Origin: an uncultured Candidatus Cloacimonadota bacterium
GTDB taxonomy: Bacteria > Cloacimonadota > Cloacimonadia > Cloacimonadales > JAJBBL01
Reading direction: 5' to 3'
NCBI GenBank assembly: GCA_964490765.1
Contig: CAZBDV010000009.1
Location: 17,777 to 81,776, forward strand
Length of the DNA: 64,000 bases
This document shows, in pieces, positions 1-64,000 of the stretch. Made by a program: the position numbers and the translations under genes. Under the pieces are notes generated by a model. That model had not been told where the DNA came from. It was given only the letters and a program-made list of their open reading frames with translations, and ran no database searches. Numbering within the stretch: the first letter of the stretch is position 1; each line of letters begins with the position of its first letter.

Positions 1-972
1 ATACCCATCCATCTGAGCACACAGGCCAATACCACATCATGGAAGAGTGCAGAATTCTGGGCCAGACAGGGAGTGAAACGAATCATCCTTGCCCGGGAAT
101 TATCCTTCAAAGAGATCAATGATATAATCCGGGCCGTACCAGAACTCGAATTCGAGATATTTGTTCACGGGGCGATGTGTATCTCATATTCAGGACGTTG
201 TCTTTTAAGTGCTTTCCTTAACAACCGTTCTGCCAACCGGGGACTCTGTACCCAGACCTGTCGTTGGAAATTCCACCTGATGGAAGAATCGCGGCCTGGT
301 CAGTACTTCCCGATAGAAGAAGATGAGAGGGGAGCATATATACTCAATTCACGGGATCTCTCCCTTTTTGACCATCTCCCGGAGATCATTGATTCTTCAA
401 TAACCTCTCTGAAGATAGAGGGGAGAATGAAGAGCCCTTATTATGTAGCCAATACAACAAGAGTATATAAGACAGCTGTAAAACTCGTGAAAGAGGGAAA
501 GACTATACCACCTGCTCTAAAAGAGGAGCTCGACAGGATCAGTCACAGGCAGTATACTACCGGGTTCTTTTCCCCTCAGGAGACAGAGACCCAGTATTAT
601 GAATCTTCCAGTTATATCCGTAACTATCAGTACCTGGGTGAAATTCTGGAGAGTGAAACCTGGTTGAAAGAGAGTGACGGCCAGCCAGTAAAAAGATATT
701 ATAAAGCTTTGGTAAACGTAAAATCTAAGTTCGCTCGCAACGAGGAGATTGAGATCGTTTTCCCCGATTACAGAGAGGATTTGATTTTATCGGTTGACGA
801 GATTTACTCTCCTGAAGATGAATTGCTGGAAGAGACAAAACCGAATAGTACCGTTATTCTGTTATGGAATGAATCTAACTGCCGTTATCTCCATAAAGAG
901 TTACGTGAAAAGGGGAAAGAAGAGAAATATGAACTGGCTCAATACGCTATTTTACGTAAGAAGATCGTCTAA
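1..972 (+). CDS. Peptidase U32 family protein (5'-truncated at window edge)
   Basis: Frame 1 is open from nt 1 (IPIHLSTQANTTSWKSAEFWARQGVKRIILARELS...) and runs into track ORF 73..972. FVHGAMCISYSGRCLLS and KIEGRMKSPYY match conserved U32 (collagenase-like) motifs. Confidence 0.8.
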   Translation: MPIHLSTQANTTSWKSAEFWARQGVKRIILARELSFKEINDIIRAVPELEFEIFVHGAMCISYSGRCLLSAFLNNRSANRGLCTQTCRWKFHLMEESRPGQYFPIEEDERGAYILNSRDLSLFDHLPEIIDSSITSLKIEGRMKSPYYVANTTRVYKTAVKLVKEGKTIPPALKEELDRISHRQYTTGFFSPQETETQYYESSSYIRNYQYLGEILESETWLKESDGQPVKRYYKALVNVKSKFARNEEIEIVFPDYREDLILSVDEIYSPEDELLEETKPNSTVILLWNESNCRYLHKELREKGKEEKYELAQYAILRKKIV

Positions 973-2005
973 ACTATTATCGTTTAATAGACTCTTTACT
1001 ACCTCGATCTTTATTCTGCTCCTCTATACTATCAATGCCAATCCCTCACTAGCCGGTCAGCCTCACTGGCTTGACGAGATCGAGCAACACTATCTTGCCG
1101 GTAACTGGACAATGATCGAGACAATTCTCAATGCCAATCAACCCGTAAACGATCTGGAGAGAGCCGGACATTACTACTACAGAGCAAGAATAGCACTGGA
1201 GAGCGAGGAGATCATACCTCTCCTTGAGGAAGCGGTTAATATCGCTCCGGATCTGATATATGGCCAGAGAGCCCTCGTAGAACTGGCCAACCTCTACAGT
1301 TTGGAGAGAAATTACAATAAGAGCCTTGACTATCTTCTGCAGTTGAGTCCGCAGTTGATCTCAGAACGTGACTATCTTCTCGCTTCAGTCTACCTGAAGA
1401 TAGAACGGTATCCAGAAGCGATAAGAGCTGCTCAGGATTTCATAGCAATCACTAAAGACAGTATCAAACGAGAACTCGCATACATGATAATAGTCGAGGC
1501 CTATCTGCTCAACAATCAATTTAACCTGGCACTGATGAATCTCGAAACGATGAGAAATCAAGACTTTATTAAGAACCATCATGCAAGTGTAGATTATAAA
1601 GAGGCTTACTGCCTGGAGATGATCGGTGAAAGGACCAGGGCAGTTAACAAATACAACCAGGTAATAACAGGCTATCCCTATTCTGAATATGCCTTCAGAG
1701 CAGAGAAGAGACTCTATGAAGTCCTTCTTACCACTCCGGAATATAAAAGTACTGAAGTTACAACCCCGAGTGCGCTCAATTACTATGTTCAGGTCAATGC
1801 CTTTTCGGTCGAGAGAAATGCTAATTCCCATTCTGAACATCTGAGAGGTTTGGGCTTCGAGAACAGGATTATCAAGACTATCAGAGCCGATCAGACAATG
1901 TATCTAGTCGCTGTAGGACCGTTCGGTACGGAAGAAGCTGCCCGATCCATGCAGCAGGATATAAAGAACAATCTCAATTTAGACAGTTTTATCATCAGAC
2001 ACTAA
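929..2005 (+). CDS. Secreted TPR-like repeat protein with C-terminal SPOR domain
   Basis: Internal ATG at 929 gives a signal-peptide-like N-terminus (MNWLNTLFYVRRSSKLLSFNRLFTTSIFILLLYTINANPSLA). Helical TPR-like repeats follow. The C-terminus resembles a SPOR peptidoglycan-binding module (YYVQVNAFSVERNANSHSEHLRGLGF...YLVAVGPFGTEEAARSMQQDI). The track start at 794 lies inside the U32 gene. Confidence 0.65.
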   Translation: MNWLNTLFYVRRSSKLLSFNRLFTTSIFILLLYTINANPSLAGQPHWLDEIEQHYLAGNWTMIETILNANQPVNDLERAGHYYYRARIALESEEIIPLLEEAVNIAPDLIYGQRALVELANLYSLERNYNKSLDYLLQLSPQLISERDYLLASVYLKIERYPEAIRAAQDFIAITKDSIKRELAYMIIVEAYLLNNQFNLALMNLETMRNQDFIKNHHASVDYKEAYCLEMIGERTRAVNKYNQVITGYPYSEYAFRAEKRLYEVLLTTPEYKSTEVTTPSALNYYVQVNAFSVERNANSHSEHLRGLGFENRIIKTIRADQTMYLVAVGPFGTEEAARSMQQDIKNNLNLDSFIIRH

Positions 2006-2033
2006 CTAACTCAGCTGAGGACAAGAACGAGTA

Positions 2034-4685
2034 ATGCCGGAAACAAAGAAATCTAATAATGTCAAACTTACCCCCATGCTGAAACAGTTTACGAACATCA
2101 AGGAAAAACATCCCGATAAGATCATACTCTTCCGGATGGGCGATTTTTACGAAACCTTCTTCGAAGATGCAGAAAAAGCGGCAAGGATACTCGGGATTAC
2201 ACTCACATCCAGGAATAAAAAGGATGAAAATGCCATTCCACTCGCCGGATTTCCCTACCACAGCCTGAAAAATTATCTCGATAGACTGATCAAAAGTGGT
2301 GAAAAGGTAGTCATCTGCGAGCAGCTTGAAGACCCGAAAAAGGCAGTAGGATTAGTGAAACGTGATATTGTCGAGATCATCACACCGGGTGCTATCATCG
2401 ATGAACATCTGATCGAACTGAAGGAACATAACTTTCTGGCGGCTTTATACATACCAGAGAAGAATCCCAGAATCGGTTACGCTACCCTCGATATCTCAAC
2501 AGGAGATTTTAATTTTACCGAGTTTCATTGTGATCAGTTGAAAAACGAGATTCTACGCACAAAACCGAGAGAGATTATTGTCAGGGACGAAGTTACCCTG
2601 AATAGACTGAAAGAGATGAGGCTGGAATACAACCCGCTGCTCACTCTCTTCGATTCTTACTATTTTGAACCGGTAGAAGCAAAGGAGTTACTGAAAAAGG
2701 AGTTTGCAACCATCACACTGGAGGGATTTGCACCCTCCTCCCGTAATTCCGGATTAACTGCTGCAGGTGCTGCACTCGCCTATGTCCGTAATCTCAAGAA
2801 TGATGATCTGAAACATATCAACTCACTCCGTTATTATTCTCTCGAGAACTATATGCAGATCGATGAGATCTCCAGGCATAATCTGGAACTTCTGAAATCG
2901 ATCCGTTACTCTACCCGGCAAGGTAGCCTGATTTCGATTATTGACCAGACAAAGACCGCTATGGGTTCCAGGCTGCTTACTGATTGGCTACTGAGACCGC
3001 TTCTCGATATTGAGGAGATTGAAAAACGACTCGATGCCGTCCAGCAATTCAAAGAAGAGATAATCAAGACAACAGAGATAAGAGATTTGCTAAAGAATAT
3101 CGGAGACCTGAGTCGACTATTGAGTAAAATTGGTACTCTCCGTATCAATCCTCGCGAGATGATAGCCCTGAAGAATTACATCGAATCTGCTACAATAATT
3201 AAAGAGATCTTGCAGGATTTTTCGGATCCCTATGTAATCACAATAAGAGAGGGGATAGACGATTACTCATCGATAACCGGCCTGATAGAGAACAGCATCG
3301 TCGATCTCCCCCCTGTTCAGATTACTGGTGGCGGTATTCTCCAGGATGGAGTAAATCCCGAACTCGACGAGCTCAGAGAGATGAGCAGGGAGGGTAAAGG
3401 ATGGATTGCCCGTCTTGAAGACTCAGAACGGAAAAAGACCGGTATACCTTCACTGAAGGTCGGTTATAATAAGGTCTTCGGTTATTATCTGGAAGTAACC
3501 AACACACACAAAAGCAAGGTTCCTGAATACTACATCTGTAAACAGACACTGGTAAACAGTGAACGATATATCTCGCCTCAATTAAAAGAATACGAAGCTA
3601 AAGTACTCGGAGCAGAAGAGAGAATCAAGAGCCTGGAATACGAACTATTTCAGGAAATACGAGAAAAACTACTGCTGCAACTACCACTGATAAAGCAGTA
3701 TGTAGAGAAGATCGCTCTGCTTGATACTCTGACCTCATTCGCCCATCTTGCTCATTACAATAACTATACCCGCCCCTCATTCAATAGAGAGGGGATAATG
3801 GAGATCAGAGATTCACGTCATCCGGTAATAGAGAAACTCCTAGCTGAAGAGAAGTTCATACCTAACGATGTTACACTCGACAACGAAGAAAATAAGATCA
3901 TCCTGATCACTGGTCCCAATATGGCAGGTAAGTCAACATATCTCCGCCAGGTGGGGCTGCAGGCTATCCTGGCTCAGATGGGCAGTTTCATTCCTGCCGG
4001 ATCGGCAAATATGCCTCTGTTCGATAAGATCTTTACCCGGGTTGGAGCGTCAGATAATCTAGCTATGGGACAGAGTACCTTTCTAGTTGAGATGATCGAA
4101 ACTGCCAATATTCTCAATACTGCCACTCCCCAATCGTTGATCCTGCTCGATGAGATCGGAAGGGGCACGAGCACTTTCGACGGTTTGAGCCTTGCCTGGG
4201 CAATAGTAGAATACATCAGCAACCAGAAAAAAATCAATGCCAAAACACTCTTTGCCACACATTATCACGAGTTGACCGATCTGGAAGAGATCTTACCCGG
4301 CGTGAAGAACTATAACATTGCTGTCAGGGAATGGAACGAAGAGATGATTTTCATCAGAAAGATCGAAAGAGGCGGTGCTGATAAGAGCTATGGAATTCAG
4401 GTGGCAAAACTGGCCGGAATTCCCGATAAAGTAATCAAGAGAGCTAAACAGATCCTTCATAACCTTGAGCAGCAGGAGTTAAGTCCCCAGGGCTTGACTG
4501 CAACAGTCAAAAGAGAGTTGAAGCGGGCAACCGACCAGATAGATATCTTCGAAGTCCTGATGCAGGAAAACGATAAAACAGAATCGATTTTGCAGGAGAT
4601 ACGGAACATTGACCTGAATAACCTCACCCCGCTGGAAGCCATGCAGTATCTGAAAGAGTTGCAGGAGAAACTCGAGAGCGAATGA
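2034..4685 (+). CDS. mutS: DNA mismatch repair protein MutS
   Basis: 883 aa. N-terminal mismatch-binding motif (RMGDFYETFFEDA), Walker A GPNMAGKST, DEIGRGTSTFDG, and ATHYHELT. Confidence 0.95.
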   Translation: MPETKKSNNVKLTPMLKQFTNIKEKHPDKIILFRMGDFYETFFEDAEKAARILGITLTSRNKKDENAIPLAGFPYHSLKNYLDRLIKSGEKVVICEQLEDPKKAVGLVKRDIVEIITPGAIIDEHLIELKEHNFLAALYIPEKNPRIGYATLDISTGDFNFTEFHCDQLKNEILRTKPREIIVRDEVTLNRLKEMRLEYNPLLTLFDSYYFEPVEAKELLKKEFATITLEGFAPSSRNSGLTAAGAALAYVRNLKNDDLKHINSLRYYSLENYMQIDEISRHNLELLKSIRYSTRQGSLISIIDQTKTAMGSRLLTDWLLRPLLDIEEIEKRLDAVQQFKEEIIKTTEIRDLLKNIGDLSRLLSKIGTLRINPREMIALKNYIESATIIKEILQDFSDPYVITIREGIDDYSSITGLIENSIVDLPPVQITGGGILQDGVNPELDELREMSREGKGWIARLEDSERKKTGIPSLKVGYNKVFGYYLEVTNTHKSKVPEYYICKQTLVNSERYISPQLKEYEAKVLGAEERIKSLEYELFQEIREKLLLQLPLIKQYVEKIALLDTLTSFAHLAHYNNYTRPSFNREGIMEIRDSRHPVIEKLLAEEKFIPNDVTLDNEENKIILITGPNMAGKSTYLRQVGLQAILAQMGSFIPAGSANMPLFDKIFTRVGASDNLAMGQSTFLVEMIETANILNTATPQSLILLDEIGRGTSTFDGLSLAWAIVEYISNQKKINAKTLFATHYHELTDLEEILPGVKNYNIAVREWNEEMIFIRKIERGGADKSYGIQVAKLAGIPDKVIKRAKQILHNLEQQELSPQGLTATVKRELKRATDQIDIFEVLMQENDKTESILQEIRNIDLNNLTPLEAMQYLKELQEKLESE

Positions 4686-5482
4686 GAGAAGTAAAATATG
4701 ATAAGAAGAGATCCGTTATAGGGATCGACCTGCATGGTACTCTTCTGAATAGAGACTGGTCGGTTTCCGAAATCCTGCTTCCTGAATTGATCGATGCAGT
4801 AAACAGGGTTCGTTCGCAAGCCTATATCTTTATCTGTAGCGGTAATGATTTCTGTTTCACCAGAGAGGTGTTGCCTGCCCCCCTCTTCAATATCATAGAT
4901 GGCTATATCCTTGAAAACGGTTGTCTGTTTTCAGATGGGAATGAAGAGAGATTACTCGTTAACAGTAATCAGATCAAAATAATCAAGTTTTTGGAGAAGG
5001 AACTGCAGAAAATGGATCTGCCCGACCTTCTCTTTTTTGCACATAGACGGGCTACTATAAGCCTCTTTACCAAAGATCACAGAGAGGGTAATCTACCCGA
5101 CAACTTATTCGAGTATCTTGATAATATCCTGCAGAAAAACCATCTAAAAAAAGAGATAACAATCACCCACTCTGATGTAGCGGTTGATATACTCCCTGCC
5201 GGAAACTCCAAGTTTAGCGGTATATCTCGTGTTTGCCCGGAACAGAATATCATCGCTATTGCTGATTCCTGTAACGATTGGGAATTTCTTTACAGAGCTA
5301 CTGAGAGCTTCCTTCCTCAGAATTGCAGCCCATATATCGTGAACAGATTCGAGAAAAGGGGATTCTCTATCCTGCCGGTTGAGGAATACAGGAAAAGTTT
5401 CGAAAAGAGAGTTTATAGAAGTAGTTACAGTTATACTGAAGGTGTTCTCGATATCTTAGTCAGACTGGCAGATTCTCTCTGA
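4682..5482 (+). CDS. HAD-superfamily (Cof/IIB-like) hydrolase with atypical motif I
   Basis: Motif I-like GIDLHGTLL, with His where the second catalytic Asp of DxDGT is expected. Motif IV-like ADSCNDWEF. Start overlaps the mutS stop by 4 nt. Confidence 0.6.
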   Translation: MREVKYDKKRSVIGIDLHGTLLNRDWSVSEILLPELIDAVNRVRSQAYIFICSGNDFCFTREVLPAPLFNIIDGYILENGCLFSDGNEERLLVNSNQIKIIKFLEKELQKMDLPDLLFFAHRRATISLFTKDHREGNLPDNLFEYLDNILQKNHLKKEITITHSDVAVDILPAGNSKFSGISRVCPEQNIIAIADSCNDWEFLYRATESFLPQNCSPYIVNRFEKRGFSILPVEEYRKSFEKRVYRSSYSYTEGVLDILVRLADSL

Positions 5483-5530
5483 ATACTTGACTACAGAAGG
5501 AAGAACAGACGAATACCAGTTACCTGAAAT

Positions 5531-5563
5531 AAAAAACCGTTCCTGATAGAGACACAGGAACGG
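5531..5563 (-). terminator. Rho-independent terminator downstream of 5602..6417
   Basis: 9-bp stem ccgttcctg/caggaacgg (5537-5545 / 5555-5563) with a 9-nt loop. A6 at 5531-5536 on the + strand gives a T6 tail on the minus strand, about 40 nt after the stop. Confidence 0.7.
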
Positions 5564-5601
5564 TCGTGAAAGATCAATCTCTCTTTAACCTGAAGATTAG
5601 T

Positions 5602-6417
5602 TTATCTGAATGTCTTCTTGATCGTGTCAGTAAGATTATATAACTCCCTGACAGCTTCCTCCGAGTAGACATTCTCCTCGGCATAAATTATATCTCTGAT
5701 CTGATGATATAATTCATTAGAAAGGGCATAATACTCCTGCTCATGCAGGTGTTCATCCCTCACATGTTCGAGATTGTTGATCAGGGAATTAAGTATCCCT
5801 TTCTGATCAATAATACTACTCTTTTCACGGTTATAATTATTAGTTAGCAGATAAGCTGTTCTATTCAATCCCTGTGTCCAGCCACCTAACTGCATCATGG
5901 TGAAAAGATCGTATTGCCTGCTCTCATATAATGAGAGCTCTACCTCTTCCCGATAGCGCTCCAGTGAGTCTATAAGCATATCCCAATCTCCACTCTCTAC
6001 CATGCGGTGCAGTTCCTCCCCGAGTTTGAGAATCTCTTCACTCAATCCGAGAAACCTGGCATAATTAATCATCAATGAAGCAATCTGGTTAAGCTTTTCA
6101 CTGTTTCTCCCTTTGGTCGCCATAATAGCATCCGCGGTATTGACACCCAGAGCAAAAGCTACCTGATATACCTCTTCATCTACTTTAAAGACCTCCCTCT
6201 CCAGAGCCATATCGAAATCTCTGATATCGAGATAATCTAAGGCAGAGAACATCTGGTTGAACGAAGGGAGAGGAGCAAAATAGAACTCAGGTTCTCTCTC
6301 CTGTCTCTCCATCTGGATCTCCTGTCGTTCGGCTATATTACTCTGGCCAGAAACCAGACTGTAAGAGGTGAGTAACAGAACAATAAACCCCGAAAATATT
6401 ATCTTCTTTGCAAACAT
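5602..6417 (-). CDS. Secreted hypothetical protein
   Basis: Internal ATG at 6417 is preceded by AAGGAGG and gives signal peptide MFAKKIIFSGFIVLLLTSYSLVSG. The rest is helical and acidic with no domain I recognise. Lies downstream of the FHA-ABC gene on the same strand. Confidence 0.6.
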   Translation of the reverse strand: MFAKKIIFSGFIVLLLTSYSLVSGQSNIAERQEIQMERQEREPEFYFAPLPSFNQMFSALDYLDIRDFDMALEREVFKVDEEVYQVAFALGVNTADAIMATKGRNSEKLNQIASLMINYARFLGLSEEILKLGEELHRMVESGDWDMLIDSLERYREEVELSLYESRQYDLFTMMQLGGWTQGLNRTAYLLTNNYNREKSSIIDQKGILNSLINNLEHVRDEHLHEQEYYALSNELYHQIRDIIYAEENVYSEEAVRELYNLTDTIKKTFR

Positions 6418-6667
6418 CTTTTCCTCCTTAATATGCTTGGCTATAGCTATATATCGCCATCCGGAATAAATCTGAATCATTTACCCTCTTTTCTCATTCC
6501 GGACCACTAAGATATCCTTAATATTATCATAATCTATTCTGATGACTGCTAATGTCAATCTTTTTTTCTCCTGACAATATAGACTATTTCAGGCTATAAT
6601 AGATAACATAACAGGAAGATCTGATGCTAAATTCTTTCACTCTAATGGCTCAAGCTATTCACTCTGT

Positions 6668-9600
6668 TCAGATTACAGCTCCCTGTTTCTCTTTGAAGAA
6701 GTATTTCAATTTTATCAGAGTTAAGAAATTAAGAATAAAGGCATAGAGAAAGAGGATTACTAGATTGATATTGTAGGTTCTGAAGACCTTGCCCCCAACC
6801 ATTTTGCGACTGGAAAGAAAGACATTCCTTCTATGGTTCAGAAATCTTCCATCCATCAGATCAACCGCAACACCAATATCGTAGTTAGTATACCGTTCCC
6901 TCGGATACTTTCTTGCCACCTCTCCCCTCTTCCTGTAAACGTCGCTCAGAGTAGTGTCATACTCCTGTTCATCTATCTCTCCTGCACGAAACTCTTTACG
7001 GAGTTGTACCAATTTGTCATCAAGCTTCTGTATCCTCTTCTCATAGCTATTCAACCTTGCCTGGGCAGTAAACAGACCTTCGAACAACCATCTGGAAGGG
7101 ATAACCTGAACAACCTCCGGTATGGAACTCGTCTTTCTAATCGTAATGTGAGGATTCATATGTTCATAGAGAATGATTGCACCACCAAAGATTATCTGCG
7201 GTATAAGAATCAGGGGAAGAATATTGATTATTGCCCGTCTATTGTTTAAAAACGAGGAGATGAGCAGACCAAGAGAGTAGCCAATCAGACCGGCAAAGAA
7301 GAAGTAGATGACATTGACGAACATCAAGCCGGGTAACTTCAGAATAAAGATACTAACCAGATAATAGAGAAGAACCTGAAGAAGTGTAAAGAGTGAAAGG
7401 GCAATGATCTTGGAAGAAAGAAAGTAGGAGATCTTCAGATTGAGCACTTTCTCCCGTTGAATCGTCTTCCGTTCTCCCATTATCTCTTCGATACTGTTAG
7501 AGAGGCCAAGAAAGATAAAGACTATCAGAGAGACAAAGAGATAGGTGGAAATATTAGCGTTATGGTGATAGCTATATCCATCGGTACCAATTGAAGTTCT
7601 GAGTATAAAAGATATTACAAAGCCAAGTAGAGGTGCCTGGGCAAAGGTAATAAAGATATTCATCCTGTTACGTAATTTCATTAAGATATTACGCTTTAGA
7701 TAGGTTATGAACTGTGATAGATGTCCAGAAAGAGTGAGCTTTTTTCGTGATACCTCCCTCTTGGAGACAATATTCTTTATCTGTGGTTCTTCAACACTGA
7801 TAAGTTCGAAGAATTGTTTCCGCTTGTACTTGTCTCTCCAGTAATTAGGAGAAAATTTACGTCGGGGAACGAGATTCTGGTCAACCTGTTCATAAACCTT
7901 CTGGTTCATCTCATTGTAGATGGGATAATCAATTATATCCTGAAAAAAGTCGGGCATTTTCAGCTGTCTCTTTTTTTCTATCTCCTCTCTCCGGTATTTT
8001 ATCTGCTCCAGTTCGAGATCGAAATAGGTGAATACATTATCGGTAGCACCAAAAAACACAGGTTTACCACCCCTGTCCATAACAAGAACTTTATCGATCT
8101 TTTCGAATATGTTCGGGCTCGGCTGATGGATGGTAATGATAACGATCTTCCCCTGATCAGAGTAATTTTTAAGTATCTCAAAGATCTGTTCCGAATCTGT
8201 AGTAGAGAGTCCGGTAGTTGGCTCGTCACAGATAATTAATGTCGGTTCGAATAGTAGCTCCAGTGCAATATTGAGTCTTTTCCTCTCTCCACCACTTAGT
8301 AAGCTGGAGTTAATATCACCTACCCGGGTTTTTCGTCTGTGAGTAAGATTCATCTGGGTCAGGATACCGATAACCTTCCTGTCGAGAACATCCCTCGAAA
8401 TACGAGGAAGGATCAGCTTGCCACGGTAGTAGAGATTCTCATAGACTGTCAGATTGGGGAAGAGTAGGTCTTCCTGAGGTACGTATCCTATATGCTTGGC
8501 ATAGAAATAGAGGTTCTCATAGAGATTCTCGTTATTGATGAACACCCTGCCGAACCGGGGTATTATGTCAGCACTAATCGTCTTCAAGAGTGTGGATTTA
8601 CCGCAGCCACTCTTGCCCATTATTGCCAGGATTTCACCCTTTTCAGCATTGAATGATATTCCGTCGAGAGCAAGGGTTCCATCCTGAAAATAGTGCTTGA
8701 TATCAACGCTTCTGATCTGTTCTATCTCGAACGGAATGATGACAATATCGAAGTAATTATTGATGATAAACTGCTCTGAGAAGAAACTCCGTTGCCATGA
8801 CTTTTTGACACACGCTCTATCCGTTTCACCTCTCTGGCAGAATTCTGTATTGTTCAGAGTTAGAATGTCTCTGTTAAGATGATACTTGACCTTACTGTTT
8901 ACTGGTTCATTATTTAGCAGGAGTTCCCACCCCTTCTTAACGTTGTCGATGAAAAGTTCATTGTTCTCGATTCCTATTGATACAATCGTATAGGGTGTCT
9001 CTTCCTGGCTTGTAGTTAGATAGTTATGCCGGTAATTAATATAGAGGCTCTGAGGATATAATACTTCGGTGCCGATATTTTCCCGTTCTTCTATTACATT
9101 CAGCATGGTGAAAGGTTGATAACCCTTGATCTGGAGAGTATCATCGAACCTTAAGTCTACCTCCCGGTTATAGGGAAGCTCTCTCCCATTCCGAAATACG
9201 GTACCGCTGTTAAGTATAATAGAATATGAGTTATGATCATTGATCAGTTTAAAATCGTAATCTCTTTTCTTGAAATCGATAATATCATAGAGCTTACGGG
9301 CTTTGAAGATTTTTAATAGATGTCGGTAATTGAACTGCACATTCCCAACCATCAGAATAGCATCTCTGGAAAGATAATAGAGCTGATTGGGGAGTAGAAG
9401 CTTACCGTTAACATAGCTGGAGGGATTGCTGCTCGACCCGATGAAGATATAGTCGTCGATAACCATCATCAGTAACTCATTGTTGGCGATCTTCTTATCT
9501 TGAAATCTTATGTGGCAATTCTCACTGGTACCGAAAAGCAGATAATCCTGAAAAACAGCTCTGTTGGTATGCCCAATATAACGAAATCCACCAATGGAGA

Positions 9601-10033
9601 CAATCTCCTGTGAATCTGAGCCTATCGTCTCCATCAGCTTGATGAAATTATCGGTTTCGACATTAAGCTTCCGGGCCAGGTCGAGGATTTTAGTTATCTC
9701 AGAAGTGGTAAAATCCCTGTCAGCATTGGCTAGAATCATAAGACTGAGCAGCAACCTCAATTTATCGAGTGTTATTAGGTTCCTGTTGAGGTAACTTACC
9801 ACCTCATCCATAGTATATTTTTCTTGAGATAGTTTCCTGATCTTCTCTTCCCACGAGATATTCTCGTCATAGAAGGGTGTTTCCAGAAGAGAATAGAGCA
9901 TGTTAGTCTCATATAAACTGATCTCCACATCCGATTTGACAAGAATGATGTAGAGACGAGCAATCATATCGATTATCTTCATTCTTTGAGTTTTAGTCAA
10001 TTCTCTGCCGTTGTGATTACCTTTTCTTGTCAT
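6668..10033 (-). CDS. TerB-like / FHA-like / ABC transporter fusion (ABCG-type NBD plus ABC-2 permease), 1121 aa
   Basis: The N-terminal ~140 aa form a helical TerB-like module (LANADRDFTTSEITKILDLARKLNV). Degenerate FHA-like beta-sandwich segments follow (FGTSENCHIRF...IGSSSNPSSYVNGKLL). The NBD has Walker A GKSGCGKST, signature LSGGERKRLNIALEL and Walker B LIICDEPTTGLS. The C-terminus has about 6 TM helices, an inserted coiled coil, and a final TM. Confidence 0.8.
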   Translation of the reverse strand: MTRKGNHNGRELTKTQRMKIIDMIARLYIILVKSDVEISLYETNMLYSLLETPFYDENISWEEKIRKLSQEKYTMDEVVSYLNRNLITLDKLRLLLSLMILANADRDFTTSEITKILDLARKLNVETDNFIKLMETIGSDSQEIVSIGGFRYIGHTNRAVFQDYLLFGTSENCHIRFQDKKIANNELLMMVIDDYIFIGSSSNPSSYVNGKLLLPNQLYYLSRDAILMVGNVQFNYRHLLKIFKARKLYDIIDFKKRDYDFKLINDHNSYSIILNSGTVFRNGRELPYNREVDLRFDDTLQIKGYQPFTMLNVIEERENIGTEVLYPQSLYINYRHNYLTTSQEETPYTIVSIGIENNELFIDNVKKGWELLLNNEPVNSKVKYHLNRDILTLNNTEFCQRGETDRACVKKSWQRSFFSEQFIINNYFDIVIIPFEIEQIRSVDIKHYFQDGTLALDGISFNAEKGEILAIMGKSGCGKSTLLKTISADIIPRFGRVFINNENLYENLYFYAKHIGYVPQEDLLFPNLTVYENLYYRGKLILPRISRDVLDRKVIGILTQMNLTHRRKTRVGDINSSLLSGGERKRLNIALELLFEPTLIICDEPTTGLSTTDSEQIFEILKNYSDQGKIVIITIHQPSPNIFEKIDKVLVMDRGGKPVFFGATDNVFTYFDLELEQIKYRREEIEKKRQLKMPDFFQDIIDYPIYNEMNQKVYEQVDQNLVPRRKFSPNYWRDKYKRKQFFELISVEEPQIKNIVSKREVSRKKLTLSGHLSQFITYLKRNILMKLRNRMNIFITFAQAPLLGFVISFILRTSIGTDGYSYHHNANISTYLFVSLIVFIFLGLSNSIEEIMGERKTIQREKVLNLKISYFLSSKIIALSLFTLLQVLLYYLVSIFILKLPGLMFVNVIYFFFAGLIGYSLGLLISSFLNNRRAIINILPLILIPQIIFGGAIILYEHMNPHITIRKTSSIPEVVQVIPSRWLFEGLFTAQARLNSYEKRIQKLDDKLVQLRKEFRAGEIDEQEYDTTLSDVYRKRGEVARKYPRERYTNYDIGVAVDLMDGRFLNHRRNVFLSSRKMVGGKVFRTYNINLVILFLYAFILNFLTLIKLKYFFKEKQGAVI

Positions 10034-10226
10034 AGCTTTCTTCCCAACTGAGATCTTTTTCGCCCACCTATCTCAGTTAAATGATTTTGTCTATATTTAT
10101 CGTAATGATCTTCCCGGGTCTGGAGATAATAATGAGCTATAGTGTTCGGATCATAAAGTCGACAGCAATTCGGAGAAAAATAATGAGAGTAAGCAGGAAG
10201 AGAGAAGAATATAACGCTGCATGACT

Positions 10227-11546
10227 TTACATACTGAGGATAAGGTTCTTCTTATATGTCTCGCAAAATTTGCAGTTATGGTAACGACAGTAGTCGTTAT
10301 AGATCTTCAGAATTCCCTGTTGATAGATCGCTTTTTGTCGTATCAACCGCTGTTGGGGAATATTAAGGTATTTCTTGCCGATAAGATCTTCTATATAGTT
10401 TGAGGGTAAGCCTTTGAATTCTCTGTAGATCTCCCAACCCTTGGTCTTCAGTTCCTGATAACCCATCTTTTCACCAAATAGTATCATGATCGGAATGAAA
10501 ACATTGATGAGAATAATATCAAGTCTGTCCTGTCCTATACGATAGAACCTGGGTAGTTTTTCATTATCGAACATACTCTTCATTCGAGCTCTCAACTCTT
10601 TGATGATTTCCGAATTGGTCGAAAAGGCAAAGATATTGATAATTTCATTCAAGAGAGAATCGTTCAAGCTTTCATAGATCAGTTCGACAATTTGCAACAA
10701 TCTGATAACGGGATGGTTGACCGGTCTGAGCCTGAACAGGTTCCATTTTAGTTCGAGTTTTTTCCTGCTGTATTTCTGTTGCTTGTAGTGTTCCTCCCAT
10801 CTCTTACGCTCCTCTTCTCCGACGGTTCCTGGGAGATGTGCAATTAAGCCACTACCGTAAAGCCAGATTGAGAGAAGATCGTCATATCCCATCCCTTCCT
10901 GCTGCCAGCGGGTCAGGTTAACATAGGGATAGTTTATTGCCAGTTGCAGGAAATTATAGCTGTTCTTGTTATAGCCTGCTGCCTCCATTATACCCTGATA
11001 GAGCAATTGATTGAAATCGGAAAAGTAGAGTTCAGCTGCGTATCTTTTGATCTTCTTCTCCATCCGGAGTGTCCCTAGCCTGGTAAGGATCAGAGAGGTG
11101 GTCGGTTCATCCAATCCGGCAAAGAAAGGACAGAAGTCAGGATGATGATCATAGGGGATTTCTTCGTATCTCTTTATGAGTTTGGTTATATCCTCATCAA
11201 GGTAGTTTTTCAATTCCAGTATCTCTATCTGAGATCCGTTCTCTGTTATCGTTAAAGGATACTGGCCATTATGTTCATAGACTATATGAAGTATAACTTT
11301 ATTGTAATTTTCATCTTCATTATGATGATGAGCAATCCAATCGTAAGTACACAAATGGATTTCACCATCACCTCTCACTACATTGCCATCTATCTCGATT
11401 ATCAAATTACGGAAATCGGGGCCAATGTCACTGTTCCACTGCCCCGCATACATAACTAGTATTCTTTTACCACTGACTGTCTCGAGGTTTTTGACCAGAT
11501 GCTGTGCATCCCAGATATGATACAACAGCTTTTCCGAAAACTCCAT
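10227..11546 (-). CDS. DUF2851 family protein
   Basis: The N-terminus (LLYHIWDAQHLVKNLETVSGKRILVMYAGQWNSDIGPDFRN...GDGEIHLCTYDWIAHHH) matches my recollection of the conserved DUF2851 pattern common in FCB-group bacteria. Confidence 0.65.
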   Translation of the reverse strand: MEFSEKLLYHIWDAQHLVKNLETVSGKRILVMYAGQWNSDIGPDFRNLIIEIDGNVVRGDGEIHLCTYDWIAHHHNEDENYNKVILHIVYEHNGQYPLTITENGSQIEILELKNYLDEDITKLIKRYEEIPYDHHPDFCPFFAGLDEPTTSLILTRLGTLRMEKKIKRYAAELYFSDFNQLLYQGIMEAAGYNKNSYNFLQLAINYPYVNLTRWQQEGMGYDDLLSIWLYGSGLIAHLPGTVGEEERKRWEEHYKQQKYSRKKLELKWNLFRLRPVNHPVIRLLQIVELIYESLNDSLLNEIINIFAFSTNSEIIKELRARMKSMFDNEKLPRFYRIGQDRLDIILINVFIPIMILFGEKMGYQELKTKGWEIYREFKGLPSNYIEDLIGKKYLNIPQQRLIRQKAIYQQGILKIYNDYCRYHNCKFCETYKKNLILSM

Positions 11547-11643
11547 TTAACAATCTCCCATCACTTAAAGGAGCAACTCTAACGTCAGTACTCACGATTA
11601 TTTCTCTGATCGTGTTATCGTTTTAATGCTTCTGGTAGGATTC

Positions 11644-11877
11644 TTATTCAGATACTACTGATGTCACTCGACCTTCGGCGATAAACTCCTTTTTGAATTT
11701 CTCAATCTCTTCCCAGGAAATCTCTGGCAGCCAGAATCTCAAGGTTTCATCTGCCTTGTCCGATCTCAGGTCTATTGGAGGTCTTAAGCTGGCCAATTTC
11801 TGACATAACTTGTAAACCTGCTCTTTTGAATTCTCTTTGCTATCTATTTTACTATTCATCTTAACTCCTATATTCAA
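11644..11877 (-). CDS. Hypothetical small protein (77 aa)
   Basis: ORF only. No recognisable motif and no competing ORF on other frames. Confidence 0.35.
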   Translation of the reverse strand: MNIGVKMNSKIDSKENSKEQVYKLCQKLASLRPPIDLRSDKADETLRFWLPEISWEEIEKFKKEFIAEGRVTSVVSE

Positions 11878-12193
11878 GATTGAACGCCTCCTGGTTATGA
11901 AGACTATACAAATCAGATTGTGCTTTACTTACTGCTGTGAGGCTATTAATTGTTCTCAGACCTCTGGCAGAGTTTGATATTCACACCTGTTTCTTTATCT
12001 CTAAACCTGTTGGAAACTCTTCAATCTTAAAAGTATCAGCAACATCTGGCTGCTTTCTGACTCCAATGTAATAAATAGAATCTATTTTGTCAATGCAAAT
12101 AGTATTGCACTGTCAGGATCATTGACTTACTATCAGAAGAGTGGCCTCATATTATCGATATATCTTAAAACTACCTTAGCTGGCATCAATTCA

Positions 12194-12225
12194 GAAAAAA
12201 CGAGGCGGAGATAAACTCCGCCTCG
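12194..12225 (-). terminator. Rho-independent terminator of the serpin gene
   Basis: Perfect 10-bp GC-rich stem cgaggcggag/ctccgcctcg (12201-12210 / 12216-12225) with loop ataaa. A6 at 12195-12200 on the + strand gives a T6 tail on the minus strand, 20 nt after the stop. Confidence 0.85.
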
Positions 12226-12244
12226 CATAAACTACCTATTACTA

Positions 12245-13447
12245 TTAGCTCTCAGGGTTGTATAATGTGCCACTGAAGAGTATAGTCTCTGTTCCAGTAT
12301 CCCGAATGAAGAAAAGGAACGGCCTGTCTGCTTTAAAGACTATCTCCTGCACCGGCTCGGGTATGGAAGTAACCCTCATAACAACAGCTGTAGCTGCTGC
12401 TGCTTCTGTTCCCTCTTCCCCAACCTCGATAAAGGCTTGATGAATGACATCATCGATAAAGAACTCATCGAGCTCTTCTGTCATTCCCGTAAAATCGGCA
12501 TCAGGGGTAAATGCTTCGACCATCCCTAGTATTCCCAGGATATTTCTGAGATTATACCTGGATTCAAAACTGAATCTCGGAAGTTGCAGATGTACTTCTT
12601 CGCTCTCCTTCAATTGCAGAGCTGTGTTGAACTGCTCATAGTCGAAAGTATCGATAAACAGAGAGAGCGGTAATCCCCTGGATGGCAGGAATATATTCAT
12701 AACAAGCTCTCCTCCTTCATACGGGATCTCTATCATTCGATAATCCTCTGCTACATAGTAATCATAAGAGCCCTTCCTCTTCATAAAGTCAGCAGGAACC
12801 CTCTCTTCAGGAGTGGTATTGAAAGCCATTTTCTCTGTCTGGTCCGGATCAAAGGTGTTCTCCCATCCTGCCAGAAAATAGATCGCATTCGTCAGTATCA
12901 ATCTGGTATCAGAAGTTACATCACCCTCTGTTAAGAGATTCTTGATTCTCTCTTCTGTCTTCTCCTCCACCCAACTGTTTATCTTCAACCTGCTCTCTTC
13001 AGGTTGTTGCATAAAGTTGAGTCTGTTATCACCTGCACCGTAGTAACGATCAGCCAGATTGATAAAGTCACGCTTCAAGTTTGCAGCTTCATCTATCCAG
13101 AGAGCATTGGCAATATTGAGTTTTATTTCCCCTTCCTGCCGTTTTTCCAATTCTCTATTCAATTCAAAAAAAGAAGGGTGTAAGATCCTCTGTTCTTCCG
13201 GGAAGTGAAGCACTTCAGCCATCTCCACTTCTGTACTACTTCGTGCACCGGCATAGGTCATTGCCAGGGCGGAAGAGATAGAGAAAGGGGAAAAGAATGT
13301 ATTCTCGACCTCAGTCAAAGGAAGAAAATCAAATGTAAATTGGTTAACACTGTGTGATACCATCTCGGTAGATACGTTGAATGATTCATCCGAAACAGTG
13401 CAACTGGCAATGATAATGGCCATAATCAATAAACTGATAAGTCTCAT
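12245..13447 (-). CDS. Serpin (serine protease inhibitor) lipoprotein
   Basis: Lipobox-like N-terminus (LLIMAIIIASC). Serpin hinge and reactive-centre loop EEGTEAAAATAVVMRVTSIPEP, followed by FKADRPFLFFIRD. Confidence 0.9.
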   Translation of the reverse strand: MRLISLLIMAIIIASCTVSDESFNVSTEMVSHSVNQFTFDFLPLTEVENTFFSPFSISSALAMTYAGARSSTEVEMAEVLHFPEEQRILHPSFFELNRELEKRQEGEIKLNIANALWIDEAANLKRDFINLADRYYGAGDNRLNFMQQPEESRLKINSWVEEKTEERIKNLLTEGDVTSDTRLILTNAIYFLAGWENTFDPDQTEKMAFNTTPEERVPADFMKRKGSYDYYVAEDYRMIEIPYEGGELVMNIFLPSRGLPLSLFIDTFDYEQFNTALQLKESEEVHLQLPRFSFESRYNLRNILGILGMVEAFTPDADFTGMTEELDEFFIDDVIHQAFIEVGEEGTEAAAATAVVMRVTSIPEPVQEIVFKADRPFLFFIRDTGTETILFSGTLYNPES

Positions 13448-13507
13448 AACTATACTCCTTGTCTGTTAATTTTTTAACACTGATATTAATCCGTTCTATA
13501 AGATCTT

Positions 13508-14005
13508 TCAATCTTCTATCACTTTTTTGATAAATGAATTGGTTTCAGGAACTCTTGTGAAGAGATAACGATAATTAACCTCAGGATCAATCGTAATCAT
13601 CTCCTGCCGCAGTTTACTGTCAACATTAGATTCACCCCAGTTATACGCTGCCAGGGCAAGAGATGTATTACCACGATACTTACTCAAAAGGTATTTGAAG
13701 TAACGGGCGGAGATATCTAGATTAGCAGGAGGGAACCACAGTGAGCCCTGAATATAACTCTCAGTGATGTACTTAGCTGTTCTAACCTGAACCTGCCCTA
13801 AGCCTATTGCTTTGTTACGTGAATATGCTAAAGTCCGGAAAGAACTTTCAGCGGCAATCATTTTGTAGAAGAGATCGGTATCAATTCCGTGAATGAGAGC
13901 TGTAATCAGGGTCATCAGTCTTGCTGAGAGTGGATTATAGATCACTATAAGTACTACCAGCAACCAGAAAATCCAGAACGTTAACTTCTTCTTTTTTTTC
14001 ATCAA
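13508..14005 (-). CDS. Lytic transglycosylase (SLT domain), membrane-anchored
   Basis: N-terminal TM helix. SLT catalytic motif AESSF, then AIGLGQV and AAYNWG. Confidence 0.85.
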   Translation of the reverse strand: MMKKKKKLTFWIFWLLVVLIVIYNPLSARLMTLITALIHGIDTDLFYKMIAAESSFRTLAYSRNKAIGLGQVQVRTAKYITESYIQGSLWFPPANLDISARYFKYLLSKYRGNTSLALAAYNWGESNVDSKLRQEMITIDPEVNYRYLFTRVPETNSFIKKVIED

Positions 14006-14649
14006 CCGAGCTTTCTTCTCACGTGGAAGAGATTCTGTTTGAATTTACGGTTCTCAGGTTCCAGTTGATATGCTTTTTGAAAGTATGTAAGTGCTTTTTT
14101 AGGCTCTTTTTTCAACATCAGGTAGAATGTGCCGATATTGTTCTGGATATAGGGATTCTCGGGATCGAGTTTTTCTGCTTTAAGGAGAAGTTCCAGAGCT
14201 CTATCATGCTCTTTGCTCTCAAGAAGAACCTGTGCTTCGTTAAGTAACTCCTTAGCTCTTATATAATTCTCACGCTTACTCGGATCTTCCAGTCTCTGGA
14301 AATATTTTTTGTAATTCTGGTTAGCAGGATACAACCTCACCAGATTGGCCATTAATTCTCGGGATTTCTCCCACTCTCTTCTCTGCATATACAGCTCCAC
14401 CAGCGTCAGTGTAGCGAGTTCATTTCCAGGGTATGCTGAGAGAATCTTTTCCAGATAACTTTCTGCTTCCTCATAACGTTTCAAAGTTAGAAGGCAGAGA
14501 GCAAAATTATAGATATTTGAGGGACTGTCTTCGAGCATAAGCGCTTTCTCAAGATAGGGGTATGCCTTATCTATCTTACCTCTGAGGAGCAGCTTCTGCC
14601 CCTTTCTGCGATAATAGTTCATACGAAAATTCTCTATCAGGGATACCAT
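14002..14649 (-). CDS. Tetratricopeptide repeat protein
   Basis: Repeated TPR-like 34-aa helical units (A..Y..ALxL.P). Its stop overlaps the SLT start by 4 nt. Confidence 0.75.
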   Translation of the reverse strand: MVSLIENFRMNYYRRKGQKLLLRGKIDKAYPYLEKALMLEDSPSNIYNFALCLLTLKRYEEAESYLEKILSAYPGNELATLTLVELYMQRREWEKSRELMANLVRLYPANQNYKKYFQRLEDPSKRENYIRAKELLNEAQVLLESKEHDRALELLLKAEKLDPENPYIQNNIGTFYLMLKKEPKKALTYFQKAYQLEPENRKFKQNLFHVRRKLG

Positions 14650-14711
14650 ATTTACCTCATAATGTTCGCTTAAAGATCAGTAAGATTTTTCAACCCTGCA
14701 ACATAAGCGAA

Positions 14712-15941
14712 CTATTCCATATCATTTTTTCTAACAGTTTTTCTCAACATATTCAGTAGATAGTAAGCTGCCCTCTCTCTCACACCATTTCTATTACCCT
14801 GAAACAAAATGGTAGCAGTTTCCACCGTTCCTCTGTAAGAGATAGCAAAAGAGACGGTTCCGACCGGTTTGCTTTCTGTCCCACCTTCTGGCCCGGCTAT
14901 ACCGGTAACTGAGATCCCGAGATCTGTCTCAAATACTCTACTGACACCAGTAGCCATTTCCCCTGCTGTTTCTTCACTAACAGCACCGAAATCTCTCAGG
15001 GTGGTTTCACTCACACCCAGTAGTTCTAATTTGGCCCGGTTACTGTAGGCAACTATACCCCCCTGAAAATAGTCAGAAGCACCCGGAACATCAGTCAACA
15101 TTTTCTGTATAAGACCACCGGTACAAGATTCGGCTACCGCCAGCGACAGTCTTTTCTGCTTCATCAATCTCTGTATCAAATCAGGAAGCGTGTCTTCGTC
15201 AACACCCCAGACAAAAGGGGCCACCTTTTCCCGGAGAAGGTCATACAAACTATCAACAGATACCCTGTCCCAACCTGAAATTAGAAGATCAATCGTTCCA
15301 GTCATTGGGATAAAAGCGAGATCTATCTCTTCATTAATTTCTATATCACAGATCAGTTCTGCCAGCTTCGATTCCGGGATATCAATAGTATGTATTCTCC
15401 GGACCTGCAGCGGTGAAAAGCCGTATCTTTCTATTAAGATCGGTTTGATAGTCTCGTTAAACAAGCCGCGCATTTCCATAGGAACTCCGGGCAGCAAGAT
15501 AATCAGAACATCACCCTGTTCGTAGAGAAGAGCCGGTGCTGTTCCCAGCACATTCTTCAAGGAAACAAAACCTTCCGGAACCTCAGCCTGGCAACTGTTT
15601 ATCTTCGGTGGTTCCATTCCTCTTTGTGCGAATCTTAAGGTGATATTCTCCCAGATCTCTTCATCAAAAAATAAACGCTTATCTAATAGAGCTGCAATAC
15701 TCCTCTTTGTCACATCATCACCGGTTGGGCCTAAACCACCTGTAGTGATGATTAAATCGAACTTCTCCAGACAGTGTTTAACAACATCGGCAATCTCCTG
15801 TTCATTGTCTCTGACAACAGCAGAATAGCTGAGGGGAAGCCCCAGTTTTGCCAGTTCCTGGCCGAGAAAGGCCAGATTGCTATTCAGGGTATTACCTGCC
15901 AGTAGTTCATTACCTATACAGATCAAGGCACTCTTTTTCAT
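14712..15941 (-). CDS. cinA: CinA family protein (MoCF-binding domain plus nicotinamide-nucleotide amidase domain)
   Basis: N-terminus MKKSALICIGNELLAGNTLNSN...TTGGLGPTGDD. C-terminal PncC-like domain LAVAESCTGGL...ISVTGIAGPEGG. Confidence 0.9.
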   Translation of the reverse strand: MKKSALICIGNELLAGNTLNSNLAFLGQELAKLGLPLSYSAVVRDNEQEIADVVKHCLEKFDLIITTGGLGPTGDDVTKRSIAALLDKRLFFDEEIWENITLRFAQRGMEPPKINSCQAEVPEGFVSLKNVLGTAPALLYEQGDVLIILLPGVPMEMRGLFNETIKPILIERYGFSPLQVRRIHTIDIPESKLAELICDIEINEEIDLAFIPMTGTIDLLISGWDRVSVDSLYDLLREKVAPFVWGVDEDTLPDLIQRLMKQKRLSLAVAESCTGGLIQKMLTDVPGASDYFQGGIVAYSNRAKLELLGVSETTLRDFGAVSEETAGEMATGVSRVFETDLGISVTGIAGPEGGTESKPVGTVSFAISYRGTVETATILFQGNRNGVRERAAYYLLNMLRKTVRKNDME

Positions 15942-16014
15942 TAGAAATTCTCAATCAGAGAGACAAAACAGAGCGGAAAAAAACACACGCGACTATCATG
16001 TTTTTCAGCAGAGA

Positions 16015-16389
16015 TCACTCTTTAGTCTTTTTTTTGATCTTTTTCTCTGACCATTTAAGTGGTCTTTTGTTATGAAAAACCTTCTCTGTTTTTCTTTCCT
16101 CATCGTATTCTTCCTCTCTGCTGTCTTTCCCGCCACGGTCTGATTGCCTCTCATCAGAACGCTTAAAATCATCTCTATGATAAGATATGGTGTAATACCG
16201 GTCTCCAAAGGCAACATTGTCTCCAGCCCTCAGTAACCTTCTCCTTGCATATTCCTTCTCGCCATTTACCCATATCTTCCCATCTTTGATCATAAAACGG
16301 ATCTGCTGATAGTCTTCATGTGCAGAAACAGCCTTCAGAAAAGATTCAAGAGTAATCACATCATCATACTTGTTCAATCTGAATCGCAT
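16015..16389 (-). CDS. S4-domain RNA-binding protein with basic C-terminal tail
   Basis: S4-like segment (ITLESFLKAVSAHEDYQQIRFMIKDGKIWVNGEKEYARRRLLRAGDNV), then a Lys/Arg/Glu-rich tail. Confidence 0.6.
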   Translation of the reverse strand: MRFRLNKYDDVITLESFLKAVSAHEDYQQIRFMIKDGKIWVNGEKEYARRRLLRAGDNVAFGDRYYTISYHRDDFKRSDERQSDRGGKDSREEEYDEERKTEKVFHNKRPLKWSEKKIKKKTKE

Positions 16390-16443
16390 ATCTTATCCTG
16401 CCTGTTTTTGTAATGTTATAATCAGTTATGATTTATCTCCCTA

Positions 16444-17967
16444 TCAGTAATTCTTGGCAAAATAAACCCTCTGGCTGCTCTTTTTGCCACAGAGGATGCA
16501 AGCACCCTCTTCCCGGCCGTCATCCAGTGGGATACAGCGTATCGTAACCTTTAAATCATCTTTGATTTTCTCTTCACATTCATTTTCACCACACCAATGT
16601 GAAAAGGCGAAGCCACCATGTATTTCAGGTTTTTCTTCGTTTTTCGGTGTGAAGAAACGATAAAATTCCTCTTTATCATCGATCTTTACAGTGTATTTAT
16701 TGCGGAAAGCCAGAGCTCGGTTGTATATATCTTCCTGAATCTCATCGAGATAAGTGAGTATATTTGCGACAAACAGTTCTCTGGAAACTGAGACCTTATC
16801 TCTGGGTGGCCTGTTTCGCCGCCCCATGAAAACAGCACTGTTTTTGACATCGCGTGGACCGATCTCCAGTCTGATGGGGATTCCCTTCTTGACCCAATCC
16901 CAGTTCTTCTCACCACCGTTCATATCACGAGTATCATATTCTACCAGAAGTTTTCTCTCATGATATCTCAGATCATGCAAATCTTGGAGTAAATCCTGTA
17001 TATAGTTATCCACCAGCACCCTATCTTCCTCACTACGATATATGGGGATGATAGCAATATGGGCGGGAGCAATTCTCGGCGGAAGCAGGAGGCCGTCATC
17101 ATCGCTATGTGCCATGATCAATGCCCCTATCATACGGGTAGATACTCCCCAGGAAGTTGTCCAGGCATACTCTTCCCGTCCTTCATTATTCTGGAATTTT
17201 ATATTCGACGAACGGGCAAAGTTCTGTCCCAGGAAGTGGGAAGTTCCTGATTGTAAAGCCTTTCTATCCTGCATCATTGCCTCGATACAGAAGGTCTGCA
17301 CAGCACCCGGAAATCTCTCACCTGCTGTTTTTTCCCCTTTTATTACCGGAATCGCTAAATATTGTTCTGCAAATTCCGCATAGACATCGAGCATTCTGTA
17401 GGTCTCTTCTTCAGCCTCTGCTCTGGTAGCATGTACTGTATGTCCCTCCTGCCAGAGAAACTCAGTAGTCCGAAGAAAGAGTCTGGTGCGAAGCTCCCAT
17501 CTAACCACATTCGCCCATTGATTGATCAGGAGCGGTAGATCCCGATAGGAACTGATCCAGCGACTGAAAGAGGCACCAATAATGGTCTCGCTCGTTGGTC
17601 GGACTATCAACGGTTCGGTTAACTCACCGGCAGCTTTCAACCCACCTTTGCCATCGTCTTCAAGACGGCTGTGCGTTACCACGGCACACTCTTTAGCAAA
17701 CCCCTCGACGTGTTCAGCCTCTTTCTCGAAAAAACTCTTCGGAATGAAGATCGGAAAATAAGCATTTCGATGCCCTGTTTCCTTAAACATATCATCCAGA
17801 TTGCGCTGAATATTTTCCCAGATAGCATAACCCCACGGCTTAATAACCATACAACCACGAACATCGCTGGTCTCTGCAAGATCTGCTGCCCTGATTACCT
17901 GCTGATACCATTGAGGATAGTCCTCCTCTCGTGTAGGTGTTATTGCACTCCTTACCTTATCTGACAT
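16444..17967 (-). CDS. proS: Proline--tRNA ligase, archaeal/eukaryal type
   Basis: 507 aa with class II aaRS motifs (FRDE-like RWELRTRLFLRTTEFLWQEGHT; GTSHFLGQNF). C-terminal Cys-rich module ending in Tyr (...VYFAKNY), typical of the archaeal-type ProRS. Confidence 0.9.
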   Translation of the reverse strand: MSDKVRSAITPTREEDYPQWYQQVIRAADLAETSDVRGCMVIKPWGYAIWENIQRNLDDMFKETGHRNAYFPIFIPKSFFEKEAEHVEGFAKECAVVTHSRLEDDGKGGLKAAGELTEPLIVRPTSETIIGASFSRWISSYRDLPLLINQWANVVRWELRTRLFLRTTEFLWQEGHTVHATRAEAEEETYRMLDVYAEFAEQYLAIPVIKGEKTAGERFPGAVQTFCIEAMMQDRKALQSGTSHFLGQNFARSSNIKFQNNEGREEYAWTTSWGVSTRMIGALIMAHSDDDGLLLPPRIAPAHIAIIPIYRSEEDRVLVDNYIQDLLQDLHDLRYHERKLLVEYDTRDMNGGEKNWDWVKKGIPIRLEIGPRDVKNSAVFMGRRNRPPRDKVSVSRELFVANILTYLDEIQEDIYNRALAFRNKYTVKIDDKEEFYRFFTPKNEEKPEIHGGFAFSHWCGENECEEKIKDDLKVTIRCIPLDDGREEGACILCGKKSSQRVYFAKNY

Positions 17968-18212
17968 CCTTTTCTGTCTCCTTATTCGCTCATAGTTATT
18001 AAATTCGTTAAGATGGAAATGATTTCTCAGAAGGCTTAATTGTCAATGTTTTTACCCGAGAAATACACTAAACGGTTGAGATCCCCTCGACTGGTCAATT
18101 ATATTGGTTTCTTAGCTGATTACCGTAATTTTTCTGACTTGAATCCCAGGAGGGGAACAGGAGCCCTATCTATATTATTAATGGAATAATTAGCCAGGGC
18201 CGAAGTAATGAG

Positions 18213-18231
18213 AATGAGAATTATTCTCATT
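18213..18231 (+). promoter_or_regulatory. Fur-box-like 19-bp inverted repeat upstream of fur-feoB
   Basis: AATGAGAA-TTA-TTCTCATT has perfect 8-bp arms. It sits inside hexamer-like repeats (taATGAGAATGAGAATTATTCTCATt). A TTGACA hexamer follows immediately at 18238-18243, 72 nt before the fur ATG. Confidence 0.55.
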
Positions 18232-18302
18232 TAGTCCTTGACAGCTAAAGCTTCCTGAAAAAACTACGCAGTTATGAACTCGCAAACAAATAGGAGAAAA
18301 AA

Positions 18303-18764
18303 ATGGCGGAGTATAGAAATGTTTTCATAAGGTATTTACGCTCACAGGGATTGAAAATGACACGTTCCCGTGAGGCCATAATGGACGCAGTATTTGCAAC
18401 CCATTCGCATTTCGATGTAGAAGATATATATCAACATCTCTGCAAAGCGAGGAAACTTGTTTCCCGGGCAACGATATATCGAACTATCCCCTATCTTCTA
18501 GCTGCTGGTCTTATCAGAAGGTCGATGTGTCAGGATCACAAAGAGGAGTATGAACATATTTATGGTCATCCCAGACATCTACATCTTTTATGTATATCTT
18601 GCGGTAAGATATTGGAACAAGCCGATAATGATTTAGAGAAGATTCTGTTCCGGATAGCGAGAAATAATGGTTTTACTTTAGAGGATTATGTAGTGAGTCT
18701 TAAGGGACTCTGTTCAGACTGCCGGAGAGATTCGAACCAGGACAAAGATAAAGGGATGCAATGA
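18303..18764 (+). CDS. fur: Fur family transcriptional regulator
   Basis: Winged-helix region (SRATIYRTIPYLLAAGLI) and metal-site motifs HxH...H, CISCGK and CSDC. Confidence 0.85.
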   Translation: MAEYRNVFIRYLRSQGLKMTRSREAIMDAVFATHSHFDVEDIYQHLCKARKLVSRATIYRTIPYLLAAGLIRRSMCQDHKEEYEHIYGHPRHLHLLCISCGKILEQADNDLEKILFRIARNNGFTLEDYVVSLKGLCSDCRRDSNQDKDKGMQ

Positions 18765-20986
18765 AGAAATTGAAGATAGCTTTAGTAGGAAATCCTAATA
18801 GTGGGAAGACAACGCTTTTCAATGCGTTAACCGGATTCAAACAGCAGGTAGGCAACTGGCCTGGAGTAACAGTTGAGAAGAAGAAGGGTAATTTCACATA
18901 TCGTGACCACAAAATCGAAGTAGTGGATTTACCTGGCATCTACTCATTTTCTGCGCAATCAATTGACGAGCAGATAGCTCGTGAGTATGTCCTAAACAAT
19001 CAGGCCGACATTGTGGTCAATATTATCGATGCAACCAATCTGGAACGGAGCCTCTACCTGACAACTCAGATCATAGAGATGAAACGTCCTCTGATTATAG
19101 CGCTTAACATGCTGGACGTAGCAAGACAGCGAAGGATCAAGATAGAGATAGAGCATCTGGCCAAACATCTTGGTTGTCCGGTAGCACCAATCATTGCCAG
19201 CAAGAAGAGTGGTATCGACGAGTTGAAGGATATCATCATCGAATCAAAAGAGAGAAAACAGGTTTCTCAAACCAGGGTATTTTACGATTCAGTAGTCGAA
19301 GAGATCATTGATGGTCTGGAGAAAGCAGCAGAGCCATATGCAGAAGAGAGGGGTGTAGACAGTCGCTGGCTGGCTATCAAACTTCTGGAGAATGATTCAC
19401 TGGCAGTTGATATAACAGAGGGCAATCTGAAAGAGCAGGTATTACGTGATGCAAACCGGATAAAGAAACATACCGGACATGAAGCCGATCTGGTAGTTCT
19501 GGACGGGCGTTACGGTTTTATCAACGGGCTGACAAAAGATGTGATTCATAAAGAGGGGTATTTTCAGAAGAATTTTACTGATTTCATAGATCAGATCGTT
19601 CTGAATCGTTTCTTTGGTGTTCCGATCTTTCTGGCTATCATGTATCTTGTATTTATAATCACTGTTCGAGTTGGTGAACCGTTAATCGAATTTTTCGATA
19701 TTTTTATCGGAACTATCTTTGTCGATGGCCTAGCAGCTTTGCTCTCCTCGATCAATGCTCCTGCCTGGCTGATCTCTATTCTGGCTCATGGAATAGGTAA
19801 CGGTATTACCACAGTATCGACCTTTATCCCTCCGATATTCTTCATCTTCTTCTTTCTCTCCATCCTGGAGGACTCAGGCTATATCTCCCGGGCTGCCTTT
19901 GTGATGGATCGGTTTATGCGCTATATCGGACTGCCGGGGAAGGCATTCATACCTATGCTTGTCGGGTTCGGATGCAATGTCCCTGCTATTATGGCTACCA
20001 GGACACTGGATAATGAAAATGATCGAATATTAACCATTCTGATCAATCCTTTCATGTCCTGTGGTGCGAAACTACCGGTCTATGCCCTATTTGCAGCTAT
20101 CTTCTTCCCGGTTACCGGAGGCAGGATTATCTTTCTGCTTTATCTGACAGGAATTTTCCTGGCCGTATTCACAGGCTTTGTTTTCAAGAAAACACTCTTC
20201 AGAGGAGAGACATCGACTTTTGTCATGGAACTACCACTATACCATATTCCCACTATCAACGGAATCATAATGCATACCTGGCGCAGATTGAAGAGCTTCC
20301 TGCTCCGTGCCGGCAAGGTGATTATCCTGGCAGTAATCGTCCTCTCCTTTATCAACTCAATAGGGACCGACGGGAGATTCCATCTGGAAGAATCGGATAA
20401 ATCTCTCCTCAGTGCTACAGGCCGATTTCTCACTCCCCTATTCTCCCCTATGGGAATCACTCGGGATAACTGGCCAGCTACAGTAGGACTCTTCACAGGG
20501 GTCTTTGCCAAAGAAGTTATAATCGGGACACTCGACACGCTCTACGGTTCTTTGATAGGAGAAGAGGAGATAGAAGGAGAGGAGTTCAGATTCTGGGATG
20601 GCATAAAGGAGGCGTTTCAGTCTATTCCGGCCGGTTTTTCTGGAGAAGAGGAGTCAGAGGAGATCAGAACCGAGAGTGAAATGGTCAGACGTTTCGGTGG
20701 TAAGAATAATGCCTTTGCTTATCTCCTCTTTGTTCTGATCTACCTGCCCTGTGTCGCCGCAATCGGTGCCATCTATCGAGAGACAAATCTCAAATGGACA
20801 ATTTTTGCCGCTATATATCTGACTATTCTTGCCTGGATCGTAGCCACGATCTTCTATCAGTTCAGTATTTTCGGGCAAAATCCTGCCAGCGCGATTAGCT
20901 GGATTATCTTCAGTATAGGTTTGTATGTTATAATTTATTTCACATTACGTTTCATAGGTAAACGAAAGGAGAAAATGAGGCTATAA
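18761..20986 (+). CDS. feoB: Ferrous iron transporter FeoB
   Basis: N-terminal G domain (IALVGNPNSGKTTLFNALTG, VDLPG), then the polytopic gate domains. Start overlaps the fur stop by 4 nt. Confidence 0.95.
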   Translation: MKKLKIALVGNPNSGKTTLFNALTGFKQQVGNWPGVTVEKKKGNFTYRDHKIEVVDLPGIYSFSAQSIDEQIAREYVLNNQADIVVNIIDATNLERSLYLTTQIIEMKRPLIIALNMLDVARQRRIKIEIEHLAKHLGCPVAPIIASKKSGIDELKDIIIESKERKQVSQTRVFYDSVVEEIIDGLEKAAEPYAEERGVDSRWLAIKLLENDSLAVDITEGNLKEQVLRDANRIKKHTGHEADLVVLDGRYGFINGLTKDVIHKEGYFQKNFTDFIDQIVLNRFFGVPIFLAIMYLVFIITVRVGEPLIEFFDIFIGTIFVDGLAALLSSINAPAWLISILAHGIGNGITTVSTFIPPIFFIFFFLSILEDSGYISRAAFVMDRFMRYIGLPGKAFIPMLVGFGCNVPAIMATRTLDNENDRILTILINPFMSCGAKLPVYALFAAIFFPVTGGRIIFLLYLTGIFLAVFTGFVFKKTLFRGETSTFVMELPLYHIPTINGIIMHTWRRLKSFLLRAGKVIILAVIVLSFINSIGTDGRFHLEESDKSLLSATGRFLTPLFSPMGITRDNWPATVGLFTGVFAKEVIIGTLDTLYGSLIGEEEIEGEEFRFWDGIKEAFQSIPAGFSGEEESEEIRTESEMVRRFGGKNNAFAYLLFVLIYLPCVAAIGAIYRETNLKWTIFAAIYLTILAWIVATIFYQFSIFGQNPASAISWIIFSIGLYVIIYFTLRFIGKRKEKMRL

Positions 20987-21382
20987 ATGAATTTCAATCG
21001 TAAAAAAGGACGAGTTGGGTCATCATTCTTCAGGAAAGACCCGGATAATTGCAGATTAAACTGCCAGAGAAAGCATCGTCACCGCTTTGGAAAGGCTATG
21101 ACCGACTGGAATAATATAGCCCGGCCTGATATGGTGCTGACTGACTGTCCTGCAGGTTCACTCTGTATGATCATGTACAATCCACACAAGATGACCAAAG
21201 AGATAGGACTGAATCCCGGAAAGACCATTGCTGTCTTCAAGAATGAACCAGCAGATTCCAATATGATCATCTGTATGGACAACACGAGATACATAGTGGC
21301 CAAAACAATCGCCAGTGATATTACTGTAAAAGCACACATAGAGGATGAATCTGAAACTGGAGATGTATGTCCGGAAGAATAG
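20987..21382 (+). CDS. feoA: FeoA-domain protein with basic N-terminal extension
   Basis: SH3-like FeoA core (LTDCPAGSLCMIMYNPHKMTKEIGLNPGKTIAVFKN...IICMDNTRYIVAKTIASDITV). The ATG directly follows the feoB stop. Confidence 0.7.
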   Translation: MNFNRKKGRVGSSFFRKDPDNCRLNCQRKHRHRFGKAMTDWNNIARPDMVLTDCPAGSLCMIMYNPHKMTKEIGLNPGKTIAVFKNEPADSNMIICMDNTRYIVAKTIASDITVKAHIEDESETGDVCPEE

Positions 21383-21434
21383 AATTTTGCATCTTCTGCC
21401 CTGAACAGACCATCAGCAAGAAATTTAACCGGTA

Positions 21435-21662
21435 ATGATACCAGAATTATTGTCTATTCTCGGAGAGCATAAACGCATCTCTCTTACCGAACTGAGCCTT
21501 CTGGCAAAAATATCAGAAGAGGTGGTTGAGCAGATAATGGAGCAGCTCGTAAGGAAGCAACAGGCCAAGAAGGAGACGATTCGCTGCCAGGGTTGTATGA
21601 AAGACTGTATGGGATGTGTTAAACGTGGTGATCTTATCTTCTATGAAAAGAGAGAATCATAA
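21435..21662 (+). CDS. FeoC-like winged-helix protein with Cys cluster
   Basis: 75 aa. HTH-like segment (ISLTELSLLAKISEEVVEQIMEQLV), then CQGCMKDCMGC, as in FeoC-type proteins. Confidence 0.6.
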   Translation: MIPELLSILGEHKRISLTELSLLAKISEEVVEQIMEQLVRKQQAKKETIRCQGCMKDCMGCVKRGDLIFYEKRES

Positions 21663-22413
21663 TCATAACCCTTATAGGGAGTTACATCCCTATCCCCCTT
21701 TTGTTCCACCTCAAGCCAGCAGACTGATTGTTGGTAGTTTTCCCCCCATCAAATTAACCCGTCAGATAGTAGAGGATGGCGGAGATTGCATAATTAGAAC
21801 CTATAATAACTATCTGAAACGTCATTCCAGAACGGGGAGAGATGTCGATTTCTATTATGGCAGTGAGAAGAATTACTTCTGGAAACTCTTTGCCGATGTG
21901 CACGAAACCAGACTCACCGACCTGAATAGTATCAAGAGACTGCTGACAGCAACCGATACAGCCATTACCGATATCTTCGAAGTATGCATAAGGAAACTCT
22001 ACGATAAGAAGAGTAAAAAACTCATCCTCCCTTCACAAACACTGAGCAAAAAGAATGATATTGACCTGGCTGTTAGTTCCGGTGACAGCTCCCTCTATCC
22101 TCTCATTTTGAGAGATATTCCAGCAATTCTGGGAAACAACCGGAGTATCAAGAGCTTGATCTTTACTAGCAGTTTCGTTGCCCGGCTGTTCAGAAAGAAC
22201 TTTGCTCAGCCTCATTATTCCAGTCAAAATGAAGATACATATATTATAATCGACGGGAGAAAGCTAAAGATAGTTCTTGTTCCGTCTCCCTCGGGTGCAG
22301 CCAACGTGAGTATAGGTAATAAGTTCGAATACAAGCAGAGAAGGCAGGCTGATAAAGAGTTCAATACATACAAATACCGGTTAGAGATTTACCGAAAGGT
22401 GCTAATTAATTAA
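21643..22413 (+). CDS. Uracil-DNA glycosylase superfamily protein (family 6 / deoxyinosine glycosylase-like)
   Basis: LIVGSFPP...FYYGSEKNYFWKLF resembles the GS(F/M)P...YY..p.N.FW motifs of family-6 UDG/HDG enzymes, with about 27 extra residues between them. The start is uncertain: 21616 or the ATG at 21643, and both overlap feoC. Confidence 0.45.
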   Translation: MKRENHNHNPYRELHPYPPFVPPQASRLIVGSFPPIKLTRQIVEDGGDCIIRTYNNYLKRHSRTGRDVDFYYGSEKNYFWKLFADVHETRLTDLNSIKRLLTATDTAITDIFEVCIRKLYDKKSKKLILPSQTLSKKNDIDLAVSSGDSSLYPLILRDIPAILGNNRSIKSLIFTSSFVARLFRKNFAQPHYSSQNEDTYIIIDGRKLKIVLVPSPSGAANVSIGNKFEYKQRRQADKEFNTYKYRLEIYRKVLIN

Positions 22414-22505
22414 TCAGGGAGATCAATCAGTCAGAACCAGACCTTCTCAACACGAATCTATGTTTTCACAGGCAGGAAAATCGATTCTGAAAACTGGTGA
22501 AAGCA

Positions 22506-22979
22506 TTACCGTTCTGTCAGGAATACTACAGAATAGCTTACCACACCCTCTTTTGATCCGCTGATTCCCAATCCCTCTTCAGTGGTTGCTTTAACGGATA
22601 TATTTGCAATATCCGTATTGAGATCTTCTGCTATATTGCTCCGCATAGAACTGATATAAGAGGCGATCTTAGGTTCCTGCAGACAGATAGTTGTATCAAT
22701 ATTTCCGATCTGGTAACCCTTATCCTTGAGCAGAAGATAGACCTCTCTCAATAACTTTCGGCTTTCTATACCCCGGTATTTTTCATCAGTATCGGGAAAG
22801 AGGTGCCCTATATCTCCCAGAGCCAGCGCACCTAACAGTGCGTCGATAATGGCATGCAGTAGCACATCGGCATCGGAATGTCCTGCCAGACCTCGGGAAT
22901 GAGGAATCTCTACACCACCCAAAACGAGTTTTCGCCCTGCTATCAATCTGTGTACATCATAACCAAAACCTATTCTCAT
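22506..22979 (-). CDS. ispF: 2-C-methyl-D-erythritol 2,4-cyclodiphosphate synthase
   Basis: [12 protein letters not shown]...[19 protein letters not shown]...GDIG.LFPD. The ATG at 22979 sits 1 nt after the upstream gene's stop. Confidence 0.92.
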
Positions 22980-22980
22980 A

Positions 22981-25737
22981 TCAATCCACCGTAATTGATT
23001 TAGAAACATTTTTGGGTACATCGGGATGTACTCCGTGATCTATCATACCGAGCCTGTCGAGATATACCATCTTTCTGACACTCATCTTGAGAGCCAGCAA
23101 CTGCAGAACGATCGTAGCTGAAAATGCTGTCATTAATGTATCACCCGTCTTGGGCAATACAATATATCCGGAGCCGTAGTATGTAGAGTCATTATGCGGA
23201 TTATTCCTGGCATTCTCCATCAACCTGTCGTTCTCCTCGGCTATAACAAAAGTATCAGCTCCTCTGATCTTGTGGGTGTTGATCTGCGAGATCGTCAGAT
23301 TGATATCACGCTCCTCAGGCCCCGTAATATAGATTAACGGGTAGGTACGGAACAGAGGTAGAAAGACGTTATAGTCCTGAATAATCTCTTTAAAGAGATC
23401 GGTCGCTTCTCTGGAGAAATGGAAGGGGAAGGTCTTATCGAAGATGTATCTCATTAACGCTTTGGTTACTTCACGACGCATCTCGTAGGGTATTTTCCGT
23501 CTAATACCCAGGTCCTCTACACGGTCAGAGATATGTTCTGTATATTTGATCATCGCTTTGATGTTCTTCAAACCGAAGATCGTGTTCTTACCCAGGATAG
23601 TGTTCGGACCATGCTTGAACTCCGAACCTTCCTGGCCCTCTGTATGGTTGAGGACGGTCTCTCTTATCTTCAGAGCTCCCTCTTTGGCTACTCCAACCAG
23701 CCTGGTTGCCAGTATATGTATCGAGGGCTCCATATAGATTTTACCAGCGACGTAATCGATCTGATCCTTCGTCGATTCTATAGTCTCTTTGATCAACAAC
23801 GGAATGTCACGGAAGAACTTACGATATTTGACAAAATTACGGGATGTCAGATTGGCCTTTTCACAGTTCGGTAACTCACCACTCTTGATCATCTGCTGCT
23901 TCATCTCGGCCGTTCTGATTGCCAGATAATAAAAGAGAGTTATCTGATTAATGAAACTCTTCGTTGCCGGAACAGCGATCTCCTGGCCGCAGAATATTGG
24001 GATCGATACATCACTCTTCTCCTGGCCGAGAGTGGAATTAACATTGTTGACCAGAACGATCGTATTTATATTAACTGGCAAATTATCTATATCATTGAAA
24101 ATATCTATCAAATCCTTGGTCTCGCCACTCTGAGAAACTCCGATTACCACATCGTTCTCCTGCAGACATTTACTATACTGGCCACGGAACTCACCCGGTA
24201 AAACAGGAATGATCTCGACGCCCGCTATTTCGTTGAAGAACATAGCACCGACCTTAGTGGCATTGAAAGAGGTGCCGCAGGACATCGTGTAGATGTTACG
24301 GCTGTTGCGGAGAGTATTACCGACGAGTTCTGTAAACTGCTGTATCTTCTCTTCGAAGTTTTGAAAGTCATAATTCTCTGTAACGGAATCTAATGCCTTG
24401 CTGACCAGAATCCTCTTCTTATCGAACTCCTTACCAATCAAGTCGATGAAGATATTCTTTTCACTCGAGAAGAAGTATTTCCGCTCGAAATCCTCTTTTA
24501 CCAGCTCATCATATATAGGGGTATAATACTCTCTGATTTTCTCGAGAAACTGATCAGACTGTTTCTGAGAGATGAATTTATCGAAAAGCTTCTGTTGTCT
24601 GGGAAATTCTTCCTCACTAAGAATCTCCTCTGCCAGATTTTCAAAGAGCTTGCGCATCTTATATTTCTTAAGAAAAACAAGCATCCTTCTCCCTGTATTA
24701 GAACCTCCATTGATTATCTTAACCAATCGTCCGGTCGTCTCTATCTCGGCACTGATCTCCTGTTCCATAAAATACTCGAATTCGGGGAGCAGTTCTGTAT
24801 CCTCGACCCTCAGTTTAGACCTGACCGGTTTGCTCTCTATTATATCTCCTTTGTTGTAAGAAAGATGTGGTTTGTTCAGCTTCTTGAAACAGAGATCCTT
24901 GAAGGCAAATATCTTGTAAGAATTAGCATTGAACTCGATAAAAGAGCCCTCTTTCAAATCTACAAGATATTTCGTGAATTTCAGTATCGCCGTCAGATCA
25001 GAAGAGACGAGTGAGAAGCGATTATCTTTCTCTAATGTCCCTGTACCAAAATAGAGTGAACTTCCCGCTTTGATACCATAGGTGAGCTCGGTTACAGGAT
25101 CTACTATCACAGCTGCATAAGAACCGATCATCTTCTCGGATGCAGAGATTATTGCACGGCGTATACACCCCTTCCGCGTCTCTATATCAACATTCTTATC
25201 AGGTGACTTCTTCTCCAGCTCAATATCGAAGTAATGCTCTACCATATGAACAAGCATCTCACCATCATTGTCCGAAAGAACATTGTGCCCCTGATTGAGC
25301 AGAAACGTCTTCAACTGCGGGGTATTGGTAATATTGCCATTATGAGCTCCGTAGAGATGAACCTTACATCTCACTTCGTGTGGCTGGGCATTGACCCTGT
25401 CCACCTTACCGAACGTCGCCCAGCGAACCTGCCCGCAGAAGATCTTCCCCCTCTGTTTGTTGATCTGTAACGTCTCAATCAGAGTGCTCGGCGCTCCCAC
25501 ATCTTTCATAGCAGCGATCTTCTTTTTATCGTCCTGGAAGATTGCACCGGTAGAATCATAACCTCTGTATTCCAGCGACTTTAATAAAATTGAGGCATAT
25601 TCACCCAGACGGGGTGATACCTTGACCAGGCTGAGGCCGAGAACACCACAGCCCAAACCAAACAATGGTATGGGTATTTTTAATCTATCCAGTTGAAGCG
25701 TGATATGGTGTATTATTTTGACTAATTTCTTGATCAT
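22981..25737 (-). CDS. GlmS-like glutamine amidotransferase (class II) with two SIS domains; long form with N-terminal propeptide
   Basis: The class II GATase core begins at Cys30 (CGVLGL...YRGYDSTG...HNGNI). SIS motifs are MSCGTSFNA...[10 protein letters not shown] and EGALKIRE...EFKHGP. The C-terminus KSITVD resembles GlmS KSVTVE. At 918 aa it is well above the roughly 600 aa I recall for typical GlmS. Confidence 0.75.
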
Positions 25738-25741
25738 ACTG

Positions 25742-26470
25742 TTAACCTTTTCTCTTTATAACTGAGTTTGAGAGTTTTTCTTCTCTCTTTCTTAGTTTAT
25801 TGATCAGTAGTTTTACGAACTCATAATCAGCAGGTTCGGTAAGTTTTATGTTATAAGCCGAGGATTCGGCAATATAAACCGGATAACCGTAATACTCCAG
25901 GATACCGGCGTCATCGGTAAAAACCTTCTTATCCTCTATTGCCCTCTTATGAGACTGGATAATCAGGTCGTAAGCAAAAATCTGAGGTGTAAAGACTTCA
26001 TATAGTGAAGTTCTCGGTATTGTCTCCACAACGAAATCATCTTTCACTTTTTTGATCGTATTACGGATATTATGTCCTGGAACGACCGCTTTGTGCTTTG
26101 CAGCGAGTTCCAGAAGTCTGGTGATTTCCTCTAGAGTGATAAGTGGCCGGACACCGTCATGGATGAGGACATAATCGGTTGTAGGGGCAACGAGAGATAG
26201 AGCATTAAATACCGATTCCTGCCTCAGGGTACCACCTTTGACGACGACGACATTCTTTTTGGGGAAATGGGAATCAAGTAACTGTTTTGTATAATTCAGG
26301 CTATCCTCCGGGGCTGTTACGAAAATACTTTCAATATCGGGGTGAAAATAGAAATTCTCAACCGACCAGATTAGAACCGGCTTACCGTTTATATCCAGAT
26401 ACTGTTTTTTATATTTACCGGGATAACGCTTCCCGATACCACCTGCCGTTATGATGGCTACGCACTTCAT
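25742..26470 (-). CDS. ispD: 2-C-methyl-D-erythritol 4-phosphate cytidylyltransferase
   Basis: AIITAGGIGKR...KQYL, VLIHDGVRP, and overall IspD length. Its stop is 4 nt upstream of the GlmS-like start. Confidence 0.9.
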   Translation of the reverse strand: MKCVAIITAGGIGKRYPGKYKKQYLDINGKPVLIWSVENFYFHPDIESIFVTAPEDSLNYTKQLLDSHFPKKNVVVVKGGTLRQESVFNALSLVAPTTDYVLIHDGVRPLITLEEITRLLELAAKHKAVVPGHNIRNTIKKVKDDFVVETIPRTSLYEVFTPQIFAYDLIIQSHKRAIEDKKVFTDDAGILEYYGYPVYIAESSAYNIKLTEPADYEFVKLLINKLRKREEKLSNSVIKRKG

Positions 26471-26903
26471 AAGCTCTGCCTTTCCTTTATCCGAAATTAT
26501 CAGATGCAGTATTCAAACAGAGAGATAGATGAATTAGTCAAGTAAAAAGAGGGAAACGGCCTATCTGACTCACTTCGCGTCAGGATGCTATCTCAGAGTC
26601 TAATATCCCGGGAGCGGCCTGACCAGTTCACAGGGAAAAGAGAACCGTCAAGAATTGATAATACGATTTTCATTGACATTATACAGGTTATCTGTTCTTT
26701 ATAGGTAAAATTTATGTAATGAAGTTCCGGAGTGTCAGCCGGGCTCATAATGGGAGAATATATTGTTTGATTCAAATTGGATGATAATAGTAAAACCTGA
26801 ACAATTCAGGAAGATATTCTTCAAACAATCGAAAGCAACCACAGCATTGATATACCACCATTCATTCAAAAGAAACCCAATCGTTTAAGATTACAAGGAG
26901 TTT

Positions 26904-28004
26904 ATGATGAAGGTATTAGTTTGCTTGATCGCGATAATGAGTTTGAGCTTGTTCTCATATGCTCAGGACATTTCGATCAGTCTGAATCCACAATACCAGT
27001 TCTATAATGTTCTGCCTGTCTCCAGTTTCGATTATCAGAATCCTGGCAACCAGCCCCTCTTCTTCACAGTCACCGCCAGTAATACAACCGGAGAGCCGAT
27101 CGATGAATTCTATCTGACCTATTCGCTCGGATGGAATGACGAGCCTTTAATAGATTTCGAAACCAGGGCCAGGAATCGCGAATCTTTAGCGGCTGATACA
27201 CCATTGATATTCAACAATCAGGACATACTGGTCGAAACAGGTTCACGTTATTTTTTCAGACCGGTCCCCACTTTGACACTGGCAGAGATAGTAGACCGGA
27301 TACCTGATTTTCGTGATGTGATTATCAATACCGGTATGCTCCCCGATGGTGTCTATCTCTTCACAGTAAGACTGGTTGACGCTAATGACCAGTTACTATC
27401 GAACGAAGATAATATGGTTATAAGGGTAATGAACCCGGGAGGAATCTTTCTGGTCAGTCCGGGAGTATCACTCGGCAATACAATACCTGCGGTCAGCAGC
27501 ATACCTGTTAGTTTCATCTGGTCGAGTAATCTGGCTTCCAGCCCGCAAAATCCATTCAGGTTAGTTATCAAGGAGTTTGATGACCCCTCGCTTCTCTCTC
27601 CAGATTTTATCGAAATGGAGGGACTCACGATTGCTGAGATCGATAATCTGCAGAATACATACTACTCAGACTTTATACCTCTCCAGGACGGCAAGTATTA
27701 TGCCTGGCAGATATCTACCGAACTCATTGATCCGACAGTTTCCATTCCACCAGGAATCACCAGCCCCTATTACGTTTTTCGTTATGTAGAGGACGCTTCC
27801 TATGATCAGGAGGGGGCAATGAATGCAATAAGGATGTATCTGCTCAGCCTGAATATCAACTGGGTGACAGAACTGCTGAATAGTGGTTTTGACCCGAGCG
27901 GTATTATAGATTACAATGGAACTGTCTGGACAGGGAGTGGAGCCGAGAATCTGATTTTCGAGTTACAGAATCGTCAGGTCATTGACGTGAAATTAGCCGA
28001 TTGA
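26904..28004 (+). CDS. Secreted hypothetical protein (366 aa)
   Basis: Signal peptide MMKVLVCLIAIMSLSLFSYAQD and GGAG-containing RBS (acaaggagtttATG). No domain I recognise. First gene of the FecR/OMP/CHASE2 cluster. Confidence 0.7.
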   Translation: MMKVLVCLIAIMSLSLFSYAQDISISLNPQYQFYNVLPVSSFDYQNPGNQPLFFTVTASNTTGEPIDEFYLTYSLGWNDEPLIDFETRARNRESLAADTPLIFNNQDILVETGSRYFFRPVPTLTLAEIVDRIPDFRDVIINTGMLPDGVYLFTVRLVDANDQLLSNEDNMVIRVMNPGGIFLVSPGVSLGNTIPAVSSIPVSFIWSSNLASSPQNPFRLVIKEFDDPSLLSPDFIEMEGLTIAEIDNLQNTYYSDFIPLQDGKYYAWQISTELIDPTVSIPPGITSPYYVFRYVEDASYDQEGAMNAIRMYLLSLNINWVTELLNSGFDPSGIIDYNGTVWTGSGAENLIFELQNRQVIDVKLAD

Positions 28005-28019
28005 TAGGAGGTAAGGAAA

Positions 28020-28697
28020 ATGAAACAGATATTACTAATTGCCGGACTGGTTATACTCGTTTCCACTTTCTGCCTGGCAGAATCTCCTGTTGCCCTGACT
28101 CTAAGAATGAAGGGAGATATATTACTGATACGTGGTGATGACGAGAGTAGCTTATCAGAAGGGACACCTCTGATCAATCAGGATATACTCAACAGTCAAG
28201 ACGATTCATTTGCCTTCATCAAATTTATTGATGATGGTGCTACATTGAGATTGTTTGCCAATACGATTTTGACCATTAATACCGAGCGCGAAGAGGAGAA
28301 GCTGAATAAGAGTTCCTTCCTCCGTATCGGTAACGTTTTTCTCAACGTCAATAGCCGACGGGGTAATTACGAGATAGAGACCCCGACCACAGTCGCTTCT
28401 GTCAAAGGGACCGAAGGGTTCGTCGAGGCTGAAGATGACGGAACTACCTATGTTGTTACGCTGAAGAGTGTTTTTGAGGTCGAGAACACTATCTCCGGCC
28501 GCAAGGCGGATGTCCCTGCGGGATATACCTGTAAATCTAGTCCCAATGGTGAACTGGAAGTATATCAGACAGAAGAGATCAACGAGGAGTGGCTGGAAGC
28601 AATAGAGGATATGCCGGAGAGTGAACGTAATCTACTGAAGATCGAATTACTGAATCAAGAAGACGAACGCAGAACCATAGAGATAGAACTGGAATAA
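28020..28697 (+). CDS. Periplasmic FecR-domain protein
   Basis: Signal peptide MKQILLIAGLVILVSTFCLA. FecR-type sensor fold motifs (GDILLIRGDD...GTPLINQDIL...FAFIKFIDDGATLRLFANT...IETPTTVASVKGTEGFV). Confidence 0.75.
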   Translation: MKQILLIAGLVILVSTFCLAESPVALTLRMKGDILLIRGDDESSLSEGTPLINQDILNSQDDSFAFIKFIDDGATLRLFANTILTINTEREEEKLNKSSFLRIGNVFLNVNSRRGNYEIETPTTVASVKGTEGFVEAEDDGTTYVVTLKSVFEVENTISGRKADVPAGYTCKSSPNGELEVYQTEEINEEWLEAIEDMPESERNLLKIELLNQEDERRTIEIELE

Positions 28698-28711
28698 TAG
28701 AGGGGTAACAA

Positions 28712-31075
28712 ATGAAATATGTTCTGATCCTCCTGCTATTGGGGAGTATATACACCCTTTATGCCGATCTTATCCCACAGCATTTTCCACCAGTAGAATT
28801 AAACAGGGGAACAGAGACCATACTACAACTCAATCTGACTGGGGAAATAGAGAGTTTAGAAGAGATAATATTCCATTACAGGGAGATAGGCAAACAGGAG
28901 TATAAGGAAGTCTCCAGGGACAGGTCAGAAATAAGAACACAGGACATCCACTTTCGCTTGCCACGCATCTATCCCCCGGCAAATGGATACGAATATTTCT
29001 TCTCTATCAGGATAATCAGTGAAACACTGACTCTCCCCGAGTATCAACCACACAACAATCCTTACAGGATTTTCATATCAACAGCAGCTCAATCGATGGG
29101 TGGTTTCATACTGCTTAATCCCGACACAAATGTCGGTGCAGATGATGACCTGGTTTTTGCTTTATCGTTTTATAATCTGGAAAAGGTAATTGACGCTTCA
29201 ACGATAAGAATCTTGAAAAACGGTATGGATATAACCAGGCTTGCAACCATCTCATCACCACTTCTCGTATATACAGAAAGCCAACCACGTGCAGGAAACT
29301 TCAGTTTTCAGGTCAAAGCTGTTACCACCGACGGCAAGCCAATAGAATCACCGATCTGGAGATACACAGTAGCATCGAAACCGACAATCATCGATCAACT
29401 CCCCTTCGATCTGAGTGGTAGTGCTGTTTTTACCTCTAATCTCCGGAATGTCTCCAGTGATAATTCTTCATCATCCCTGGATAGAGACCGCAATGATGCC
29501 AGCTTAAGGTTAAATGTCAACACCAGGCACGACTGGTTATCCTTCCGGAGCAGACTATACCTCTCTTCTCTGGAGAGTAGTTCCAAACAACCTGTGAACC
29601 GCTATTCATTTGGTTTCTCGGTTCCCTATTTCAATCTTAATCTCCTCGATTCCTCACCGAATTACGGAACCTATCTTCTGAGCAATAAAAATGTCAGAGG
29701 CATTTCAGCCGATCTGCATTATAATTACCTGAGTTTCAAGACAACCTATGGCCATCTGGCTCGAGCAGTCGATGGCAAGACGATAACGGATTCTACCTTT
29801 ACCCCTGGCACCTTCCAGCGTTATACATTTGCCAGCAAACTCGATATTGGTAGTGATAACCTCTTCAAATTCGGTATCGGTTTTGCCAAGAGCAAAGATA
29901 GAATGGATACACTCGCCGAAGAGTATTATCTCGAACGCCATATAACTGAGGCAGATACATCCACGACCGTATTGATATCCCCGAAAGATAACATTGTTGT
30001 CGGAAGTGATGTCAGGCTGGCACTCGATAATCAGAGATTCGTTATGGGTGCCGAGATCGCTACGAGTCTCTATAATAATAACATTATCGACGGTGTTATG
30101 GATCTCGACGAAATAGAAGAATACTTCGATGTCGAGCTCCCCTTTGACCCCTCGTCTGTCCATAATATTATCATTATCAACAGGAATATTGAACCGATCC
30201 TGCCTAACAGAGGAAGCATAGCATACCGGCTCTATCTCAACTGGTTTATAGCCGGAAATTTTCTCAACTTATCTTACTCGGAAGTCGGCGCCAGCTTCCG
30301 CTCTCTCTCTTCAGGGTATTTACAGAACGATGCCCGGATTATTAACCTATCCGACAATGTCAGCCTGTTCAACAATCAGCTAATACTGGATGCCGGTATC
30401 AACTTCGTCAGAGACAATCTCTCTGATCAGAAGCTGACAACAACCAGCAATACGAACTGGTATCTGCAATCGATGCTCCGTCTTCGTAACTACCCCTATA
30501 TGAGAATGGGATATAATGCCAATACTTTTACCGATGATCTCGATACACCGGTTATCGATCAATCTGCCGGCACCTTCAATATCGGTACAGGATATCAATT
30601 CGATAATCTTCCCTTTTCTACTGCCCTGGTTGATCTCAGTATGAATATCTCCAGCAACAGGGACCGGTCCCAGACCGAGATCTTCGATCTGAGCCGTAAC
30701 AGCCTGCAACTCAGTATCCACAATACAATGAGGGAGATACCACTTACCACGAGATTCAGTGTCACTAATACACAACATAAAGACAACGGATTCAACGGAT
30801 TTGATTCCCGATATTATCGCTCGTTCAGCTTGAGAAATCAGTACTCACTCTTTGAGCACAGGGTCAGGCCGTTTTTTAATATCAGATTCAATACGTTCAG
30901 TGGTGACCAGGATTCTCAATTATCCACCTTTTATGAACTGGGAACTACCTATACCCCACTACCCAGAACCACGATCAATACCAGCCTTGAGTTATCTGAT
31001 TACAACAACAGGGATTTTACGGAGAATGACTATTCCATCTTTACCTGGAAGGTTAATATAGCTCAGAGATTTTAG
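28712..31075 (+). CDS. Outer-membrane beta-barrel protein (787 aa)
   Basis: Signal peptide MKYVLILLLLGSIYTLYA. The C-terminal half has alternating amphipathic strands rich in Y/N/S/G. It ends ...WKVNIAQRF, and a terminal aromatic residue is typical of the OMP beta-signal. Confidence 0.7.
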   Translation: MKYVLILLLLGSIYTLYADLIPQHFPPVELNRGTETILQLNLTGEIESLEEIIFHYREIGKQEYKEVSRDRSEIRTQDIHFRLPRIYPPANGYEYFFSIRIISETLTLPEYQPHNNPYRIFISTAAQSMGGFILLNPDTNVGADDDLVFALSFYNLEKVIDASTIRILKNGMDITRLATISSPLLVYTESQPRAGNFSFQVKAVTTDGKPIESPIWRYTVASKPTIIDQLPFDLSGSAVFTSNLRNVSSDNSSSSLDRDRNDASLRLNVNTRHDWLSFRSRLYLSSLESSSKQPVNRYSFGFSVPYFNLNLLDSSPNYGTYLLSNKNVRGISADLHYNYLSFKTTYGHLARAVDGKTITDSTFTPGTFQRYTFASKLDIGSDNLFKFGIGFAKSKDRMDTLAEEYYLERHITEADTSTTVLISPKDNIVVGSDVRLALDNQRFVMGAEIATSLYNNNIIDGVMDLDEIEEYFDVELPFDPSSVHNIIIINRNIEPILPNRGSIAYRLYLNWFIAGNFLNLSYSEVGASFRSLSSGYLQNDARIINLSDNVSLFNNQLILDAGINFVRDNLSDQKLTTTSNTNWYLQSMLRLRNYPYMRMGYNANTFTDDLDTPVIDQSAGTFNIGTGYQFDNLPFSTALVDLSMNISSNRDRSQTEIFDLSRNSLQLSIHNTMREIPLTTRFSVTNTQHKDNGFNGFDSRYYRSFSLRNQYSLFEHRVRPFFNIRFNTFSGDQDSQLSTFYELGTTYTPLPRTTINTSLELSDYNNRDFTENDYSIFTWKVNIAQRF

Positions 31076-31107
31076 TTAAATTATCGAAGGTTCTGAGGGG
31101 GATAAAT

Positions 31108-32994
31108 ATGTTTAAGAAACACCTGCATCTGCTAATCATACCAGTAGTCCTCTTTATTCTGGCTCAGATTGTCTTTCAGACCAACTTCTGGCACTATCTG
31201 GAATACAAGGCTTATGATACCTTCTTTCGAATGAGAGGTGAAAGGCCGATTTCTGATGATATAGTTATTATTGCAATCGATGATGCCACTTTCAGTTCAC
31301 TCGATATGAGATGGCCATTCCCCCGTGACCTTTATGCCCGTATGATCAGGAATCTCCAGCGTGCAGGAGCCAGGCAGATCGTATTCGATATTAGCTTTAC
31401 CGAAGCTTCTGATCCCATCATCGATGAAGAACTCATTACTGCAGCCAGCGAATTCGGCAACGTTATCTTTGCCGGTAAGATGATCCACGATATCAGATCC
31501 TTCTACGAGGTAACACAACTGATCAAACCGATCCCGCAAATCAGAGAAGAGGGATTTAACTGGGGCCTTGTCAATATCAGCCCCGATATCGATGGCTTCA
31601 TCAGGCGGTATACCCTCTTTGAGGAATATGGTAACGAACTCTACTTTCCTATTGGTATAATATCTCTGGCTAATCTCGAAGAATATCGACCGGATTGGCC
31701 TTCGTTTATCAGGATAGATAAGGACAAACTCCTTCTTAAAGAGCATAGAATCCCGAGAATCGATCATAATCGGGCTCTGATTCAATATTACGGCCCACCC
31801 AAAACCTTTGAACATTATTCATTCTCCAGTGTTATTGACGATAGCACATATTTTCTGCCCGGTATTGAAACCTTAGATTTTGAGATAAATGAATTCTACC
31901 ACCTGCTGGAACGAGATGTTTTCAAGGATAAAATCGTCCTGGTCGGTGCTACCGTAGATGAATTACACGATGTTTTCCAGTCACCTTTCACATCACAGCG
32001 ATTGATGCCGGGAGTAGAGATTCATGCTAACTTTATCGAAATGGTCAGACAAAACGACTATCTGAATGAATTTTCTCACTTCTGGACTTTCTTCCTCATT
32101 CTCTTTATCTCACTGGTCTGTTACTTCATCTTTACCCATCTTAAACCGATATTCTCGCTATTCATTACCCTACTCTTCTCTTTTGCTTATCTCTTCCTTG
32201 CCTTCTCCTATTTCGTTAATAATAACCTGCTGTTCGCTATTATTCCCATACCGTTCATTATCATCTTAGTCTATCTCAGCAGCCTGGTCTTTCATTACAT
32301 TAAGGCCAGTAAAGAACGGAAATTCATCAAAAAGACATTCATGCACTACATGGCTCCGGAACTGGTCAACCAGCTGCTAAAAAGTCCTAAAACACTCAAA
32401 TATGGTGGTGACCTGCAAGAAATTACCGTCCTCTTCTCCGATATCCGCTCCTTCACTGAATATACAGAAAAACATTCACCACAGGCAACCGTCGGGATCC
32501 TTCAGGAATATCTCACAGAAATGGTTGATATTATCATACAGAACCGTGGTATCGTCGATAAATTTGTCGGGGACGAAATTATGGCCCTCTATGGTACTCC
32601 GGTCAAGCTGGAAAACTCCGCCCTTGCCGCCTGTAAGACTGCCATCGAGATGCGGATCAGGCTGAACGAATTACAGAAAAAATGGAAGAACGAAGGAAAG
32701 GATGTGTTCGATACCGGTATTGGAATCAATACCGGACCAGCTGTAGTCGGGAATCTCGGCTCTCAACAGATCTTTGACTATACTGCTATTGGAGATACTG
32801 TCAATCTCGGTGCCCGATTGGAGAATATCAATAAAGAATACGAGACGCAGAATAAGATCATCATCAGCGAACATACATTGAAAAAGGTAGAACAATTCGT
32901 TGAGGCTAAATTCCTCGATGAGGTTAAGGTGAAAGGAAAGGACATTTCTGTCAAAATCTACGAACTCATAAATATCAGGGTAACCCCTGAGTAG
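31108..32994 (+). CDS. CHASE2 sensor-domain class III adenylate cyclase
   Basis: N-terminal TM helix. CHASE2 motifs (IDDATFSSLDMRWPFPRDLYARMIRNLQRAGARQIVFDISF; VGATVDELHDVFQSPF...MPGVEIHAN). TM bundle. Cyclase core has ITVLFSDIRSFT, DKFVGDEIMALYG, FDYTAIGDTVNLGARLE. The Lys/Asp specificity pair and Asn/Arg transition-state residues are present. Confidence 0.9.
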   Translation: MFKKHLHLLIIPVVLFILAQIVFQTNFWHYLEYKAYDTFFRMRGERPISDDIVIIAIDDATFSSLDMRWPFPRDLYARMIRNLQRAGARQIVFDISFTEASDPIIDEELITAASEFGNVIFAGKMIHDIRSFYEVTQLIKPIPQIREEGFNWGLVNISPDIDGFIRRYTLFEEYGNELYFPIGIISLANLEEYRPDWPSFIRIDKDKLLLKEHRIPRIDHNRALIQYYGPPKTFEHYSFSSVIDDSTYFLPGIETLDFEINEFYHLLERDVFKDKIVLVGATVDELHDVFQSPFTSQRLMPGVEIHANFIEMVRQNDYLNEFSHFWTFFLILFISLVCYFIFTHLKPIFSLFITLLFSFAYLFLAFSYFVNNNLLFAIIPIPFIIILVYLSSLVFHYIKASKERKFIKKTFMHYMAPELVNQLLKSPKTLKYGGDLQEITVLFSDIRSFTEYTEKHSPQATVGILQEYLTEMVDIIIQNRGIVDKFVGDEIMALYGTPVKLENSALAACKTAIEMRIRLNELQKKWKNEGKDVFDTGIGINTGPAVVGNLGSQQIFDYTAIGDTVNLGARLENINKEYETQNKIIISEHTLKKVEQFVEAKFLDEVKVKGKDISVKIYELINIRVTPE

Positions 32995-33183
32995 CACAGG
33001 AGCCGGATAGGGCCGACTCGTAGCTTCCTCATAGTTAAGACTTATATTACCTCTTTCGGGATTATCGGGTTAAGAATTCCTGTATCTCTTTATTTTATAG
33101 CTTCACAAATCTGAGGAAACAACAGAGATTTAGTGGCTCCATTTTATGACTGCAAAACTTCTCTTCCCTGATTCTGAAAAGAC

Positions 33184-33212
33184 TTGACATAAAACACACC
33201 CCTAATATTAAT
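33184..33212 (+). promoter_or_regulatory. Candidate sigma-70-type promoter of the DUF134/ORP-like operon
   Basis: TTGACA at 33184-33189. TATTAA follows after a 16-nt spacer, or ATTAAT after 17 nt. A GAACATAAGTTC palindrome lies at 33214-33225. Confidence 0.35.
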
Positions 33213-33262
33213 TGAACATAAGTTCTATTGAGTGAACAAATAATTCGTTCATCGAGGTGAAG

Positions 33263-33709
33263 ATGTCGAGAGCCAAAGTGCTGAGAAAATTAAACGAATT
33301 GCCTGTAGTCAAGGGGTTCAGGCCTTTATGGATGCGACGCAACTATCGTCAGGCGGTAACGATGTGTCTGGAAGAGTATGAGGTATTTCGCCTGATAGAT
33401 TATGAAGGATTAACGCACGAGCAGGCTGCTGAGGAGATGAACGTATCACGCTCAACAGTAACCCGTATCTATGAACAGGCGAGAAAAAAGTTAGCCCGGG
33501 CTCTTGTTGAGGGTCGCAGCTTTTTCATAGAAGGGGGTGAGATACAGCTTTCCGGATCACACTATCTCTGTGAGAAATGCTGGCACAAATTCGTTTATGA
33601 GAAGGAGAACCCCGGCAAGCCAGTTTGTCCACTCTGTGGTTCGGAGCAGGTAATAGATCTCAGTGAATGCTTTATACGAGGTTGTCATCGTTGTCGTCGA
33701 TGCAGATAG
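33263..33709 (+). CDS. DUF134 (UPF0251) HTH protein with C-terminal zinc ribbon
   Basis: DUF134 core (FRPLWMRR...VTMCLEEYEVFRLIDYEGLTHEQAAEEMNVSRSTVTRIYEQARKKLARALVEGRSFFIEGG), then CEKC...CPLCGS. ATG at 33263 has a GAGG RBS. The track start at 33257 is GTG. Confidence 0.8.
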   Translation: MSRAKVLRKLNELPVVKGFRPLWMRRNYRQAVTMCLEEYEVFRLIDYEGLTHEQAAEEMNVSRSTVTRIYEQARKKLARALVEGRSFFIEGGEIQLSGSHYLCEKCWHKFVYEKENPGKPVCPLCGSEQVIDLSECFIRGCHRCRRCR

Positions 33710-33727
33710 ATGATATCAGGAGGTAAT

Positions 33728-34066
33728 ATGACAGAGAAGGTAGCAATACCGATTAGTAATGGGACGTTGAGTACTCATTTTGGACATACTGAACAGTATG
33801 TCATATACACTATTAGTGAGGGTAAAGTCACAGGGACCGAATATGCGATTCCTCCACCACACGAATACGGTTCACATCCCAGGTTCCTCAGAGAGATCGG
33901 CAGTAATGTGGTAATTGCTTCGGGGATGGGTCATAAAGCTATTGCATTATTCAATGATTTTGGGATCAAGGCGATAATCGGAATAGAAACACTTACCCCG
34001 GATATCATCATAGAGAGATACATACAGGGGAGATTACAATCGGGGAACAACAGGTGTGATCACTGA
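33728..34066 (+). CDS. NifX/NifB-like (dinitrogenase FeMo-cofactor-binding fold, orange-protein-like) protein
   Basis: KVAIPISNGTLSTHFGHTEQYVIY...VVIASGMGHKAIALFNDFGIKAI matches the Nitro_FeMo-Co fold pattern. GGAGG RBS before the ATG at 33728. Confidence 0.75.
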   Translation: MTEKVAIPISNGTLSTHFGHTEQYVIYTISEGKVTGTEYAIPPPHEYGSHPRFLREIGSNVVIASGMGHKAIALFNDFGIKAIIGIETLTPDIIIERYIQGRLQSGNNRCDH

Positions 34067-34935
34067 TGAGAATAGCAATAGCCAGTGGTAAAGGTGGTAC
34101 GGGCAAGACTACCCTGTCGGTCAATCTGGCAAAATACTCCTCACTGCACCATAGGACTCTGTTAGCAGACCTCGATGTAGAAGAACCGAACAGTGGAGTT
34201 TTCATCCGGGGTAAAAAGCTGGCCGAGCAGGAGGTTTTCCGTATGGTTCCTTTTTGGGAAGAGAAGAAATGTACACTGTGTGGAAAATGTCCGTACTACT
34301 GCAGATTTAATGCTGTTTTAAGATTAGGAGAGAAGATCGTCATAATGCCAGAACTCTGCCACTCCTGTTATGCCTGCAGTGAGCTCTGTCCTGTTAATGC
34401 CCTACCTATGGTTGCCGATCCGCACGGGATTATAAGTCACTATCTCAGCGATTCGCTCGATTTTGTCGAGGGGAGATTACATATCGGGGAAGAGCAGGCA
34501 CCCCCGTTGATAAAGGAGACAGTCAAGTATACAGACAATTTACGTCCAGCTTTTGAAATGGAGTTCTGGGATTCACCCCCCGGAACCTCCTGTCCCGTGA
34601 TCACAGCAACCTACGGTGCAGATCTGGTAATTCTCGTAACAGAGCCGACCCCATTTGGTCTTTACGATCTGCAACTGGCAGCGGAGACGATGAGGAAGAT
34701 CGGGAAGCAGACGGCGATAGTTGTTAACCGTATTGGGATAGGTAATGATGATGTATTCAAATACTGTGCAGAGCAGGGTCTGTCAGTCTGGGCTACTATC
34801 CCTGACAGGAGAGAGATAGCAGAGCTCTATTCCAGGGGAGAATTGATCTATCCAGAGATAGAAGAATACAGGAAGGCCATAGATGTTATCCTGCAAAGGA
34901 TAAAAGATATTGAGGGTCAATTATGCGAGAAATAG
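34066..34935 (+). CDS. MinD-superfamily P-loop ATPase with inserted 2x[4Fe-4S] ferredoxin domain
   Basis: Deviant Walker A IASGKGGTGKTT. Two ferredoxin Cys motifs, CTLCGKCPYYC and CHSCYACSELCP. Confidence 0.85.
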   Translation: MRIAIASGKGGTGKTTLSVNLAKYSSLHHRTLLADLDVEEPNSGVFIRGKKLAEQEVFRMVPFWEEKKCTLCGKCPYYCRFNAVLRLGEKIVIMPELCHSCYACSELCPVNALPMVADPHGIISHYLSDSLDFVEGRLHIGEEQAPPLIKETVKYTDNLRPAFEMEFWDSPPGTSCPVITATYGADLVILVTEPTPFGLYDLQLAAETMRKIGKQTAIVVNRIGIGNDDVFKYCAEQGLSVWATIPDRREIAELYSRGELIYPEIEEYRKAIDVILQRIKDIEGQLCEK

Positions 34936-35789
34936 TAATAATCTCGGGTAAGGGTGGAACCGGCAAGACTTCTGTAGCAGCATCGCTCGCCTTTATTACC
35001 GGTGAGAGAGCAGTAATGGGTGACTGTGATGTTGATGCAGCAGATCTTCATCTTATTCTGGATCCGGATATTTTAGAGAGAGATGATTTCTTCAGTGGAG
35101 TAAAAGCAGAAATCGACCAGAATACTTGTAACGGTTGCGGAAAGTGTCACGAGGTTTGCCGTTTCGATGCTGTTCTCATTGCAGGATCTACCTGTCGGAT
35201 CGAACCGTTAAAATGTGAAGGTTGCGGATATTGCAGTTATGTATGCCCGGTTGATGCCATAGATCTGAAAGAACAGAATATAGGGGAATGTTATATCTCC
35301 CGAACCAGAGCAGGATCTTATATGGCCCATTCCCGTCTCGGTATAGGTGCTGATAATTCTGGCAAGCTCGTCACCAGGGTGAAAAGGGATGCCCGTTCGT
35401 TAGCTGAAAAAACCAAAAACGACTATATCATTATCGACGGTTCACCCGGAATTGGCTGCCCAGTGATTGCGTCTCTTTCCGGAGCTGATTTTGCCCTGAT
35501 GGTAACTGAACCTACAAGATCGGGAATACACGATCTGCAACGGGTATGGGAATTGAGCCGGAATTTCAAGATTCCAACAGGTTGCCTGATCAACAAGAAT
35601 GACCTGAACCATCAGATGAGCAAAGAGATAGAAACCTATTTGCATAATAATGGAATCCGGTTTTTAGGTGCTATACCTTATGACACAGATTTTCATAAAG
35701 CACTAAGTCGGGGCCAGAGTGTAATCGAATATAATCCAGAGCGCTGGAAACCCTTTTTCCGTGAGCTCTGGAACAAAATCAGAGAATGA
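34923..35789 (+). CDS. MinD-superfamily P-loop ATPase with inserted 2x[4Fe-4S] ferredoxin domain (paralog)
   Basis: ISGKGGTGKTS. Ferredoxin motifs CNGCGKCHEVC and CEGCGYCSYVCP. Overlaps the upstream paralog by 13 nt. Confidence 0.85.
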   Translation: MREIVIISGKGGTGKTSVAASLAFITGERAVMGDCDVDAADLHLILDPDILERDDFFSGVKAEIDQNTCNGCGKCHEVCRFDAVLIAGSTCRIEPLKCEGCGYCSYVCPVDAIDLKEQNIGECYISRTRAGSYMAHSRLGIGADNSGKLVTRVKRDARSLAEKTKNDYIIIDGSPGIGCPVIASLSGADFALMVTEPTRSGIHDLQRVWELSRNFKIPTGCLINKNDLNHQMSKEIETYLHNNGIRFLGAIPYDTDFHKALSRGQSVIEYNPERWKPFFRELWNKIRE

Positions 35790-35802
35790 GAGGAGTAGTT
35801 TT

Positions 35803-36135
35803 ATGAAAATAGCATTTACCAGCAGTGGAACCGATTGGGATGCTCAAATAGATCCCCGATTCGGTAGAACCGATTATTTATTACTCTACGATGAGGATAG
35901 TGACAAGCTATCTGCTCATGATAATCGTGAAATTCATAATGTAGGACATGGAGCAGGGCCGAAAACAGCCGAGAAACTCTATACATTGAAACCTGATGTT
36001 CTTATAACCGGCAACGGACCGGGAGGTAATGCCCAGAACATCCTCAGTCGTATGAATGTACAGATCTATACTGGTGCCAGCGGAATGACAATCCGTGAGG
36101 CATATCAGGCTTATAAAGATAACAAACTAAGATAA
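35803..36135 (+). CDS. NifX/NifB-like (orange-protein-like) protein
   Basis: MKIAFTSSGTDWDAQIDPRFGRTDYLLLYD...VLITGNGPGGNAQNIL. GAGAGGAG RBS before the ATG at 35803. The track start at 35761 is GTG and lies inside the upstream gene. Confidence 0.75.
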   Translation: MKIAFTSSGTDWDAQIDPRFGRTDYLLLYDEDSDKLSAHDNREIHNVGHGAGPKTAEKLYTLKPDVLITGNGPGGNAQNILSRMNVQIYTGASGMTIREAYQAYKDNKLR

Positions 36136-36145
36136 GGAGGTAACA

Positions 36146-36427
36146 ATGCCAGGATTTGATGGATCAGGACCTTATGGTGATGGAAGACCCGGGAGGGGTT
36201 TAGGCCCCTGCGGGAGATTCAGAAGCTACTTCGGTTATGGAAGAGGACGTGGAAACTACGATTATCCACCAATGAGACGCCGAAGGAATTTCTTTGATTT
36301 CATCAGGCCGATATTCGGTGGCTATGATGATGATGAAGGTTACGATCTCAAGAATCGTAAGAAAGAACTCGAGCAGGAGCTCGATATGATCAACAACCAA
36401 CTAAAGAGTAAGGGCTCAGAGAAGTAA
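36146..36427 (+). CDS. DUF5320 family protein
   Basis: Gly/Arg-rich N-terminus (MPGFDGSGPYGDGRPGRGLGPCG) and C-terminal coiled coil (KNRKKELEQELDMINNQLK), as I recall for DUF5320. Confidence 0.7.
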   Translation: MPGFDGSGPYGDGRPGRGLGPCGRFRSYFGYGRGRGNYDYPPMRRRRNFFDFIRPIFGGYDDDEGYDLKNRKKELEQELDMINNQLKSKGSEK

Positions 36428-36429
36428 AT

Positions 36430-37263
36430 ATGCAGGATAACGAAAAGAAAGATGCACAATTGAAAGCCAATCTGGCCCGCATCAGACACAGAATAATTGT
36501 GATGAGTGGCAAAGGTGGGGTTGGCAAGAGCTTCATAGCAGCCAACCTCGCTTTTGGTCTGGCTCTGGAGGGGAAGAGGGTCGGCATCCTTGATGCTGAT
36601 ATCCACGGCCCTTCCATTGCCAAACTGACTAATATTGAAGGGAAACCGATACAGATTCACCCCGAGACCGGCATCCCAACCCCAATAAAGGTATTCTCCA
36701 ATCTCTACGCCCTCTCTGTTGCCTCATTGATTAACTCAGACGATAGTGCTCTGATCTGGAGAGGACCACTGAAGATGGCTCTTCTCAGGCAGTTCCTGAC
36801 GGACTTCCAGTGGGAAGAGCTCGATTACCTGGTGGTTGACTGTCCACCCGGAACAGGAGATGAACCGCTCAGTATTATCCAGCTTCTAGAACGTGTAGAT
36901 GGAGCAATCATAGTAACAACACCTCAGGATCTGGCTATACTGGATGTCAAGAAATCGGTTAATTTCGCTCAAAAGATGGAGATCGATATACTCGGAATTA
37001 TAGAAAATATGAAGTATTTCCGCTGCCCCAATTGTTCTACTAAGACACCACTCTTCGAGGGTAAGCAACTGGCAAAACTGGTCTCGGACCATTCTCTCGA
37101 TATACTGGCGGAATTGGAATTCGATCCCCTGATAGCCACCTCTTCTGATGAGGGGAAACCGTATATCTACCACTATAATCACCTCCCCTCTGCCCAGGCA
37201 TTAAAAAAAGCAGTCACACAAATCATCGAAGCAGTGGAAGGAGAGCATATAGCAGCCAAATAG
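36430..37263 (+). CDS. Mrp/NBP35 (ApbC) family Fe-S cluster carrier ATPase
   Basis: VMSGKGGVGKS, DCPPGTGDE, and the CPNC motif (FRCPNCSTKTPLF). Confidence 0.88.
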   Translation: MQDNEKKDAQLKANLARIRHRIIVMSGKGGVGKSFIAANLAFGLALEGKRVGILDADIHGPSIAKLTNIEGKPIQIHPETGIPTPIKVFSNLYALSVASLINSDDSALIWRGPLKMALLRQFLTDFQWEELDYLVVDCPPGTGDEPLSIIQLLERVDGAIIVTTPQDLAILDVKKSVNFAQKMEIDILGIIENMKYFRCPNCSTKTPLFEGKQLAKLVSDHSLDILAELEFDPLIATSSDEGKPYIYHYNHLPSAQALKKAVTQIIEAVEGEHIAAK

Positions 37264-37337
37264 TTAAATGCTGTAGAGAATAACTTATAAACTCCGCTGC
37301 AGTTTGATTCTGTTTTGATGCTCAAAACTGTATCACA

Positions 37338-37368
37338 CTCGCAGGTTACCAGCCTGCGGGTGTTTTTT
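37338..37368 (+). terminator. Rho-independent terminator of the ORP-like operon
   Basis: 8-bp stem with one G-U pair, ctcgcagg/cctgcggg (37338-37345 / 37353-37360), 7-nt loop, then TGTTTTTTG. Confidence 0.7.
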
Positions 37369-37457
37369 GTAGCGGGACAAATATATTGACAGAGGGACTA
37401 TGTTCCTTCATTAGAACTTTCGGGTCATAAATATAAAGAGAGTAGTGGAGAATCGAT

Positions 37458-38156
37458 ATGATTGAGGAGTCAGGCAGAACTACCAGAAGGGAACTGATAA
37501 AGCCTGAAGATAGAGAAACGAGAAGAATCGGTTTCATTATGGGATGGGGCAATACTCTGCAGGATGAATGGCTCCCCTGGTTCAGAAAAAAAGTTATCAG
37601 TGAAGGATGGTCGGTTCTTATCATCGAATTACCTCTGGAATTCAACAATTTTGGTAGAATCAAGATCGAAATTGAGAAAGCTCTAAACGATTTCAGGCCT
37701 GAATTTCTACTCTGTCACAGCATGGGTTCACTCTTTGGCCGTTATCTCTCCGGAGAAGAATACCGAATGAGAATTTTCCTCTCTCCATTCTGGAAAATAC
37801 CAAAAAGGACACTGATCTTCGGCTCTTATGCCCTCTCCTACCTGCTACTCAGCTTGCTGAAATGGTGTAGAAAACCAATTTTAAACCGTAACTTCAACGA
37901 TTCTGATATTGGCGATATCGACCTGCCGGCCAATTCACCACAGTATATATCTCCCGCGACTATGAAGGAGGTTATAACAGCCCAGAGCAGGATGCCAGAA
38001 TTGATGGATCGTGACAGAACAATATTTTCTCCAGATGACAGGATCATAGACACATCGGTCTGTGAGGGGATAACTTATAAGGGTGGACACTTTGCCTTCT
38101 GTGTAAAGGATCGCGATGCGATATTCACTCTCCTGAGCAGGCTGATCAAAGAATAA
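37458..38156 (+). CDS. Alpha/beta-hydrolase fold protein (uncharacterised)
   Basis: Nucleophile-elbow-like LLCHSMGSLFG and C-terminal GGHF. The start codon is uncertain. Confidence 0.5.
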   Translation: MIEESGRTTRRELIKPEDRETRRIGFIMGWGNTLQDEWLPWFRKKVISEGWSVLIIELPLEFNNFGRIKIEIEKALNDFRPEFLLCHSMGSLFGRYLSGEEYRMRIFLSPFWKIPKRTLIFGSYALSYLLLSLLKWCRKPILNRNFNDSDIGDIDLPANSPQYISPATMKEVITAQSRMPELMDRDRTIFSPDDRIIDTSVCEGITYKGGHFAFCVKDRDAIFTLLSRLIKE

Positions 38157-38171
38157 TGACAGATTCAGTAA

Positions 38172-39518
38172 TTATTTCGTAATAACAAGTTTTCGGCTTC
38201 CGCAAACATCAGCCAGTTCGTCAAAGAAAGTGGGGAAAGACTTGTTCAACCCCTCACCGGAATCAAGCTTTAGTTCCTCGAAAATCAGAGCGAGAAGCGA
38301 GAAAGACATTACCAGCCTGTGGTCGTTATACGTATTTAAGATACTCTGCACTGGTGTTGACGTCAGCGGTTTGATTATTAAAACTTTTCTCTCGTAACGT
38401 ATATCTGCTCCGATCTTCGATAATTCTTTTATCAGAGCGGTTATTCGGTCGGTTTCTTTATATCTTAGCTGGTCTATATTCCTGATCTCGGTTGGGCTAT
38501 CGGCAAAGAGAGCCAGAACAGCCAGGGTGAGCACTTGATCAGGCATCTGAAGCATATCGGTTTTGATACCGTGTAGCTCCTTGCCCTGAACGGCAATGTA
38601 ATCTTCACCCCTGATTATCTGAGCACCCATATTTTCCAGAATCTTCAGAAAACCAAAATCGGCCTGAGCTGAACTCCTGGCAGCTGTCCTTACTCCTACT
38701 GCTTTACTGCTCAAGGCTCCGATTGCCCAGAAATAACAGGCAGAGGAGAAGTCCTCTTCGATCCTGAATTTGCCGGGATTATGGTAATTCTGTGCTGGAA
38801 TAGTGATCCTGTTACCCTCTCTTTCAGCCTGTATTCCGAAAGATTCCATAACCTTCAGGGTTAAAGTAATATATGATGCAGAGACCTGCTCTGCTTTCAG
38901 TTCCAGTGATATGCCATCTTTGAAGATTGGGAACGAGAGAAGAATCCCGCTAAGAAACTGGCTACTGATAGGGGCTGTCTTGTGAAGAATGTTGAGTACG
39001 CTCTTCTTGAAAGGTAATTGATGTATTACCCGGGTTATTCTGTCCCTGAAGATTCCGGCATTATTCTTGTTGAACAGGGAGAGCGACTCACTCCCTTTGA
39101 CAGTAAAAGAGTTATCCGTTTTCTCGATTTTACCTCCAATACCTCTGATGATATCTACAAGGGGGTCTAAAGGTCGCTTCTCCAGTTGAGGGGTGATCTT
39201 CACGGTTGCCAGCATATCTGGCCAGCCAGCCAGCCGGAAGAGAAGAAATCTCAAAGCAGCAGCAGAATCTTTTATTTCAATTGTCGGGTGAAGATTATAG
39301 CTTTCTGCTGGTATAACTGTCAGATCGTTCCCTTTTCTTTCAAAGCTAAAACCAAGTTCGAGCAGAGCTAGAGAGAGAGTCAGGCTATCTTCGCAATCCG
39401 GGAAATTCTGTAGTTTTAGTGGTGTATCAAAGAAGGATGTAATAATTAAAGCACGTATAGCGATCGATTTAGAGCCGGGCAGGGTCACAATACCCTGCCC
39501 GTTAAACTTATTCTTCAT
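38172..39518 (-). CDS. aroA: 3-phosphoshikimate 1-carboxyvinyltransferase (EPSP synthase)
   Basis: LPGSKSIAIRALI, repeated beta-alpha-beta-alpha-beta-beta units, and YKETDRI...NDHRLVMSF. Confidence 0.88.
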   Translation of the reverse strand: MKNKFNGQGIVTLPGSKSIAIRALIITSFFDTPLKLQNFPDCEDSLTLSLALLELGFSFERKGNDLTVIPAESYNLHPTIEIKDSAAALRFLLFRLAGWPDMLATVKITPQLEKRPLDPLVDIIRGIGGKIEKTDNSFTVKGSESLSLFNKNNAGIFRDRITRVIHQLPFKKSVLNILHKTAPISSQFLSGILLSFPIFKDGISLELKAEQVSASYITLTLKVMESFGIQAEREGNRITIPAQNYHNPGKFRIEEDFSSACYFWAIGALSSKAVGVRTAARSSAQADFGFLKILENMGAQIIRGEDYIAVQGKELHGIKTDMLQMPDQVLTLAVLALFADSPTEIRNIDQLRYKETDRITALIKELSKIGADIRYERKVLIIKPLTSTPVQSILNTYNDHRLVMSFSLLALIFEELKLDSGEGLNKSFPTFFDELADVCGSRKLVITK

Positions 39519-39535
39519 TGCTGAATTGTATTATA

Positions 39536-42500
39536 TTATTTATCAATACGGTTTATACCTATATAAACTTCTCTGCCGTTCACATCGATCTTTTTCATCT
39601 CAGTTTGCGGTTCAGTTAATCGCTCTATATTGAGAGTCAGGGTTTCATTTTTGATGTAATCGGCAAAATTGTCGAACACTTCAGCTAACTCATCATCACT
39701 GCAGAACCGGATCTCGATATTATCCATAATCTCAAAATCGAGCTCTTTACGGGTATACTGGATCTTATTGACCAGTTCGCGGGCAAATCCCTCTCTGACC
39801 AATTCAGGTGTCAGATTGATATCGAGAGCGACAAATTTATCTTTTTCACTCTCCAGAACATAACCTGCCCTGTTCTCATAACTTATGAGGAGATCCTCTT
39901 CATCTATCCTGATGGTAGAACCGTCTAAAGATATATAGTAGGACTCACCCCTGTTGAGTTTCTCAACGATCTGGTTAGCGTCTGCATCGTTAAGAGCGGC
40001 AGAGATCTGTTTCATATTCTTGCCATGCTTGGGACCGAGAGTTTTGAAGTTCGGCTTTACTACATAGTCCACTAACTGGCTTTTATTCTCGATGAATTTG
40101 ATCTCTTTGACATTGATCTCCTCTTTGATGAGGCCGGCCATTTTCTCTGCCACATCTTTATGCTCTGTCGGGACATATAGTGCCTGCAGTGTCTGTCTTA
40201 CCTTAATCTGACAGCTGTTCCTGGCAGTTCTACCCAGAGATACGAGATCGATAATTATTCCCATATCATGTTCAAGCTTCTTATCGATATAATCGGGACT
40301 GGCCTGTGGATAATCGGCAAGATGGACACTCTTCTCTCCTGTGAGATTGATAAAAATATCTTCAGCCAGAAACGGAGCAAATGGTGCCAGTAACTTACAG
40401 ACATTTACAAGGACGTAGAAGAGTGTTTTGTAAGCATCCTCTTTATCCCGGGTTAGTTCCATCACCCAGTATCTTCTCCTTGCTCTTCTTACATACCAGT
40501 TACTCAGTTCGTCGAGAATGAAATCCTGAAGTAGCCGCATCGAGCGTGTAATATCATACCGTTCATTATAGTAATTGATCTCCGTTACCAGAGAGTGGAA
40601 GCGAGAGACAATCCATCTATCGAGTTCTGCCTTGAATTCACCAGGATCGATTTTCGACTCTGAGGTTTTATATTCATCAATATTAGCATAGGTAGCAAAG
40701 AAAGAATAGACATTCTTCATTGTACCGATAAGCTTGTTAACAACCTCTTCAACCCCTTTGGGATCGAATTTTGTCGGTACCCAGGGTGGACTTACCGAGA
40801 GTAGATACCATCGTATTGCATCGGCTCCGTATTTCTCCATCAGCTCTAGAGGATCGACAGTATTACCCCTGCTCTTGCTCATCTTCTGCCCGTTCTTGTC
40901 GAGGATCAGATCATTTACGAGCACACTCTTGAAAGAGGAACGTCCCTTCAGCATAGTGGAAATAGCCAGCATAGTGTAGAACCAACCTCTCGTCTGATCG
41001 ATCCCTTCTGAGATAAAATCGGCCGGGAAGAGATCTGTATCGAACTCTTCTTCTCTTTCGAAGGGATAATGCCACTGAGCAAACGGCATCGATCCACTAT
41101 CGAACCAGCAGTCTATCACTTCCTGGGTCCTGGTCATAGTCCCCTTACAGTGTGGACAGGTCAGGACAACATCATCGATATAAGGTCGATGCAGTTCGAT
41201 ACCGGCGGGAACCTTTCCCCCGTTTTTCTGCCTGCCGAGCTTGCGCAGCTCTTCGAGTGATCCGACAGACTGTTTATAGTCACAACCTTCACAGATCCAG
41301 ATATTGAGTGGAGTCCCCCAGAACCTGTTACGACTGATAGCCCAATCGACATTATTCTCCAGCCATTCCCCGAATCTCTTCTCACCTACAAATGAAGGAT
41401 ACCATTTGATCTTACGGTTCTCCTCCATCATCAGTTCTTTGAATTCACTGGTACGGATATACCAGGAGGAGCGGGCAAAGTAGATCAATGGGGAGTCACA
41501 CCGCCAGCAAAAGGGGTAGCTGTGCATAATCTGTGATCTTCTGTACAGCAAGCCTCTCTCTTTCAGGTTACGAATAATCCCTTTATCTGCCTCTTTGACA
41601 AAAATACCGGCCCAATCTGTTATCTCATCGGTGAACTTACCGAGCTCATTTACCGGTTGAATGAATGGTAACTCATGCTTCATACCGGTATTATAGTCAT
41701 CCTGTCCAAACGCAGGAGCAGTATGAACCACGCCAGTACCATCTTCCGTAGTTACGTAATCAGCAGTTACAATGTAAAAAGCCTTCTGCTCAGGTTTTAT
41801 GTACTGGAATAACTGTTCATATTCCTGATCGGCCAGATCCTCACCTTTCAGTTCCCTGACTATCTCATAATCACCATCAATAACATGCAGACACTCCTTG
41901 GCCAGATAGAAAAACTCATCCTGATGTTTGATTTTGACATAAGTCTCTGACGGATTGACTGCGAGAGCAACATTAGAGATTAAAGTCCAGGGTGTTGTAG
42001 TCCAGGCAAGAAAGTATGTATCTTTTTCATTTTTGCTTCTGAACTTGACGAATACTGACGGATCTTCTACCTCACGGTAGCCGAGAGCTACTTCATGACT
42101 CGAAAGGGGTGTCTCACAGCTCGGACAGTAGGGTACGATCTTATGTCCTTTATAGATAATACCCTTGTTCCAGAATTGATTGAGTATCCACCAGACAGAT
42201 TCGATGTAATTATTATCCAGAGTTATATATGGGTTATCCAGATCAATCCAATAACCCATCATCTCGGTCATCTCTCTCCATTCCCTCTCATAATTAAAGA
42301 CCGATTCTTTGCATTTCTGGCAGAATTTCTCCACCCCATATTCTTCTATGGCATTTTTATCATTCAGACCGAGTGCCTTCTCCACCTCTATCTCTACCGG
42401 CAAGCCATGGGTATCCCATCCAGCCTTGCGCTTTACTTCATATCCTTTCATTGTCTTGTAGCGGCACACGGTATCCTTGATTGCCCGGGAAATCACATGA

Positions 42501-42670
42501 TGTATGCCCGGCCTGCCGTTGGCAGTTGGGGGACCTTCATAAAAGATAAACTTCGGTGCCTTATGGCGAAATTTCATGCTCTCCAGCATAGTATCATGCT
42601 TTTGCCAGTACTCTCTAACCCTCTTTTCAAAATGACTGCTCTTCTCTTTCAAATCAATCAACTTATACAT
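39536..42670 (-). CDS. ileS: Isoleucine--tRNA ligase (type 2, about 1040 aa form)
   Basis: HIGH-type motif PPTANGRPGIHHV, KMSKS motif KMSKSRGN, and an editing-domain insertion. Confidence 0.95.
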   Translation of the reverse strand: MYKLIDLKEKSSHFEKRVREYWQKHDTMLESMKFRHKAPKFIFYEGPPTANGRPGIHHVISRAIKDTVCRYKTMKGYEVKRKAGWDTHGLPVEIEVEKALGLNDKNAIEEYGVEKFCQKCKESVFNYEREWREMTEMMGYWIDLDNPYITLDNNYIESVWWILNQFWNKGIIYKGHKIVPYCPSCETPLSSHEVALGYREVEDPSVFVKFRSKNEKDTYFLAWTTTPWTLISNVALAVNPSETYVKIKHQDEFFYLAKECLHVIDGDYEIVRELKGEDLADQEYEQLFQYIKPEQKAFYIVTADYVTTEDGTGVVHTAPAFGQDDYNTGMKHELPFIQPVNELGKFTDEITDWAGIFVKEADKGIIRNLKERGLLYRRSQIMHSYPFCWRCDSPLIYFARSSWYIRTSEFKELMMEENRKIKWYPSFVGEKRFGEWLENNVDWAISRNRFWGTPLNIWICEGCDYKQSVGSLEELRKLGRQKNGGKVPAGIELHRPYIDDVVLTCPHCKGTMTRTQEVIDCWFDSGSMPFAQWHYPFEREEEFDTDLFPADFISEGIDQTRGWFYTMLAISTMLKGRSSFKSVLVNDLILDKNGQKMSKSRGNTVDPLELMEKYGADAIRWYLLSVSPPWVPTKFDPKGVEEVVNKLIGTMKNVYSFFATYANIDEYKTSESKIDPGEFKAELDRWIVSRFHSLVTEINYYNERYDITRSMRLLQDFILDELSNWYVRRARRRYWVMELTRDKEDAYKTLFYVLVNVCKLLAPFAPFLAEDIFINLTGEKSVHLADYPQASPDYIDKKLEHDMGIIIDLVSLGRTARNSCQIKVRQTLQALYVPTEHKDVAEKMAGLIKEEINVKEIKFIENKSQLVDYVVKPNFKTLGPKHGKNMKQISAALNDADANQIVEKLNRGESYYISLDGSTIRIDEEDLLISYENRAGYVLESEKDKFVALDINLTPELVREGFARELVNKIQYTRKELDFEIMDNIEIRFCSDDELAEVFDNFADYIKNETLTLNIERLTEPQTEMKKIDVNGREVYIGINRIDK

Positions 42671-42723
42671 CGTAATCTCTCCTGAAACTCCTTTAAAAAC
42701 AGATCTCTATGTTATAAGATGAG

Positions 42724-42990
42724 TCAGATTTTCCCCTTCTCATCTTCCTGCTCGTCCTCTTCGAACATCTCGTGATAGAACTCGCGTAATTCCGGAATTG
42801 TAGACACATACTCCTTCCACTCCTCCATTATTGCCTCATTATCAACACACTTATGGCAGGGTATGAGGAGATTCTCCGGAGTGTATCCGATGTAGCCTCT
42901 ATCGTAACAGATATTACAGCGCTTTTTCAACCTGTGGCGACTAATAATCTCCAGGGCTTTCTTCTGATGTTCTTCGGCTAATCTAAACAT
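42724..42990 (-). CDS. Small zinc-ribbon-like protein with acidic tail (88 aa)
   Basis: CNICYDRG...CHKC gives two CxxC pairs. Glu/Asp-rich C-terminus. No family recognised. Confidence 0.45.
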   Translation of the reverse strand: MFRLAEEHQKKALEIISRHRLKKRCNICYDRGYIGYTPENLLIPCHKCVDNEAIMEEWKEYVSTIPELREFYHEMFEEDEQEDEKGKI

Positions 42991-43142
42991 TTTTCGAACT
43001 ATACTCCTTCAGGTCTCAAGAACTTTACATAATGTCATTGTGTCAAATAAAAATATATAGGGAGTTTATGTCAGATAGTGAAAATGGGTAGTGAGGAGAT
43101 ATAATAATGCTTTAAACTATTGGTTCAAGTTCTCCGTGAGAG

Positions 43143-43562
43143 TTATCTCCCCAGGATGGAAGGTTTGTATATCTCGATTGTAGCATGGCTCAATTCTTCT
43201 CCTTCCAGTAAAGGCCGTTCCCATTTCTCAACCATCTTTCTATATCTGCGGCGTGAACGGGGGGGTAATTCGACATTAGTTAATCGGCTGGCTATCAAAT
43301 CTCCCCTTGTCGTATAAACTTTGATCAGAAATGGTTCTTCTCTCGTCATCCTCGTTTTGTTCGTCACTACAAAGAGTACATCAACACTGGAATGGGTCTG
43401 ATCGGTAAGAACGATCTCATCAATATCATAATAATCCTCCCTCTTCTCCAACCAGCATGATCGGAGAATAAATCCGAGTATCACAGCTGCCAGTAGAATG
43501 AGTTTTATTCCGGGAGGTATATAAGATCGTCTGGTAAAGTCAGGTCTTTCAATAACAGGCAT
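43143..43562 (-). CDS. Single-pass membrane protein, hypothetical
   Basis: One TM helix (IKLILLAAVILGFIL), then a beta-rich domain. No motif recognised. Confidence 0.45.
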   Translation of the reverse strand: MPVIERPDFTRRSYIPPGIKLILLAAVILGFILRSCWLEKREDYYDIDEIVLTDQTHSSVDVLFVVTNKTRMTREEPFLIKVYTTRGDLIASRLTNVELPPRSRRRYRKMVEKWERPLLEGEELSHATIEIYKPSILGR

Positions 43563-43580
43563 TTTGACTGTTTTCTCTTA

Positions 43581-45119
43581 TTATGTTTTCTTGAATAGAG
43601 GCTTACAGGTCATCTCTTTAGGAATCGTGATATCCAGCATCTGGAGAATGGTTGGTGCTAAACCACCCAGCACACTCTCTTCCACCTGGATAGCGTTCTC
43701 GTTCTGACGAAAGATGGCTACCGGAACCGGGTTGGTTGTATGTGCTGTGAAGTTATTCCCCTTCTCGTCGAGTAATTTCTCCGCATTACCATGATCTGCT
43801 GTCAAAATGATGTCATAGCCGTGTTTCTTCGCTATAGGAACGAATTCACCCACACAGCTGTCGACCGTCTCTACCGCCTTGACAGCTGCTTCAAAGATAC
43901 CAGTATGACCAACCATATCACAGTTGGCAAAATTGACCACTATTAGGTCATACATCTCTTTCTGGAGTGATTCTATCAGCTTGTCCTTTACTTCCAGAGC
44001 ACTCATTTCCGGTTTCAGATCGTAAGATGCTACCTTCGGAGAGGGAACGAGTATTCTGTCCTCGCCACTGAAAGGCTCTTCTTTGCCACAATTGAAGAAA
44101 TAGGTTACATGTGCATACTTCTCTGTCTCCGCTAATCTCAACTGCTTTAATTTATGATTGGCTATGACTTCTCCCAGTATATTCTTCTGTTCGGGATTCC
44201 TGAATGCAACCTTCAGATAGGAGCTGAAAGAACTCTCATACTCACTCATGGAAACAAAATGAAGATTCTTGAATTTCAGGGCATCAAATTCGTCAAAATC
44301 GGGCATTATCAGAGCTCTTGTTATCTGTCTTGTTCGATCTGCCCTGAAATTAAGGAATATTATGGAATCATCGTCTTCAATCTTCGCTATGGGTTTCTCC
44401 TCTTTTTTGATTACTTTAGGAACGATAAACTCATCAGTTACATCCTCTTCGTAACTGCTCTTTATCGCTTCAAGAGGATCGGTAAACTCTTCACCCCGGC
44501 CATAAACCATTGCATCATAAGCCTTCTTTATCCTTTCCCATCGCCTGTCTCTGTCCATCGCATAATAACGACCCGAAATGGTTGCCACCTCTCCAAAGCC
44601 GAATCTCTCAACCGACTTCAAATAATCTTTCATAAAGCCAAGCCCTGAATGGGGTAATGTATCACGTCCATCCATAAACGCATGCAAGTAAACGTTTTTA
44701 AAATCTCGCCTCTTACAGAGCTCCAACATTCCCTGCAGGTGGTTGAGATTACTGTGCACATTACCGTCAGAAAGCAGGATGAAGAGATGCAATTTACTGC
44801 TGTTCTGCTCTGCATGATCAATTCCCTTATTCAAAGCTTCATTATCGTAGAATTCACCCTCGTCGATCTTCTTATCAATCAAGGTATTGAGTTGATAAAC
44901 AACTCTTCCGGCACCGATGTTCATATGCCCCACTTCCGAGTTACCCATTACCCCTTCAGGCAGGCCGACATCAAGGCCAGAGGTTCTCAATACACTCTTT
45001 GGATTCTCTTCGAGAAATTTATCAAGATTCGGAGTTGAGGCTGCTGCTATTGCATTACCTTTTTTTTCTGGATTGATACCCCAACCATCCAGTATAACCA
45101 ACATTACTCTCTTTGTCAT
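43581..45119 (-). CDS. gpmI: 2,3-bisphosphoglycerate-independent phosphoglycerate mutase
   Basis: VMLVILDGWG, NSEVGHMNIGAGR, and ADHGNAE. The ATG at 45119 has an AAGGA RBS and is preferred over the track start at 45152. Confidence 0.92.
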   Translation of the reverse strand: MTKRVMLVILDGWGINPEKKGNAIAAASTPNLDKFLEENPKSVLRTSGLDVGLPEGVMGNSEVGHMNIGAGRVVYQLNTLIDKKIDEGEFYDNEALNKGIDHAEQNSSKLHLFILLSDGNVHSNLNHLQGMLELCKRRDFKNVYLHAFMDGRDTLPHSGLGFMKDYLKSVERFGFGEVATISGRYYAMDRDRRWERIKKAYDAMVYGRGEEFTDPLEAIKSSYEEDVTDEFIVPKVIKKEEKPIAKIEDDDSIIFLNFRADRTRQITRALIMPDFDEFDALKFKNLHFVSMSEYESSFSSYLKVAFRNPEQKNILGEVIANHKLKQLRLAETEKYAHVTYFFNCGKEEPFSGEDRILVPSPKVASYDLKPEMSALEVKDKLIESLQKEMYDLIVVNFANCDMVGHTGIFEAAVKAVETVDSCVGEFVPIAKKHGYDIILTADHGNAEKLLDEKGNNFTAHTTNPVPVAIFRQNENAIQVEESVLGGLAPTILQMLDITIPKEMTCKPLFKKT

Positions 45120-45251
45120 TTCTATCCTTTTTTCATTATTTATGACGATCATCCTCTACGGATGATCACTCTATTCTTTAATAAGTGAAGCTTGCCATAC
45201 AGGTTTATAAGTCAATAAAAGAATTCTGCGTCAGGAATTCCAAGCCCTTTT

Positions 45252-45521
45252 CTACCTCTTTGTATCAGGATTCTCGATTTCGCCGTCACGCTTTTCTGAC
45301 AGCAGATTTATAGCTATTTCATATATATCGTTAATTGGCCTCTCTTTGATACTCCTGGCTATGTTTACAGCTTCTTCGATCTCATTCATTGTACACCCTG
45401 CCTTCATCGCTTCCAGAAAATGATAACGTAAACTCTTATGGCAATTTCCGGCAATAGATGCCGAAATAGCTATCAACTCCTGCTCTTTCGGTGTCAAAAT
45501 TTCTCCCCGTTTAATTTCCAT
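45252..45521 (-). CDS. Carboxymuconolactone decarboxylase (AhpD-like) family protein
   Basis: 89 aa. ELIAISASIAGNCHKSLRYHF resembles the CMD/AhpD core helix motif. Confidence 0.6.
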   Translation of the reverse strand: MEIKRGEILTPKEQELIAISASIAGNCHKSLRYHFLEAMKAGCTMNEIEEAVNIARSIKERPINDIYEIAINLLSEKRDGEIENPDTKR

Positions 45522-45758
45522 GATTAACCTCCTTCTCTTATCTCGTCTCTCCTTCTAAACCAGAAAATTGCGTCCGGGTTTCATTAACCTCTCTGTTATA
45601 ATATAGTTTACTTCTGAGATTTGTGAAATCTTCTTTGCAATATACATAGCTGTAACAATCAGGCAGTTCTGCTCTCAGAGTTTACTTTTCTTTTGACAAA
45701 AACTGGGGGAAAAAGTGAAACTGTTTGTCATTATAATATAAGATAGGAGGTCAAAATA

Positions 45759-46934
45759 ATGTTGAGAGATAAGAAGATTCTTCTCGGTGTTACCGGTGGA
45801 ATTGCTGCTTATAAAGCTGTCGAGCTGGCAAGCAACCTTACGAAAGCCGGAGCTGCTGTCAAAGTCATCATGACAGATAGTGCCCGGGAGTTCGTTAGCC
45901 CCCTTACTTTCCGTTCCATAACCGGACAATCGGTAACAATCCGACTCTTTAACAGTGAAGCTCCTATTGAACATATATCACTAGCCGAGTGGTGTGACCT
46001 TCTCGTTGTGGCTCCAGCAACAGCAAACATAATCGGTAAAATCGCATCAGGCATTGCCGACGATCTGCTTTCAACAACCATAATGGCCTGCACCTCTCCA
46101 GTACTGGTCGTACCGGCAATGAATTCCAATATGTGGGATAACCCGATAGTTCAGGAGAATCTGAATCATATCTGCAGAAATGATTATCTGATAATGCCTC
46201 CCGATATGGGAAGACTTGCCTGTGGTTATGAAGGTAAGGGGCGTTTTCCGGAGGTAACAGAGATTGCCTCCTGGATCAGGAGTGCACTCTATTACCCCAG
46301 AAACATGAAGGGAAAGAAGGTTCTGATAACTGCCGGAGCATGCCGTGAGCATCTTGACCCGATGCGCTATATCTCAAACGAATCATCCGGCAAAATGGGG
46401 CTGGCTCTGGCAAGAGCGGCTTATCACCGTGGAGCTGATGTGACCCTTGTAGCCGGTCATATCACTGAGAAGGTTCCCTACTTCTTGAAAACCCTCAGGG
46501 TATCGAATGCACAAGATATGTACGACGCAACACTCCGTTATGCTAATGAGATGGATATCATAATTATGACAGCCGCTGTTACAGATTTCAGGTTCAGAGA
46601 GCAATCGACAAAAAAGCTCAAAAAGGAGAAGCTAGATTCTGCATCCCTGAAGTTAGATTTGCAACCCACTGTCGATATCCTGAAAGAACTTGGCCAACTA
46701 AAAGGAGAAAAACAGAAACTGATAGGCTTTGCTGCGGAAACAGAAGATATGTTAGCCAATGCACGAAAGAAACTGGAAGCCAAAAACTGCGATCTCATCA
46801 TCGCCAATGACATTTCCAATGCAGGTAAGAATGAAACGGAAGTTGTTGTTATAGATAGAGAGAAAGAGACAGATATCAGGGGAGATAAGTTTCTCGTAGC
46901 CCACAGAATATTAGAGATGATTGTTAATCAATAA
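45759..46934 (+). CDS. coaBC: Bifunctional phosphopantothenoylcysteine decarboxylase / phosphopantothenate--cysteine ligase
   Basis: N-terminal flavoprotein motif ILLGVTGGIAAYK...PAMN..MW. C-terminal CoaB motifs (ITAG...E.LDP.R.ISN.SSGKMG). Confidence 0.92.
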   Translation: MLRDKKILLGVTGGIAAYKAVELASNLTKAGAAVKVIMTDSAREFVSPLTFRSITGQSVTIRLFNSEAPIEHISLAEWCDLLVVAPATANIIGKIASGIADDLLSTTIMACTSPVLVVPAMNSNMWDNPIVQENLNHICRNDYLIMPPDMGRLACGYEGKGRFPEVTEIASWIRSALYYPRNMKGKKVLITAGACREHLDPMRYISNESSGKMGLALARAAYHRGADVTLVAGHITEKVPYFLKTLRVSNAQDMYDATLRYANEMDIIIMTAAVTDFRFREQSTKKLKKEKLDSASLKLDLQPTVDILKELGQLKGEKQKLIGFAAETEDMLANARKKLEAKNCDLIIANDISNAGKNETEVVVIDREKETDIRGDKFLVAHRILEMIVNQ

Positions 46935-46951
46935 CAAAACAGGTAAAGGGA

Positions 46952-47731
46952 ATGCAAGATAGTAAAGAAGCAATTATTATAACGGGTGCTAACGGTAATA
47001 TAGGTTCAGCCCTCGCTTCCGTTCTTGCAGAAGAGGGGTTTAATCTTATACTGCACTATCATAACTCTCACCAGAGAATTGATGGTTTAACAAAAAAGTT
47101 CAGCTCTTCTGTCGTTAGCATAAGGGGAGATCTCACTGACCTGAACCAGCTGGAGAAAGAAATGCAACAGTGCTGTAATGAAACTGGCTTCTCTCCACTT
47201 GCTCTCGTTCATACAGCCGCCAAACGGAGTATAGATTCCGCATCTCTCTCTGATACAACCCCGGAATTGTGGAAGAGTATTTTCGATACCAATGTAATTG
47301 GTTCCTACAATATTCTGAAAGTTGTAATACCATTAATGAGACAGAGATATCATTCTGGTCGGACATCAGAAAAGAGCCGAATTGTTCTTTTAGGTTCCGA
47401 TGTGAGCAGGATAGGATTACCCTACGGTTCTGCCTATGCAGCATCTAAAGCAGCAGTCAGCAATCTGGCCCGTTCACTGGCTGCAGAGCTGGCGGATTCC
47501 GGGATTCTGATCAATATTGTATCTCCTGGCCCTGTGGATATAGACGATTCTCATTTCCCAGAAGAGTACCGACGCTTCAGAGCAGAATATTACTCCGAAA
47601 TTCTAAAAAGAATACCACTCAAGAGACTTGCCAGGCCGGGCGATGTGATTTCCCTCTGTAAATTCCTAATCTCAGAAGAAAATCGATATTTAACGGGAGA
47701 AGAATTCTTCCTGACTGGAGGAAAATTATAA
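46952..47731 (+). CDS. Short-chain dehydrogenase/reductase
   Basis: TGANGNIGSALA cofactor motif and catalytic YAASKAAV. Confidence 0.8.
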   Translation: MQDSKEAIIITGANGNIGSALASVLAEEGFNLILHYHNSHQRIDGLTKKFSSSVVSIRGDLTDLNQLEKEMQQCCNETGFSPLALVHTAAKRSIDSASLSDTTPELWKSIFDTNVIGSYNILKVVIPLMRQRYHSGRTSEKSRIVLLGSDVSRIGLPYGSAYAASKAAVSNLARSLAAELADSGILINIVSPGPVDIDDSHFPEEYRRFRAEYYSEILKRIPLKRLARPGDVISLCKFLISEENRYLTGEEFFLTGGKL

Positions 47732-48498
47732 TGCACAAAAACCTCATATTAGCTGCAATCATACCTTGTGTAGTTATACTCATACTTTTATGCTCACCTC
47801 AACTCTATTCATTCATGGATGGTGAGAAGCTCACCTTTGATATCAAATATGGTTTTATTGGTGCCGGGCAGGCTACGCTTCACGCAGAAGAGATCAATTA
47901 CCGTGACAATATACCGGCTTACAAGATCACCTCTACAGCGCGGACTAACAGATTTTTCGACCGTATCTTCAAGGTCAGGGATGAGATAGAATCTATAATG
48001 GATAAGGAGAGACTCGTCTCTCATCAATATACTAAGAGACTGGAAGAGGGCAGATATCGTCAGTACCGTATTCACTATTACTACCCTGAACATGGCTACA
48101 CTCATTACATGCGTTACAGTTTTTCCGATCAAACATTTACAGAAGAACGACTGGAGATACCTTCTGAGACTCAGGATATCCTCTCAGCTTTCTACTGGTT
48201 CAGAATGCAGAATGCTGCTCCTGGGGATACACTGATAGTCAATATCACAACCGACGGTGAGAATTATGATGCCGGTATTGTCGTAAACCGTAAAGAGACG
48301 ATAAAAACAATCTTTGGACAGAAAGAGTGTCTGGTAATCGAACCCATGCTAGAAGGTGAAGCCCTCTTTCAACAGACCGGTTCTATCTATATCTGGGTTA
48401 CGAACGATGAATATAAAATACCCGTCAGATTAGAGAGCAAAGTCATTTTTGGTAGCTTTACTGCAACCCTCTCCGAAGCAAAAAATGTCCCTTACTAA
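47731..48498 (+). CDS. DUF3108 domain protein
   Basis: N-terminal TM/signal segment. GEKLTFDIKYGFIGAGQATLHAE...FKVRDEIES fits my recollection of DUF3108. Confidence 0.6.
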   Translation: MHKNLILAAIIPCVVILILLCSPQLYSFMDGEKLTFDIKYGFIGAGQATLHAEEINYRDNIPAYKITSTARTNRFFDRIFKVRDEIESIMDKERLVSHQYTKRLEEGRYRQYRIHYYYPEHGYTHYMRYSFSDQTFTEERLEIPSETQDILSAFYWFRMQNAAPGDTLIVNITTDGENYDAGIVVNRKETIKTIFGQKECLVIEPMLEGEALFQQTGSIYIWVTNDEYKIPVRLESKVIFGSFTATLSEAKNVPY

Positions 48499-49543
48499 CA
48501 GAAGCTCTTATCGCTATAGCTTGCCACCAGAATTAATCGCCCAATATCCTCCAGACCAGAGAGAGCATTGTCGTCTCCTTTATCTGAACAGAAAAAGCGG
48601 TTCGGTTTCTCATTATAGCTTCACCGATATCGGAGAGTTTCTGAAAGCTGGAGACGTTCTGGTTCTGAATACTACCAAAGTCATCCCGGCAAGGTTAAAG
48701 GGTGAAAAAGAGAGTGGTGGAGCAGTAGAAGTCCTGTTAATTAAAGAATTGAAGCCTGGTCGCTGGGAATGTCTCGTCAGACCGGGTAACAGGTTAAAAA
48801 CGGGAAGGAAGATCCTCTTTTCCAAATCATTGCAAGGTATCATATCAGACCACCTTTCAGAAGGAAGAAGAGTTATCGATTTCCAGCATAGTGATGACTT
48901 CTGGGAAATAGTCAATGAACTGGGAGAGATGCCACTTCCCCCTTACATCAAGAGAAAAGCTGTCAGTAGTGATGATCATAACTATCAGACTGTCTATGCC
49001 ACAGAGCGAGGCTCCGCTGCAGCCCCAACAGCAGGACTCCACTTTACTCCAAAAATCCTGCAGGAACTCCATCTAAAAGGAATTATAATAGTAAGCCTGT
49101 TACTTCATATCGGGCTGGATACCTTCCGCCCTGTAAAGGTAGATAATATCCTTGAACATAAGATGCACAGCGAGTTCTGCTCCATTTCCGAACAGACAGC
49201 CGATAGCATTAATAAGGCTAAAAAAGAAGGACGACGAGTCATTGCAGTAGGCACAACCTCGGTCAGAACTTTGGAGAGCTTTGCAGTCAAAAATGCCAAC
49301 CATCCGGATAATGCAGCGACATACATCTCGTCTGGCTCTAAATGGACTGAACTCTTTATCTATCCCGGTTACGAGCTCAAGATCGTGGATGGATTGATCA
49401 CCAACTTTCATCTTCCGGAATCGACTCTCCTGATGCTCGTTTCCGCTATCGGTGGATATAATAATATCAGAAAGGCTTATGACCTCGCTGTGCAGGAACG
49501 TTACCGTTTCTTCAGCTATGGCGATGCGATGCTAATTCTATGA
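48485..49543 (+). CDS. queA: S-adenosylmethionine:tRNA ribosyltransferase-isomerase
   Basis: YSLPPELIAQYP, PLPPYI, GLHFT, VGTTS.RTLES, and FFSYGDAMLI. The ATG at 48485 is preferred over the track start at 48449. Confidence 0.92.
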   Translation: MSLTNRSSYRYSLPPELIAQYPPDQREHCRLLYLNRKSGSVSHYSFTDIGEFLKAGDVLVLNTTKVIPARLKGEKESGGAVEVLLIKELKPGRWECLVRPGNRLKTGRKILFSKSLQGIISDHLSEGRRVIDFQHSDDFWEIVNELGEMPLPPYIKRKAVSSDDHNYQTVYATERGSAAAPTAGLHFTPKILQELHLKGIIIVSLLLHIGLDTFRPVKVDNILEHKMHSEFCSISEQTADSINKAKKEGRRVIAVGTTSVRTLESFAVKNANHPDNAATYISSGSKWTELFIYPGYELKIVDGLITNFHLPESTLLMLVSAIGGYNNIRKAYDLAVQERYRFFSYGDAMLIL

Positions 49544-50289
49544 AAGAGATTCCTTTTTTTGACCAGAGACTAGATTACAAGAAGATCAGCAGTACCTTCA
49601 GCGAAGCGCGGAAACTGATCCTGAACAGGGAAGTTCAGGGAAATTTCTTGCTCGTGACAGAAACACAAACAGCAGGGAAAGGCAGGAATACAAATCACTG
49701 GTTCTCTCCTGGTGGTGGACTGTGGTTCACTGCTGGCTTCTATAACCTCCCGCTCAGAAGTTCACTCACATTATATCTGGCTATCTGTATAACTCAGTCG
49801 ATCAACGAACTCTTCCCGGAGACTACAGGTGAACTGGCTGTAAAGTGGCCCAACGATCTGATGCTTCAGAACAAAAAATTAGGGGGGATACTTACTTCAG
49901 CCTTTCCTGATTTGAAATATATTATTTCCGGTATCGGTCTTAATACCAACAACAGGGAATTCCCACCTGAACTGCAGAACATAGCTGTTTCACTGGCTTA
50001 TTATACCGGAAGGGAAATAGATAATGAAGATCTGCTCTCCAAAATTTTCGAGAAGTTTGCTGAAGGATTACCCGATTATCTGGATAACGAACTCCTTAAT
50101 CTTAAACCACTCTATGACAGGGATTTTTCTTATCTGAAAGATAAAAAAGTTATTCTGCAGACCGACTATGAAGAATTTATCGGCAGAGTAAAGGGTATCA
50201 ATCAGAAAGGTGCTCTGATTCTGCAACTGGAAAACGGTAGTTTTCAACCGTTTTACAGCGGCTCGATCACCTGGATAGAAGATAATTAG
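49540..50289 (+). CDS. birA: Biotin--[acetyl-CoA-carboxylase] ligase (no N-terminal HTH)
   Basis: TQTAGKGRNTNHWFSPGGGLWFT and KWPNDL...KLGGIL. Confidence 0.88.
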   Translation: MKEIPFFDQRLDYKKISSTFSEARKLILNREVQGNFLLVTETQTAGKGRNTNHWFSPGGGLWFTAGFYNLPLRSSLTLYLAICITQSINELFPETTGELAVKWPNDLMLQNKKLGGILTSAFPDLKYIISGIGLNTNNREFPPELQNIAVSLAYYTGREIDNEDLLSKIFEKFAEGLPDYLDNELLNLKPLYDRDFSYLKDKKVILQTDYEEFIGRVKGINQKGALILQLENGSFQPFYSGSITWIEDN

Positions 50290-51677
50290 AAGACTCTATC
50301 TTCAACCAGAGTTACATTGAAGAGGAAAGCCGGCTCTCTCGCTTCCAGCTTTACATTTCCTTTAATAATCACTTCCTCACCAAAACGGATATCTCCAATA
50401 ACCTCCAGACGTTGGCATTCCTTTAAGGAAGGAGCACCATCAGGAAATCTCTTTCGTAAATCATCTATCGTGCTGTAATATCTTTCATCGAGAATGACTG
50501 TTGGTGCCTGCCTGCAGCTCTTATCCAAAACTATCCTGTAATCATCGGTAAGTTGGTAAGCATCCGACCAGATTGTGAGTAGATCATTCGTTTTCTTAAC
50601 TGGAGCGAACCTCTCTCGCGGTACTATTAACGCCTTTGAGTTAGCGAACATACTTATTGCTGCGCCCATAGCTGTCTCGATTTGAATGACCGGCGTGCCG
50701 TCTACTACTTTATCGTTACGTATCAGTGGTAGTAGAAAGAGATTGTTGTTCTCTTCCATATACTTTTTTAAAATCTTAAGATTAATCCAGAGATTGTTGG
50801 TATTGAAATAACGATATAAATCTATATCCTGGAACTCATCAATTTCATCTTCCGGACATTGAGCTACCTCTCTTAAAACAAGTTGATTGGCAAAATTCTG
50901 GGCGAGATGACCACCCTTCTTATCTGTCTCCGTCCTTCTGCAGACCTCCATCAAAAATGGAATCTCATTCTCTATCATATAATTGAGTATCTTCTCGTCA
51001 GCTACCGCACCAAGATTATCGGAATTGGAGATGAAGGCATATTCTATATCAGATTCCAGTAGCCTCCGTAACACTCCCGATATTATCATCGCCATGTAGA
51101 TATCTCCATGACCGGGTGGATTCCAGTTCCGATTACTATCAACAGGATGCTTAAACGGTTGCATTGTCTCCTTTGTTATCCTCGGATATTTGTTCTGGGT
51201 AAAACTATAGGGAACATTGAAGAGCCCTAAGTTAGGATATTTTTCCAGATATCTCAATGTGTCTTCATTTGTGTTAAAACTGTTCATAAAGATCAGAGGT
51301 ATCTTTTTGCCGGTTCTTCCCCGGAAATCTAAAACCTGCTTCGTTATTATATCCAGAAAATTGAAGTTGTCTTTGACTGGCAAGAGCGATTTTGCCCCTT
51401 TCAAACCCATTGAAGTTCCCAATCCGCCATTTAGTTTGATTATTACAAGTCTGTCCAGATTCTCGCGTGTTGTATGCTTTAAATCATCAAAATCTACCAG
51501 ATTAGACTCTTCTGGAGGTTCTATTTCTGACCTGGTCATCTTACCGGTAATTCCCAAAATCACCTGATGCAGATAGTAGAGAAAGGTCTCTATTATGAGG
51601 TCATTTAACCCCTCATTCTTCATTATCTGACGATACTCATTGAGTAATTTACTGTGTGATACTGTCGTCTCTGGCAT
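50286..51677 (-). CDS. UTP--glucose-1-phosphate uridylyltransferase, eukaryotic-type (UDPGP family)
   Basis: IKLNGGLGTSMGLKGAKSLLPV, NSFNT, PPGHGD. GGAGG RBS before the ATG at 51677. The track start at 51740 is rejected. Confidence 0.8.
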   Translation of the reverse strand: MPETTVSHSKLLNEYRQIMKNEGLNDLIIETFLYYLHQVILGITGKMTRSEIEPPEESNLVDFDDLKHTTRENLDRLVIIKLNGGLGTSMGLKGAKSLLPVKDNFNFLDIITKQVLDFRGRTGKKIPLIFMNSFNTNEDTLRYLEKYPNLGLFNVPYSFTQNKYPRITKETMQPFKHPVDSNRNWNPPGHGDIYMAMIISGVLRRLLESDIEYAFISNSDNLGAVADEKILNYMIENEIPFLMEVCRRTETDKKGGHLAQNFANQLVLREVAQCPEDEIDEFQDIDLYRYFNTNNLWINLKILKKYMEENNNLFLLPLIRNDKVVDGTPVIQIETAMGAAISMFANSKALIVPRERFAPVKKTNDLLTIWSDAYQLTDDYRIVLDKSCRQAPTVILDERYYSTIDDLRKRFPDGAPSLKECQRLEVIGDIRFGEEVIIKGNVKLEAREPAFLFNVTLVEDRVF

Positions 51678-51793
51678 ATCAACCTCCGAAATAAAAACTA
51701 TGAATGTATGTCTAAATAACTTAGCAGAACAGGTCAACAAAAAACGACTATTTCTTGCCCTTATCCCAGATTCCCGGTGACTGATCGCTTTTA

Positions 51794-54055
51794 TTACTTC
51801 AAAAGTATCATCTTTTTGCTGTCTCTCTCCCCTGAACTCTCAAGGCTGTAAAAATAGATACCACTTGCGACAGAATTGCCTTTATTACATCTACCATCCC
51901 AGATAACATTATGCTCACCCTCTTCTAAAGAGCTGTCCAGGAGAGTTCTGATTAACCTTCCTCCCAGATCATATATTTTGATAGTAGCTCTCCCCTCATT
52001 TCTGAGTGTGAATGTTATTGTTGTTTCCGGATTGAACGGATTGGGATAATTACCCTTGAGTTGTGATATGTATTCGGTAGCATAAGGGTAATCTATATCA
52101 ACACCCTTGTATACAAACTCGATAGTGGCAATTTCTGAAGCTCCATACTCATATACAGCCTGAACACCGGCAATATATTCCTGATTTACTACCAGATCTT
52201 CAAACTGATAAAAAGTCTCCTCTGTTATCTCGACCAGTACATCATCAAGGTAGATGTTATATTCGAGCAGTTCCAGCCTCCGGTTACCCTTTTTCCGATT
52301 AACTGTCTCGGTCATACGGACTTCAGGTTCCTCCCAGGTAAAGAGCCCGGTATCATCTTCAACTTGCAGATTTGTTGGAGCTGGGAATTCTGGCATCAGC
52401 ACTTCCAGTTCAACAGAAATACTGATCTGTTCACCTGCATTATTCTCAATCACTATGGCCGCATAATGGACAAGATCCGGTTCTAACTCCTCTGTTTCAA
52501 ATGATACCTCAACCTCCATCATCTCTCCCGGGGCAATAACGCCACTGTCAGGATCGAAGAATATCCAAGTCTGTCGCCTATCTAACAGATCATCGAAGTA
52601 AAGTTCAAAGGTCAAAGGTCCTTCTCCAACGTTTTCTATGATCAGTGATTCCGTCAGAATTTCTCCATATGTGGCAACCAGAGCATAAAACTCTGGAGAA
52701 TATGCTATCTCAGGGTCTCCGTAAGGTGAAGGGGGTGGATCTTGTAGATTATTCAGAAGATAGGGATACGTTACCTGCTCCTCTATCTGCCAGATCTCGT
52801 CAAAAACCCAGGTATAAAAAGAATTTTCCTGAACCATCTGAGATGTTGTCATTCCCTGACCACCAGCACTGTTGTTCTGGTTGGACGTATCTCTGTTCCA
52901 GTAACTTACCAGAGTCATACCACCCCTGTCATATCCGATCAGACCACCTACAGGAGGATTACCTGATACCTCCCCTACTGAATATGAATATTGTACGACA
53001 GCACCGATATAGAGTTCACCCAGAAGACCACCTACCCCGAATTGACTTGTAGAATTATTTAAACCAAAAACCGAACCGAGGGCGTAAGAATCTGATATAG
53101 TTCCGTGATTCCTGTTCTCTCCTACTAACCCGCCAACACTGGAATCTCCTGAAACATCTCCGATAGCATAACACTCAGATATCAGAGCATCATCAAGCCC
53201 TGCATTACCACCGGCCAGTCCTCCAACATTATTAGATGAACTGGTAACACTGCCGGTAGCATAACAACGCAAAATCGAACCCTTATAGTTTCTCCCAACC
53301 AGGCCGCCGGTGTATATCACACCGTTAACATTCCCCGTTGCATAAGAGTCTGTGATCAAATTATCATTCCAACCGACCAGACCACCGTAACTGTTATTGC
53401 CTGTACCGGTTACATCTGCTGTAGAATGGCTGTTCACTATTGTAGACCCTGTCCTGTTTCTCCCTACCAGTCCTCCACCATTGTTACCGAAAGCGGTTAT
53501 ACTGCCGTGAGTTTGACAGCTGTCTATAGTGCCCAGATTATTCTCTCCGGCTATTCCACCCACTCCGTTCTGTCCGGAGATATTACCATTGACAGAACAG
53601 CCAACAAGCGTTCCTCTATTATTGCCAACCAGTCCGGCTGTGAGAGAATAACCATTAATATTCGCGTTTTCGATATGTAGATTACTGACCTGACCGAGTA
53701 GGCCTATTACTCCAAAAAGCCCCATGTACCAGCTATCCGGCCTGTCGATAAAGAGATTATTGATAACAAAACCATCTCCGTCAAAGTACCCCGTAAAATT
53801 GTTAGCTGCACTTCCCAAAGGAAGCCATCCCTCCTCACTGTTATAGGGTGGAACATCAAGATCGATATCGTTCATCAGTATAAAATGTTTATCACTGTTA
53901 GCATCACCGAGATAGTCTCTAACCAGATCGAGGTGATCCGGTGTAGTAATCTGCCAGGGATTGAACTCAGAACCATCACCACCCGCAAATTGAGCATACA
54001 GCCCGACAAAACCGAACAGTAATATTATAGTCGTTATTAAACCTGTCTTCTTCAT
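51794..54055 (-). CDS. GLUG-motif repeat surface protein with T9SS-type C-terminal sorting domain
   Basis: Signal peptide. More than 10 degenerate GGLVG/GGIAG repeats (GLUG motif). The C-terminus (YPNPFNPETTITFTL...IKIYDLGGRLIRTL...GIYFYSL) is typical of T9SS CTDs. Confidence 0.85.
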   Translation of the reverse strand: MKKTGLITTIILLFGFVGLYAQFAGGDGSEFNPWQITTPDHLDLVRDYLGDANSDKHFILMNDIDLDVPPYNSEEGWLPLGSAANNFTGYFDGDGFVINNLFIDRPDSWYMGLFGVIGLLGQVSNLHIENANINGYSLTAGLVGNNRGTLVGCSVNGNISGQNGVGGIAGENNLGTIDSCQTHGSITAFGNNGGGLVGRNRTGSTIVNSHSTADVTGTGNNSYGGLVGWNDNLITDSYATGNVNGVIYTGGLVGRNYKGSILRCYATGSVTSSSNNVGGLAGGNAGLDDALISECYAIGDVSGDSSVGGLVGENRNHGTISDSYALGSVFGLNNSTSQFGVGGLLGELYIGAVVQYSYSVGEVSGNPPVGGLIGYDRGGMTLVSYWNRDTSNQNNSAGGQGMTTSQMVQENSFYTWVFDEIWQIEEQVTYPYLLNNLQDPPPSPYGDPEIAYSPEFYALVATYGEILTESLIIENVGEGPLTFELYFDDLLDRRQTWIFFDPDSGVIAPGEMMEVEVSFETEELEPDLVHYAAIVIENNAGEQISISVELEVLMPEFPAPTNLQVEDDTGLFTWEEPEVRMTETVNRKKGNRRLELLEYNIYLDDVLVEITEETFYQFEDLVVNQEYIAGVQAVYEYGASEIATIEFVYKGVDIDYPYATEYISQLKGNYPNPFNPETTITFTLRNEGRATIKIYDLGGRLIRTLLDSSLEEGEHNVIWDGRCNKGNSVASGIYFYSLESSGERDSKKMILLK

Positions 54056-54262
54056 ATACCCCTCCTTCTAGCCCTTTTATTTTAAATTCTATTATAAACA
54101 CGCAAATGTCAAGCAAATTAAACAGGCAATCTCTACCATTCCTCTACTGCTCTATTGCTTGTTATCTACCCGCTCGTGTTCATATCCTGCCCTCAACAAA
54201 TTCTGTTGACACTTATGGGAACTCACGCAGTCATAGTAATGTTAACGAAGGAGGCTTTCCCT

Positions 54263-54688
54263 ATGAAACAGATTTCTTTTCTGTGCTTATTGCTATCTCT
54301 TTTTATTATCACCTGTACCCCCCGTATGCCTGAGAGAGATAGACAGGAAGAAGCTGCACTGGATGCCACTCTTAAATGGCTTGTTCTTCTGGATACTGGT
54401 AAGTGGGATCGGAGCTGGATAGAAGCCGCTCAATCCTTCCAGGATGTTGTTGATAGAGGGGAGTGGACAGAGACTATCGAGCTTATCCGTGCACCTCTGG
54501 GTGATCTACTCTCTCGCAAAATCCTGACAATTCAATATACTGACAATCTACCTGATGCTCAGGAAGGCAAATATTTTATAATTCAGTTCGAGAGCTCTTT
54601 TGCTAATAAAGATAATGCTATCGAAACCCTACTACCTTCTCTGGAGGAAGATAAGGGTTGGCGGATATCCGGTTATTATATCCGATAA
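54263..54688 (+). CDS. DUF4019-like lipoprotein
   Basis: GAAGGAGG RBS and lipobox MKQISFLCLLLSLFIITC. LKWLVLLDTGKWDRSWIEAAQSFQ...W...R.PLG is the DUF4019 pattern as I recall it. Confidence 0.6.
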   Translation: MKQISFLCLLLSLFIITCTPRMPERDRQEEAALDATLKWLVLLDTGKWDRSWIEAAQSFQDVVDRGEWTETIELIRAPLGDLLSRKILTIQYTDNLPDAQEGKYFIIQFESSFANKDNAIETLLPSLEEDKGWRISGYYIR

Positions 54689-54944
54689 TAGCAGTATTTT
54701 TCATTCTTGTTCTGTTGATGTAACCACCATATATTTATTTTTCCCATCAAATTATCATTCAAAGCAGCTTTCAGAGGTTCTAACGGTGATGCTAGCCCCT
54801 TCTATCTTTATGAAACGAGAAAAATTTTGACGAAATAGTAAAAGCTACTATTATATCTAAACAGAACCATAAAGAATCTGTTTAAAAAGTGATTGACATT
54901 TTTTAAGCAGTTTTTTGATTGGCTCAAATTGAATGAGGAGGTAG

Positions 54945-55082
54945 ATGAAGATGAAAAATAACTTATTGAAAAATCAAGTAGTTAGTAGCCTGTATCTGCA
55001 CTTCATTCACTCCCATATCTGCAAGAACAGAGAGGTTTTTTTGGTAGAAGCTTGTGCTTTTGCCTCCAGATTGAGTTACTGA
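54945..55082 (+). CDS. Candidate 45-codon upstream ORF / small protein ahead of the polyamine operon
   Basis: GAGGAGG at 54934-54940, 4 nt before the ATG at 54945. Translation is MKMKNNLLKNQVVSSLYLHFIHSHICKNREVFLVEACAFASRLSY. Below the size cut-off of the ORF track. No homology evidence. Confidence 0.25.
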   Translation: MKMKNNLLKNQVVSSLYLHFIHSHICKNREVFLVEACAFASRLSY

Positions 55083-55174
55083 AGCATTGTTAGTATATTA
55101 CCGCAAAATTGAGACAGATATTTCTCTCTCATAATCGAAACTAAGAGAACAATATTCAGTATATGGAGGTATAA

Positions 55175-55615
55175 ATGCAAGCTTTAGGACGTCAAATACT
55201 CGTCGAATTTTACCAGTGCAATTCAGACATTCTCAAGAATGTCGAGAAGATAGAAGATGCAATGTTAACAGCTTGTCGTCTTGCCAAAGCGACGATAGTA
55301 AGACACACATTTCACGAATTCAGCCCTTTCGGTGTCAGTGGTGTGGTTGTAATAGCCGAATCGCACGTAGCTATACACACCTGGCCTGAGTACAATTACG
55401 CAGCCGTAGATATCTTTACCTGTGGTGAGACCATTGACCCCTGGGTAATCTTCAAGTATCTTGAAAAGCAGTTCGAATCACGCCAATCAAGCAACATGGA
55501 ATTGAAACGGGGTATGTTTGAAGTTGGTGACAGAAAGTTACTGCACAAACCCGCTAACGCTATGGAACAGGAAGAGAAAGAGCAGCCTGTTTACTCAACA
55601 GGAGAATTGGTTTGA
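55175..55615 (+). CDS. speD: S-adenosylmethionine decarboxylase proenzyme (pyruvoyl, small bacterial/archaeal class)
   Basis: GVSGVVVIAESHVAIHTWPEY holds the E-S self-cleavage site. TGGAGG RBS. Confidence 0.9.
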   Translation: MQALGRQILVEFYQCNSDILKNVEKIEDAMLTACRLAKATIVRHTFHEFSPFGVSGVVVIAESHVAIHTWPEYNYAAVDIFTCGETIDPWVIFKYLEKQFESRQSSNMELKRGMFEVGDRKLLHKPANAMEQEEKEQPVYSTGELV

Positions 55616-56082
55616 TGATGGTCAAAACACCGGACAAATACTTCTTTGCCAAAGGAACATCAGAGGGGCTTACGAGGCTTAACTCTTTTGATAGAGCTCT
55701 GATCAACTCAGGTATAGGTGACACCAATCTGGTCAGGATGAGCAGTATCGTGCCCCCTGCCAGCCGGGAGATCGAGCCGGTAAAACTACCTGGAGGAGCA
55801 CTGATCCCCGTAGCTTATGCCAGTCTGACTTCCGATATACCCGGTCAGATAATATCGGCAGCCGTAGCGATAGGCATCCCGGAAGATGATTCACTGCCCG
55901 GACTGATCATGGAGTACTCAGCAGTCCTGGAATCCGAACACGTAGAGAATTACGCTCGTGAGATGGTGATAGAGGGTTTTCGATATCGCAACCGCAAATT
56001 GAAAGAGATTAAATCGACAGTAATCTCCACCCCGGTGGAGAGTATTGCAACCGTCTTTGCCGGTGTAATCCTCTGGTATTGA
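55615..56082 (+). CDS. pdaD: Pyruvoyl-dependent arginine decarboxylase
   Basis: LNSFDRALINSGIGDTNLVRMSSIVPP includes the S-S cleavage site. Start overlaps the speD stop. Confidence 0.88.
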   Translation: MMVKTPDKYFFAKGTSEGLTRLNSFDRALINSGIGDTNLVRMSSIVPPASREIEPVKLPGGALIPVAYASLTSDIPGQIISAAVAIGIPEDDSLPGLIMEYSAVLESEHVENYAREMVIEGFRYRNRKLKEIKSTVISTPVESIATVFAGVILWY

Positions 56083-56103
56083 TACTTACTCGGAGAGGTT
56101 GAT

Positions 56104-56952
56104 ATGACTGAATTATGGTACACAGAAAAACACACGAAACATAGCGGACTGACGATGTCGGTTACACAGACTCTTCTTTCGGCTACGAGTCCCTATCAGA
56201 ATCTCCTGGTACTCGAGACACCAGAATTCGGTAGGGTAATGTTGCTCGATTCGCTCGTAATGCTGACCGAGAAGGATGAGTTCGTTTACCATGAGATGCT
56301 TGCACATCCATCGCTATATACTCATCTCAACCCGGAAAAGGTATTGATAATCGGTGGTGGTGACGGTGGTACATTGCGTGAAGTAGTCAAACATCCTTCG
56401 GTAAAAAAAGCTGTTCTGGTCGAAATTGATAAGATGGTAATCGAGGCTTCCAAGCAGTTCTTTCCACAAGTAGCTGCTGGTTTCTCCTCTCCAAAGGCAG
56501 AGGTTATCGTAACCGATGGAATCCGCTATGTAAATGAAACTACCGAACGATTCGATATCATATTGATCGACTCTACTGATCCTGTAGGTCCTGCAGAAGG
56601 GTTATTCCACAGAGATTTTTACCGGGCTTGCAATAAAATTCTTAATGATGACGGGATACTGACTACACAATCGGAAACACCTTTTTTGGAGAACTTTGCC
56701 AGTGTCATACCGGGAGTGATGAAGAATTTGCGAGACCTTTTCCCGGTCAGCAAACTCTATCTGGCCAGCATTCCAACATATCCTTCCGGACTCTGGTCCT
56801 TCAGTATGGGTAGTAAGAAATACGACCCGGAGGTTTCATTCAATCAGGAGCGTTTTTCTGAAGTCTGTTTGAACCTTTCTTACTATAATGATTCTATACA
56901 TCGGGCTGCATTTGCACTACCCAATTTCGTTCGTGACTTGATAAAAGAATAG
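56104..56952 (+). CDS. speE: Spermidine synthase (aminopropyltransferase)
   Basis: LWYTE..., YHEML.H, IIGGGDGGTLREV, and DSTDPVGPA. Confidence 0.92.
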   Translation: MTELWYTEKHTKHSGLTMSVTQTLLSATSPYQNLLVLETPEFGRVMLLDSLVMLTEKDEFVYHEMLAHPSLYTHLNPEKVLIIGGGDGGTLREVVKHPSVKKAVLVEIDKMVIEASKQFFPQVAAGFSSPKAEVIVTDGIRYVNETTERFDIILIDSTDPVGPAEGLFHRDFYRACNKILNDDGILTTQSETPFLENFASVIPGVMKNLRDLFPVSKLYLASIPTYPSGLWSFSMGSKKYDPEVSFNQERFSEVCLNLSYYNDSIHRAAFALPNFVRDLIKE

Positions 56953-56961
56953 AGATCTTAA

Positions 56962-57804
56962 ATGCCCAACTTCCTTGCTTTCGAATCCTCAATCCAAAAT
57001 GCTCAGATAGTATTTCTCGGTATCCCATTCGATGGAACTTCGGTTTTCCGGCCCGGGAGTCGTTTTGGCCCCGAAGCTGTGCGAAGCGTATCAGAAGTGC
57101 TGGAAACTTATTCTCCCTACTTGGAAAAAGATCTGTCAGAATGTAGGATATGCGATATTGGTGATATTCCACTCGTTTTCGGTAACACAGAGAAGGTTCT
57201 GAACATAATTGAAGAGCAGGCTGACGAATTGATAAATACCGGGAAAAAAATACTCGCCTGTGGTGGAGAACATCTAATCACCTATTCTCTTGTGAAAGCT
57301 TGTTTAAAGAAACATCCAGATCTGAAGCTCATCCATTTTGACGCCCATACCGACCTCAGAACCCACTATTTAGGTGAGAAGTATTCCCACTCTACTGTAA
57401 TCAGGCTCCTTACCGAATATATTGATCCGCAGGATGTATATCAATTTGGTATCCGGTCCGGAGAGAAGGAAGAGATGGATTGGGGAATGCATAATACCCG
57501 CTTCTACCCTTTCACCTTAGCAGGTTTTGCAGAAAAGATCAGCGATATAGATATCGATACTCCTATTTATCTCACTATTGATCTCGACGTACTCGATCCT
57601 GCCTGCTTTCCCGGTACAGGAACACCAGAACCAGGGGGAGTTACGTTCAACGAACTGCTTCAGGCACTCCTCTCACTCAGGAACAGGAATATCATCGGAG
57701 CTGATGTAGTAGAACTGGCTCCGGATTGTGACCAGAGCAAAATCTCGAGTATTACCGCTGCTAAGGTCATCAGAGAAGTAGCTCTCTTAATGTCTGCTGA
57801 TTGA
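56962..57804 (+). CDS. speB: Agmatinase / ureohydrolase family
   Basis: Mn-binding motifs GGEH, HFDAHTDL and DLDVLDP, plus GTGTPEPGG. Confidence 0.9.
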   Translation: MPNFLAFESSIQNAQIVFLGIPFDGTSVFRPGSRFGPEAVRSVSEVLETYSPYLEKDLSECRICDIGDIPLVFGNTEKVLNIIEEQADELINTGKKILACGGEHLITYSLVKACLKKHPDLKLIHFDAHTDLRTHYLGEKYSHSTVIRLLTEYIDPQDVYQFGIRSGEKEEMDWGMHNTRFYPFTLAGFAEKISDIDIDTPIYLTIDLDVLDPACFPGTGTPEPGGVTFNELLQALLSLRNRNIIGADVVELAPDCDQSKISSITAAKVIREVALLMSAD

Positions 57805-58111
57805 TATATTACCCTTTCGTACAACTCTCCTAATTTACGATTTAAGCTATCTTAATCTCTCTCTAATTATACGGCATAGTTCATTCTATTGATCACCACA
57901 TCCTTATTACTAGATTACTAGGATGCGACCAACCAGAAATATGGAATAATGGTTATCGTTACCCTTTGAGTTAATATTCAGCAGCTACACACAATGAAAC
58001 AATGTATTTCCTAACCAGGAGTGATGATAGCCTATCTCTTCGATTAAATTATTGACTGATTAAGGGCACTGACTTATTTGAGTCATTAAAATGACTAAAC
58101 TGGAGGTTTAC

Positions 58112-59185
58112 ATGGAATACAGGGTTTTAGCCATTAATCCCGGCTCTACTTCAACCAAGATAGCACTATTTGATGATGATAAGGAATTATTCAACAAGAC
58201 TCTCCGTCACGATCCGGTAGAGCTGAACAAGCTCGGCGGCTTGTTAGATCAGTACGATTTCCGTAAGAATCTGGTTATGGAATCACTGCAGGAGAACAAC
58301 ATAGCTCCTGAGAGTCTGAAGGCTGTTGTTGGACGTGGAGGGCTTGTCAGACCTCTCGAGGGTGGTGTTTACAAAGTCAGTGAGAAGATGCTCAAAGATC
58401 TGAAAGACCCCAGTATCTGGGGCAGGATACATGCATCTAACCTTGGTGCCTTTATCGCCCGCTCCATCGCCGAAAGCCTTGATATACCTGCTTTTATTGT
58501 TGACCCTGTAACGGTTGATGAATTCGACGATATAGCCCGTATCTCAGGAATTCCTGAGATAGAAAGGAAATCACTCTTTCACGCTCTCAATATCCGTTAC
58601 ACAGCGCGTAGATTGGCCAGACAGCTCAATATTGACTTCCACAAGTCAAATATGATAGCTTCACATATGGGTGGCGGCATATCTATCGCAGCAATAAAAC
58701 AGGGAAGGGTAGTGGACGTCAATAATGCCCTGCTCGGCATGGGACCCTTTTCGCCGCAACGTGCAGGTGCACTCCCAATTGGTGACCTGCTGGAAATGGC
58801 TTATTCCGGAAAGTATACCCACAAAGAGCTTGTTACTTATCTTACCAAAAATGCCGGTCTGATGGCCTATCTGAATACTGATAGTGGTATAGAAGTCCAG
58901 AAACGAATAGATCAGGGAGACAAAAAGTTCAAGCTGATCAGGAATGCTATGTGTTATCAGATAGCTAAAGAGATCGGCGCTTGTGCGACAGTCCTGGAAG
59001 GTAAAGTTGACGCGATCTTTCTGACCGGCGGCCTCGCTTACGGTGAGCAACTGACTGGCGAGATCAAAAGGCGGGTGGAATTTATAGCTCCAATTTACAA
59101 TATGCCCGGGGAGAATGAGATGGAGGCTCTCAGTCAGGCTGGAGTCAACGTCCTTAAAGGTTTGGAAGAGGCGAGAGAATACTGA
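58112..59185 (+). CDS. buk: Butyrate kinase
   Basis: VLAINPGSTSTKIA, HMGGGISIAA, and LTGGLAY. GGAGG RBS before the ATG at 58112. Confidence 0.9.
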   Translation: MEYRVLAINPGSTSTKIALFDDDKELFNKTLRHDPVELNKLGGLLDQYDFRKNLVMESLQENNIAPESLKAVVGRGGLVRPLEGGVYKVSEKMLKDLKDPSIWGRIHASNLGAFIARSIAESLDIPAFIVDPVTVDEFDDIARISGIPEIERKSLFHALNIRYTARRLARQLNIDFHKSNMIASHMGGGISIAAIKQGRVVDVNNALLGMGPFSPQRAGALPIGDLLEMAYSGKYTHKELVTYLTKNAGLMAYLNTDSGIEVQKRIDQGDKKFKLIRNAMCYQIAKEIGACATVLEGKVDAIFLTGGLAYGEQLTGEIKRRVEFIAPIYNMPGENEMEALSQAGVNVLKGLEEAREY

Positions 59186-59189
59186 CACG

Positions 59190-60260
59190 ATGGCTTACCT
59201 GCAAGTCAGAAACCTCCGGGTTGTAATCGATGATTTCGTTCTGCAGGACATAGATTTCTCACTGGAGAGAGGGAAAATTCTAGCTCTTCTCGGCCCGAGT
59301 GGTTCCGGGAAAACCTCTCTGATACAGGCTATTGCCGGTCTGATTCCTGTTGCAGCAGGAGATATCTCAATCGATGATATAGATGTAACCGATACTCCGG
59401 TCCATAAACGTAATATCGGTATCGTTTTTCAGGATTTTGCCCTCTTTCCCCATCTCAATGTTTATGATAATATAGCCTTCGGTTTAAAATCCCGGAGAAT
59501 ATTCACCCGTAACCTTAATGATAGAATATCCTATCTCCTGCAGCTGGTAGGTCTCTCGGGATATGAGAAAAGAGACGTCACTACCCTGTCTGGTGGCGAA
59601 AAGCAGAGGGTAGCTCTGGCCAGGACACTAGCACCACAGCCCGAGATCATTCTCTTCGACGAACCGCTCAGTGCAGTCGATGAAGAACTCCGCACAAGGT
59701 TACGGGAACAGCTCTTTCGTATCCAGCAGGAGCTTGGCTTCACCGCGATTTATGTAACACACGACCGGGAGGAAGCGTTCTATTTCGCAGATAAGATAGG
59801 CATCATCTTTGCAGGGAGGATCTGGCAGATAGATACTCCGGAAGAGGTCTATGAAAGACCAGTCTCGCCGGTAATAGCCGGATTCCTCGGTATTGATAAC
59901 CGCCTTGCAGCCAATGTGATAGAAAAACAGAGAGAGGGTTACATGGTTGAGTATGCTGGCCTGAACATATATTTGAATACTAAAACCGATCTGAGCAAGG
60001 ATGACAGGATAGATATTCTGCTCAAACCGGAGAAGATCAAGCTCTCAGCAGAAAAGGATGCGGAAAACTCTCTCCCTATCAAGCTGCTCAGCAGCAGGAA
60101 CTACGGTTCCAAGACAGAATTCCTGGTCGAACTTGCCGGCCTGAACATGAAAATCATTCAAACGGGAGAAAAACTCCCCCTCATAAGCTCTGATCAACTC
60201 TATCTCAATCTTGACCAGGAGAGTATGCTGGTATATAAAGATGAAAAACTCATTAGCTAA
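59190..60260 (+). CDS. Importer-type ABC transporter ATP-binding protein (PotA/CysA/MalK-like, with C-terminal regulatory domain)
   Basis: GPSGSGKTS, LSGGEKQRVALAR, ILFDEPLSAVD, and a Q-loop. The C-terminal ~130 aa look TOBE-like. ATG at 59190 is 4 nt after the buk stop. No permease or binding-protein gene nearby. Confidence 0.85.
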   Translation: MAYLQVRNLRVVIDDFVLQDIDFSLERGKILALLGPSGSGKTSLIQAIAGLIPVAAGDISIDDIDVTDTPVHKRNIGIVFQDFALFPHLNVYDNIAFGLKSRRIFTRNLNDRISYLLQLVGLSGYEKRDVTTLSGGEKQRVALARTLAPQPEIILFDEPLSAVDEELRTRLREQLFRIQQELGFTAIYVTHDREEAFYFADKIGIIFAGRIWQIDTPEEVYERPVSPVIAGFLGIDNRLAANVIEKQREGYMVEYAGLNIYLNTKTDLSKDDRIDILLKPEKIKLSAEKDAENSLPIKLLSSRNYGSKTEFLVELAGLNMKIIQTGEKLPLISSDQLYLNLDQESMLVYKDEKLIS

Positions 60261-61449
60261 GAATCGTTTCCCTACCGCTTTTCTCCTTATCCTGCTCCTC
60301 CTGGCACTGGTGATAACTTCATGTTCTAAAGACTCCAGAGCAGACTGGACAATACTCGTATATATGGCAGCAGATAATGATCTCACACAGCAGGCTATCG
60401 AAGATATAGTGCAGATGGAAGAGGCTATATTATCATCGTCGGTCAATGTAATCGTGCAACTTGACCCCAATCAGTACAGCATAAATCCGGAAGCCAGGAG
60501 ATACAAAATCGAGCATAACAGGGATCCACAGATAACATCCCCTGTAGTTAAATACCTGGGAGAGGTTGATAGTGGAGATCAATACACCCTCGCTGATTTT
60601 GTCAATTGGACGGTAAGCTCCTATCCAGCCAATAGATATGCCCTCTTTGTCTGGTCTCACGGCAGTGGCTGGACACGAGATAATGGCCAGGCACGCTGGA
60701 TATGTCCAGATAATGATAGCCTGAATCAGATGAGCATAGCTAATGGCGAATTCAAGAATGCCTTCCAGCTCTTTCCCCGGAAAATGGATATCCTTGTCCT
60801 TGATGCCTGTTTTATGCAAACTATCGAAGTAATCACCGAGGTGTATCAATACAACAATTATATTGTAGGCTCAGAAAACAGTGTTCCTTATGAAGGATTT
60901 CCCTATAAAGAGATTCTGGAGCTCTGGAACGCATATCGCACTCCTGAGTATCTTGCCTCCGCAATTGTGGAGGAATATATCACTGCACATGAACCGGGTG
61001 GCAGCCAGAATCCAGGGGGGCTTGAAAGGAAAGCAACCTGCTCGGCAGCGAGTTCGGCTCAGTTACCAGATCTTTTAAACCTGATAAGCAGCTTTGTAAC
61101 AAACTGGCATCATATCGCCAATACAGACGCAGTCCTCTCAGCCAGGGAGAACAGCTACTCCTTCAATATTCCCCAGACAGAGGTTGATTTGAAGGAATTT
61201 TTCACTAACCTCTACCTGCAGACTGCTGATCCTCAGCTCCAAGCCGATGTCGAAGAAATCCTTCAGGCTATTGACAACCTCTTTATTGCTTACAATTCCA
61301 ATTTCCTGCCCGATAATACCGGAACGGCTACTGTCTGGTTTCCGACCCGGAATTACGATTTTTACGGCAGTATAGAACTCTATTCAAAGCTCGATTTTGC
61401 TCTTACTGATTGGGCGCTCTTCATCCAGCGCACCTTTGATGAAAAGTAA
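60241..61449 (+). CDS. Clostripain-family (peptidase C11-like) lipoprotein
   Basis: Lipobox LLLALVITSC. WTILVYMAADNDL, the catalytic His region VWSHGSGW, and the Cys region LVLDACFM. Confidence 0.8.
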   Translation: MKNSLAKNRFPTAFLLILLLLALVITSCSKDSRADWTILVYMAADNDLTQQAIEDIVQMEEAILSSSVNVIVQLDPNQYSINPEARRYKIEHNRDPQITSPVVKYLGEVDSGDQYTLADFVNWTVSSYPANRYALFVWSHGSGWTRDNGQARWICPDNDSLNQMSIANGEFKNAFQLFPRKMDILVLDACFMQTIEVITEVYQYNNYIVGSENSVPYEGFPYKEILELWNAYRTPEYLASAIVEEYITAHEPGGSQNPGGLERKATCSAASSAQLPDLLNLISSFVTNWHHIANTDAVLSARENSYSFNIPQTEVDLKEFFTNLYLQTADPQLQADVEEILQAIDNLFIAYNSNFLPDNTGTATVWFPTRNYDFYGSIELYSKLDFALTDWALFIQRTFDEK

Positions 61450-61453
61450 TCGA

Positions 61454-61485
61454 GGGGATGGACAAACCACCCCTTTCTTCTCTTC
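61454..61485 (+). terminator. Candidate rho-independent terminator after the C11 peptidase gene
   Basis: Stem ggggatgg/ccacccc has 7 bp and one bulged A, with loop acaaa, followed by TTTCTTCTCTTC. Confidence 0.45.
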
Positions 61486-61495
61486 GGCTTACCCT

Positions 61496-62257
61496 TTACG
61501 GTAATTTAACTGTCCAGCCACCATCAATTACCAGATTATGTCCATTGACATAACTCGAAGCATCAGAGGCGAGATAGACTACAGTTCCGATCAACTCATC
61601 AGCAGTAGCATGACGTCCCAGAGGAACATTCTTCTTCAGATTGTTCATGAACTCCTCATCTTTCAGAAAATCATCGGTCATATCGGTGGCAAAAACTCCG
61701 GGAGATATCGAGTTTACACGGAGTTTATGTCCCCATTCCACTGCTAATGTCATAGTCATCATAATAAGGCCAGCTTTGGATACTCCGTAAGGCATGTTAC
61801 CTGCACTACCACTAACGCCGGCAACACTGGCAATATTGATTATACTCCCTTTACCTCGCTTCAGCATCTGCTTACCTGCAGCCTGAGAACAGAGAAAAGG
61901 TCCGGTCAGATTAACAGCGACAACTTGATCCCAGGCATCCTTACTGAGCTCTTCTGTTTTGCCCCCCTTAAGTATACCGGCATTATTAACCAGAATATCT
62001 ATCTGTCCGAATTCTTCTAAACTCCTCTTGACCATTTTATCAACATCAGCTTTGTTACTGACATCGACCTTTACTCCGAGCGCTCTGTGTCCCGCTTTTT
62101 TAAATTCCTCAACTGCTTCTGAACTGTCGAGAATATCTGCTATAACAACATTTGCTCCCGCTTCAGCCAGACCTTTAGCCATGGCTTTTCCCAGTCCGCG
62201 GCTTGCACCCGTAACTATGGCAACTTGTCCCTCTAAATTGAATAGATTCTTTTGCAT
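61496..62257 (-). CDS. Short-chain dehydrogenase/reductase (FabG / gluconate-5-dehydrogenase-like)
   Basis: VTGASRGLGKAMA, NNAG, and catalytic YGVSKAGL. Confidence 0.85.
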   Translation of the reverse strand: MQKNLFNLEGQVAIVTGASRGLGKAMAKGLAEAGANVVIADILDSSEAVEEFKKAGHRALGVKVDVSNKADVDKMVKRSLEEFGQIDILVNNAGILKGGKTEELSKDAWDQVVAVNLTGPFLCSQAAGKQMLKRGKGSIINIASVAGVSGSAGNMPYGVSKAGLIMMTMTLAVEWGHKLRVNSISPGVFATDMTDDFLKDEEFMNNLKKNVPLGRHATADELIGTVVYLASDASSYVNGHNLVIDGGWTVKLP

Positions 62258-62268
62258 CGTTCTTCTCC

Positions 62269-62781
62269 TTACTTTTTCAAACTGCTTAGACTTTCTCTTA
62301 TGAATGCCGGCAAATCGGCTGGACTGCGGCTTGAGACAAAATTACCATCCACTACCACTTCTTCATCCAGATACTCAGCACCGGCGTTGATTATATCCTG
62401 CCTGATCGATTTCCAGCCGGTTATTTTACGCCCTTTTAAAACTTCGGCTGTTATTAAAAGCTGAGGCCCGTGACAGATCATGAAGAGTGGTTTGCCACTA
62501 TTTACAAAGTTCTTAACAAATTCAACCGGCTCTTCATAGGCCCTTAACTTATCAGGCGAATATCCTCCCGGGATTAAAAGAGCATCAAATTCACCCTCTG
62601 ATACATCACCGATCTTCTGGTCGATCACTACAGTTGTTCCACTTTTCTTGCCTTTAACTTTCTTACCTCTCTCCAATCCAAGATGAATAATCTCATGCCC
62701 CGCTTTCTGATAAGCTGAAACTGGCTCACTGTATTCGGAATCTTCGAACATATCATCAATTATTACTGCTATCTTGGCCAT
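62269..62781 (-). CDS. DJ-1/PfpI family protein
   Basis: Nucleophile elbow ICHGPQLL, plus DALLIPGG. GGAGG RBS before the ATG at 62781. The track start at 62844 is rejected. Confidence 0.85.
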   Translation of the reverse strand: MAKIAVIIDDMFEDSEYSEPVSAYQKAGHEIIHLGLERGKKVKGKKSGTTVVIDQKIGDVSEGEFDALLIPGGYSPDKLRAYEEPVEFVKNFVNSGKPLFMICHGPQLLITAEVLKGRKITGWKSIRQDIINAGAEYLDEEVVVDGNFVSSRSPADLPAFIRESLSSLKK

Positions 62782-62914
62782 CGTTACCTCCTCAAATACT
62801 CTTAGAATTAAAGCTCTACAACTATTCTCCCTCATAGGAGTCATAACTATAATATAACATAGAATTGACCATCTACCAACTTATCTCACGATAAATTAAA
62901 CCACTAATACCTGT

Positions 62915-63124
62915 TTATCCACACCAATTCTCATTTCCCGAAGACGTTTTTTCTTCATTATCGGGGTGAAGGAATCATAATTACCTGATATAACTGTTTT
63001 TAGGAAAACGGCTAACGATGTGGATAACTTGTGTATAAACAAAGTATTCTTGCCAGCTTTTTGAGTATCTCCCTGCCTGTCAATGCTTTAGAAAATTATC
63101 CCGTTTGGTTCGAAATGTGTATAA
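62915..63124. promoter_or_regulatory. DnaA-box cluster (four boxes)
   Basis: TTATCCACA at 62915-62923 is a perfect box. TGTGGATAA at 63019-63027 is a perfect box in the opposite orientation. TGTGTATAA at 63030-63038 and at 63116-63124 each carry one mismatch. Confidence 0.55.
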
Positions 63125-63306
63125 CTCCAATATCTAACCACTTTTTCTATCTTCATTTTTAACAGTAAGATACTCGATCCTGCATTCGATATTCAGTATT
63201 ACGGAACTCAATACAGTTTGCCTCTTCACCTGCAGACATTTCCCTTGACACTTCATCATCATTTTATGTAACTCAATGTAAGACAATCATATTGGGGAGG
63301 ATTATA

Positions 63307-64000
63307 ATGGATAAGAATCTGGCTGGAATCAGAAAAGTCCAGGATGCTGAACTCAGGGATAAGGTTGTTTTGGTGAGAGTTGATCACAATGTAGTAAAAG
63401 AGGGTATGATCAAAGATCCTTTCCGCATAGACATCACGCTTGGCACTATGTTCAATATCCTTGCTAAAGGTGGGAAGCTTATACTGATGACTCACGTCGG
63501 CAGGCCGAGGGATAAGAAGACCGGAGAGATCAAGGTGTCTGATAAGACGTCTGTCGAACCGATAGTCAGTTACTTACAGAAAAAACTCTATGTCAAGTTC
63601 AGTATTCCAGAATTCGAGGTCGACGGCAATAACGGTCTGAAATGGGACAGTGCACTTATGCAGCATCACGTTGAAGACCTGCGTTCCGGTAAGATCAGTG
63701 GTATCTATCTCCCCAATACCCGCTGGTTTAGAGGTGAGGAGGATAAGGGTAAATATGCTGCTGAATTCGCAGCCCAGTTGGCAGAGATTGCCGATATTTT
63801 CGTCAATGACGCATTCGGTTCCTGGCAGCCACACGTCTCCACCGTCGGTGTTACAAAGCATCTTCCCTCATATTCAGGACGCCTGATGCAAAACGAGATC
63901 ATTGAACTGCAAAGTATCTTTCAGCCGGAACAACCTCTTGTCGCAGTAGTTGCAGGTTCGAAATTTGATACCAAAATCGGTCCTCTACGAGCTCTCCTGG
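63307..64000 (+). CDS. pgk: Phosphoglycerate kinase family protein (3'-truncated at window edge; absent from ORF track)
   Basis: GGGGAGG RBS, then the ATG at 63307, with the frame open to nt 64000. Translation reads MDKNLAGIRKVQDAELRDKVVLVRVDHNVV...RIDITLGT...GGKLILMTHVGRP...FVNDAFGS...VVAGSKFDTKIGPL, which matches PGK N-domain motifs. Confidence 0.8.
   Translation, partial: MDKNLAGIRKVQDAELRDKVVLVRVDHNVVKEGMIKDPFRIDITLGTMFNILAKGGKLILMTHVGRPRDKKTGEIKVSDKTSVEPIVSYLQKKLYVKFSIPEFEVDGNNGLKWDSALMQHHVEDLRSGKISGIYLPNTRWFRGEEDKGKYAAEFAAQLAEIADIFVNDAFGSWQPHVSTVGVTKHLPSYSGRLMQNEIIELQSIFQPEQPLVAVVAGSKFDTKIGPLRALL

Follow-up and report, generated by a model that had tools for sequence, protein, structure and literature searches.

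A seven-gene ORP-type operon of a Cloacimonadota bacterium, probably controlled by its own DUF134 protein through a conserved palindrome

The locus lies in a 64-kb window of DNA from an anaerobic Cloacimonadota bacterium, the window being the whole stretch that was analysed. Seven co-directional open reading frames are tightly packed on the forward strand (33263-37263) in the order DUF134, NifX-like A, MinD-ferredoxin (MinD-Fd) 1, MinD-Fd 2, NifX-like B, DUF5320, and Mrp/NBP35, with neighbouring genes overlapping by up to 13 nt or separated by up to 18 nt. NifX-A, NifX-B, and DUF5320 each follow a ribosome-binding site of the AGGAGG type. All seven family assignments made in a preliminary description of the locus hold above the Pfam curated cut-offs, and no further members of these families are present elsewhere within the window. 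The features are as follows.

33184..33189, + strand: -35-like hexamer TTGACA, a perfect -35 match by sequence
33206..33212, + strand: candidate -10 element (TATTAA/ATTAAT), 16-17 nt after the -35 hexamer
33213..33226, no strand: candidate palindromic operator of 14 bp, TGAACATAAGTTCT, from position, conservation, and covariation
33233..33251, no strand: putative imperfect inverted repeat TGAAC-N9-GTTCA, from sequence
33263..33709, + strand: DUF134/UPF0251 protein, 148 aa (PF02001, 77 bits; Sigma70_r4, 39 bits)
33728..34066, + strand: NifX-like A, 112 aa (PF02579, 52 bits)
34066..34935, + strand: MinD-Fd 1, 289 aa (PF01656 and Fer4), with an inserted 2x[4Fe-4S] ferredoxin domain, Orp3/Orp4-type
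34923..35789, + strand: MinD-Fd 2, 288 aa (PF01656 and Fer4), with an inserted 2x[4Fe-4S] ferredoxin domain, Orp3/Orp4-type paralogue
35803..36135, + strand: NifX-like B, 110 aa (PF02579, 50 bits)
36146..36427, + strand: DUF5320 protein, 93 aa (PF17253, 50.6 bits; alignments A1/A3; synteny)
36430..37263, + strand: Mrp/NBP35 Fe-S carrier ATPase, 277 aa (PF10609, 293 bits)
37335..37368, + strand: intrinsic terminator, with a 13-bp stem (37335-37363), a 3-nt loop, and a T run to 37368

The packed seven-gene operon with a strong terminator at its 3′ end, as first described, is present. Since the identical seven-gene order is kept in two other loci (L127 and L130) despite different flanking genes, the cassette appears to be a unit. 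The proposed framing between promoter and terminator is firm at the 3′ end, where the stem contains seven G-C pairs and forms the best terminator of the region, but less secure at the 5′ end. TTGACA is invariant in five of five Cloacimonadota loci, although the intergenic DNA around it varies. However, the -10 candidates TATTAA and ATTAAT are each identical to TATAAT at only four of six positions, and because of this weakness a consensus promoter scan yielded no complete promoter at 33184-33212. A sigma-54 element and an enhancer-binding protein were looked for and neither is present, in line with the earlier view that sigma-54 control is absent here. Conservation of the TGAAC-N9-GTTCA repeat was not found in other Cloacimonadota loci, and thus no function is claimed for it.

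A link to the ORP complex of Desulfovibrio had been proposed, and it is borne out by the MinD-Fd, Mrp, and NifX-B proteins. GKGGTGKT and a pair of CxxCxxCxxxC motifs occur in both MinD-Fd proteins, in MinD-Fd1 at residue 8 and at 69 and 98, respectively. In comparison with L126, a deltaproteobacterial locus carrying an OrpR-type sigma-54 regulator, MinD-Fd1 shares 42% identity over 279 aa with the first MinD-Fd and MinD-Fd2 shares 48% identity over 292 aa with the second. By these alignments, each of the two has its own counterpart in the Orp3/Orp4-type pair. The Mrp protein, with a deviant Walker A motif (GKGGVGKS at 27) and a CxxC motif (CPNC at 199), shares 46% identity with the Mrp domain of the fusion protein in L126 and matches positions 1-255 of the NCBIfam MrpORP model at 332 bits, falling below the cut-off of 450 because the protein is split. 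It lacks a fused Di-Nase domain. NifX-A matches positions 263-365 of the same model at 97 bits and, at 39% identity (E 6e-30), the C-terminal domain of NifU-Mrp-NifX, the fusion protein in L126; its relatives in the PDB are TM1290 (1O13/1T3V) and PH0822. Sequence similarity thus identifies NifX-A as the detached C-terminal "Di-Nase" domain of MrpORP, and Mrp together with NifX-A as a split MrpORP (Orp9), encoded here by two separate genes where L126 has a fused Mrp-NifX protein.

Both NifX-like proteins had been taken as orange proteins. These same matches to the MrpORP C-terminal domain rule out NifX-A as a second orange protein, whereas the assignment stands for NifX-B, which aligns over its full length (residues 2-108) with the D. 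gigas orange protein 2WFB (E=2.4e-9) and also matches 1RDU and MTH1175 (1EO1). NifX-B contains no cysteine, and its similarity places it in the cysteine-free, cluster-binding orange-protein (Orp8) type. The ORP complex itself, previously summarized as three protein families, comprises more than three, Orp5 included (PMC6345978).

DUF5320 is a candidate for the Orp5 position. Its N-terminus carries an invariant MPxxDGxGPxGxG..GRGxGxC motif with an invariant C22 (alignments A1/A3), followed by a disordered Gly/Arg/aromatic stretch and a C-terminal helix; the AF2 model has low confidence over residues 1-62 and a helix at 67-90. In loci with a PAS-sigma54 OrpR-like regulator, the DUF5320 gene lies within the operon, upstream of the MinD-Fd pair, and the gene for D. 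vulgaris Orp5 (DVU2105) is likewise located ahead of the MinD-Fd pair (PMC6345978). DUF5320 is therefore probably the counterpart of the known component Orp5, judged by gene position in other Thermodesulfobacteriota, and not the addition it had been thought to be. Nor is it fixed, as some Cloacimonadota relatives possess DUF134-NifX-Mrp only.

The composition of DUF5320 also raises the question of iron-sulfur storage. IssA consists of a NifX-type (IPR003731) domain and an unstructured cationic, aromatic, glycine-rich tail bearing the only Cys of the protein, and MTH1175 is a tail-less relative (PMC5524996). Residues 1-62 of DUF5320 are predicted to be disordered and contain 15 Gly, 11 Arg, 13 aromatic residues, 7 Pro, and one Cys (pI 10). 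Given that NifX-B matches MTH1175, that some NifX proteins of related loci (L106 and L085) have Gly/Arg tails of their own, and that a NifX-DUF5320 fusion exists (P0144), NifX-B and DUF5320 might form a split IssA holding a thioferrate-like polymer, loaded and unloaded by the ATPases, in an operon devoted mainly to Fe-S storage and mobilisation. This is unlikely. The likeness of the tails is compositional and drawn from the description of IssA, which mentions neither a strictly conserved N-terminal motif nor a coiled-coil helix, both found in DUF5320. In addition, the Desulfovibrio orange protein binds a discrete Mo/Cu-S cluster and no polymer (PMC6345978).

The gene arrangement is not unusual. 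In a survey of 109 DUF5320 loci (stretches of up to 8 kb), NifX, MinD-Fd, or Mrp is present in 76, DUF134 is the only accompanying family in 18, and none of the partner families occurs in 15. A NifX domain or other ORP-type gene is adjacent in nine of nine DUF134-anchored loci, and DUF134-NifX fusions are found in P0134 and L075. None of the operon families occurs in control DNA totalling 697 kb from 120 unrelated metagenome loci. The suspected linkage of DUF134 and DUF5320 with ORP-type genes is thus upheld. The idea that the compact form is rare or minimal is not, as the families are co-located in many phyla and smaller versions exist.

The first gene of the operon encodes DUF134, with an ATG start at 33263 after GAGGTG (the open reading frame list had placed a GTG start at 33257). 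In the protein, a sigma-70-region-4-like helix-turn-helix (HTH) is followed by a zinc ribbon and then by a Cys4 tail, CFIRGCHRCRRC; Cloacimonadota conserve all eight of its C-terminal Cys. In the AF2 model (pLDDT 84), the HTH superposes at 0.5-0.9 Å on region 4 of ECF sigma factors and the DNA-binding domain of B. subtilis DeoR, the latter at 35% identity and 0.5-0.6 Å. DeoR reads TTGAACA through two Arg of SRPTVSR (PMC11229326), and the DUF134 sequence is SRSTVTR.

The candidate operator, TGAACATAAGTTCT, lies immediately 3′ of the -10 candidate and 36 nt ahead of the DUF134 start codon. It is the sole match within the window at up to one mismatch. Together with TTGACA, it is kept in five of five Cloacimonadota loci, with 10 palindrome positions invariant (alignment A5). 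DUF134 operons of many bacterial phyla, CPR, and DPANN archaea, reduced genomes included, are preceded by related palindromes. Strict palindromes precede 21 of 46 DUF134 operons, as opposed to three sites in the 697 kb of control DNA, the strict site being absent from about half of the operons in this cross-phylum sample. Sites matching 11-12 of 12 consensus positions number 17, against 1.8 in shuffles, and the palindrome of the window itself matches only 10 of 12. The residues that begin the recognition helix covary with palindrome type in 26 of 26 strict sites, though these operons are not independent because the three helix/site classes partly follow broad taxonomy: SR.T occurs with TGAnCATATGnTCA (12/12), SQ.T or ST.T with TGAnTATATAnTCA (6/6), and AR[TS]TVQ with TGACATATGTCA (8/8). 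Two classes are represented in CPR, and likewise in DPANN. The palindrome also shifts with operon structure: in L129, where DUF134 is not the first gene, it sits before the first gene of the operon, and in "5R" units (DUF5320-DUF134) it lies upstream of DUF5320.

The position, conservation, and covariation of the palindrome suggest that it is bound by DUF134. Since palindrome type tracks the recognition helix, DUF134 is most likely the autoregulator of the operon, occupying the slot that the sigma-54 activator OrpR holds in Deltaproteobacteria. This strongly supports its earlier designation as cognate regulator. ArsR/SmtB operators also contain TGAACA, and half-sites of this type are used by other HTH families such as DeoR; the palindrome could in principle be the target of a regulator encoded elsewhere, such as a metal sensor of the ArsR/SmtB type, with DUF134 serving a different role. 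This is highly improbable, as the site travels with DUF134 across phyla, moves to the first gene of the operon where DUF134 is not first, and covaries with the DUF134 helix, while no second regulator gene shows consistent linkage. A DUF134 dimer on TGAACATAAGTTCT, immediately after the -10 region, would control its own operon, most likely as a repressor because of the site position, and its Cys-rich C-terminus may serve as a sensor of cluster or redox state.

DUF5320-DUF134 pairs stand alone amid unrelated genes in CPR genomes, and DUF5320 may therefore belong to the regulator and not to the machinery. It would then act chiefly as a co-sensor, co-repressor, or anti-repressor sharing a cluster with DUF134 through its single Cys, with its place in the operon reflecting regulation and not a structural role in ORP. 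Of the different-family genes that directly follow DUF5320, DUF134 is the most frequent (27 of 144 DUF5320 open reading frames), and it is the sole companion in the 18 survey loci; in "5R" units, the palindrome lies ahead of DUF5320, and in L042, the DUF134 reading frame continues directly into a DUF5320 N-terminal motif. However, NifX is an equally common neighbour of DUF5320 (21 upstream and 25 downstream) and is fused to it in P0144, DUF5320 lies five genes from DUF134 in this window, between NifX-B and Mrp, and OrpR-type loci with no DUF134 in the stretch examined retain DUF5320 in the operon. A role primarily as regulatory partner is thus a tentative alternative, less probable than an Orp5-like role, and the two are not mutually exclusive.

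Taken together, the sequence evidence makes it likely that the operon is autoregulated and encodes an ORP-type system for handling metal-sulfur clusters. The role of the machinery is modelled on the biochemistry of Desulfovibrio homologues (PMC6345978; PMC8359166), among which MrpORP has Fe-S cluster transfer activity in vitro (PMC6345978). By analogy, Mrp would assemble or carry a bridging [4Fe-4S] cluster and hand it to the MinD-Fd heterodimer, which may in turn cooperate with the NifX-like carrier and with DUF5320, cationic and bearing a single cysteine, in holding an anionic metal-sulfide species or delivering it. It has also been hypothesized that the Desulfovibrio ORP complex coordinates Z-ring positioning and chromosome segregation (PMC4672049), although its authors themselves regard the division link as still to be confirmed. 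MrpORP shows polar localisation, and Orp3 and Orp4 have C-terminal amphipathic helices (PMC6345978). If the MinD/ParA-like ATPases served cell division or positioning here, the Fe-S parts would be regulatory and not the purpose of the system. This is quite improbable, given that all genes of the operon belong to cluster-binding or cluster-carrying families, that MrpORP transfers clusters, and that no linked division or segregation genes were found in roughly 130 loci. For the cluster-handling system, the new result is that DUF134, an uncharacterised protein, is a probable DNA-binding switch acting through a conserved palindrome.

Seven plus-strand genes lie within 33184-37368, and the public gene calls on the identical contig give the same set. 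Neighbouring genes overlap by up to 13 nt or are separated by up to 18 nt, and NifX-A, NifX-B, and DUF5320 each have an AGGAGG-type ribosome-binding site in front of them.

Features of the operon and its borders
33184-33189, plus strand: perfect -35-like hexamer TTGACA, read from the sequence
33213-33226: palindrome, operator candidate, ending 36 nt before the first start codon
33263-33709, plus strand: DUF134 protein (PF02001)
33728-34066, plus strand: NifX-like protein A, NifX-A (PF02579)
34066-34935, plus strand: MinD-ferredoxin ATPase 1, MinD-Fd1 (Pfam)
34923-35789, plus strand: MinD-ferredoxin ATPase 2, MinD-Fd2 (Pfam)
35803-36135, plus strand: NifX-like protein B, NifX-B (PF02579)
36146-36427, plus strand: DUF5320 protein (PF17253)
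36430-37263, plus strand: Mrp/NBP35 ATPase, Mrp (PF10609)
37335-37368, plus strand: terminator, 13-bp stem followed by a T run, the best of the region

The seven-gene operon of the preliminary description is confirmed by its open reading frames and terminator, and the HMM check suggested there places all seven family assignments above the curated Pfam cut-offs. DUF134 scores 77 bits against PF02001 (cut-off 27, residues 3-97) and 78 bits against NCBIfam PRK04217, under the equivalog cut-off of 115, while DUF5320 scores 50.6 bits against PF17253 (cut-off 27). Mrp scores 293 bits against PF10609 and carries the deviant Walker A GKGGVGKS at residue 27 and CPNC at residue 199, as expected of an Mrp/NBP35 protein. 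None of these families was found elsewhere within the 64-kb window, and no riboswitch or other RNA element was found in 32500-37800. A consensus scan called no promoter at the TTGACA hexamer, and the -10 candidates are weak. The proposed absence of the sigma-54 activator also stands, as neither a sigma-54 -24/-12 match at 33000-33260 nor a GAFTGA-type open reading frame for an enhancer-binding protein across the window was found. A second inverted repeat (33233-33251) was dropped as an element because it is not kept in relatives.

Three genes lie immediately upstream of the operon at 28712-32994: one encodes a FecR-domain protein, one a 787-aa protein that has no Pfam hits, and one a CHASE2-adenylate/guanylate cyclase. 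The trio also precedes the operon in one Cloacimonadota comparison locus (L127, 1-4485) and not in another (L130). After the terminator, a 232-aa open reading frame (37458-38156) with no Pfam hit on record follows a TTGACA at 37387; it is not conserved beside the cassette in L127 or L130.

The link to the orange protein (ORP) complex of Desulfovibrio, drawn earlier from gene order, is borne out by sequence. NifX-B matches the D. gigas orange protein over its full length (PDB 2WFB, E=2.4e-9, residues 2-108), also matches TM1816 and MTH1175, scores 50 bits against PF02579, and contains no cysteine. NifX-A belongs to a different branch, with TM1290 and PH0822 as relatives, and aligns to positions 263-365, the C-terminal domain, of the NCBIfam model for MrpORP, the Orp9 protein (NF041136, 97 bits). 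NifX-B is thus of the orange-protein type, and NifX-A represents the detached C-terminal domain of MrpORP. Mrp covers positions 1-255 of the same model with 332 bits and falls below its cut-off of 450 because the NifX-like domain resides on a separate polypeptide. The reference for identities was L126, a deltaproteobacterial locus whose regulator is an OrpR-like PAS-sigma54 protein. MinD-Fd1 and MinD-Fd2, each with GKGGTGKT and two CxxCxxCxxxC motifs, are 42% and 48% identical to the first and second MinD-Fd of that locus, respectively. Its NifU-Mrp-NifX protein is matched by Mrp in the central domain (46% identity) and by NifX-A in the C-terminal domain (39%, E 6e-30). Together with the 2WFB and NF041136 matches, these identities indicate that the operon encodes putative counterparts of Orp3, Orp4, Orp8, and a split Orp9, as described in PMC6345978.

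Two defining components of an ORP cluster are present: a single-domain Orp8-type NifX-fold protein (NifX-B) and two paralogous MinD-like ATPases with two [4Fe-4S] ferredoxin motifs each. The third, a fused MrpORP (Mrp + Di-Nase), is absent, its two domains being distributed over two genes (36430-37263 and 33728-34066) that lie at opposite ends of the operon. Since both halves are encoded, the function of the fused protein may be kept. Judged from published descriptions, the D. gigas orange protein, and loci L125 and L126, the likenesses to the system of D. vulgaris Hildenborough (PMC6345978) are the orange-type NifX, the MinD-like pair, the Mrp with CxxC, and restriction to anaerobes, together with DUF5320 as a small protein in the probable Orp5 position. 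The window's Mrp keeps the deviant Walker A and CxxC of MrpORP, but its three cysteines (138, 199, and 202) include none at the N-terminus, whereas four extra cysteines are described in the N-terminal part of MrpORP (PMC6345978). In the Desulfovibrio system, the proteins form a physical complex and the orange protein binds a Mo/Cu-S cluster. In place of two divergent operons under sigma-54, OrpR, and IHF control, the window contains one sigma-70-type operon. The machinery is of a known kind, and the window's version is typical of an arrangement that is widely distributed. It departs from the Desulfovibrio system in four respects: there is only one operon, of sigma-70 type; MrpORP is split; OrpR is missing; and DUF134 comes first. 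A radical SAM gene lies beside the MinD-Fd pair in the deltaproteobacterial OrpR-type loci L125 (8475-9392) and L126 (10153-11076) and in a Thermococcus locus (L131, 7707-8654); it is not in the window's operon.

DUF5320 had been described as an additional and fixed component, and neither attribute holds. Loci with an OrpR-like PAS-sigma54 regulator (L106/L125 and L126) already carry a DUF5320 gene inside the operon, ahead of the MinD-Fd pair, and the Cloacimonadota locus L128 lacks it. In D. vulgaris, the gene order orp5-orp4-orp3 places orp5 in that same position (PMC8359166), and Orp5 is a small protein related to a [2Fe-2S]-binding one (PMC6345978). By this positional analogy, DUF5320 is probably the counterpart of Orp5. 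The literature and supplements searched contained no sequence or family of D. vulgaris Orp5, and no named Desulfovibrio protein appeared among the best 120 matches listed for DUF5320. Likewise, no functional study of DUF134/UPF0251/COG1342 or DUF5320 was found in the literature searched, most subscription journals lying outside it.

The DUF5320 protein follows the family motif MPxxDGTGPxGxG..GRGxGxC, with S rather than T at position 7; M1, P2, G8, G16, G20, and C22 are invariant among 133 diverse members. Residues 1-62 are predicted to be disordered and are rich in Gly (15), Arg (11), aromatic residues (13), and Pro (7), with a single invariant Cys and a pI of 10, and a helix is predicted at residues 67-90. 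This composition recalls the thioferrate storage protein IssA of P. furiosus, in which a cationic, Gly/aromatic, unstructured segment with a single Cys accompanies a NifX-type domain and is thought to wrap anionic thioferrate (PMC5524996). The resemblance of DUF5320 to the IssA tail is compositional and not a claim of homology. IssA combines both parts in one polypeptide and forms thioferrate nanoparticles; here NifX-B is tail-less and DUF5320 is a separate protein that adds a conserved N-terminal motif and a C-terminal helix.

DUF5320 genes also occur in other settings. Tandem paralogues in twos or threes are common, with 29 of 144 DUF5320 open reading frames directly followed by another (e.g., L056, 4327-4605), and in a Desulfobacterales variant a CxxC...CxxC zinc ribbon accompanies the N-terminal motif in place of the helix. 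In a Berkelbacteria (CPR) locus (L009, 1901-5074), a DUF5320-DUF134 pair and the anaerobic ribonucleotide reductase gene nrdD are divergently oriented, and other CPR loci place the pair amid unrelated genes (TatD, Lon). A deltaproteobacterial locus (L016, 3711-5696) encodes a RACo-type reductive activator of corrinoid proteins (Fer2 + RACo) directly downstream of DUF5320.

The DUF5320 profile finds 1308 cluster representatives among 1.84 billion proteins. For comparison across phyla, a hand-made degenerate back-translated pattern for MPxxDGTGPxGxG was applied to genome contigs and recovered 120 loci of at most 8 kb each from many bacterial phyla, CPR, DPANN, and other archaea, with a recognisable DUF5320 in 109. 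Across the 120 loci, NifX-like genes occur in 68, MinD-Fd in 57, DUF134 in 47-48, Mrp in 29, and all five families in nine, counts from a small sample that are lower bounds because the stretches are fixed blocks in which the gene is not centred; in well-centred loci, a partner lies within 3 kb in 10 of 11. The linkage of DUF134 and DUF5320 with the MinD-Fd and Mrp genes in other genomes, on which the preliminary description had staked its reading, is present. At least one of NifX, MinD-Fd, and Mrp accompanies DUF5320 in 76 of the 109 loci, 18 more have DUF134 only, and 15 have none. Where loci were anchored on DUF134 and chosen without regard to DUF5320, a NifX domain or other ORP-type gene adjoins in nine of nine and Mrp in six of nine. 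None of the operon's families was found in 120 unrelated metagenome loci (697 kb) used as a control. Two small CxxC zinc-ribbon proteins (MPIFEYKCxKCG...) beside DUF5320 (L024, 6715-6933; L090, 6874-7092), which match the DUF134 profile weakly and through the ribbon part only, were excluded from the DUF134 counts.

The families are also linked directly by fusion proteins: DUF134-NifX (P0134, 247 aa, L132 2157-2900; Solidesulfovibrio L075, 3783-4532), NifX-DUF5320 (P0144, 236 aa), and NifU_N-Mrp-NifX (L126 1794-3491, 565 aa). Chance adjacency of the seven genes was rejected in view of these fusions and of synteny. Gene order varies, from RN5NFFM in a Bacteroidales genome to 5RNFFM, 5RMNFF, N5NFFM, and others elsewhere (R, DUF134; N, NifX; 5, DUF5320; F, MinD-Fd; M, Mrp). 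The single-operon set is not a minimal version as had been supposed, given that many phyla share its families and that smaller DUF134-NifX-Mrp sets exist.

All named relatives of the DUF134 and DUF5320 proteins belong to Cloacimonadota. The same seven-gene order recurs in L127 and L130, whose DUF134 proteins are 76% and 62% identical to that of the window, and its persistence in different genomic surroundings indicates that the cassette moves as a unit. L128 contains DUF134-NifX-Mrp only, and L129 contains NifX, a MinD-Fd remnant, DUF134, and Mrp. The remnant, a 47-residue open reading frame between NifX and DUF134 (4823-4966), corresponds to the N-terminal Walker A part of MinD-Fd1 (54% identity) and suggests that this Cloacimonadota lineage has lost the ATPase module. 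Judged by the gene content of L128 and L129, the recurrent core is DUF134, NifX, and Mrp, and the two MinD-Fd proteins, NifX-B, and DUF5320 form a losable, optional module.

Upstream DNA of the five Cloacimonadota loci shares only TTGACA and, 20-23 nt further downstream, the palindrome TGA[A/G]CAT[A/T][A/T]GTTC, which lies at a similar distance from the first start codon in the other four loci as in the window. The hexamer-palindrome element of L129, a locus that begins with NifX, precedes NifX and not DUF134. Within the window, the palindrome is the only match at one mismatch or fewer. Beyond this phylum, TGA(A/G)CATATG(T/C)TCA occurs 14-70 nt upstream of DUF134 in Dehalococcoidia, Zixibacteria, Planctomycetota, Sumerlaeota, Thermodesulfobacteriota, a Saccharibacteria genome, and a DPANN archaeon, and a T-variant, TGAATATATATTCA, precedes the first gene of CPR and DPANN DUF5320-DUF134 pairs. 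Firmicutes-like and some other loci carry a 12-bp form, TGACATATGTCA, often duplicated around the promoter at a spacing of 32-39 bp. The 12-bp form has 17 sites in 822 kb versus none in the 697-kb control. For the palindrome, sites matching 11-12 of 12 consensus positions number 17 versus 1.8 in shuffles. By strict criteria, an upstream site is present in 21 of 46 DUF134 operons, about half being without one, and three sites occur in the 697-kb control; the strict 14-bp palindrome was not found in the 120 unrelated metagenome loci.

The site class follows the first residues of the recognition helix of the accompanying DUF134. SR.T helices accompany the C-type 14-mer (12 of 12 strict sites), SQ.T or ST.T helices the T-type 14-mer (six of six), and AR[TS]TVQ helices the 12-mer (eight of eight). 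Of 2.9e10 possible arrangements, one sorts the 26 items this perfectly into the classes, a figure that is not a probability since the operons are related. The classes cut across taxonomy: one CPR locus (L042) and one DPANN locus (L110), both with Arg, have the C-type site, and the T-type site is present in further CPR and DPANN genomes that have Gln or Thr instead. A change from Arg to Gln together with C:G to T:A is what direct base readout predicts. DUF134 is thus accompanied, as a transcription factor would be, by a conserved promoter-proximal site that covaries with its recognition-helix residues. The earlier proposal of DUF134 as the cognate regulator gains support from this conservation and from the covariation at all 26 strict sites, and DUF134 is most likely the binder of the palindrome.

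Structural comparison agrees with such a role. The helix-turn-helix (HTH) of the DUF134 AlphaFold model (pLDDT 84, pTM 0.77) superposes on ECF sigma region 4 and on the DNA-binding domain of B. subtilis DeoR at 0.5-0.9 A over 40-50 residues, and it is 35% identical to DeoR (PDB 7BHY, 0.5-0.6 A). DeoR, a SorC-family protein, uses the two arginines of SRPTVSR to read TTGAACA, and ACATATGTTCAA forms the end of its operator (PMC11229326). The window's DUF134 helix, SRSTVTR, keeps the SRxTxxR arginines, and the DeoR operator is close to the DUF134-linked palindrome. Unlike DeoR, DUF134 lacks a sugar-phosphate effector domain and has an N-terminal beta segment, a zinc ribbon, and a Cys4 tail; unlike sigma-70, it lacks regions 2 and 3 and is not a sigma factor. 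In the 12-bp form, TTGACA occurs twice in inverted orientation, as would suit a reader resembling sigma region 4. No solved structure resembling full-length DUF134 was found by sequence or fold, with the HTH and the zinc ribbon matching only separately. The C-terminal half of Cloacimonadota DUF134 proteins contains a CxxC...CxxC ribbon and an invariant CFxRGCxRCRRC tail, speculatively a candidate metal or cluster site.

OrpR, a PAS-[4Fe-4S] sigma-54 enhancer-binding protein, has the orp operons as its only targets and is reported to be confined to Deltaproteobacteria (PMC8359166). DUF134 resembles OrpR in apparently being a dedicated local regulator, with a single good site in the window, and in its putative Cys-rich sensor module, but it is of an unrelated family that occurs in many bacterial phyla and archaea. 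Its palindrome overlaps the promoter, which suggests repression, in contrast to activation by OrpR from an enhancer.

Comparison establishes the families, the orthology, and the conserved site, from which a mechanism may be proposed. Mrp and NifX-A would act as a cluster carrier, by analogy with MrpORP in vitro, the MinD-Fd heterodimer would provide an ATP-driven Fe-S core, and NifX-B and DUF5320 would hold a metal-sulfide species. DUF134, bound to the palindrome abutting the -10 region, would repress the operon until released by a cluster or redox signal, filling the role that OrpR plays in Deltaproteobacteria. A more sweeping scheme, which we consider rather unlikely, would make DUF134/UPF0251 an ancient and widely distributed family of repressors that respond to clusters or redox state (many bacterial phyla, CPR, DPANN, and other archaea). 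In that scheme, the HTH would read inverted -35-like hexamers (TTGACAT/ATGTCAA and the one-base-expanded TGAACAT/ATGTTCA), with DUF5320 as a Cys-donating partner and the NifX fold as the ligand module. On this view, the ORP machinery would serve as a regulated reserve and supply route for anionic metal-sulfide species, with DUF5320 as its detachable IssA-like tail.

To our knowledge, all work on the ORP complex has been done in Desulfovibrio, and OrpR is its one known regulator. DUF134 is probably a regulator of ORP genes outside the range of OrpR. The putative palindrome operator and its covariation with the recognition helix appear to be new in the literature searched. The parts list is also clarified, with the split MrpORP consisting of Mrp and NifX-A, and DUF5320 probably being Orp5. 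The three predicted operator classes track defined recognition-helix residues and offer a testable handle on the uncharacterised families PF02001 and PF17253. Predicted operators also permit genome-wide regulon prediction, and other carriers of the palindrome would show what the ORP machinery serves.
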